A stretch of DNA of 64,000 bases from Legionellales bacterium (GTDB lineage Bacteria > Pseudomonadota > Gammaproteobacteria > M30B25), in contig JBDOIW010000021.1 of assembly GCA_047404175.1 (NCBI GenBank), forward strand, positions 2,018-66,017, given 5' to 3'. Made by a program: the position numbers and the translations under genes. Below are positions 1 to 64,000 of the stretch, piece by piece (positions within the stretch are counted from its first letter, which is position 1; each line of letters begins with the position of its first letter). The notes beneath the pieces are model-generated. The model worked only from the letters and a program-made list of their open reading frames with translations. It did no database searches and was not told the origin of the DNA.

Positions 1-78
1 AAAGCTTATGTAAGTTTACATGAGGGCCATGAGATTAATTTATCCGGTGCTAAAGCTGCACAAGAGGAGTTGTCGTGA
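1..78 (+). CDS. rplW: 50S ribosomal protein L23, 3' end (partial, runs off window start)
   Basis: Frame 1 translates ...[25 protein letters not shown], matching the L23 C-terminus (KAYVTLKEG...). The TGA stop overlaps the rplB GTG start (GTGA). Confidence 0.7.
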
Positions 79-941
79 TTGCAAAAATTAAACGTTATCG
101 TCCAATAACGCCAGGCTTACGTCATCGTGAGACAGTTGATCGTCAGGACATTCATAAAGGGGCGCCTGAGAAGAGTTTGACAACTGGGTCAAGCCGTACT
201 TCATGTCGTAACCACCATGGGGTCATTACTGTCCGTGGTCGTGGTGGAGGGATGAAGCGACGCATTCGAACGGTAGATTACAAGCGTAACAAAGATGGTA
301 TTCCTGCAAAAGTAGAACGCATCGAATACGATCCTAATCGTAGTGCCTATCTTGCTTTAGTTCTTTATGCCGATGGTGAGCGACGTTATATCGTTGCAAG
401 CAAAGGCCTCAAAGCTGATTCTGAAGTTATTTCAGGTCCTGAGGCTCCCATTAAGTCTGGCAATACCTTGCCTTTGGTTAATATCCCCCAGGGTACTACC
501 ATACACTGTATTGAACTTAAGCCAGGCAAAGGCGCTCAGTGTGTTCGTTCCGCAGGAACTTCCGCACAGCTGGTAGCAAAAGTGGATAGCACTGGTTCTG
601 ACAAATACGTTGTCATCCGCATGAGATCAGGGGAAATGAGAAAAGTACTCGCAGTTTGCCGAGCAACGATTGGTGAAGTTTCTAACTCAGATCACGGTCT
701 TCAAAAACTTGGTAAAGCTGGTGCTAATCGCCTTAGAGGTCGCCGTCCAAAAGTCAGGGGGGTTGCAATGAACCCTGTTGATCACCCTCATGGTGGTGGT
801 GAAGGTAAAACTTCTGGTGGCCGACATCCTGTTAGCCCAACAGGTGTACCTGCGAAAGGGTTTAAAACACGTGCAAAAAGTCATCGTACTGATAGCATGA
901 TAGTAAGAGATCGTCGTAAAAAGAATAAGAGGAGTGACTAG
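75..941 (+). CDS. rplB: 50S ribosomal protein L2 (divergent; GTG start)
   Basis: 288-aa ORF with L2 hallmarks ([38 protein letters not shown]). Sits in the conserved operon position. Confidence 0.9.
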
Positions 942-1219
942 TGTCAACACGTTCAGTTAAAAAAAGTTACTTTATCGATACATCACTGCAGAAAGCAGTG
1001 ACAAAAGCGATAGAAGAAAAAAGTCGTAAACCTATTAAAACATATTCAAGAAGATCTACGATTATTCCGAATATGATTGGTTTAACCATTGCGGTACACT
1101 TTGGTAAAGGGTTTTTGCCCGTTTATATCAGTGATTCGATGATTGGTCACAAATTAGGTGAGTTTGCACCTACACGTGTATTTAAAGGTCACCCTGGTGA
1201 TAAGAAAGGGAAAAAATAA
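941..1219 (+). CDS. rpsS: 30S ribosomal protein S19 (GTG start overlapping rplB stop)
   Basis: [20 protein letters not shown]...[16 protein letters not shown] matches S19. Confidence 0.9.
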
Positions 1220-1238
1220 TGAATGATGGGAGAGTATT

Positions 1239-1574
1239 GTGGAAGTAAGAGCTGTTCTGCGTAATGCTGGCTTATCTGAGCAAAAGGCACGTCTAGTTGC
1301 TGATCAGATCAGAGGTTTAAAAGTTGAGCGTGCGCTAGAGATTTTAACCTTCAGTCCCAAAGAGGCCGGTGGCATCATAAAAAAAGTGCTCGAGTCTGCG
1401 ATTGCAAATGCTGAAAACAATCATGGTGCTGATATTGACGAATTGCGCGTATCAAGTATTTATGTTGACAAAGGCATGATGTTAAAGCGCATGCGTGCGA
1501 GAGCAAGAGGTCGAGGTAATCGGATTTTGAAAAAATATTGTCACATTACTGTGAAAGTATCAGATAGTAAATAG
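1239..1574 (+). CDS. rplV: 50S ribosomal protein L22
   Basis: [22 protein letters not shown]...[22 protein letters not shown] matches L22. Start is probably GTG. Confidence 0.9.
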
Positions 1575-1584
1575 GAACGAAGTT

Positions 1585-2232
1585 ATGGGTCAAAAAGTTA
1601 ATCCAAATGGTATGCGTCTTGGTATTGTAAGAGAGTGGGACGCAGTGTGGTTTAGTCGTAAAGACTATGCGAATTTTCTTCAACAAGATATTCGTATTCG
1701 ACAGCACATTGAGAAGCACTACGCGAGTGCAGCTATTGCAAGAATTCTCATCGAGCGTCAAGCACACAAGCCTGTAATCACTATTTTTTGTGGCCGACCT
1801 GGTGTCCTACTAGGCCGAAAAGGCACAGGACGAGATGCGATCGTAGCTAGGCTAAGTTCGATGATGGGGATGAAAGTACGTGTCCAAATCGAAGAAGTGG
1901 CAAAAGTTGATCTTGATGCGAAGTTACTTGCGGATAATGTAGCGCAACAACTCGAAAAAAGAGTCATGTTCCGCCGAGCGATGAAGCGTGCAGTACAAAC
2001 TGCAATGCGAGCAGGCGCTGAAGGTGTTAAGGTGGCTGTTGGTGGTCGCTTGGGTGGTGCTGAGATCGCTAGAAGCGAGTGGTATCGTGAAGGAAGAGTG
2101 CCTTTGCATACATTTAGAGCAAATATTGATTATGCAACATCAAGAGCATCTACAACCTATGGTATTATTGGGGTTAAAATATGGGTCTTTAAAGGTGAAG
2201 TGCTTCCTCAAAAACAAGATGCAAAATCATAA
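1585..2232 (+). CDS. rpsC: 30S ribosomal protein S3
   Basis: [14 protein letters not shown]...[13 protein letters not shown]...[24 protein letters not shown] matches S3. Confidence 0.95.
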
Positions 2233-2260
2233 ATTGATTAATGAATAAAAGGGGTAGAAC

Positions 2261-2674
2261 ATGTTACTGCCAAAAAGAACTAAATACCGAAAGCAACAAA
2301 AGAACGTGCGTCATGGTATGGCTCATCGTGGAAATCGTGTAGATTTCGGTGATTTTGGTATGAAAGCTACTGCTAAAGGACAAATGACAAGTCGTCAGAT
2401 TGAGTCCGCTCGTAGAACCATTACAAAAAGTTTGCAACGTCAAGGTAAAGTCTGGATCAAAGCATTTCCAGATAAGCCAATTACTCAAAAGCCATTAGAA
2501 GTTCGAATGGGTAAAGGTAAAGGTAACGTTGAATATTGGGTGGCTGAGGTTAAGCCAGGTAAAGTATTATTTGAAATTGGTGGTGTAACAGAAGAAATGG
2601 CTAGAACAGCTTTCAAGCTAGCTGCTGCTAAATTACCTTTTTCTGTTACGTTTGTTGAGAGGACAATACTATGA
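2261..2674 (+). CDS. rplP: 50S ribosomal protein L16
   Basis: [14 protein letters not shown]...[12 protein letters not shown]...[30 protein letters not shown] matches L16. Confidence 0.95.
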
Positions 2675-2865
2675 AAACGTTGCAAGAATTACGCTCACTA
2701 AGTCTAAAAGAGATGGAATCCATGTTATCATCTCTAGCTAAACAGTTGACTATGTTGAGATTTAAAAGAAAGATGGGTGAAGAAAATCAAACGCATAGCT
2801 TTCAGGCCTTGCGCAAGCAGCGTGCTCGCGTGCTTACCATCATGAACGAAAAAAAGGGTGAATAG
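2671..2865 (+). CDS. rpmC: 50S ribosomal protein L29
   Basis: 64-aa ORF with the L29 pattern [32 protein letters not shown] overlap with rplP. Confidence 0.85.
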
Positions 2866-2868
2866 ATC

Positions 2869-3129
2869 ATGACTGAGCAAACACAGGCAAAGCAGGTTGT
2901 TGGAACTGTAAAAAGCGATAAAATGGATAAAACCATTACCGTTGTCATTATACGACGAGTCAAGCATAAGCTTTACAATAAGTACATGAAGCGTTCCACA
3001 AAACTCATGGTGCACGATGAGACTAATTCAGCATCAGAGGGTGATTTGGTAAAAATTGAGCTAACAAGACCTTTGTCAAAAAATAAGTCTTGGCAGCTTG
3101 TTGAAATAATTGAGAAAAGAAACACGTAA
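2869..3129 (+). CDS. rpsQ: 30S ribosomal protein S17
   Basis: VVGTVKSDKMDKTITVVIIRRVKHKLYNKYMKRSTKLMVHDE matches S17. Confidence 0.9.
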   Translation: MTEQTQAKQVVGTVKSDKMDKTITVVIIRRVKHKLYNKYMKRSTKLMVHDETNSASEGDLVKIELTRPLSKNKSWQLVEIIEKRNT

Positions 3130-3189
3130 CGACCCTGTTTTTTTGAGATAAATGGTGATATAATTACCGGCTATTTACGGAGACAACAA

Positions 3190-3555
3190 ATGATTCAAAT
3201 GCAGTCAAGGCTACAGGTAGCCGACAACAGCGGAGCAAAAGAAGTAATGTGCATCAAGGTACTTGGTGGCTCAAAAAGACGTTATGCTAACGTCGGTGAC
3301 ATTATCAAAGTGGCTGTGAAAGAGGCAAGTTCGGTAGGACGTGTCAAGGCCGGAGAGGTTATGACAGCTGTTGTTGTAAGAACTAAAAAAGGCGTGCGAC
3401 GCCCTGATGGTTCACTAATTAAGTTTGATACTAATGCTGCTGTATTAGTGAATGCACAAATGCTACCAGTGGGGACTCGTATTTTTGGACCAGTAACACG
3501 AGAGCTACGTGCCAAATTTATGAAAATTATTTCACTTGCAGATGAAGTTTTATAG
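3190..3555 (+). CDS. rplN: 50S ribosomal protein L14
   Basis: [28 protein letters not shown]...[11 protein letters not shown] matches L14. Confidence 0.95.
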
Positions 3556-3573
3556 TTTAAGGTTGGGAATATA

Positions 3574-3927
3574 ATGACAATGCAAAAGATTAAAGTTGGG
3601 GATGAAGTGATTGCAATCGCCGGTGCTGATAAAGGCAAGCGTGGTACAGTTTCACAAATTATCCGCCAAGTAAAGCGTGGGAAGCTGGTAGTCAAGGCTA
3701 AAGTTGAAGGCTTGAAGCTTGTAAAAAAACACGTAAAGCCTAACCCTCAGTTAGGTAAACAAGGTGGGATTGTTGAGCAAGAAGCAGGGATTAGTATTTC
3801 AAATCTAGCCTTGTACAATCCAAATGATAAAAAGCCTAGCCGAGTAGGAATAAAAGTTCTTGAGAACGGTAAGAAGGTTCGCTATTACAAAACAACAGGC
3901 GATGTTGTTGATGGAGATAAGGGTTAA
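3574..3927 (+). CDS. rplX: 50S ribosomal protein L24 (with C-terminal extension)
   Basis: [22 protein letters not shown]...[23 protein letters not shown] matches L24. Confidence 0.9.
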
Positions 3928-3932
3928 TTGGT

Positions 3933-4499
3933 ATGACAGTTTTAAAAGATAAATACAGATCAGAAATTATTGCTCAAATGATGTCTTCTGACTTTGGCTT
4001 CACCAGTGTCATGCAGGTACCGGTCATAGAGAAAATTGTACTTAACATGGGTGTCGGTGAATCGATTAATGATAAGAAAGTAATCCAGCACGCAGTAGGG
4101 GATATGACTAAAATCGCAGGACAGAAGCCTATAGTAACAAAGGCTAGAAAGTCAGTAGCAGGATTTAAAATTCGCGAAGGCTGGCCTATCGGTTGTAAGG
4201 TGACCTTGCGTGGCGACCGTATGTATGAGTTTTTAGAGCGTTTAATCACGGTCACAATTCCTCGTATTCGTGACTTCAGGGGCTTAGATGCAAAGTTTGA
4301 TCAGGATTTTAACTATAATTTCGGCATCAAAGAACAGATCGTATTCCCTGAAATTGAGTTCGACAAAGTTGATGCTATTCGTGGATTAAATATCACTGTT
4401 GTGATAAAGTCGGGGTCTGCTAAAGAGAGCTACACGCTTCTTAAGGCTTTCGGTTTCCCATTGAAAGCACTAAAAGAAAAACAAAAGGTAAAGGGTTAG
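3933..4499 (+). CDS. rplE: 50S ribosomal protein L5
   Basis: [15 protein letters not shown]...[34 protein letters not shown] matches L5. Confidence 0.95.
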
Positions 4500-4503
4500 G
4501 ATT

Positions 4504-4809
4504 ATGGCTAAAAAGTGTATGACAGCGAGAGAAAAACGACGAGTTCAAGCTGCTGACAAGTGGAGTAGTGTAAGAGCGTCCTTGAAGGAAACGATCTCAA
4601 GCACTACCTCTGGTTTTGATGATAAACAAGCTGCTATTTCTAAACTTAATAAGCTGCCAAGAGACTCAAGTCCCTCTAGACAAACTACGCGTTGCGTATC
4701 TTGTGGACGCCCTCATGCTGTATACAAAAAGTTTGGTTTATGCAGAATCTGCATACGTGAAGCTGTGATGAAAGGTTGGTTGCCTGGCGTAACTAAATCA
4801 AGTTGGTAA
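4504..4809 (+). CDS. rpsN: 30S ribosomal protein S14
   Basis: [13 protein letters not shown]...[39 protein letters not shown] matches S14. Confidence 0.95.
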
Positions 4810-4843
4810 TATAACGAAAGATAAATGAAAAACAGGTAAGACG

Positions 4844-5251
4844 ATGAGTAGACAAGATCCAGTTGCTGATGCATTAACGCGAATTCGTAATGCTCAGGCA
4901 GTGAACCACAAAGACGTAATTATTCCTGGTTCAAAGCTGTTGCTAGATATTTTTAAGGTAATGCAAGAAGAAGGCTTTATTGCTTCATACGAAGAATTTC
5001 TTGTAGATGAAACTAAGCCTGCGATAAAAAGTATCAAAGTTGTGTTGAGATACTTTAAGGGTAAGCCTGTGATTGAAACATTGAAACGATTGAGCTCACC
5101 TGGCCGTAAACAGTACATGAAAGTAGATGAGCTTCCCATGGAAAAAAACGGTTTAGGGGTAGTCATTGTGACAACATCAAAAGGTGTCATGACAACACTA
5201 ACTGCTAAGAAACTTGGTGTTGGTGGTGAATTACTAGTTGCAGTATACTAA
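4844..5251 (+). CDS. rpsH: 30S ribosomal protein S8
   Basis: MSRQDPVADALTRIRNAQ...GLGVVIVTTSKGVMT...GGELLVAVY matches S8. Confidence 0.95.
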   Translation: MSRQDPVADALTRIRNAQAVNHKDVIIPGSKLLLDIFKVMQEEGFIASYEEFLVDETKPAIKSIKVVLRYFKGKPVIETLKRLSSPGRKQYMKVDELPMEKNGLGVVIVTTSKGVMTTLTAKKLGVGGELLVAVY

Positions 5252-5265
5252 TTCGGGGAAAAATA

Positions 5266-5841
5266 ATGATTGATATGGCAAACAAGCAAGCATCTCCCTC
5301 TCGGGTGGCTAAGCAGCCTATTGTGTTACCAGCCAATGTTGAGCTGACAGTTGATAACAACAACAGAGTAGTTGTGAAAGGGCCAAAGGGTGAGTTACAT
5401 CTACAGGCTCACCATTCTGTTCAGATTTCTTCTAGCAAGGAAGAGAGTGGTGTAGTTGTGCAAGTTAGTGAAAAACCTGGTGCGTCAGATTCAAAAATGC
5501 ATTCAGGCACCGTAAGGTCTATATGTAACAATATGGTTTCGGGTGTGGTCAATGGTTTTGAAAAAAAGCTTATTATGATCGGGGTAGGTTATCGTGCGGC
5601 ATTGCAAGGTAAGAAAATTACTCTAACAGTGGGTAAGTCCCACCCAGATATTTTCGAGCTTCCTGAGGGTATTACTGCAGAGTGCCCATCGCAAACTGAA
5701 ATTGTTATCAAGGGTGCAGATAAGCAGTTAGTGGGTCAGGTTGCAGCCAAAATTAGAGCGTTCCGTCCTCCTGAGCCTTACAAAGGGAAAGGGATTCGAT
5801 ATGCAGATGAACAAATCATTAAGAAAGAGGCTAAGAAGTAA
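5266..5841 (+). CDS. rplF: 50S ribosomal protein L6 (start may be the ATG at 5278)
   Basis: SRVAKQPIVLPANVELTV...GYRAALQGKKITLTVGKSHPD...FRPPEPYKGKGIRY matches L6. Confidence 0.9.
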   Translation: MIDMANKQASPSRVAKQPIVLPANVELTVDNNNRVVVKGPKGELHLQAHHSVQISSSKEESGVVVQVSEKPGASDSKMHSGTVRSICNNMVSGVVNGFEKKLIMIGVGYRAALQGKKITLTVGKSHPDIFELPEGITAECPSQTEIVIKGADKQLVGQVAAKIRAFRPPEPYKGKGIRYADEQIIKKEAKK

Positions 5842-6194
5842 TGACTGTAGCAAATAGCAGATTAAGACGTGCGAAGAAAACACGCGCGTTAATTAAGAAA
5901 CATGGTAAACACAGACTGTGTGTTGTTAAAAGTAATCAGCACATTGAAGCATATCTCTATGATACTGAGGGCAATGTTCTTGCTTCTCAAAGCACAAAAG
6001 GGTCACATCTCAAGTCTCTCAAGGCTACTAATGGAAGCAATGTTGATGCTGCAAAGAAAGTAGGAGAGGCCATTGCAGAAAAATCGATTAAGTTAGGTGT
6101 CAAAGAAGTCGCCTTCGATCGTTCAGGATACATTTATCACGGTCGCATCAAAGCATTAGCTGATGCTGCTCGTGAAACAGGTTTAATATTTTAA
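5841..6194 (+). CDS. rplR: 50S ribosomal protein L18
   Basis: RLCVVKSNQHIEAYLYD...VAFDRSGYIYHGRIKALADAARETGL matches L18. taATGa overlap with rplF. Confidence 0.95.
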   Translation: MTVANSRLRRAKKTRALIKKHGKHRLCVVKSNQHIEAYLYDTEGNVLASQSTKGSHLKSLKATNGSNVDAAKKVGEAIAEKSIKLGVKEVAFDRSGYIYHGRIKALADAARETGLIF

Positions 6195-6212
6195 GTTGAT
6201 AAAGGGGATAGC

Positions 6213-6740
6213 ATGGCAGTTCCAGCTAAAAAGTCAGTAGAAACTGATGGGATTATAGAAAAATTAGTTGCCGTTAATAGAACTTCGAAAGTAGTAAAAG
6301 GCGGGCGTGTGTTTGGCTTTTCAGCGCTTGTCGTAGTAGGGGATGGCCAAGGGAAATGTGGATTTGGTTTTGCCAAAGCTTCTGAAGTACCTGTTGCAAT
6401 TAAAAAGGCAATGCAAAATGCTCGTCGCAACATGTCTCCTGCCCCTATAAATGGATCAACGACCTATCATGATATCGTCCATTCTTTTGGTGCAACCAAG
6501 GTTGTTATTAAACCAGCTAAAGAAGGAACTGGTGTCATCGCCGGTCACGCGATGAGGGCTGTCTTTGAAGTTCTTGGTGTTGAGAATGTAGTAGCTAAGT
6601 GTATTGGCTCTACCACACCAATTAATGTCGTGCGCGCAACATTAGGTGCGTTAAGAACAACCAAAACTCCAGAAATGATCGCTGAAAAGCGTGGTATTTC
6701 TGTGGATGCAATCAAAGAGTCATACGAAGATGTCAAATAA
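6213..6740 (+). CDS. rpsE: 30S ribosomal protein S5
   Basis: [49 protein letters not shown] matches S5. Confidence 0.95.
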
Positions 6741-6915
6741 TACAGTGAAAGTCACTTTAATCAAAAGCAAATTTGGTCGAAAGCCAGGACACAAAGCTTG
6801 TGTTGAAGGCTTGGGTCTTCGCCGTATGCATCAAACTGTTGAGTTAGTTGCAACGCCAGAAAATCTCGGGATGATCAATAAAGTCAACTATTTACTAAAT
6901 GTAGAAGAGAGTTAA
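6730..6915 (+). CDS. rpmD: 50S ribosomal protein L30. The track ORF starts at 6691, but the ATG at 6730 ([13 protein letters not shown]...) fits L30.
   Basis: [33 protein letters not shown] matches L30. The upstream 13 codons overlap the rpsE 3' end. Confidence 0.85.
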
Positions 6916-6917
6916 TC

Positions 6918-7367
6918 ATGCGATTAGATTCATTAAAGCCAGCCCCTGGCTCTAAAAAGAAAAAGCAAATCGTCGGTCGTGGTATTGGATCGGGTTCAGG
7001 AAAAACTTGTAAGCGTGGTCATAAAGGTCAACGTTCACGTTCCGGTGCAACACGTAACACGATTGGATTTGAGGGTGGACAAATGCCACTACAAATGCGT
7101 TTGCCTAAATCAGGATTCTCTTCTAGAGTATCAAGAGTAACAGAGGAAGTTCGTTTGTCAGAGATCGAGGCTCTTCCTGTTGATGAGGTAAATTTAGTAA
7201 CGCTTAAGGCGGCAAATGTGATCTCAGTTAATACTCGTTTCGTAAAAATTATTTTATCAGGTGACATTAAGCGAGCCGTTAAAGTTGAAGGATTGCGTGT
7301 GACTGCGGGTGCTCAAAAAGCCATCGAGGCTGCAGGTGGGCAAGTAGTGAGTGGAGACACCAAGTAA
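6918..7367 (+). CDS. rplO: 50S ribosomal protein L15
   Basis: [38 protein letters not shown] matches L15. Confidence 0.95.
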
Positions 7368-8683
7368 TGAACCAAGCTCCTCAACAAGGTAATGCAACAA
7401 TCGAATTACGTAACCGTCTACTTTTTTTGTTGATGGGTATTGTTGTCTTTCGTTTAGGAGCGCATATTCCTGTCCCAGGTATCGACGTCCATGCTCTTTC
7501 CTCCTTATTCAGCCACGAACAAGGTAGTCAAATTGCAGGTCTCTTTAATATGTTTTCTGGTGGAGCCTTCAAGCAGCGTGCTGTATTTGCACTTGGAGTT
7601 ATGCCTTATATTTCTGCTTCAATTATCATGCAGATGATGACCATGATGGTTCCCAGCCTTATGGCTTTAAAAAAAGAAGGCGATTCTGGCCGACGCAAGA
7701 TTACTCAATACACACGTTATGGGACAGTAGTCTTAGCGACTTTACAATCTTTAGGTCTTGCAAAGTTCTTAGGTAGTATGCAGGGTGTTGTGGTTAATCC
7801 AGGCTTGAGCTTTTATATCACAACTGCAGTGACTCTCGTGACAGGCACTATGTTTTTGATGTGGCTGGGTGAGCAAATGACAGAGCGCGGTATTGGAAAC
7901 GGTATATCGCTTATTATCTTTGCAAGTATTGTTTCTCGTTTTCCTGAAGCAACAGGTCAGGTTCTTGATCAAGTGAAAGATGGTCAGTTAGATCCCATTT
8001 CTCTTATACTACTTGCTGCACTTGTAGCTGCTGTGACTTATTTTGTCGTGTATGTTGAGCGGGCACAAAGAAGGATTCCTATTCATTATGCAAAAAAACA
8101 GCAAGGTAGAAAATTACTGTCAGCACAGTCTAGTCACCTACCATTAAAAATTAATATGTCTGGTGTTATTCCCCCCATTTTTGCGTCAAGTATTATTCTT
8201 TTCCCTCAGACAATTGCCACTTGGTTTGGTCAAAGTGGAGGGTGGAGCTGGTTAAATACTCTGAGTGTAGAGCTTGGTCATGGCCAGCCACTTTACATGC
8301 TTTTATTTGTTTCTGCGATTATTTTCTTTTGCTTCTTTTATACTGCTTTAGTTTTTAATTCAAAAGAAACCGCGCAAAACCTAAAAAAGTCAGGTGCTTT
8401 TATACCAAGCATTCGTCCTGGAGAACAAACAGGGCTTTACATTGACAAAGTACTTACGCGTTTAACTATGGTAGGAGCTATCTATTTGTCTTTGGTTGCT
8501 CTTCTGCCTGAATTTTTGATTATTGCATGGCATGTGCCATTCTATTTTGGTGGGACATCCCTGCTGATTGTTGTAGTTGTTCTAATGGACTTGCTTTCAC
8601 AAGCGCAGTCGCTTTTATTATCTGATCAGTACGGATCATATATGAAAAAAGCGGGTAAGCATGGTGCAGGTTTGTTGGGTTAA
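7367..8683 (+). CDS. secY: Preprotein translocase subunit SecY
   Basis: 438 aa, multi-TM. Collinear with E. coli SecY across conserved segments ([55 protein letters not shown]). Confidence 0.97.
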
Positions 8684-8699
8684 TGGTTAGGAGATAAAA

Positions 8700-8816
8700 A
8701 TGAAAGTAGGCGCATCGGTAAAACCTATTTGTAAAGACTGTCGTGTGATTAAACGTCATGGTCGTGTTATGGTGATCTGCAAGAGAGACCCCAAACATAA
8801 GCAGCGTCAAGGTTAA
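8700..8816 (+). CDS. rpmJ: 50S ribosomal protein L36 (38 aa; below the ORF-track cutoff)
   Basis: Hand translation gives [43 protein letters not shown] Shine-Dalgarno lies upstream. Canonical position after secY. Confidence 0.9.
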
Positions 8817-8916
8817 TAGTTATTAAAAAGGCTGATTAAATGTTTGATTTTTTGCTTTTAAAAAGTTAAAATATTGGGCTCAGCATTAGGTGTAAGATAA
8901 ACTAGGAGAAAACACA

Positions 8917-9270
8917 ATGCCTCGAATTATGGCCGTAAATGTGCCAGGCAATAAACACATTGTGATTGGATTAACACATATCTTTGGTATTGGGCGATCT
9001 CGCTCTGAGGCCATTTGTGAAGAGCTATCCATTGCAACTGATACAAAAGGTGATGATCTTACTGAGTCTCAACTCAATCAGATTCGTGAACACCTTGACT
9101 CATTTACACTTGAGGGTGATTTGCGTAGAGAGAATATGCTTTCGATCAAACGTCTTATGGAAATTGCATCTTACCGAGGAAGGCGTCATCGCTTAGGTTT
9201 GCCTGTGAATGGTCAGCGTACAAAGACAAACGCTCGAACTCGCAAAGGCAAGAAAGGAAAAAAAGGTTAA
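8917..9270 (+). CDS. rpsM: 30S ribosomal protein S13
   Basis: MPRIMAVNVPGNKHIVIGLTHIFGIGRSRSEAIC...ASYRGRRH matches S13. AGGAGA Shine-Dalgarno upstream. Confidence 0.95.
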   Translation: MPRIMAVNVPGNKHIVIGLTHIFGIGRSRSEAICEELSIATDTKGDDLTESQLNQIREHLDSFTLEGDLRRENMLSIKRLMEIASYRGRRHRLGLPVNGQRTKTNARTRKGKKGKKG

Positions 9271-9307
9271 TTTGATTACCACCCAATGATAAAGGTATAA
9301 GAGTATT

Positions 9308-9859
9308 ATGGTTGAAGAAAATTTAAAAAAAGATGAATCTATCACTACCACTAGTGTAGCTCAAGATGACAAGGTAGGCTCTTCGTCTTCCAGTCGTGGT
9401 GCTTCTGCTAGTGTGGATCAAGATGACAAGGGTGGATCTTCGTCGTCTAGTAGTGATGTCTCTGCACCAGCAGTGAAGCAAAAAGGCCGTTCAAAGGGTA
9501 AACAGGTTTATGAAGGTGCAGCTTACATCTCCTGCGGGTTCAATAACACCTTAGTCACTATTACAGATGCCCGTGGTAACACGCTGGCATGGTCCTCTTC
9601 AGGTAAATGTGGCTTTAAAGGCGCAAAAAAGAGTACCCCTTATGCTGGACAAATGGTTGCCTCTGATGCTGCAAAAATTGTCACTGATCCTAAAACAGGG
9701 TGCGGTATGGAGCGAATCAAAGTTTACGTCAAAGGTTTTGGTTCATCAAGAGACTCAGCAATTCGTGCAATTGCAAGTTTCCTCAAGGTAACAGCTTTAA
9801 TTGACACAACAGGTGTTCCATTTAATGGATGCCGTAATTCTAAAATTCGTCGGGTGTAG
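9308..9859 (+). CDS. rpsK: 30S ribosomal protein S11 with an unusual ~55-aa Ser-rich N-terminal extension
   Basis: Residues ~60-183 match S11 ([44 protein letters not shown]...[11 protein letters not shown]). The extension contains a 57-nt tandem duplication. Confidence 0.85.
9356..9469 (+). repeat. Perfect-length 57-nt tandem duplication (2 copies, ~75% identical) encoding [19 protein letters not shown] / [19 protein letters not shown] in the rpsK 5' extension
   Basis: Direct comparison of 9356-9412 against 9413-9469. Confidence 0.8.
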
Positions 9860-9870
9860 GAGAAAATTTC

Positions 9871-10488
9871 GTGGGAAGATATACAGGTCCAAAGTGTAAG
9901 TTATCACGTAGAGAGGGTACTGACTTAGAACACAAAAGTCGTTTGCGTGCCGGTGGTAAGCCAAAGTTTGACGTCAACAAGAAGCCAGGTGTTGGCGGCT
10001 CTGGCCGTCTAACTGATTATGGTGTTCAGTTTCGTATGAAGCAGCTTGTTAAGCGTTACTACCTTGTCTCTGAAAAGCAATTTAGAGCCTATTACACGAT
10101 TGCTGATCGTCGCAAAGGTACAACGGGAACAGAGTTGCTCAGACTATTGGAATCACGGCTAGATAACGTCGTTTATCGATTGGGTTTTGCATCTACTCGC
10201 TCAGAAGCAAGACAGTTAGTAAGCCATAAAGCTATTTTAGTGAATGGTGAGCTAGTTAACATCGCTTCATACCGTGTTCGTCCCGGTGATGTTGTGTCTG
10301 TACGAGAGCGTGCTCAAAAACAAATGCGCATTCAAGCGGCAATGGAGCTTAATCAAACAGTTGATTTATCTCCATGGTTATCACTGAATAGCAAAGAAAT
10401 GTCGGGTGTCTTTAAAGCCCATCCAGAATTAGAAGATTTACCTGCTGTCTTTAAGGTAAATCTTGTTGTTGAATTATACTCGAAGTAG
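9871..10488 (+). CDS. rpsD: 30S ribosomal protein S4 (GTG start)
   Basis: [19 protein letters not shown]...[40 protein letters not shown] matches S4. Confidence 0.95.
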
Positions 10489-10498
10489 AGGTGATCAC

Positions 10499-11506
10499 AT
10501 GACAGAGACTACAGAAAATCAAGCTAATGTCCAAGATATATACCAGGACATGCTTATTCCAAACAAAGTCAAGATTGACGAGCTTGGATTGCATAGTTAT
10601 AAAATCACACTTGAGCCATTCGAACGTGGTTATGGTTACACTCTAGGTGCAGCATTGCGTCGTATTTTGCTCTCATCTATGCCAGGAGTTGCTCCTGTTG
10701 AGATGACGATTCAAGGTGTTCAGCATGAATATAGCACTCATGAAGCGCTAAAAGAAGATATTGTTGATGTTGTACTCAACGTTAAGGATCTTTCTTTTGA
10801 AATGCATGGTCGTGATGAAGCAACTGTTTCATTAAAAAAGTCAGAACAAGGTCCCGTTACAGGCAATGACTTTGATTTGCCTGAAGGTATTATGCTTGCA
10901 AACCCTGACTTAGTTATCGCTCATCTTACCGCGGACAAGCCCCTGGAAATATCAATTAAGATAAAGCGCGGGTATGGTTACGAGCCTGTCTCAGTAAGAA
11001 GAAGTTCTGAAGAGTCATCAACTAAAGCTATTGGTGCCATCCAATTAGATTCAAGTTTTAGTCCTGTCACTAAAGTGCATTATGATGTTGAGAATGCTCG
11101 AGTGGGTAACAAAACTAATCTCGACAAATTAATCATGACTGTTGAGACGGATGGTACTATCAGTCCTGACGAGATTATTAGACGGGCTGCGACTATTCTT
11201 CAACATCAGCTATCTGTTTTTGCTGAGTTGCAAAAAGAATCGGCTTCTGCTTCTTCGAGCAAGGAGCCAACAATGGATCCTATCTTACTCAGACCTGTGG
11301 ATGATCTTGAGCTCACTGTGCGTGCAGCGAATTGTCTCAAAGCTGAACAAATTATATACATTGGTGACTTGGTGTTACGCACCGAAAGTGACCTTATGAA
11401 AACACCCAACCTAGGTCGAAAATCACTCACTGAAATTAAGTCAGTCTTGATGAGTCATGGTCTTGCTTTGGGTATGAACATTGACAACTGGCCTCCAGTT
11501 GAATAA
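10499..11506 (+). CDS. rpoA: DNA-directed RNA polymerase alpha subunit. Start taken at ATG 10499 (MTETTEN...) rather than the track start at 10463.
   Basis: [31 protein letters not shown]...[33 protein letters not shown] matches RpoA. GAGGTG Shine-Dalgarno before 10499. Confidence 0.95.
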
Positions 11507-11527
11507 TAAACTACAAGGTTATAGGAC

Positions 11528-11932
11528 ATGCGACACTTAAAAGCCAGCAGAAAATTTGGTAGAACTTCTAGTCATCGTGAGGCTATGTTTGCCAACATGA
11601 GTAATTCACTGTTTACTCATGAGTTAATTAAGACAACGCTTACCAAAGCTAAAGAGTTGCGTCGAGTTGCAGAGCCGATGATTACTCGTGCAAAAGTAGA
11701 CTCGCTTCACAACAGACGCTTATTACTTGCAAAATTGCAAGATAAAGCTGTGGTAGAGAAGCTACTTAAAGATTTAGGTCCTCGTTACCATGCAAGGCCA
11801 GGCGGTTACTTGCGTATTATTAAATGTGGCTTTCGTCCTGGTGATAATGCCCCTATGGCTTATGTTGAGCTTGTAGGTCGTCAGGTTAAGTCTGAGGATG
11901 CAGTTGTCGAAGAGGTAAAAGAAGAGTCTTAA
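11528..11932 (+). CDS. rplQ: 50S ribosomal protein L17
   Basis: [24 protein letters not shown]...[25 protein letters not shown] matches L17. Confidence 0.95.
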
Positions 11933-11950
11933 TTCCAGAATTTGGCACAT

Positions 11951-11986
11951 AAAAAAAGCTGTCTACTAGAGACAGCTTTTTTTTTA
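11951..11986. terminator. Rho-independent (bidirectional) terminator ending the alpha operon
   Basis: An A-run, then stem AGCTGTCT / AGACAGCT (8 bp perfect, loop ACTAG), then T9. Confidence 0.85.
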
Positions 11987-11996
11987 CCTATTAGAT

Positions 11997-12116
11997 TCAT
12001 TCTTCATCCATATCCATGTCGTCGACTTCATCTAATAAGTCATCATCGATGTCGATAAGTTCTTCATCAATGTCAATATCCATTAAATCGTCATCCATCA
12101 TGTTTTCATCTGTCAT
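11997..12116 (-). CDS. Candidate small ORF encoding a 39-aa extremely acidic peptide (MTDENMMDDDLMDIDIDEELIDIDDDLLDEVDDMDMDEE)
   Basis: Hand-translated minus-strand ORF with a GAGGA Shine-Dalgarno ~8 nt upstream of the ATG. No homology recognised, and it could be spurious. Confidence 0.25.
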   Translation of the reverse strand: MTDENMMDDDLMDIDIDEELIDIDDDLLDEVDDMDMDEE

Positions 12117-12434
12117 TGTAGAGTCCTCATGGTTAAATACTACAGTTGAATTATAGTCGTTTTCTTTATTTTGTATGGTTCTAAGTATGCTTGTGATCTG
12201 TCTTTGATTTTTTCAGCATACATGCCGCAGAATTGATGACAAATCCATGGTCCTCGAGAAAAAAGACCAATTCGGGAGTTATGTGTGGTTGCGGGGAAGT
12301 CTTCGTGTTATATGATGACCCTCAAGTCGCACAAAAAAGAGCTTGCGCTGTGGCCAAGATAGGTGATGATTTCAGCGAACAGAGAAGCTAGGGATAAGAT
12401 TCTAGCACTATGTTTTATGGCATACTATTGGTTG

Positions 12435-12725
12435 CTTGAGTATACAGTAGCACAAGCTTAGCACGCGTTATTGCTGACTTGAGTATATAGAAGCGCATGC
12501 ATGAGCTTAGCTCGCGTTATTGCTGACTTGAGTATATAGATGCACAAGCATAAGCCTAGCTCATGTAATTGGTGGCTTTGAGTATACAGTAGCACAAGCT
12601 TAGCATGCGTTATTGCTGACTTGAGTATATAGATGCACAAGCATAAGCCTAGATCACTTAATTGATAGCTTGAGTATATAGATACATAAGAACAAACTTA
12701 GCTCACGTTTTACTATGCCTTAACC
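12435..12725. repeat. Intergenic tandem array of six degenerate 43-51-nt direct repeats (unit begins CTTGAGTATA[C/T]AG). Organised as two ~143-nt higher-order copies, A-B-B' / A-B-B''.
   Basis: Units start at 12435, 12478, 12527, 12577, 12620 and 12669. Units 1 and 4 differ by one base. Units 3 and 5 are near-identical over ~35 nt. Confidence 0.8.
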
Positions 12726-12750
12726 TATGGCTCAAATATGTACAGGGTGA

Positions 12751-13215
12751 CTAGAATGGAATATCATCATCATTGAATGGAGCACCCTCAGTTGCTGCTG
12801 CTGCAGGCTGTGGGGTAGAAGATGCCGGAGTACTTGCTGTTTGATTGTATTGGTTGGGTGCTTCTTGAGCTCCTCCCATACGACTGTCGAGCATTTGCAT
12901 CTCGTTGGCGATAATTTCAGTAGTATAGCGATCTTGACCACTTTGATCTTGCCATTTACGTGTGCGAAGGCTACCTTCAATATAAAGCTTACTTCCTTTT
13001 TTAACATACTCGCCTACGATTTCAGCGAGGCGGTTGAAGAAGACTATTCTATGCCACTCAGTGCGCTCGTTTGACTCACCTGTGGCCTTATCTTTCCAGG
13101 ATTCACTAGTAGCAATAGAAACATTGGCAACAGCGCTGTTGTTGGCGGTGTATCGTATTTCAGGATCGTTTCCTGTATTACCTACGATGATTACTTTATT
13201 AATACCTCTTGCCAT
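12751..13215 (-). CDS. ssb: Single-stranded DNA-binding protein
   Basis: [23 protein letters not shown]... OB-fold core, Gln/Pro/Ala-rich linker and the canonical C-terminal DDDIPF tail. Confidence 0.95.
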
Positions 13216-13218
13216 AGT

Positions 13219-14601
13219 TTACTCCTCACTTAATTTTCTTTGCTTTAGCCAATCGGCAAGGATTGAATCTAAAGAAGGTCTATTCACCATTCTACTGTCA
13301 AATTTTAAATAAGCAATACCGTCATCAGACATAATTTTGGCTTCATACAGGCCTTTTATGGAAAGTAGATGTTGCTCAAGTTGTTGACAGCTTCGAGATG
13401 ATTGTAAATTAACTTTGACAAGATAACTACTTAGGTAAGACGGCTGCTTCATAGGAAGAGTTATCATAAGCCATAATACGCATAAACCCATGACGAAAAA
13501 AAGAAGATGCTGTGGATCAAAATAAGTCAATATAATGCCGCCAAAATAGGCGCCGGCAAATGATCCTAGAAACTGTGAACTAGAAAAAATACCCATGGCC
13601 GTGCCTTTTCTATTGGCTGGGGTAATTTTTGACACAAGAGAGGGGAGGAATGACTCGCCAAGCCCAAAAGCTGAGAAGAAAATGAGGAGTGCCATTATCA
13701 CAGTAAGCTTTGTAGGGGAAACAAGAGAGAGTAAAAGCACAGAGGCTATAAGAGCTATAATAACGCCCAGAAGCATTCCTTTGATGATACGTTGCTTTTC
13801 GCCTACAAATGTTCCTCCAAGCATAATGGGTAGTGCGCCTATAAGTGCCGGAGCGTAGATGTCTAAGCTAGAGGATGCTGAGGCTTGTGCAACCATCTGG
13901 GGAAGAACAAGGAAAACAGCAGTGAGTAGCGCGTGGAGTGTAAAAATACCAAATGCTAAGCGTATTAGTTCTTTCTGAGCAAGCATAGATTGTAGTTCTG
14001 ATAGCATAACACTGGTATCTCGATGAAAGGACTCACATTCAGGGTTTGGGACTGCCGTGTGAAGTAAAATTAGGCTGATAATAGCCATACCACTTGTGAC
14101 CCAGAAAATGCCGGATAGACCACTGTGGCTATAGATACTTGAGCTAAGAAGCATGGCTAGCCCAAATGATAAGGCGATATTAAGTCCTACTATGGCCATG
14201 GCTTGAGACCGTTCTTCTTCAGGTGTGATGTCAGCGATGAAAGCCAGAGTGGTGGATCCAATGGCACCCATGCCTTGGAGAGACCTGCCAACAATAAGGC
14301 CCATTATGCTAGATGAGAGGGCGGCTACAACACTGCCAAGAAGAAATAGCAGTAGCCCTAGGGTCATAATGTTTTTGCGCCCATAACGATCAGATAGTAA
14401 GCCAAATGGCATCTGTAATGCTGCTTGAAAGAGTCCATAGATACCTAATGCAAGACCTGCTAGAAAAGGTGTTACGCTTGGTATGTCTTGGGTTGCCAGT
14501 GACAAAACTGGCATTAATAAGAACATTCCAAGCATGCGTGTAGCAAAAATACCAGCTAATGACAGGATGCCCGATCGATTTGTCCATGACATGGTGTTCA
14601 C
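13219..14601 (-). CDS. MFS-family transporter (12 TM) with a ~70-aa soluble C-terminal tail
   Basis: 460 aa with hydrophobic helix periodicity and the MFS-like motif GLLSDRYGRKNIM. Ends 4 nt upstream of ssb. Confidence 0.7.
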   Translation of the reverse strand: MNTMSWTNRSGILSLAGIFATRMLGMFLLMPVLSLATQDIPSVTPFLAGLALGIYGLFQAALQMPFGLLSDRYGRKNIMTLGLLLFLLGSVVAALSSSIMGLIVGRSLQGMGAIGSTTLAFIADITPEEERSQAMAIVGLNIALSFGLAMLLSSSIYSHSGLSGIFWVTSGMAIISLILLHTAVPNPECESFHRDTSVMLSELQSMLAQKELIRLAFGIFTLHALLTAVFLVLPQMVAQASASSSLDIYAPALIGALPIMLGGTFVGEKQRIIKGMLLGVIIALIASVLLLSLVSPTKLTVIMALLIFFSAFGLGESFLPSLVSKITPANRKGTAMGIFSSSQFLGSFAGAYFGGIILTYFDPQHLLFFVMGLCVLWLMITLPMKQPSYLSSYLVKVNLQSSRSCQQLEQHLLSIKGLYEAKIMSDDGIAYLKFDSRMVNRPSLDSILADWLKQRKLSEE

Positions 14602-14658
14602 TTGTTGGTTGTGGTAAGCCCTAGTTTATCATAACACATATGGGAGTGATACGATGTT

Positions 14659-14692
14659 TTGAAGGGGTTTTTATTTAAAAATGCTCTATAAT
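14659..14692 (+). promoter_or_regulatory. Candidate sigma70 promoter for the hpf-like gene (consensus -10 TATAAT at 14687-14692)
   Basis: TATAAT lies ~30 nt upstream of the ATG with an AAGAGG Shine-Dalgarno after it. The -35 element is poor (GGGTTT, 16-nt spacer). Confidence 0.3.
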
Positions 14693-14721
14693 ATTGCTAT
14701 ATTCAATAAAGAGGACAAATA

Positions 14722-15084
14722 ATGACTGTAGATGTTTATGTTGCTGTAAAAGGGGCTCGTCACCATAAAGCCTTGGATCGTGTGTTACAAGACAAAGTAG
14801 ACAAGCTTGAAAAAGTCTGCTCTGCATTGAAAGAATGCAAAATTGTTGTTTCCACTAAGCGCAAAGCTGCTCATTTGAAACAGTTTCGTGTGGATGTGGT
14901 TTGTTTTTTACAAAACTCCAAGAAAACTTTAACCGTGAAAAGTGAGGGCAGTGATCATCTTAGTCTTGCAGTTGCAGAGGCCTTTTCATCTTTGCGCCGT
15001 CAGTTAAAGAAGCAGGCTAGCCTTCGCAGTGCCTCCCATCGTCGTCATTTGAGCGCTTTGGATGAAAAGAAAAAAGCAGCATAG
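14722..15084 (+). CDS. Ribosome hibernation / sigma-54 modulation protein family (HPF/RaiA-like, short form)
   Basis: 120 aa. Pattern VKGARHHKALDRVLQDKVDKLEK...AVAEAFSSLRRQLKKQ resembles HPF/YfiA (ITGHHVEITPALREFV...KLEQ...AIDxLIDKLxRQL). Confidence 0.5.
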   Translation: MTVDVYVAVKGARHHKALDRVLQDKVDKLEKVCSALKECKIVVSTKRKAAHLKQFRVDVVCFLQNSKKTLTVKSEGSDHLSLAVAEAFSSLRRQLKKQASLRSASHRRHLSALDEKKKAA

Positions 15085-15396
15085 CTGAATACAATCAGTG
15101 CACAAGATAGGACCTAAGGCGACTATTTCTTTTATCTCGCCTTTTGTATTGAGCAAAAGGGGATGTAATCAAAAAGTCAAATATATAGAGCCTTATTTAA
15201 GGTGCTGGCTTCTTTTTTCTGTATTTTTTTGTGGAGCGACAGGAGATCTAACTAAAACTTTTTATCCCCTAATAATAACACTTCATACGCTGTTACTAAG
15301 ACAAAAACAAATGGATTTATTTTGCCTAAAAACACCGGAAAGGCCATATAATCTTGAAAAATAGGCTGGTTTTTGGCACTATAGTGCTTTAGATGT

Positions 15397-18270
15397 GTGT
15401 GTCTAAGTGGCAAAGAGGGTGTATTGACTCAATCATTGATTAAGATTCACGGGGCGAAAACCCACAACTTAAAATCTATCGATTTAGATTTGCCTCGAGA
15501 TAAACTATCAGTGGTGACAGGTCTTTCTGGCTCTGGGAAATCATCTTTAGCGTTTGATACTTTATATGCAGAAGGGCAAAGACGTTATGTTGAGTCTTTA
15601 TCTGCTTATGCTCGGCAGTTTTTGTCGCTTATGGAAAAGCCTGAAGTTGACCACATTGAAGGCTTATCTCCAGCGATTGCTATTGAGCAAAAATCAACAT
15701 CTCATAACCCTAGATCAACTGTTGGAACGATTACAGAAATCTATGATTATTTGAGACTTTTATATGCTAGAGTGGGGGATCCTCGTTGCCCTATCCATCA
15801 AGCTGCGCTATCGGCACAAACCATCCCAGAGATGGTAGATCAGGTGTTAAAGCTAGAGCAAGGTAGTGCCTGGATGTTACTTGCGCCTGTGGTGCGTGCG
15901 CGTAAAGGTGAGCATGTGAAGCTTTTAGATTCTTTGAAGGCGCAAGGCTATGTTCGTTTTCGCATTGATGGTGAAATGCTGGGGGTTGAAGATATTGAGC
16001 CTTTAACGGCGAATCAACAGCACTCTATTGACGTAGTAGTCGATCGTTTTAAAATCAAGCCCGATATTCAGTCTAGGCTTGCAGAATCCTTCGAAACGGC
16101 ACTTTTAATTGCCGATGGTATGGTCGAAGTGGCTCCCTATCCTGATGGCGATAAAAAGCAAGCTAAATGGTTCTCAGAAAAGTGGGCTTGTCCACATTGT
16201 GACTACAGCATGCCTACTCTAGAGCCACGTTTGTTTTCGTTTAATAGCCCCATGGGGGCGTGCCCTAGCTGTGATGGTTTGGGGGTTAGTTTAAATGTTG
16301 ATCCAAGTAAGGTGGTCGAAGATCCAAGCCTAACTTTAGCGCAGGGTGCAATCCGAGGATGGGACCGAAAGCACTTTTATTATTATCAGCTTTTACAGTC
16401 GCTTGCAGAACATTTTGACTTTTCTTTGGACATGCCTTTTTGCGATTTGCCACCTAAGATTGTGGATCTATTGTTCTACGGCTCGGGTGATGAGAAAATT
16501 ACATTTTCCTATTTAAGTCCGAGGCGCCGGCGCCGTGTGAGGGTGATGGCCTTTGAGGGGATTATCGCCAATATGAATCGCCGTTACCATGAGTCTGAAA
16601 CACAATCGGTGCGCGATGAAATTTTAAAGTTTATGACAGTGAATCCTTGTCCAGAGTGTCAGGGTATTCGTCTTAATCAAGCGGCACGACATGTTTATGT
16701 GGGTGGGAAATCAATCGGTGAGGTTGTAACTTTATCCATTGAGAAGGCGCTAGAGTTTTTTTCAGCGTTGCGTCTTGAAGGAAGCAAAGGAGAAATTGCT
16801 GAAAAGATCCTTAAAGAGATTAACGATCGTTTAGGCTTTTTAGTGAGTGTGGGTCTCAATTATTTAAGTCTGTCACGTCGAGCAGAAACCTTATCAGGTG
16901 GAGAGGCGCAGCGTATTCGCTTAGCGAGTCAAATTGGTTCAGGGCTAGTCGGGGTGATGTATATTCTGGATGAGCCAACAATTGGTTTGCATCAGCGAGA
17001 TAACGAGCGTTTGCTTGCCACACTCAAGCAATTACGTGATTTGGGCAACACAGTGATTGTCATCGAACATGATGAAGATGCTATTCGTATGGCAGATCAC
17101 ATCGTTGATATTGGCCCAGGGGCAGGAGTTCATGGTGGTGAAGTGGTGGCTGAAGGTGATCTAGAGGCTATTCTTAAGCATGATGCATCCTTAACAGGGC
17201 AGTATTTATCGGGCCGATTATCCATTGAGTTACCCAAGAAAAGGGTCAAAAAGGATCCAAAGCGTTTAGTTCGCATCAAAGGTGCAGATTGTCATAATTT
17301 AAAATCGGTGGATGTCACTATTCCGGTGGGTTTAATGACTTGTGTTACGGGTGTAAGTGGTTCTGGTAAATCTAGTTTGATCAACCAAACTTTATATTCA
17401 GAGGCTCAGGCTTATTGCCGGGTGCGTAATAAAGACAATGCTCCCAAGCTTGAGCATGTGCAAGGGCTAGATCACTTCGATCAAGTGATTCGCATTGATC
17501 AAAGCCCCATAGGACGCACGCCGCGATCGAACCCAGCGACCTACACTAATTTATTTGGGGTTATTCGAGAATTATTTGCAGGAACAGAAGAGGCCAGATC
17601 TCGTGGTTATAAACCTGGTCGTTTTAGCTTCAATGTCAAAGGTGGGCGTTGTGAGGCATGTCAGGGGGCAGGCTTAATCAAGGTCGAGATGCATTTTCTC
17701 GCAGACGTTTACGTCCATTGTGATCAATGTAAAGGCAAACGCTATCAAAGAGAAACGCTTGAGATACTTTATAAAGGCAAGACTATCAGTGATGTATTGG
17801 ATTTGACCATAGAAGAAGCATCGGAGTTTTTTGCTGCAGTCCCTAAGGTCTATAAAAAATTACAAACCCTGATGCAGGTGGGGTTGGGCTACCTAACTTT
17901 GGGACAGAGTGCTACCACTTTATCAGGTGGAGAGGCACAGCGTTTAAAGCTTTCGCGCGAGTTATCTAAGCGTGATACAGGCAATACCCTTTATCTTTTG
18001 GACGAGCCAACCACAGGGCTACATTTCCATGATATTAAGCAATTGCTTGAAATTATTCATACTTTGCGAGATCATGGAAATACTATCGTCATTATTGAGC
18101 ATAATCTCGATGTCATAAAGACAGCTGACTGGATCATTGATATGGGTCCTGAAGGTGGCGATGGTGGGGGACAGTTGGTCGCGATGGGAGCTCCTGAAGA
18201 GGTTATAAAGGAGTCGGCTTCATATACAGGTCGATGGCTAAAGCCATTGTTAGACCAAGCAAAGCAATAA
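15397..18270 (+). CDS. uvrA: Excinuclease ABC subunit A. The start may be TTG at 15424 ([17 protein letters not shown]), preceded by AGAGGG.
   Basis: Collinear with E. coli UvrA throughout ([38 protein letters not shown], zinc-finger CxxC motifs, second [11 protein letters not shown]...LDEPT). Confidence 0.97.
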
Positions 18271-18280
18271 GAGGATCATC

Positions 18281-19522
18281 ATGCAGGAAAATTCAGGTAA
18301 GTTTTGGGGTGGTGTGATGCTTATTGCAGGTACTGCCGTGGGTGCAGGGATGTTAGGCTTGCCTTTGAAAACAGGAGTCAGTGGTTTTTTTCCTGCAGCT
18401 TTTGGGCTTATCGCAGGCTTTTCTTTCATGCTACTTAGTTTGTTTGTGTTGCTTGAAGCCAATTTTTACCTTAACAACTGGGATGCTAATATTATTTCTA
18501 TGGCCAAGGCTCGCTTAGGTGTGGGCGCACAAGCTGTGGCATGGTTTTGTTTTTTGATGTTACTCTATGCGGCGCTTGCAGCCTACATGACTGAAGGTGG
18601 GGGCTTGATGATGCAGCTTTGGGCTAGTTTGCCAGAGTCATGGCAGCCAGCAGCGGGGCAAGATAGTTTTTATGGTGTGAGTGTCTTCTTACTTTTATTT
18701 GGTTCAGTTGTTTATTTTGGTACCCAAATTGTCGATTATGTTAATCGCTTGTTGATGATAGGTTTGATAGGCTCTTTTTGTACCTTAGTTTTTGCTTCTA
18801 TCCCTCATGTGCACTTAAGTTATCTTAATGAGTTTTACCCTCATGCTATTATTATATCGGTACCGGTCATTATTGCGTCTTTTACGTCACACTTAATTTT
18901 ACCTTCTTTGCGAATTTATCTAGAGAACGATTTGCAGCAGATAAAAAAGGTTCTCTTGTATGGTAGTTTGATTCCTTTGGCCTTGTATTTGATTTGGGAG
19001 TTTATCATCGTTGGGATGTTGCCTTTAGAGGGAGAAAATGGCTTAGCTGCCGTTGCTGCAGCAGCTCATCCTGTTGGCAGTTTGGCAGACGCTATGCATG
19101 GCCATTTATCAGGGCGCTTTGTGGGAAGTATTCTGGGTGGTTTTTCTTTTTTTGCTTTAGTCACTTCCTTTCTCGCGGTGGCATTAAGTTTAAGTGATTT
19201 TTTATCCGATGGTTTTGGTATTCCCAAGGCAAGCCCCTCAAAACGTTTGCTGCTGCTTACCATGACTTTTGTGCCTCCTCTATTAGTTTTGGTTCTATCA
19301 GCACATAGTGCCGTACCTGTGTTTTTAATTGCCCTAGGGTATTTAGGAGTGTTTATTGCAGTCCTCTATGGGATTCTTCCAGCGCTTATGGTTTGGAAGG
19401 GGCGCTACATTGAAAATATCGAATCGGAATATCGTGCGCCTGGTGGTAAAGCGGCTTTGATCTTTTTGCTTGTAGGCTCTTTGGCCATTATCGCGATTCA
19501 GGTTCATATTACTATGGGCTGA
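18281..19522 (+). CDS. Aromatic amino acid permease of the HAAAP family (TyrP/Mtr/TnaB-like)
   Basis: 413 aa, ~11 TM. The N-terminus GGVMLIAGTAVGAGMLGLPL matches the TyrP/Mtr signature (VAGTTIGAGMLAMPL). Confidence 0.8.
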   Translation: MQENSGKFWGGVMLIAGTAVGAGMLGLPLKTGVSGFFPAAFGLIAGFSFMLLSLFVLLEANFYLNNWDANIISMAKARLGVGAQAVAWFCFLMLLYAALAAYMTEGGGLMMQLWASLPESWQPAAGQDSFYGVSVFLLLFGSVVYFGTQIVDYVNRLLMIGLIGSFCTLVFASIPHVHLSYLNEFYPHAIIISVPVIIASFTSHLILPSLRIYLENDLQQIKKVLLYGSLIPLALYLIWEFIIVGMLPLEGENGLAAVAAAAHPVGSLADAMHGHLSGRFVGSILGGFSFFALVTSFLAVALSLSDFLSDGFGIPKASPSKRLLLLTMTFVPPLLVLVLSAHSAVPVFLIALGYLGVFIAVLYGILPALMVWKGRYIENIESEYRAPGGKAALIFLLVGSLAIIAIQVHITMG

Positions 19523-19639
19523 TTAATCTTCAGTTTCATTCTAGTAGCATCCTCGTTTCTTTTCACAGTGACACTCACAATTACGTGAAGTTGCCTGACA
19601 TGATTTAATTCTCGTCTATATTTAGTTCTGTATTTATAA

Positions 19640-22600
19640 GTGAGAATTAATATGCGTTTTAGATTTACCACTGGTATGTTGAAATCTTTGATAGTACACA
19701 ATAAATTTTTTGATCAAGCAACAATGAATAAGATTGGAGATATTGAGGTTATTAAAGCAAACAAAGAGACAATACTTAGTTCAATACCAGAAGGACAGCA
19801 AGCCTCAGCGGTTCTATTTTTGATGATGATGGGAGTGGTTAATCCACGTGGAACAAAAAAGAATGACCTGATAGAAATGGCCCAACAGTTGCACGGAAAA
19901 GTAGGTGTAGATGTAGAAATGGGTCCGGAAACCACTTTATTGGGGAATAGTACAGGAGGTCAGGATAATATGTATAGATCATGGGAGGGTTGTTATAGGG
20001 AGTGTCTAGAACAAGAGATCATCAGTAATGAGGAGGCACGTAATCTCATAAGTAAAATTAAATCTTTTGTGAATAGACATGGCGCGTCTGTGAGTTATCT
20101 ATTAGAAGAAGAAAATGAGCGGCTGAGTCAATCGCTTGCACCAAAAACAGCATCAGCACCAGCACGAGCACCAGCACGAGCACCAGCACGAGCACGAGCA
20201 CCAGCACGAGCACCAGCACCAGCACGAGCACCAGCACGAGCACCAACACCAACATCAGCACCAGCATCAAAAACAGCACTATCACCAGCACCAAAAATTG
20301 GTAGTAAAGGTCAGGGTAAAAGCGAAGTAAATGACAACCTGAAAAAAAGTTTTGAACAATATTTTAACTATATAAAACAACGAAAATATGGTGATGCCAT
20401 CAAAATATTAGACAGCATTCCTCTTCCCCCTTATTTAAAAAATATACTTATTCCAGTTAAACAAGCAGATGATCAAGAAGTAAAAGTAAGTCAATTAGAG
20501 AAGTTATATTCTTCATTAGGGGATAATAAAGTTGAAGCGATAGACTTTCAAAGACAATATATCACGGCCATGCTTGATGATGACAAGAAAGAAGCGGAAT
20601 CACTTTTTTCTGACAAAAAAGCATATCATGAACAATTAACTGGTGTCTCCAAGGGTTGGGAATCACAATTTAGTCACGAGAATGATCAGTATGACTTAAA
20701 AAAACATATTCAGGTGACTTGTTCACATCTTCGCCCTGCGTTTGATAGCTTGGATCAAAAACGATTACAGAAAATGTTCTTAAATGCGCTTGAAACTAAC
20801 CCTGATGCTGAAAAAGCTATAAATGCAGCCCAAAAAATCCCAGTCGATAAAGCTACAGGTCTATCTCTGAACACAGGTGCTATTACTGATATTCACGACC
20901 TAATTCATTCAAACAACACTAGCGAAGGCAAAGATAAGTTGTTAAGTTTTGTATCATCTGGAGGCCTAGGACAAGCCTCATCTGGAGGCCAAGCAAAAGC
21001 AGGCTTTACTAACTACCTTCTTGATAAGAATGTAACCCCTCCACTTTTTAAAAATTGGACTGTAGATCAACTTAATAGACTCTATCAAGAGCTAGGGAGG
21101 GAGTTGGGTCAAGGTAATAGGCTAGGAGACAGAAAGGCATCACCAAAGAACCAACGCTGGACAACAAAACGATTTCGTCAAGCTTTCTCTCGAAAAAAAA
21201 TAGACAGGAATGACCTGGTGCGAAAGATATTGCAACGTGCTCAAGTTGTACATGCAGCAGAATATTTTAATCAGGAAAAGAGCGCAGTTAAATCCCAAGA
21301 AAGTTATCCCAACATGGCTGCAGCTCTTAAGGAAAGAGAGGCTAGTGAGGTTAAAAATGAATTGAGTGCCAGAGAAGTAGAACAAAAGCGTATCACAGAC
21401 GCTGCCACAGCTGCTCCAGAGACTCCGTCTCTAAGGAGTTTATGTGAAGAATACAAAACTAAAAGAAGCAAGAGTAAAAGCCCGTCTCTTACACATCAAT
21501 TGGACCCCGAAAAATCCAATATTCTAAAAAATCTCGATAAGATGTTCTCAGATGAGACTGTTCCTAACGCCACTAATGAACTTACAGAACTTGGTCTTGA
21601 TGATAAGAAAATGATTTTACGTGATATATTGGACCTAAAGTCGGGGGGGCGGAAGGGGGCCACAGTTGACGTACAAATAAAAGAAGAAGTTCTTAAAACA
21701 GCGCCAGCGAGAGCCTTAAAAGCTTTACTTTGGAATATTACGAAGGCTGTTCCAGAAGTCGACATGGAGGAGGAAGAAATAACAAGAGTAGTCGACATGA
21801 AGAAGGTAGAAATAACAAGAGCTAGTAGATTGAAGGTTGGTGGAACACGACCGCTGCCGCCAGTATCACAAGCACTAACAAAACAACGCCAACGTATACA
21901 GAAAGCCATGAAAAGCTTATTGACGTTATACGAGAGCTGTAGTTCTAACGGAGAAGAATTGGAAAAAAAATTAAAAGCATGCCAATTAGGTAAGTCTCAT
22001 AAGGCAGCTTTGTATGTTCATGTTCTTGAAAAACAACCCGCAGTAGAGGGTCAGGCGAACAGTTATACATCTTCAGCAATCGTATATGCCTTCTATGGGA
22101 AGAGTTTAAAGTCACTACTAGGTCAACTCGCTACTACTCAGCCGTCTGACCAGGAACAAATAATTGGAAAAGTGAAGTTACTCCTAAAACAATGTGCAGC
22201 GTATACTAATAAAAAGGGTGGAACTTTGGAACAAACACTTAGAAGCATGGACTTCGGAGATAAAAGGAAGACGATGCTTGTGGAAAGAGTTTTTGGGCAG
22301 AAACCCTTTAAAAAGGCAGGTGAGCAGTATGGTTGCGGGCATATTGCTTCCCTTGTAGAAGCAGGTCCTCTTCCTTCCACACAAAAATCAGCTAGTCAAC
22401 AGCAAACCAGCTTGAAAGGCATGTTCGACAGAATAGATGACGATGGTGAAAAAGATGTTTTTTTGCGAAAACTCCAGGAGTTGCTTAATCAAGGATCAGT
22501 TGAAGAATATGAAAAAACAAGGGAAAATCTGATAGAGTCTGACCCGCAGCTAGATGGGGTTCTGCCAGAGACCCCAGGGCTCTTTGAGAACATGCTTGCA

Positions 22601-32265: not shown

Positions 32266-32892
32266 ATGCGGTATTGTTCAATGAAAAACACAAATTCACC
32301 AGACACTAGAAAACTTTATGAGAATCATCAGCAGCGATGGGAAGAATTTTCTAGGGAAGTCATTGATTTATTAGCTGGTCAAATCGAGGTAGAGGGTGGT
32401 GTGGTTCGTTACAAAGGCGAGACCTATCCTATTCATTTTTTAGCACCTCCTACTTGAGATATTGTTACTTTTGAATCCATATTGCATGACTTAGCAGATA
32501 AAAGGGCAACTATTGGCCGTGAATTGAATCACAACGAAAAAATGGGTGTTTTTCAAGGTGAAAGTTATCAGGCTTTTTAACTATTTTCTTGGCCAACGCA
32601 AGATCGTAATCCATGGCCCTCCATGGATGAGTCGGTTGCAAGTGTAATGGATTCTCTCAAAGCAAGCACTATGGATAAGGGGGAGAAAGATACTGATCCT
32701 TATGGTGGTGACGCAGAACGTTATGTTCTTGAAAGTGGGTATTCTTTAATGCTTGCGGAAAAGACAGAGCATGATGGTGAAGTAATCCAATATACTGTCC
32801 TTATGCCAGGGCTGAATGATGTAATTTTGCGAAAAATGACGCCAAAGTCTGAACCAAATGAAAATCATTATCTTCTCCTTGGACCGATATGA
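32266..32892 (+). pseudogene. Candidate disrupted gene. One reading frame of ~208 codons is interrupted by two in-frame stops (TGA 32455-32457, TAA 32578-32580). Product unknown.
   Basis: Track ORFs 32266-32457 and 32623-32892 share a frame, as does the 41-codon stop-free stretch between them (checked codon by codon). fis normally follows dusB, but this product is not Fis-like. Confidence 0.4.
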
Positions 32893-33013
32893 TGAGTAGA
32901 GTTTATCGCTGGCTCATAAGACAGCCAAGGATGATTTTTTGTATTACTATGTAGACTTTTCTTTTTTTTATGTTAAGTTAATATATGTATCTTACTTTTG
33001 CTTTGGGGAGCAT

Positions 33014-33307
33014 ATGGAATCAATCGAACAGACAAAATCGAGTCAAATGAACGAGAATACCTCATCGATAATTTATATTTGGTTAGGTGTTTCTCTTCAT
33101 CTGATATTGCTACATTATTTTCCTAGTATAAATGGTATTAAAGCAACTCTACTGACCTTGGTTTTTATTAGTATCTGGTTACCTCTCGTGGTTTTTTCAT
33201 CGTCTGATCTCAAAAAGCGTATAGACCAAGCGGTACACACTCGTCCATGGTTAATTTATTTGCTCATGGTTCTATATCTAGTATTTTTATTTTGTATGCC
33301 TGACTAG
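33014..33307 (+). CDS. Small hypothetical membrane protein (~98 aa from MESIEQTK...; track ORF starts at 32939)
   Basis: Two or three hydrophobic helices. No homology recognised. Confidence 0.4.
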   Translation: MESIEQTKSSQMNENTSSIIYIWLGVSLHLILLHYFPSINGIKATLLTLVFISIWLPLVVFSSSDLKKRIDQAVHTRPWLIYLLMVLYLVFLFCMPD

Positions 33308-33508
33308 CCGATTCAACCAAAGGGCAAACCGTAGCTCGGTAAAGCGTGCAACAATGATCCTGTAGAAGCCATAAGGTCATTTTTTTTAGCGACGAGATAC
33401 TAGAGATATAACTGCATTTTTCCTGGTTTTTATTGCTTTAGTGCTCTTAAGTTGTTACCCTTAGGCTGTGTTTTGTTGAGTAAATTTTGAGGCACGGTTC
33501 AATCTGAT

Positions 33509-34969
33509 ATGCAAGAAGATAACTTCACTTATAAAGGACGTTTTTTAAACATCTTTAATGCCTTGGCTGTCGGTGTTATGGCCATGTTTTCATTTAAGAA
33601 AGTGCTTTATATTTTTGGTGCGGTAGCATTAGGGGCTACATTTCCTTCTTGGGCCTTAGCCAGCATGGTAACATCTGGTGTCTTGATTGCTATTATCACA
33701 GCGGCAATGTACCCAGGTGATCCATGGCTAGGACTGAAAAAATATCTTACAACGTTGCGAAGAGAAACATCGTGGTTGGCTCACCTTTATGGTCATCTAG
33801 GTGGTTTGATCAAAGCTTTTATGGCTTTTGCAGGAGTATGGGGCATCGCAAGTGCATTGCTTGGTTCAAGTGCCTTTGCCTTACTACCCGTTACCATTGC
33901 GTTTGCTGTTGTGGGTGGACTTACAGGGCTTTCACAATATTTTGTCGAAGCCTCTACTTTGATTCCTGAGTCTCAAGATCTTTTCACACATAAGCCCGAT
34001 CGAAAAATAGCACCGACTCATAATGCTAAACAACAGCTTTTAACGATGATCAAATGGCCGCTGGTTGTTCTCCATGCTCTAGGCCAAGGGCTTGGTTTTT
34101 TTGCATGTTTGCTTATGTTTGGCTCTATATCAAGTACAATGCTGCCTGTAGTGATTGCACTAGGGGTTGTCGCTACTTTGATTATTGGGCCTTCAACAGG
34201 ACGTTACTATGGTGAGCCTTTTTTTGGTTGGGGTGCCACTCTTTATTTGTCCAAGCCTATACTTGATAATCTTATGACCAATGTTCATTTGTTTAAAGCT
34301 GTATCAGATAAGCTTCAAAAGTCCGGGGTAAGCACGGAAGCTATTACTCAACAAATAAAAAAGATAGATCAGCAGCAGGCTCAACAACCAGCACAGAAGC
34401 AGAAGCAGGAGCAACTAGCAAGAGCGTTTGGCTATCAGGTTCGTTGGTCAGAACAACGATCACGGTCATGGTCTGAGCGAGGGGTTCAGTCTTTAGGCTA
34501 TGTTGTTGGTTTTGTTGGGGCCGGTTTTAAAGGAGCTCTTGCTTTTGCGGGGACTGTTGTGTTTTTTTCTTTGTGTCTTTCTGGAACGCTCACAACACTT
34601 CTTGTTGCTCCTCCTGCATTTGTGCTGGCCATTAGCTTGGTGGTTGGTATTGCGACATGGATTGTTCAATCTGCTAGAGCATGTCCCAATACTGCTCAAA
34701 CATTTGTTGACTGTGCCTTGCAGCAAGGCCTTATCGACAAAAACCCTAGTGATACAAAGGCTCAAGCCAATGTCAAAGCCAATGCCCAAGCTAGGCTCTT
34801 ATCGAAAAAAGATGGCCATCTTCATCCACAGGGTTATCCTTTTGGGAGACAATTGAGGCCATCTTCGAAAGATGGCTTCAAAGCCTCAAACCCACAGGGT
34901 TCGGGCAGTTATATTGAGGTAACAAGCTCCCATGAGTGGGGGTGTGGACAACGATTAGGTGATTCTTAG
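33509..34969 (+). CDS. Hypothetical membrane protein (486 aa) with a central Q-rich coiled segment. No family recognised.
   Basis: Two TM-helix blocks flank QQIKKIDQQQAQQPAQKQKQEQLARAF. Soluble C-terminal tail. Confidence 0.6.
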   Translation: MQEDNFTYKGRFLNIFNALAVGVMAMFSFKKVLYIFGAVALGATFPSWALASMVTSGVLIAIITAAMYPGDPWLGLKKYLTTLRRETSWLAHLYGHLGGLIKAFMAFAGVWGIASALLGSSAFALLPVTIAFAVVGGLTGLSQYFVEASTLIPESQDLFTHKPDRKIAPTHNAKQQLLTMIKWPLVVLHALGQGLGFFACLLMFGSISSTMLPVVIALGVVATLIIGPSTGRYYGEPFFGWGATLYLSKPILDNLMTNVHLFKAVSDKLQKSGVSTEAITQQIKKIDQQQAQQPAQKQKQEQLARAFGYQVRWSEQRSRSWSERGVQSLGYVVGFVGAGFKGALAFAGTVVFFSLCLSGTLTTLLVAPPAFVLAISLVVGIATWIVQSARACPNTAQTFVDCALQQGLIDKNPSDTKAQANVKANAQARLLSKKDGHLHPQGYPFGRQLRPSSKDGFKASNPQGSGSYIEVTSSHEWGCGQRLGDS

Positions 34970-35195
34970 TTCAATGAGGCAAATCTATTCACGATAAGTC
35001 TTTTGCTTCAAAAGATTACCTTTGGCAGCTTATCCCAATGGTTAAGCTGGCCATCGATACTGTAACATTTAATCCAATAACCATCTTTCTTGCGTTTTAT
35101 CATGGAAATGTTTTTAACGCTATAAACAACGTTATTAAAGTATAAAGTGTGTTAGCTAGTTCGTAGATAAATGGGGTAGAAAATAAAATGAAGAG

Positions 35196-35228
35196 TAAAA
35201 AAAACCAGGGGAAAATCCCCTGGTTTTG
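35196..35228. terminator. Bidirectional rho-independent terminator between the 486-aa gene and nrdB
   Basis: A8, then stem CCAGGGG / CCCCTGG with loop AAAAT, then TTTTGG. Confidence 0.8.
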
Positions 35229-35245
35229 GATGACCTGGTTGTCAT

Positions 35246-36574
35246 TTAATCGTCCCACTCTAAAGCACCACCTGTTTGGTACTCTGTGACGCGTGTTTCA
35301 AAAAAGTTTTTCTCTTTTTTTAGATCCATCATTTCACTCATCCATGGGAAAGGGTTCTCTGCCCCTGGATACTGCTCAGGCAAGCCTATTTGTAAGCAGC
35401 GACGGTTGGCAATAAATTGCAGATATTCCTCAAACATTTTTGCATTCATGCCCAGTACCCCTTGTGGCATGGTATCCTTTGCGTACTGTGTTTCTAATTC
35501 GACGCCTTTGCGAATAAGTGCCATCATCTCTTGTTGGAATGATTCAGACCAAAGATGCGGATTTTCAATTTTAATTTGGTTAATGACATCAATACCAAAG
35601 TTTAAATGCATCGATTCATCACGTAAAATATATTGGAATTGTTCTGATGTCCCTACCATTTTATTACGTCGTCCCATCGATAGCACCTGGGTAAAGCCTA
35701 CGTAGAAGAAAATACCTTCAAACACAACGTAAAAGGCAATAAGGTCTCGTAATAAACGTTGATCATTTTCATGCGTCCCTGTTTTAAAGAGAGGATCGGC
35801 TAAACTTTGCGTGAAGGGAAGTGCAAACTCTGCTTTAGTAGCAACACAGGGGACTTCGCGGTACATGTTGAAAATCTCACCTTCATCCATGCCAAGGCTT
35901 TCAATGACATACTGATAGGCATGAGTATGAATCGCTTCTTCAAGCGCCTGACGCAACAAATATTGACGACACTCAGGGTTAGTGATGTGACGATAAATAG
36001 CAAGCACTAGGTTGTTTGCCACTAAAGAATCTGCAGTAGAGAAGAACCCTAAGTTGCGCATAATGATGGTGCGCTCAGCCTCGGTTAAGCCATTAGGATC
36101 TTTCCACAAAGCAATGTCAGCTGCCATGTTGATTTCTTGAGGCATCCAGTGATTGGCACTTCCTGCCAAGTATTTTTCCCATGCCCATGTATATTTAAAA
36201 GGCACAAGTTGATTAAGATCACAATCATCACAATTGATGATGCGCTTTTTATCTGCGGTGATTCTTTCGGTCCCCATTAAATGGCCTTGCACAGGGTTAT
36301 CAGAATGTTTTTCAGTATCTGCATTTTCTACAGGCATTTCCACTGTAGGGTCGAAGCTCTCAGTAGATACTTTTGCTTCTTCCTGAGCCTGAGAAACTAC
36401 GGTTTCAGTGTGACTTTGTTGTGCTGATTTTTGCGCAGCTTGTTTTTGCTCAAATAAATCAAGATTACGTTTGTCAACAGCGGACTTACTTGTGCTTGAG
36501 GCGTTTTCATCAGCAGGTCTTTCTTTTACTGCAATGTCGCTATCGTATTCTTCCCAGCTTAAAAGTGAACTCAT
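35246..36574 (-). CDS. nrdB: Ribonucleoside-diphosphate reductase beta subunit (class I) with a ~100-aa acidic, low-complexity N-terminal extension
   Basis: Core ([21 protein letters not shown]...[10 protein letters not shown]...[10 protein letters not shown]) matches R2 proteins. The true start might be the internal Met ([11 protein letters not shown]...). Confidence 0.9.
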
Positions 36575-36597
36575 GATAAATCTCCTTTAGATTAAAT

Positions 36598-39405
36598 TTA
36601 CTGGCACGCTTCACAATCAGGATCGTCAATGGAGCATGCTTTGGGTGGGTTTGATACTGCATTAAGTGCACTATCGTGAATGGTTGATTTTTCTGCATTA
36701 GTGGCGCCAAGACTACGTAGATAGTACGTGGTTTTTAGGCCAAGTAACCATGCCATTCGGTATAGGACATCAAGTTTCTTCCCGGAAGGCTGTCCCATAT
36801 ATAAATTAAGAGATTGTGCCTGGTCTAACCATTTTTGACGCCTGGATGCGGATTCAACTAACCACTTGGGATCAAGCTCAAAGGCACTACGATAACGTTC
36901 TTTAAGTTCGGCAGGAACACGTTTAATCTTCTGAATACTGCCATCGTAGTATTTCAAATCATTAAGCATAGCGTCATCCCAAAGAGATTGCTGTCTTAGT
37001 TCATCAACTAAATATCTGTTTACAATAGTAAACTCTCCAGACATGTTGGATTTGACGAAAAGGTTTTGATACGTTGGCTCAATCGATTGTGACACTCCGC
37101 AAATATTAGAAATAGTGGCAGTAGGAGCAATGGCCATAACGTTGGAGTTGCGTATACCTTGTGTTTTTACTTTTTCTCGTAGTGTTTCCCAGTCAAGCGT
37201 TTGTGTACGGTCTTGTTCAAGGTACTTCCCACGTGATGCTTGTAACAACTCGATAGAATCTATTGGTAGAATACCCTTGTGCCAAAGTGATCCCTCAAAT
37301 GACTCGTAAGATCCTCGCTCTTTTGCTAATTCAGAAGAGGCTTCAATAGCATGATAGGCAATAAGTTCCATGCTGCGGTCAGCAAATTCAACAGCAGGAG
37401 CTGATGCGTATGCTAATTTTTGGATATAAAGCGCATCCTGGAAGCCCATAATTCCCATACCCACTGGGCGGTGCTTGAGGTTGGAATTTCTGGCTTGTGG
37501 TACTGTGTAGTGGTTAATATTGATCACATTATCTAACATACGAACAGCTGTTTTAATGGTCTGTTGTAGTTTGGTGATATCAAGGCCTTCTGGCATGACA
37601 TGTTGCGCCAAGTTGATACTTCCTAGGTTACATACCGCGACTTCTTCTTTATTAGTGTTGAGAGTGATTTCCGTGCATAAGTTGGAACTATGCACAACAC
37701 CGACATGCTGCTGAGGAGAACGAAGGTTGCAAGGATCTTTGAAAGTGACCCATGGGTGACCTGTTTCAAATAACATACCTAACATTTTGCGCCACAAGGT
37801 GATTGCAGAAATAGTTTTGCTGCGTATTTCTCCTTTCTGCGCCTTTTCTTCATACTCTTGGTAAAGCTTACTGAAGTCTTTTCCGTAAGCATCGTGAAGG
37901 CCAGGAACTTCATCTGGTGAAAAGAGAGTCCAGTCAGATTCTTCAAACACACGCTCCATAAAAAGATCTGGAATCCAGTTGGCAGTGTTCATGTCATGGG
38001 TACGTCGTCGATCGTCCCCTGTGTTTTTACGTAGCTCAAGAAACTCTTCGATATCCATGTGCCAAGTACTGAGGTAACCGACAACCGCCCCTTTACGTTT
38101 TCCACCTTGGTTCACGGCAATAGCGGTTGCATCCGCTACGTTCATGAATGGAACAACACCTTGGGATTCGCCGTTTGTGCCCTTAATGTGAGAGCCCATG
38201 GCACGCACAGGTGTCCAGTCGTTGCCTATGCCTCCAGCAAACTTTGAGAGCATGGCATTGTCACGGATACTACCGTAAATACCTTCCAAATCGTCTGGTA
38301 TAGTGGTTAAAAAGCAGCTAGAAAGCTGAGGCCGTAGTGTGCCTGAGTTAAATAGAGTTGGCGTTGAGCACATGTAGTCAAGTTTTGAAATAAGGTTGTA
38401 GAATTCAATGACTCTAGCTTCGCGATCATCTTTTTCTTCAATAGCAAGTCCCATCGCGATACGCATAAAGAAAATCTGTGGAAGTTCATAACGATCCCCA
38501 CGATAATGTAAGAAATAACGGTCATACAAGGTTTGTAGACCAAGATAAGTAAACAAGTGATCTCTCTCTGGCATGATGGCTTTTGCCAAGCGGCCAAGGT
38601 CGAATTCAGCTAGTTTAGGATCTAGCATGTCTAGTTCAATGCCTCGAGTAATATAGCTTCTGAAGGCTTGTTGATAAGCTTTTTGGGGATCTTTTTTGTA
38701 ATTGGTGCTTACATTTAATGTATCTAGTGCTTCTTGGAATAGAGAAACTAGTAGTATACGAGCTGTAACAAATGTGTATTCAGGTTGTTTTTCAATGAGT
38801 GTGCGTCCACTCATGGTTAGTGCTTTATAAAGATCACTTTCTTGGATACCTTCAAAAATACTGCGTTCTGTTTCTTTGAGGATCAACTCTGCACTTGTGT
38901 CTGGATAAGGGGCGCAGGCATTATGAACGAGATCCTCAATCACTTTAGCCGATATCGTAGCTGCCTCTCCATTCTTTTTGGTGATGTTATATTTTCGGCT
39001 AGCTTTTTCTTGCTCTTGTGCTTCATTTTCAAGACGTATTTTTCGTCTTTCTTCTCGGTAGAGTACATAGCTTCTTGCAACTTTTGCTTGTTCGCTACGC
39101 ATCAGTTCAAGTTCAACTTGATCTTGGATGGTTTCAATATGAATAATGCCACCTTCCTGATGTCGACGCTTCAGTGATTCACCTACTTTCCCAGTGATAA
39201 TCTTGGCTGCTTCGTGAACAAATTCTGGGTTGTTAGCTTCAGTAGATTCAGTGGCTAAGAATGCTTTTGTAACGGCAACTTGAATTTTTTCTAGATCAAA
39301 AGGGGTGATGGTGCCATTGCGGCGAATAACATTGATTTGACCTGGTTCTGGAACAAAAATGACTTGTTTTTTTGTTGTATTATCAGTTACATGTGTTGTT
39401 GTCAT
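36598..39405 (-). CDS. nrdA: Ribonucleoside-diphosphate reductase alpha subunit (class Ia, ATP-cone)
   Basis: 935 aa. VIRRNGTITPFDLEKIQVAVTKAF (ATP-cone) plus catalytic core motifs (CNLGSINL, NSNVMAIAPTATIS). Confidence 0.95.
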   Translation of the reverse strand: MTTTHVTDNTTKKQVIFVPEPGQINVIRRNGTITPFDLEKIQVAVTKAFLATESTEANNPEFVHEAAKIITGKVGESLKRRHQEGGIIHIETIQDQVELELMRSEQAKVARSYVLYREERRKIRLENEAQEQEKASRKYNITKKNGEAATISAKVIEDLVHNACAPYPDTSAELILKETERSIFEGIQESDLYKALTMSGRTLIEKQPEYTFVTARILLVSLFQEALDTLNVSTNYKKDPQKAYQQAFRSYITRGIELDMLDPKLAEFDLGRLAKAIMPERDHLFTYLGLQTLYDRYFLHYRGDRYELPQIFFMRIAMGLAIEEKDDREARVIEFYNLISKLDYMCSTPTLFNSGTLRPQLSSCFLTTIPDDLEGIYGSIRDNAMLSKFAGGIGNDWTPVRAMGSHIKGTNGESQGVVPFMNVADATAIAVNQGGKRKGAVVGYLSTWHMDIEEFLELRKNTGDDRRRTHDMNTANWIPDLFMERVFEESDWTLFSPDEVPGLHDAYGKDFSKLYQEYEEKAQKGEIRSKTISAITLWRKMLGMLFETGHPWVTFKDPCNLRSPQQHVGVVHSSNLCTEITLNTNKEEVAVCNLGSINLAQHVMPEGLDITKLQQTIKTAVRMLDNVININHYTVPQARNSNLKHRPVGMGIMGFQDALYIQKLAYASAPAVEFADRSMELIAYHAIEASSELAKERGSYESFEGSLWHKGILPIDSIELLQASRGKYLEQDRTQTLDWETLREKVKTQGIRNSNVMAIAPTATISNICGVSQSIEPTYQNLFVKSNMSGEFTIVNRYLVDELRQQSLWDDAMLNDLKYYDGSIQKIKRVPAELKERYRSAFELDPKWLVESASRRQKWLDQAQSLNLYMGQPSGKKLDVLYRMAWLLGLKTTYYLRSLGATNAEKSTIHDSALNAVSNPPKACSIDDPDCEACQ

Positions 39406-39512
39406 GGAGGACTCCTCTGTTGTATTTTTTTCATTCCGTTGAAAGTCTATAACCCAATATATAGGGTTTTATTTCTCCTGTAAACACAATATGGTGTGTT
39501 TTTTGGGAAGTC

Positions 39513-40109
39513 TTGGCCAATCAATCGCTTGCGTTGTTTATTCATCAGATGAATCATATGCACGCTTATGCTATGATCACAAAAAAGGACAAACACGACA
39601 GACGGATGAACAGACAAGGCAAGCAATCAAGTTGGATTGATCGAGACGGTTTTAGGGCAAATGTTGGAATCGTACTTATCAACAAGCAGGATCAGATTTT
39701 TTTAGGAAGGCGAGTCGGTGGACATAATGCTTGGCAATTGCCGCAAGGGGGGATTCAACTACAAGAACCACTTGAGCAAGCTTTATACCGTGAATTAGAT
39801 GAAGAAGTTGGTATTGGTCGTGATTTAGTGCGTGTGGAAGCGCAAATTAAACATTGGATTTACTATCGACTTCCGGCACAATATATACGTCATCATGTGA
39901 TGCCCTTGTGTATTGGCCAAAAGCAAAAATGGTTTTTATTGCGTTATTTGGGAGAAGATGAGGCGATTCAAGTGACAAAACATAAGCCCCATGAATTTGA
40001 TGATTGGGCTTGGGTTGATTTTTGGGAGCCACTAAAGCGAGTTGTTGATTTTAAAAAGCACGTTTACAGAGAGGTGTTGAGAAACTTTGAGTCAACCATT
40101 GCTTCTTAA
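39513..40109 (+). CDS. rppH: RNA pyrophosphohydrolase (NUDIX). True start is probably downstream, ~39606 (MNRQGK...).
   Basis: GFRANVGIVLINKQDQIFLGRRVGGHNAWQLPQGGIQLQEPLEQALYRELDEEVG...CIGQKQKWFLLRY matches E. coli RppH. Confidence 0.85.
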   Translation: MANQSLALFIHQMNHMHAYAMITKKDKHDRRMNRQGKQSSWIDRDGFRANVGIVLINKQDQIFLGRRVGGHNAWQLPQGGIQLQEPLEQALYRELDEEVGIGRDLVRVEAQIKHWIYYRLPAQYIRHHVMPLCIGQKQKWFLLRYLGEDEAIQVTKHKPHEFDDWAWVDFWEPLKRVVDFKKHVYREVLRNFESTIAS

Positions 40110-40170
40110 TAGAATGCTTCAGTGGTGAGCTAGCTAAGGATAGGGCAACCGTTTTTTAGGAGAGGTACTT

Positions 40171-40974
40171 TTGAGTTTATTTATTTTATTTATCATGGGG
40201 TATGCCTGCTTGGGGGCCATTGTTGGGTTAATGTCAGGGTTGCTTGGCATTGGCGGGGGCATCATCATGGTGCCTTGCTTAACGCTCTTGCTTCCTTTAC
40301 AAGGTGTGCCTTGGGATTTAGTCTTTCCCGTTGTGGTTGCAACGTCACTTGCAGTGATTGGTATCACTAGTTCTATTTCATTATTTTGTTATTTGCGTTC
40401 TGGGCATGAAGTGTGGTCTGTCTATTCAAAACTCTTTTTGGGTGTTATTTTAGGTGTGCTTCTAGGGGTCATGATGGGCTATACTTTGTCACCTGCTATT
40501 CTCAAAGTGATTTTTTCTTTGTTTCTTTTATGTGTTGCTCTATTGCTTTGGCAAGATTACCAGCCAAAACCAGAGCGTCATTTACCTAACCGTCTAGGTT
40601 TATCCTCCATTTTTTTCTTGGTGGGATTAAAGTCTGGTTTATTCGGTGTTGGGGGTGGCATGATTACAACGCCCTACCTCTTGTATTGTAATGTGCCTAT
40701 TCGTCGCGCTTTTGCTATCGCATGCTCTGTGAGCGCAACCGTTGCTGCAGTTGGCGTCACTGCATTTATGCTACGTGCTCAAACGCTAAGCCCTATAGTT
40801 ATCCCTTATAGTATGGGGTATATCTTTTTGCCCGCCTTTTTAGGTATGGCCTTGATTAGCCCTTTGACAGTACGCTTAGGCGTTCACTATGCGCATTATT
40901 TTTCAACAACCACGCTAAAGCGTATTCTTTCAGGCTTTTTACTAGTGGCTGCCATTGATATGTGGTTGAGTTAA
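40171..40974 (+). CDS. TauE/SafE-family (YfcA-like) anion exporter membrane protein
   Basis: 267 aa, ~8 TM. Duplicated 4-TM halves with G-rich motifs (LLGIGGGIIMVP / LFGVGGGMITTP). Confidence 0.7.
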   Translation: MSLFILFIMGYACLGAIVGLMSGLLGIGGGIIMVPCLTLLLPLQGVPWDLVFPVVVATSLAVIGITSSISLFCYLRSGHEVWSVYSKLFLGVILGVLLGVMMGYTLSPAILKVIFSLFLLCVALLLWQDYQPKPERHLPNRLGLSSIFFLVGLKSGLFGVGGGMITTPYLLYCNVPIRRAFAIACSVSATVAAVGVTAFMLRAQTLSPIVIPYSMGYIFLPAFLGMALISPLTVRLGVHYAHYFSTTTLKRILSGFLLVAAIDMWLS

Positions 40975-40986
40975 TAGGAGGTAAGT

Positions 40987-41781
40987 ATGATCTGGACTTA
41001 TCACGGTATCGATCCTGTCATGGTGCACCTCGGGCCTGTCGCCATTCATTGGTACGGCGTGATGTACATGCTTGGTTTTGTCGGGGCATGGTGGCTAGCG
41101 CAGCGTCGCCGTCATCACTTATCACCTACGCTCACCAAAGATGATATAAGCGACTTGATTTTTTATAGCGCTTTGGGTGTTGTTTTGGGTGGTCGTATTG
41201 GTTACATGGTGTTTTATGGTTTTCATACGTTGCTTGCTGACCCTTTGGCATTATTTCGCATATGGGAAGGTGGTATGTCTTTTCATGGCGGCTGCTTGGG
41301 TGTGTTTGTGGGGGGGGGGGTTTTTGCAAGAAAACACGGATTAACCTGGTTTGCTATCATGGACTTTGTTGCGCCTTTTGTGCCTATTGGTCTTGGTACT
41401 GGTCGCTTGGGTAATTTTATTAATGGCGAGTTATGGGGGCGTTTAACCGATGGTTCTTGGGGGGTTGTTTTTCCCCATGTGGATCAATTTCCAAGACATC
41501 CTTCCCAGCTTTACGAGTGCATCCTTGAGGGAGTGGTCTTATTCACTATTTTAATGGTTTTCTCTAGCAAGCCACGTCCCAAGTCAGCAGTATCTGCGCT
41601 ATTTTTAATCGGTTATGGAAGTGCTCGATTTGTGGTTGAATGGTTTCGTGAGCCTGATGCCCATTTGGGGCTTTTGAGCTTTGGATTATCTATGGGGCAG
41701 TGGTTGTCCTTGCCTATGATTATTTTTGGCGTTATGCTGATGTTTTGGGCGTACCGTTCTTCAAGGAAACAACATGACTAG
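40987..41781 (+). CDS. lgt: Prolipoprotein diacylglyceryl transferase
   Basis: [11 protein letters not shown]...[10 protein letters not shown]...[10 protein letters not shown]...[14 protein letters not shown] matches the Lgt signature. Confidence 0.92.
41310..41320 (+). repeat. G11 homopolymeric tract inside lgt (encodes VGGGV)
   Basis: Direct read: ...tgtgtttgtg gggggggggg ttttt... Confidence 0.85.
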
Positions 41782-42109
41782 ACTTAAACACGCGTTGACT
41801 CTACTAGTACTGAGTGTCTTGGCGGCTTATTTCTCGACGTATTTTCGTATTCTACTTGTTGCGATCGAGAGTTTGCCTGTTTATCTAGAGCACTTTTTTG
41901 CAGGCATGATTGCTGAAGGTGGCCTTAACCTTTATGTTGCCTATGGCTTAATCATGTGGTTAACCACAGCGCTTTATGCTTGTTTTTTACTAGGCGCTTA
42001 TTGGCTGATGAATCGTCGGTTACCCCCTCAATTCTATCAGGTTATAATTGCGATATGGTTTGTAGTTTATGTTGTAATGGCATTAGGCCCCGAAACATTA
42101 GCATTATGA
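41774..42109 (+). CDS. Small hypothetical membrane protein (111 aa). Overlaps the lgt stop by 8 nt, just upstream of thyA.
   Basis: Three predicted TM helices. No homology recognised. Confidence 0.45.
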
Positions 42110-42130
42110 TAAAAAGTAAAGAGGTATAAA

Positions 42131-42922
42131 ATGAGAGTTTATCAAGATTTTTTGCGCCATATCTTAAGTGTAGGCCAGCCTAAACACGATAGAACAGGAG
42201 TGGGGACTTTAAGTACCTTTGGCTACCAGATGCGCTTTGATCTACAGCAAGGGTTTCCTTTGGTGACAACCAAAAAAGTGCATTTTAAAAGTATTGTGCA
42301 TGAGCTATTATTTTTTATTCGAGGTGAGACTAATATTCAGTCCCTCAATGATCAAGGCGTCAGTATTTGGGATGAGTGGGCAGATGAAAATGGCGATTTA
42401 GGGCCTGTTTATGGTGCCCAATGGCGTTCCTGGACAGGGGCTAATAATCAAACCTTTGATCAGTTAACGCAGCTGATTGAGCAAATCAAGACCAACCCTC
42501 ACTCAAGACGACACATTATCAGTGCATGGAATGTGGCAGAATTAGATAAAATGGCCCTTATGCCTTGTCACGTGATGTTTCAGTTTTATATCGTGAATAA
42601 TCAACTGTCTTGTATGTTGACCCAACGAAGTGCGGATGCCTTTCTTGGTGTGCCTTTTAACATTGCATCCTATGCTTTATTGACCCATATGATTGCGAAT
42701 GAATGTGGTTTAGAAGTGGGTGAATTTATCTGGTCAGGTGGTGATTGTCACATTTATAGCAATCATATTGAGCAAGTTGAGTTGCAGCTAACACGCGAGC
42801 CTTTGCCTTTGCCAAGGATAAAGCTCACAGAGAATAAGCCTGTTTGTGACATGGAGTTTGCTGATATTCAGTTACTTGATTATCAATCTCATCCAAAAAT
42901 TACAGCTCCTGTTGCTGTTTAA
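42131..42922 (+). CDS. thyA: Thymidylate synthase
   Basis: 263 aa with the ThyA signature ([22 protein letters not shown]..., [25 protein letters not shown]). Confidence 0.97.
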
Positions 42923-42942
42923 CTAAATGAAAGGAGCCCATT

Positions 42943-53082: not shown

Positions 53083-53520
53083 ATGGGTTTTACTGATTTT
53101 TTAATAGCTTATTGGTATGCGGTCGCAGCTCTTGTGCTTTGCTTTTTTGGTGTTGTATGGACTCATCGTGATTTTACTTCAAGTGTTACTCTGAGCTTAT
53201 CTATAGAACAGTTAGTCCATCAGGTAAATCGAGGCCATGCAGTTGTGGTTGATATCCGCTCAAAAGAGGTTTACGATGCTGGAACAATTGCTGGAGCTAT
53301 CTCTTGTCCGGAGGCTGCTTGCCAAGGATTTGCAGCAGTCCCTAAAAAAGAAGTAGATACAAAGTCCATCATTTATGTATGTGAGAGTGGTGCTCGCGCC
53401 AAGCGTCTTGCTGCTCAGGACTCTAAGCAAACGAATAGACAGTGCCATCATTATCTTGAGGGAGGTCTACAGGCTTGGAAGAAAGCTAATATGCCGATCA
53501 AAACGACAGGAGAATCATAA
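53083..53520 (+). CDS. Membrane-anchored rhodanese-domain protein (YibN-like)
   Basis: N-terminal TM helix. Rhodanese active-site loop YVCESGARA. Placed immediately before grxC-secB-gpsA, as in E. coli. Confidence 0.8.
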   Translation: MGFTDFLIAYWYAVAALVLCFFGVVWTHRDFTSSVTLSLSIEQLVHQVNRGHAVVVDIRSKEVYDAGTIAGAISCPEAACQGFAAVPKKEVDTKSIIYVCESGARAKRLAAQDSKQTNRQCHHYLEGGLQAWKKANMPIKTTGES

Positions 53521-53521
53521 C

Positions 53522-53788
53522 ATGGCTCATATAGAAGTTTATACCTCATCCCATTGTCCTTATTGTGACAAAGCAAAGATGCTTCTAAAACACAAAGGCG
53601 TCACCTGGGATGAAATCCGAGTAGATCAAGATGCCCAGGCAAAAGAGTTAATGCTCGCAAGGGCAGAAGGCCGTCGTACAGTGCCTCAAATTTTTATTAA
53701 TGGCAAAGGGATTGGCGGTTGTGATGATCTCTATGCCTTAGAGCAAGCTGGAGAGTTAGATGCTCTGCTTGCAGCACATTCATCATAA
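53522..53788 (+). CDS. grxC: Glutaredoxin 3 (88 aa; the track ORF 53375-53788 carries a spurious 5' extension)
   Basis: MAHIEVYTSSHCPYCDKAKMLLKHKGV...RRTVPQIFINGKGIGGCDDL matches Grx3. AGGAGA Shine-Dalgarno before 53522. Confidence 0.92.
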   Translation: MAHIEVYTSSHCPYCDKAKMLLKHKGVTWDEIRVDQDAQAKELMLARAEGRRTVPQIFINGKGIGGCDDLYALEQAGELDALLAAHSS

Positions 53789-53803
53789 ACTAAGGAATTA
53801 TTC

Positions 53804-54274
53804 ATGACTGAAAAACAACAAGAAAACAATGAGAAAGGCTTTGCCATACAGCGTATTTATACAAAAGATATGTCGTTTGAGTCCCCTTTGGCGCCTAAGG
53901 TTTTTGTCCAAGACTATAAGCCAGAAATTTCTGTAGATATTCAAACAAAGCATGAGCTACTTGACGATACTCACACTGATGTAGTGATTAGTGTGACTGT
54001 CACAGCTAAGTACGAAAACCAAACGGTATTTTTAGCAGAGGTGCATCAAGGTGGTATTTTTGCTTTACAGGGATTTAGTGATCAAGAAAAAGTGCCTGTT
54101 TTGTCAGTTGCCTGTCCGAACATTCTGTTCCCTTATGCAAGAGAATCTATCTCTACTTTGATTCATAAAGGTGGCTTTCCTCCCATTTATTTAGCTCCAG
54201 TTGATTTTGAAAGCTTATTTGCAAAGAAGGTTGAAGAGTTGCAAAAACAATCTCAAGACGAGACTACCCACTAG
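53804..54274 (+). CDS. secB: Protein-export chaperone SecB
   Basis: 156 aa. FAIQRIYTKDMSFESP...FLAEVHQGGIFALQGF...CPNILFPYARE matches SecB. Confidence 0.92.
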   Translation: MTEKQQENNEKGFAIQRIYTKDMSFESPLAPKVFVQDYKPEISVDIQTKHELLDDTHTDVVISVTVTAKYENQTVFLAEVHQGGIFALQGFSDQEKVPVLSVACPNILFPYARESISTLIHKGGFPPIYLAPVDFESLFAKKVEELQKQSQDETTH

Positions 54275-54284
54275 GAGTAAGCGT

Positions 54285-55265
54285 ATGAAGGCTAAGGTTG
54301 CGGTGCTTGGGTCGGGTTCTTGGGGTACTGCCTTGGCCATTCTGCTTGCGCGTAATGGCGTTCCAACTCTTCTGTGGGGCAGAGAGGCGCCGGATCTCAT
54401 TGATGATCGTGAAAATAAGACGTTTTTGCCAGGCATTATATTTCCTGATGCACTTAAGGTTGTGACTTCATTCGATGAGGCAGTGACGCAAGCTGAAGAA
54501 ATTCTCATTGCTGTGCCAAGTGCTGCATTTTCAAGTATACTTGATGCTATCGCAAAAGTTCGCCAGCTTGAACGTGTGGCATGGGCGACAAAAGGCCTAG
54601 ATCATGGAAGCTCTCGTTTGTTGTCAGAGTTGGTAGTAGAAGCTTTTCCCTCCATGCAGGCAATGGCACTGATTTCCGGACCCTCATTTGCCAAAGAAGT
54701 TGCTGAAGGTGTCCCTAGTGCACTGACAGTTGCTTCTACTCAGTCTAAACAGGCATCCTCGTGGTGCGAAATGCTATGTGCTGATGATTTCCAAGCAGTG
54801 CCGAGTGACGACATTATTGGGGTTCAGATTGCCTCTGCTGTAAAAAATGTTATTGCCATAGCTTCTGGCATTATTGACGGAATGGGGCATGGAGCCAACA
54901 CTCGATGCGCTCTAATTACCCAGGGTCTTACAGAGATGAAAGCCTTAGCCATAGCTTTGGGTGCGAAAGAGGCAACGTTTATGTCTTTGGCTGGTATTGG
55001 TGACTTGATGCTCACAGCAACAGATGATCAGTCGCGCAATCGACGTTTTGGTTTGGCTCTAGGGCGAGGGCAGCTCGCCGATGAAGCTGAAGCTGAAATT
55101 CGCCAGGTGGTTGAGGGTCGTGAAACTTGCCTTCATGTTGCTGAATTGGCCAAAAGGCATCAGGTCTCTATGCCTATCGTTGAGACTTTAGATCAGTTGT
55201 TTAAGGGCCAGAGGGTGCTTGCTGACTTTTCACCTTTGTGGTTCATGCCTTCTGTCAATTATTAA
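54285..55265 (+). CDS. gpsA: NAD(P)H-dependent glycerol-3-phosphate dehydrogenase. Start at ATG 54285 (MKAKVAVLGSGSWGTA...), preceded by an AGGAG Shine-Dalgarno.
   Basis: N-terminal Rossmann fold GSGSWGTALA plus GpsA core motifs. The track ORF start at 54201 would overlap secB. Confidence 0.92.
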   Translation: MKAKVAVLGSGSWGTALAILLARNGVPTLLWGREAPDLIDDRENKTFLPGIIFPDALKVVTSFDEAVTQAEEILIAVPSAAFSSILDAIAKVRQLERVAWATKGLDHGSSRLLSELVVEAFPSMQAMALISGPSFAKEVAEGVPSALTVASTQSKQASSWCEMLCADDFQAVPSDDIIGVQIASAVKNVIAIASGIIDGMGHGANTRCALITQGLTEMKALAIALGAKEATFMSLAGIGDLMLTATDDQSRNRRFGLALGRGQLADEAEAEIRQVVEGRETCLHVAELAKRHQVSMPIVETLDQLFKGQRVLADFSPLWFMPSVNY

Positions 55266-55284
55266 GGCGAGGAGTGCCTTTATC

Positions 55285-55761
55285 CTATGGCGTTCGGCCT
55301 GTAAAATTCATTTGTCTCCATGCCTCATAGGCCACAATGCTCGCTGCATTTGAAAGGTTGAGGCTGCGATTGTTAGGACACATAGGGATTTTAATTACTT
55401 GGTCTGGAGGAAAGCTTTCTCGAATTTCTTGAGGTAGACCTCGTGTTTCAGGGCCAAAAAGAAGAATGTCGTTTTGTTGATAATGAGCTTGGTGATAGTC
55501 TGTGCGCCCTTTGGTTGAAATAGGCCAAACTTTCTTTCCCGTGGTGTGCTCAAGAAATTCTTCATAATTATTGTGATGCTGAATGCTGGCCCAGTCATGA
55601 TAGTCAAGCCCTGCTCTCTGCAGTTGTTTGTCACTTGGGTTAAAGCCGAGTGGATGAATGAGATGCAGTTTTGCGCCACAGTTAGCTGCAAGACGGATAA
55701 TATTGCCAGTGTTGGGTGGGATTTCTGGTTGGTACAAGGCTATTTCAATCATAGTGATCAC
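55285..55761 (-). CDS. trmL: tRNA (cytidine/uridine-2'-O)-methyltransferase TrmL (SpoU family)
   Basis: IALYQPEIPPNTGNIIRLAANCGAKLHLI...LLFGPETRGLP...NLSNAASIVAYEA matches the TrmL/YibK signature. Confidence 0.9.
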   Translation of the reverse strand: MITMIEIALYQPEIPPNTGNIIRLAANCGAKLHLIHPLGFNPSDKQLQRAGLDYHDWASIQHHNNYEEFLEHTTGKKVWPISTKGRTDYHQAHYQQNDILLFGPETRGLPQEIRESFPPDQVIKIPMCPNNRSLNLSNAASIVAYEAWRQMNFTGRTP

Positions 55762-55781
55762 GGTGTTTTTTGTGCATGATC

Positions 55782-56678
55782 TTAGCGGCTTTTCATTCGG
55801 TAAGCAAGGCTATAAGTATGAGGTCGCTGTGTATGCTTACTTAGATCAATATATTCTTCAGAGTCTAGATCATCTAGAAGCTCTATGTCGTCTAAAAATT
55901 CCATATCTTCCATGAGTTTAAGGTCTTCATCAATGCTGTCATCAGGCTCATCTTGTGTTGCTGGATCTGCTTGAAGCGCCTTCATTTTTGCACTTCTATT
56001 TTGCAGGTAGGCATCTTTGACAAAAACATAAGGGTCAAATGCATCTCTAATGAGTTTGTCTGTAGGAAGTAATGTACTTCTGAAGTTCACGAGTTCAACA
56101 GAGGTGCTTATAGTGCGAGTACTTGTTTGGTCAACATAGCTAGTAGGGGAAAAAGTATACATAGCAAACGGAAGAGCAAGTGCTTGGTTGCTGGTTTGGG
56201 GGCCAAAAAGTGGCAGCATAATAAATTCAGAGCTTGTTGCGCCATAGGCTGTTAATGTTGTACCAAGGTCTGCATCCTTCGTTTCAATATTCAATGCAAA
56301 AGCCTGATTAGCGTCAAAGAGGCCAGCGATTCCTAATGTGGCATTGGAGGCAAATACTGCGCCATTTTTCATTGCTTGACCAATATCTGCTTGTAATAAA
56401 TTGTTAGCAATACTTGGCAATAAACTTATATTTTTAAAAAAGAGCGTCACATGTTTTTGAACTTTATGAGGAACAACGGCATCATAAGCTCTTGCTACGG
56501 GTCGAATCAAAGCTTTATCCAGCTTGTCATTGGCTTTATACATAGTGCGATTAAACGATTCATACGGATCGTCAGGATTGGGTGTTTCAACGTGAGTGCA
56601 CGCTGATACTAAACTTATCATCAGTGCGAGAGTAAGCAGCTTTGCCTTGAGTTGCATGGTCGCATCCTTGTGTTCCAT
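55782..56678 (-). CDS. mlaA: Phospholipid-transport lipoprotein MlaA/VacJ with an acidic ~45-aa C-terminal extension
   Basis: Lipobox LVSAC. Collinear with MlaA (NRTMYKANDKLDKALIRPVARAY...). Likely start at M8 (MQLKAKLL). Confidence 0.85.
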   Translation of the reverse strand: MEHKDATMQLKAKLLTLALMISLVSACTHVETPNPDDPYESFNRTMYKANDKLDKALIRPVARAYDAVVPHKVQKHVTLFFKNISLLPSIANNLLQADIGQAMKNGAVFASNATLGIAGLFDANQAFALNIETKDADLGTTLTAYGATSSEFIMLPLFGPQTSNQALALPFAMYTFSPTSYVDQTSTRTISTSVELVNFRSTLLPTDKLIRDAFDPYVFVKDAYLQNRSAKMKALQADPATQDEPDDSIDEDLKLMEDMEFLDDIELLDDLDSEEYIDLSKHTQRPHTYSLAYRMKSR

Positions 56679-56786
56679 CTTACTACTATATAGAAAAATT
56701 TAAGTAATTGCATCCATAAAATCAGCCGTGTTCTAAATATAAAAAAATAGTCTATCATTATGTTTTAATGATTATTTTTATGCCCT

Positions 56787-57221
56787 GTGAAGCGAATACA
56801 GCACTATGAGACAGCACAGCATGCTTGGTATGACTTAGTCAAAAGTCATAGCCAGCTTCCTGAGTCAATTGAGAGTTATTTAACCTTTGCATTGGCGCGT
56901 CATGTTCGCCATGATTATGGTGGTCATGTTTTGGCACTGGAGTGGCTTGATATGCAAGCAATGCCTGGTCAGTATCAGTTAGAACATCTTCGCGATTTTG
57001 CTGATACCTGCTTAATATTATCAGGATTATTTCCTGATTATGTGAGATGCCGTCATGTCTCTGTTAATTATTGTCAATCCTTTGGGCGCATGGCTTTCTC
57101 TCGTTTGGCATCTCTTTATGCCAGTCAATCCCGAGAAGGCCAGGCTGAACTTTATGCCTTGCTAGAACAGGAGTTTCTTTCTATGGTAAAAGTGATGCAA
57201 GCTATTCGGGACATTGGCTAG
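56787..57221 (+). CDS. Hypothetical protein (144 aa, GTG start), no family recognised
   Basis: ORF only. Confidence 0.4.
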   Translation: MKRIQHYETAQHAWYDLVKSHSQLPESIESYLTFALARHVRHDYGGHVLALEWLDMQAMPGQYQLEHLRDFADTCLILSGLFPDYVRCRHVSVNYCQSFGRMAFSRLASLYASQSREGQAELYALLEQEFLSMVKVMQAIRDIG

Positions 57222-57261
57222 TGCGCTATCTCGCTATTGTTACCCATTTTTGTTATGATCA

Positions 57262-57912
57262 ATGTACGTAAAGTTAAGTGATGCTAGTGTGGTTAAGAAA
57301 GGAAAGGCTTGGTATCAAAGGCATATTAATGATCCGTATGTGAAGGAAGCTCAGGCAAAGGGGTATCGATCACGTGCTGTATTTAAATTAATGGAACTAC
57401 AGAAAAACCATCATTTTTTAAAGCCTGGCCAGATTGTTGTTGATTTAGGGGCTGCTCCTGGCGGGTGGTCCGCTTTTGCGGCACAATCAGTACAGCCTGG
57501 TGGCCAGGTGATTGCCATCGACTTACTGCCTATGGACCCTATTGATTCTGTAGCATTTATCCAAGCAGATTTTGCCAGCCCTGAAGGCTTTGAGCAATTG
57601 ACTACCTTGTTGCCGACACCAAAAGTAGATGGGGTCATTAGTGATATGGCTCCTAATTTATCAGGCATTGCTATTTCTGATCAGCTTCGCTCTATACAAC
57701 TTGCTGCCGCTGCCTTTGAATTTGCTCAGCGGCATGTACAGCCAGAGGGCTATTTTGTGACTAAACTCTTTCAAGGACAGGGTTTTGATGCTTTTGTAAA
57801 GGAGTTACGTCAAGTATTCAAAAAAGTACAAATTATCAAGCCTGATGCTTCACGAAATAATTCTCGTGAGGTTTATTTGTTTGCGAGATCATTTCGCGCT
57901 ATACTCGATTAA
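57262..57912 (+). CDS. rlmE: 23S rRNA (uridine2552-2'-O)-methyltransferase RlmE/FtsJ
   Basis: YRSRAVFKLMELQ...VVDLGAAPGGWS...DLLPMDPI...SDMAPN...KLFQGQGFD...KPDASRNNSREVY matches E. coli RlmE. Confidence 0.95.
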   Translation: MYVKLSDASVVKKGKAWYQRHINDPYVKEAQAKGYRSRAVFKLMELQKNHHFLKPGQIVVDLGAAPGGWSAFAAQSVQPGGQVIAIDLLPMDPIDSVAFIQADFASPEGFEQLTTLLPTPKVDGVISDMAPNLSGIAISDQLRSIQLAAAAFEFAQRHVQPEGYFVTKLFQGQGFDAFVKELRQVFKKVQIIKPDASRNNSREVYLFARSFRAILD

Positions 57913-57945
57913 TGTTGTTTTGTTTCAGATCAAGGAGCTTTACCC

Positions 57946-59892
57946 ATGAAAAATACAATGCCAAATCCTAGCAATGAAGGGTTCTTTAAGAATTTATTCG
58001 TTTGGCTCATTGTTTTATTTGTTTTACTTTCTGTGGTGAATAGCTTTGGCCCTCATAAAGGCCGCTCTCAAGAGATGTCTTATTCATCTTTTGTAAAAGC
58101 TGTTCATGACAACGAAATTGCTGAAGTCGCTATTGACGGACGAGAAGTTCGAGGTACCACAACGGCGAATAATCCATTTGTAACTTATATGCCTATGGAG
58201 CAAGATCAGCTATTACTTAACGACCTGATTAAGCAATCCGTTAAGATTGAGGGCAAAAAACCAGATGATCATCTACTCATGAGGATGTTTATCAGCTGGT
58301 TCCCTATGATACTACTTTTTGGCATCATGTTTTACCTCTTCCGTCAAATGCAAGGCGGTGGTGGGCGTGGTGGCCCCATGAGTTTTGGTCGAAGCCGAGC
58401 AAAAATGTTCAGTGATGGCCAGATTAGTGTTTCTTTTGATGATGTTGCTGGGATTGAAGAAGCCAAGGAAGAAGTGCAAGAAGTCGTTGAGTTTCTTAAA
58501 GACCCTACTAGATTTCATAAGTTAGGTGGAAAGATTCCTTGCGGTGTCTTACTTGTTGGTCCTCCTGGGTCAGGTAAAACCTTGTTGGCAAAGGCGTGCG
58601 CAGGAGAGGCGAAGGTTGACTTCTTTAGTATCTCTGGATCTGATTTTGTCGAGATGTTCGTTGGGGTGGGTGCCTCAAGGGTACGTGATATGTTTGAGCA
58701 GGCTAAGAAACAGGCTCCTTGTATTATCTTCATCGATGAGCTTGATGCAGTTGGTCGTCACCGTGGCGCAGGTTTAGGCGGTGGACATGATGAGCGTGAA
58801 CAGACACTCAACCAGATGCTAGTTGAAATGGATGGTTTTGAAGGTAAAGAAAATATTATCGTTATGGCCGCTACCAATAGGCCTGACGTTCTAGATCCGG
58901 CATTGTTGCGCCCAGGCCGTTTTGATCGCCAAGTTGTTGTACCTTTGCCCGATGTACGTGGTCGTGAGCATATCCTTGAGGTTCATATGAAAAAAGTCCC
59001 TCTTGCTAAAGATGTCAATGTAAAGCGTTTAGCTCGCTCGACACCAGGTTTTTCGGGGGCGCAGCTTGCTAATTTAGTAAATGAAGCTGCTCTATTTGCT
59101 GCAAAGGGCAATAAAAAACTTGTCGGTATGCTTGATATGGAGAAAGCAAAGGACAAAATTATGATGGGTGCAGAGCGCCGTTCTATGGTGATGAAGGATG
59201 AGGAAAAGGAGCAAACTGCTTATCATGAGGCAGGGCATGCCATTGTAGGTTTGCAGTCTCCAGATCATGACCCTGTTTATAAAGTAACTATTATCCCTCG
59301 AGGACGTGCTTTGGGTGTGACTATGTTTGTTCCTGATGAAGATCGCTATAGTTATAGCTTTAGACGTCTTGAGAGTCAGTTGGCGAGTCTTTTTGGAGGT
59401 CGTATCGCTGAGAAAATTATTTATGGTGAAGAAAATGTCACAACAGGTGCCTCTAATGATATAGAGCGTGCGACAGAAATTGCTCGCAATATGGTCACTA
59501 AATGGGGATTCTCAGGAAAGCTTGGACCTTTATGTTATGGTGAAGAAGAAGGCGAAGTCTTTTTGGGGCGAAGTGTCACTTCTCGTAAAGAAGTTTCTGA
59601 CACAACTGCACATATGATTGATGAAGAGGTCAAAGCCATTATCGATCGTAATTATGCTCGAGCTGAGGCCATCCTTAATGCTCATATGCCTATTTTGCAT
59701 AATATGGCTGAGGCCTTAATGCAATACGAGACAATTGACACCGATCAGATTGATGAACTCATGCAAGGTAAAAAAGCCTCTCCTCCTTCTGACTGGGACG
59801 ATAACAGTACATCAAGTTCAGACTCAACGCCCCCGCCTTCAGCAAAACAAGAAGTGGACGAGGATCTTGATGGGCTTGGTGATCCTGCTTAA
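57946..59892 (+). CDS. ftsH: ATP-dependent zinc metalloprotease FtsH
   Basis: Two N-terminal TM helices. AAA Walker [17 protein letters not shown] region. HEAGH zinc site. Confidence 0.97.
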
Positions 59893-60026
59893 GTTGAGTC
59901 ACGAGTTTACGAAAGAGTAAGAAAGTAGCAAATTGCCGTCACTTCAATTCCTTGCTCAAACTGGTGTCGACATAACATGTGGTTTTGATTACTCCACTAA
60001 TAGTGCTTATGTAGTAAGAGGTTCTA

Positions 60027-60872
60027 GTGAAGTCTGCAATAAATGATTCCTCAAATAAAATTAGACCCATAGCTGGTGTGATGGGGATTCTTAATCTAAC
60101 AGATGACTCATTTTCTGATGGAGGCTTATATGTGTCTCCAGATCAAGCTTTGGCCCGCGCTCAAGACATGGTAAGTGAGGGGGCTAGCATTGTTGATGTG
60201 GGTGCAGAGTCAACACGCCCTGGCGCCAGATCGATTCCTTTAGAGCAAGAGTGGGCGCGTCTTGAGCCTGTGCTTGAAAAACTGGTTTTGCTCGATGATG
60301 TGATTATTTCAGTTGATACGCAAAAAACAGAAATTATGCGTCGCTCCCTAGCTTTGGGGGTTGGTATGATTAATTCTGTTAATGCTCTTGGTGATGAGGG
60401 CGCTATGAGTCTCATTGCGAATTCAAATGCCTTAGTATGCTTAATGCATATGTACAAAACCCCGAAAACCATGCAGAAAAGACCTCTAGACGGAGAAGAA
60501 GGGCTATCGATCATAATACGTTCACTAGAGCAGTCGGTGCAAAGGTCCTTGCAGGCAGCTATTCAGCCTGAGCAGATCATTCTTGACCCTGGTTTTGGTT
60601 TTGGTAAAAGTCCTCAGTTGAATTGGATGCTAATATCACGAATACAAGAGCTGCGGGCTTTGGGCTATCCATTACTGCTAGGAGCTTCGCGCAAAAGTAG
60701 CTTAGGATTAGTGACTGGTAAAGGAGTTGATGATAGACTTAGCGCAAGTGTTGCCGTTGCAGCCATTGCTGTATCCATGGGGTATGATATTATTCGTGCT
60801 CATGATGTTGTGGAAACTTATGACGCATGTTGTATTGCTCATGCAATTGGTTCAAATAAACAGGGGGATTGA
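60027..60872 (+). CDS. folP: Dihydropteroate synthase (GTG start with AAGAGG Shine-Dalgarno)
   Basis: VMGILNLTDDSFSDGG...IVDVGAESTRPGA matches FolP. Canonical position after ftsH. Confidence 0.92.
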   Translation: MKSAINDSSNKIRPIAGVMGILNLTDDSFSDGGLYVSPDQALARAQDMVSEGASIVDVGAESTRPGARSIPLEQEWARLEPVLEKLVLLDDVIISVDTQKTEIMRRSLALGVGMINSVNALGDEGAMSLIANSNALVCLMHMYKTPKTMQKRPLDGEEGLSIIIRSLEQSVQRSLQAAIQPEQIILDPGFGFGKSPQLNWMLISRIQELRALGYPLLLGASRKSSLGLVTGKGVDDRLSASVAVAAIAVSMGYDIIRAHDVVETYDACCIAHAIGSNKQGD

Positions 60873-62224
60873 TGACTCAAAACCATAAACGATTTGGAAC
60901 AGATGGTATTCGTGGACGAGTGGGTTCTGACGTGATTACTCCTAATTTTGTCATGCACTTGGGTTGGGCCATTGGACGAGTAATGGGCCGGTCTGGTGAT
61001 GCAGTAGTCGTTGGCAAGGATACACGGCTCTCTGGCTATATGCTGGAGTCCGCCCTAGAGGCAGGCTTGGCTGCAGCAGGTTTGCATGTGAAGCTATTAG
61101 GACCTCTTTCAACCCCAGGGATTGCCTTTATGACACAAACCTTGCGAGCTTGTGCAGGGATTGTCATTAGTGCTTCTCATAATGCCTTTGAAGATAATGG
61201 CATTAAAATCTTTTCAGCAGAAGGTGGTAAAATCTCTCCGGCACAAGAGCTAGCCATAGAGAAAATGCTCAATACACCCATGAGTTGTGTAGATTCGGCG
61301 TCTATTGGCCGTGCTTTTCGAATTGATGATGCAGAGGGGAGGTATCTTGAATTTTGTAAGCAGACTTTGCCCAAAGCCTTTCGGTGTGATGATTTGCGTC
61401 TTGTTGTTGATTGTGCCAATGGCGCTAACTACAAAGTTGCCCCTCAGTTATTTCGTGAGTTGGGTGCAGAGGTGATTGTCCTTTCAGCAAGTCCTGATGG
61501 GATTAATATCAATGAGTCTTGTGGGTCAACTAAACCACAGGCGCTTCAGCAAGCAGTTCTTAAGCATCAGGCACATTGTGGTATCGCATATGATGGTGAT
61601 GGCGACCGTGTGATTATGGTCGATGAAGAAGGGGCAGTTGTCGATGGAGATGAGATTCTTTATCTTCTTGTCACAGCGGCCTTGGCGCGAGGTGAACAAG
61701 TGCCAGGTGTTGTGGGTACACATATGAGTAATCAGGGTGTGGTGAATGCTTTTGCAAAAAAGAACATAGCCTTCGAACGCGTTGATGTGGGTGATAAGTA
61801 TGTGCTCGCTAGTTTAAGTGATAGAGCTTGGGTTTATGGTGGAGAGCCCTCTGGACATATTATTGATCTTAATAAAGCAACAACAGGTGATGGTATTGTT
61901 GCGTCACTTGGTGTTGTGCGTGCAATGCAGGAAAGTGGTTGTGCTCTAGGTGAGTTAAGGCGCGAATGCCAGAAGATGCCACAAATCATGAGGAGTATAC
62001 CCGTCCCTGAGCATTTAGATGTGGAAGCACTAGATCAGAAGATTATAGAAATCACACAGGAGGTTTCGCAATCACTGCAAGATAAAGGACGAGTATTGAT
62101 TCGTCGTTCAGGCACAGAGCCGGTTATTCGTCTTATGGTTGAGGGTGATAGTTCCATTTGTATTCATAGTCTTCTGGAGCAAATGCTGTGCTCTTTTTCA
62201 GCTGATATCTCAAGTACTGCCTGA
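60869..62224 (+). CDS. glmM: Phosphoglucosamine mutase
   Basis: FGTDGIRGRVG...active-site ISASHNAFEDNGIKIF...GDGDRV matches GlmM. ATGA overlap with folP. Confidence 0.95.
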   Translation: MMTQNHKRFGTDGIRGRVGSDVITPNFVMHLGWAIGRVMGRSGDAVVVGKDTRLSGYMLESALEAGLAAAGLHVKLLGPLSTPGIAFMTQTLRACAGIVISASHNAFEDNGIKIFSAEGGKISPAQELAIEKMLNTPMSCVDSASIGRAFRIDDAEGRYLEFCKQTLPKAFRCDDLRLVVDCANGANYKVAPQLFRELGAEVIVLSASPDGININESCGSTKPQALQQAVLKHQAHCGIAYDGDGDRVIMVDEEGAVVDGDEILYLLVTAALARGEQVPGVVGTHMSNQGVVNAFAKKNIAFERVDVGDKYVLASLSDRAWVYGGEPSGHIIDLNKATTGDGIVASLGVVRAMQESGCALGELRRECQKMPQIMRSIPVPEHLDVEALDQKIIEITQEVSQSLQDKGRVLIRRSGTEPVIRLMVEGDSSICIHSLLEQMLCSFSADISSTA

Positions 62225-62365
62225 GAAAAAACTTGCATTTGTGCTTGCTATATCCTAAGATCAAAAAGTTGTATTTAAGGGCATAATAATAACAACAACA
62301 AAAGTCCTATCATCTTTGAGGCCCCTTTTGTTGCATTGACACACAAGTGTGTGGGGAGAAAATCT

Positions 62366-64000: not shown

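Follow-up and report, generated by a model that had tools for sequence, protein, structure and literature searches.

Between rplQ, the last gene of the alpha operon, and ssb, the 64-kb stretch of DNA analysed here (in the following, the window) carries a series of short, similar sequences arranged head-to-tail, which raises the question of what this array is and whether it serves a function. From the letters alone it had been proposed that the array may represent iteron-like protein-binding sites, a VNTR or minisatellite locus, or a structured non-coding RNA. The analysis reported here favours the second of these: the array, situated 3' of ssb, is likely to be a non-coding minisatellite (VNTR) peculiar to one lineage, which was probably remodelled by slippage or unequal recombination and is probably neutral.

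The source organism is an uncultured, deep-branching gammaproteobacterium, whose closest SSB among the species representatives of the genome collection is 68% identical and whose nearest named RpoA, that of Candidatus Paracoxiella cheracis, is 58% identical. Assemblies that contain the lineage come from Logan, ENA (Tara among them) and JGI, and a part of them are labelled marine; the locus was recovered from other assemblies by exact-protein look-ups.

Structure of the repeat array

The array consists of six direct units of 42-51 nt (Table 1), all of which share the core (C/T)TTGAGTATA(C/T)AG. When the 13-mer CTTGAGTATAYAG was searched in the 64-kb window with at most one mismatch, 6 matches were obtained (12435, 12478, 12527, 12577, 12620 and 12669), all on the + strand, as compared to 0.18 expected, and none of 100 shuffled sequences reached this number; outside of the array the same pattern has no further match in the 64 kb. 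Tandem Repeats Finder identified a single array at 12427-12709 with periods of 49 nt (5.4 copies, 74% matches, 12449-12709), 93 nt (1.9 copies, 90% matches) and 142 nt (2.0 copies, 84% matches, 12427-12705), and a second repeat search agreed with it in register. Pattern matching and both repeat searches hence confirmed the six-copy direct repeat of the original prediction. The two super-repeats of ~143 nt with the layout A-B-B' and A-B-B'' described therein were likewise recovered, with a length of 142 nt, though the array is more mosaic than this layout conveys: a 45-nt stretch across a unit junction is present twice, in addition to the 93-nt period. Units 1 and 4, which had been described as near-identical, differ at a single position upon direct reading of their sequences.

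With a profile built from nine units, nhmmer identified the six full units and a half unit at 12684-12709. Read on the - strand, each unit opens with CTATATACTCAAG-YCANCAATAA, followed by 20-25 nt of more variable sequence, and every unit has the orientation of ssb and of the small acidic ORF that follows the array on this strand. The units abut each other, the stretches between the cores being themselves repeated; they are old and diverged (~65-90% alike), and they are not palindromic according to the repeat search.

Table 1. Coordinates and strands of the array, its units and the neighbouring features in the window and, for the acidic ORF, in related contigs
Feature	Position	Strand	Remarks
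rpoA	10463-11506	+	
rplQ (L17)	11528..11932	+	last gene of the alpha operon; PF01196, E = 4e-37
Bidirectional terminator hairpin	11951..11986	.	A-run, 8-bp stem, T-run; common to rplQ (+) and acidic ORF (-)
Hyper-acidic 39-aa ORF	11997..12116	-	gene that follows the array when the - strand is read; MTDENMMDDDLMDIDIDEELIDIDDDLLDEVDDMDMDEE
Conserved block upstream of acidic ORF	12117..12240	-	95% identity vs 85% at four-fold sites; promoter scan
Non-coding spacer, array to acidic-ORF promoter block	12241..12434	.	approximately neutral; frame-breaking indels
Whole tandem array	12427..12717	.	six units and partial ends still matching the unit profile; Tandem Repeats Finder, nhmmer
Unit 1	12435..12477	+	43 nt, type A, core CTTGAGTATACAG
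Unit 2	12478..12526	+	49 nt, core CTTGAGTATATAG
Unit 3	12527..12577	+	51 nt
Unit 4	12578..12619	+	42 nt, near-identical to unit 1
Unit 5	12620..12668	+	49 nt; first 33 nt including core equal unit 3
Unit 6	12669..12717	+	49 nt, adjoins ssb; orthologous to first unit of L082 and L087
ssb, 154 aa	12751..13215	-	PF00436, E = 4e-40; ORF list
MFS transporter	13219-14601	-	
Acidic ORF in L082	3001-3120	.	
Acidic ORF in L084	3365-3478	.	
Acidic ORF in L085	2685-2816	.	
Acidic ORF in L102	2782-2925	-	

Gene neighbourhood

When the - strand is read, ssb comes first, then the array and then the acidic ORF. Between the stop codon of ssb and the array lie 33 nt, and ~320 nt of non-coding DNA separate the array from the acidic ORF; beyond the MFS transporter gene follow an hpf-like gene and uvrA, both on the + strand. 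Within the 33-nt interval, neither the promoter scan nor reading of the sequence revealed a convincing intrinsic terminator, and as the array begins this close behind the stop codon on the same strand, it is probably transcribed together with ssb and as such probably forms part of the ssb 3' untranslated region. At the other end of the spacer, the hairpin between rplQ and the acidic ORF is kept in L082, L084, L085 and L102 and, in Rfam, matched terminator-type sRNAs weakly on either strand.

A 0.6-kb gap between the alpha operon and ssb had been described as non-coding, which holds for the array and for 12120-12434; the interval from rplQ to ssb does, however, contain the conserved 39-aa ORF on the - strand, which had not been mentioned. 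This hyper-acidic ORF is the more unusual feature of the spacer as compared to the array. It is kept in five lineages (the window, L082, L084, L085 and L102) with a length of 37-47 aa, possesses a GAGGA ribosome-binding site (Shine-Dalgarno) and differs between the window and L082 at only 3 positions, all of them synonymous. The encoded microprotein matches no Pfam or NCBIfam family, and a profile search returned only 2 matches among 5.8 billion proteins. That it might act as a DNA mimic or as a mimic of the SSB tail is pure speculation, prompted by its charge and its place beside ssb. Inside the ORF, at 12034-12078, a 21-nt periodicity (2.2 copies) stems from a repeated D-I/L-D peptide pattern. 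The conserved block upstream of the ORF harbours a TATAAT hexamer (12150-12155) and a TTGTCA-16-TATGCT site (12242-12215), and a TATAAT or TATACT hexamer is found ~25-50 nt before the start codon in L084, L085 and L102 as well; this block is probably the ORF's own promoter together with its 5' untranslated region.

Copy number among relatives

The original prediction had proposed to compare the locus across strains, and this comparison revealed the copy-number variation between relatives that it had asked for. While the window carries six units, three are found in L082 (SRR27444428) and four in L087 (ENA ERZ14208656). In L082/L099 the flanking genes are 93-96% identical to those of the window and the contig spans the locus, thereby documenting three units of 49 nt each, of which the middle one possesses a degenerate core (CTATAGACTCAG). 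L087 is L082-like, and its fourth unit is an exact 49-nt copy of its first. A further allele comes from Tara (L088), whose ssb is 94.6% identical on the DNA level and whose array has internal deletions of 18 nt and 11 nt, which take away half of the second core. Independent assemblies of close relatives thus carry 3, 4 and 6 units next to a deletion-bearing allele, which supports the minisatellite candidate. The array agrees with a bacterial VNTR or minisatellite in each of its defining properties: direct head-to-tail repeats with a unit of ~10-100 bp (six of 42-51 nt here), a copy number that differs among close relatives at the same locus, and gain or loss of whole units, L087 corresponding to L082 plus one exact 49-nt unit. 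The array of the window itself corresponds to the three-unit layout plus a block of ~142 nt.

For the window's own allele, further assemblies are available. In JGI contig 3300072015, ssb and the acidic ORF are 631 nt apart, as compared to 634 nt for the window, a distance consistent with six units. The Logan contigs of the same strain (SRR27444463; L001/L086 and L083) end inside the array, approaching it from either side, and their breaks fall at the 45-nt stretch that is present twice in the window. A repeat should interrupt a de Bruijn graph in just this way, and the internal duplication was thereby seen independently.

Sister lineages lack the array. In L084, L085 and L102, whose RpoA is 88, 82 and 83% identical, respectively, the order MFS-ssb-acidic ORF-rplQ is kept, and the search with the nine-unit profile found no array unit in them. 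Their spacer is 442 nt long in L084 and 248 nt in L085, and that of L084 contains a single TATAGTACTCAAG in the same orientation, which could be an ancestral single-copy site. In L103 (RpoA 66% identical) another neighbour follows rplQ. Among the GTDB species representatives, of which the best SSB is only 68% identical, none of the orthologous loci has the motif. Considered together, the comparison of relatives shows the array to be confined to a narrow lineage, to be at least as old as the split between the window and L082, and to undergo continuing change by whole units. Two separate observations concern the wider surroundings: in the relative GCA_018402195.1 (66% RpoA identity) an IcmF-family gene lies beside rplQ, and in an uncultured gammaproteobacterial MAG (L008, 6001-6862) ssb and rplQ are convergent and ~56 nt apart without a small ORF between them. 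The short gap of the latter identifies the large spacer and its contents as specific to the window's clade.

Divergence and origin of the array

Comparison of the window with L082 allowed the divergence of the array to be placed next to that of its surroundings. In the best alignment the array is 76% identical and the mid spacer (12241-12434) 80-87% identical in pieces, while four-fold degenerate sites of the neighbouring genes are 85.1%, the block just upstream of the acidic ORF 95% and codon positions 1 and 2 98.7% identical. The array hence evolves at or above the neutral rate, and no purifying selection is detectable on it as a whole. Within the units, the 13-nt core is better kept, with a mean pairwise identity of 0.91 among seven internal units as compared to 0.66 for the rest, a difference reached by 163 of 20000 column permutations. 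For the units of the window alone the difference is not significant (1622 of 20000 permutations), and the test is a weak one, because the units are kin by descent and their register was set by the core. The better-kept core may thus point to a degree of constraint. On the - strand, the initial 24 nt of the units (segment CTATATACTCAAGYCANCAATAA) are better conserved than the rest, though less so than the core. At least three units were kept across ~15% neutral divergence, which is long for useless repeats, though diverged units are less prone to deletion.

How the present alleles may have come about can be outlined as follows. An ancestral unit of ~49 nt would have been triplicated in the spacer before the lineages of the window and L082 split, after which the copies would have diverged, with one type losing 6 nt. 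Replication slippage or unequal recombination between units may then have caused re-duplication and deletion. In the lineage of the window, re-duplication would have given rise to the 93-nt and 142-nt super-repeats and thus to six units, whereas the four-unit allele of L087 could derive from slippage or unequal recombination and that of L088 appears to have been shaped by deletions. The biological effect of the array is most likely nil or incidental, in that the probable 3' untranslated region of ssb becomes longer and ssb comes to lie farther away from the acidic ORF.

Coding potential, known sites and further copies

The statement that no ORF of more than 60 codons explains the array proved right, as the sole ORF of at least 60 aa across the array (12458-12640, - strand, TTG start, 60 aa) is created by the repeat itself: relatives differ in unit number and the units do not come in multiples of 3 nt, which identifies it as a by-product. 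Next to the array, a 52-aa ORF at 12233-12391 (+) has no Pfam match and is broken in its frame by indels in L082. As to 12120-12434, the indels of 1, 1, 1, 3, 35 and 4 nt relative to L082 show this region to be non-coding, as had been assumed.

Several known types of site were considered for the units and rejected. Tandem sigma-70 promoters were not supported, since a scan of both strands detected none within the array, and inspection of the sequence around TATACT showed nothing like a -35 hexamer at a distance of 16-18 nt. A LexA/SOS box was considered because ssb and uvrA are in the neighbourhood; units 1 and 4 read CTGA-N9-ACAG, which is one base off the spacing of CTGT-N8-ACAG, and the other units lack the CAG. 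Inspection by eye also spoke against a sigma-54 promoter, TAGCACGCGTTATTGCT reading AG instead of GG and its spacer exceeding the required length by 1 nt, and revealed no match to the IHF, DnaA or dif consensus in the units. The idea that the unit is a paralogue of the acidic-ORF promoter region (CTATAAT..CAA) goes back to a short likeness, for which nhmmer gave no match at E <= 10. The array is not a CRISPR array, as had been stated, because its units lack unique spacers: the stretches between cores are repeated and the units contiguous. Iterons at an origin beside an initiator gene are likewise not what is found here, the neighbours being rpoA, rplQ, the acidic ORF, ssb, the MFS transporter gene, the hpf-like gene and uvrA; among the neighbouring genes identified, nothing resembles a replication initiator gene or an origin. 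For the broader candidate of iteron-like protein-binding sites, the better-kept 13-nt core speaks in favour, whereas the length and irregular spacing of the units, the partial loss of one core in the Tara allele and the divergence of the whole array at or above the neutral rate speak against it, which leaves such sites a possible minority reading.

Identical repeats dispersed as REP-like copies had been named as the outcome that would speak against a locus-specific array, and no such copies were encountered in the window, in related loci or in a metagenome scan. At E <= 10 the unit profile found no other copy in the 64-kb window, and none was found elsewhere in ~45 kb of related loci. Pattern and profile searches of the window and the related loci thus gave no indication of an element dispersed in the manner of MIRUs or REPs. 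A scan of metagenomes and viruses for two cores 28-40 nt apart returned 10 metagenome matches and 0 viral ones; these 10 are unrelated tandem repeats that have only the searched 12-mer in common with the array, the rest aligning no better than shuffled sequence. One of the repeats seen in marine metagenome contigs (ENA OREC01; L097 1-260 and L092 10200-10286) is a 43-nt satellite, GTTGAGTATATAGCATACTATGTCTAGAGTATGTACGCATTTT, with at least 6 copies, located in AT-rich DNA at contig ends; it has nothing but the 12-mer TTGAGTATATAG in common with the repeat of the window and is unrelated to it.

Alternative explanations

The repeat and its polymorphism, its confinement to a single locus in one narrow lineage, the lack of RNA structure and the rate of divergence are shown here, whereas neutrality and remodelling by slippage or recombination are inferred. 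The main rival to the neutral minisatellite, a minority alternative which we consider unlikely, is that the array is a set of copy-variable binding sites or a promoter tandem repeat on the - strand, with a regulator or RNA polymerase acting at the core CTATATACTCAAG and the number of units tuning the acidic ORF or the 3' end of ssb. The better conservation of the core and, less so, of the first 24 nt of the - strand unit would fit such a role, as would the common orientation of all units with ssb and the acidic ORF, the -10-like TATACT within the core (identical to TATAAT at 5 of 6 positions) and the one similar site in the same spacer of L084; furthermore, strain-variable promoter tandem repeats of 54-58 bp are on record (PMC12817950). 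However, the latter lie 12-29 bp upstream of their genes (PMC12817950), whereas the array lies ~320 nt upstream of the acidic ORF, which possesses its own, strongly conserved proximal TATAAT block, and sister lineages keep the gene order without the array. Within the units the scan found no two-hexamer promoter, their spacings of 42-51 nt are out of helical phase, half a core is lost in L088 and L082 has a degenerate core in its middle unit, while the divergence as a whole is neutral-like. A more far-reaching proposal, that the core of 13-24 nt is a true recognition site for a protein or RNA and the number of units a heritable tuning knob (contingency locus) for a clade-specific acidic microprotein, possibly a DNA or SSB-tail mimic, is regarded as improbable.

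A role on the RNA level would be conceivable in that the array, which on the strand of ssb starts 33 nt past its stop codon, is probably co-transcribed, so that the core would be present six times in an RNA, be it the ssb 3' untranslated region or a separate transcript that offers an sRNA or RNA-binding protein a sponge or landing pad or folds into a structured non-coding RNA. This is judged highly improbable, and the structured RNA listed as a candidate in the original prediction found no support: Rfam gave no match at gathering score when the window was searched in full, and none within the array when 11900-12800 was searched at E <= 10, the weak matches obtained there falling on the rplQ terminator and the acidic ORF, so that membership in any Rfam family of structured RNAs is not indicated. 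The folding energy is no better than that of dinucleotide shuffles (z = +0.70 and +1.14, one per strand), RNAalifold derived neither consensus structure nor covariation from the units (-1.7 and -0.9 kcal/mol), the array is missing from the sister species, no partner sequence is known and the divergence is neutral-like. Still less credence is given to the idea that the units are clustered copies of a dispersed short element (REP- or MITE-like). The DNA examined represents 64 kb of the genome, in which a low-density family could be missed, but the searches of the window (E <= 10), the related loci and the metagenome and viral sequences yielded no other copy, and the units are not palindromic. 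Equally far-fetched appears a copy number that is a mere artefact of short reads collapsing or expanding the repeat; while short-read assemblies do break at the array, with its inner 83 nt (~12540-12622) lying outside the same-strain Logan contigs, the units differ enough for unique placement, the spacer of the JGI contig matches that of the window in length, the Logan contigs break exactly at the duplicated 45-mer predicted from the window, and the contigs of L082 and L087 span or enter the array with differing unit contents.

Comparison with known repeat systems

Iterons typically measure ~17-22 bp, are regularly spaced and adjoin an origin as well as the gene for their cognate initiator. 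Like the iterons of plasmids and phages, the array is made of direct repeats with a conserved core, but its units are 42-51 nt long and irregularly spaced, it is chromosomal and located between ssb and the ribosomal protein operon, no rep gene was identified among its neighbours and it is missing from the sister species.

MIRUs constitute a family spread over dozens of loci per genome, and such a dispersal within one genome is said to have been described by Supply et al. in 1997 and 2000. The MIRU-VNTR of Mycobacterium tuberculosis and MLVA loci resemble the array in their intergenic, head-to-tail units of tens of bp, and for MIRU-VNTR the likeness extends to probable co-transcription with a neighbouring gene, strain-variable copy number and trouble in short-read assembly. 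In contrast to MIRUs, the array was seen at one locus, has no sequence relationship to them and consists of units that are diverged rather than near-identical. MIRUs have been described as mostly intergenic minisatellites whose copy-number variation is used in typing (PMC3635867).

A further point of comparison is provided by the M. tuberculosis genes dop, lpdA and cysG, for which imperfect promoter tandem repeats of ~54-58 bp were reported, their copy number being phase-variable even within sublineages (PMC12817950). These repeats are located 12-29 bp upstream of the genes and duplicate the actual promoter (PMC12817950). The array resembles them in having units of 42-51 nt upstream of a gene, on the same strand and with a -10-like hexamer, but is ~320 nt away from it; a conserved promoter block of its own precedes the gene in this interval, and the scan detected no two-hexamer promoter in the units. 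Measured against a promoter tandem repeat, each unit thus offers TATACT on the strand of the gene without a two-hexamer site, and the TATAAT block lies nearer to the ORF.

With the neutral minisatellite as the preferred reading, the locus matters little, being another bacterial minisatellite that could at most serve to tell strains apart within an uncultured lineage of marine gammaproteobacteria, though the array does explain why short-read contigs of the window organism break downstream of ssb. If the core were a binding site, a change in copy number would act as a simple switch on a conserved, uncharacterised acidic microprotein beside ssb.

Other repeats in the window

Repeats occur in coding sequences of the window as well. 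A 1005-aa ORF at 19640-22657 (+), which is without a Pfam domain, contains a repeat with periods of 12, 18 and 30 nt (20148-20293) that encodes (APAR)n. Within rpsK (9308-9859), which encodes a ribosomal protein S11 of 183 aa with an N-terminal extension, a 57-nt tandem repeat in two copies (9351-9465) encodes a Ser/Asp-rich motif of 19 aa inside this extension. S11 measures 164-173 aa in relatives and 131 aa in the more distant L103, and the N-terminal extension is therefore lineage-specific and variable in length.
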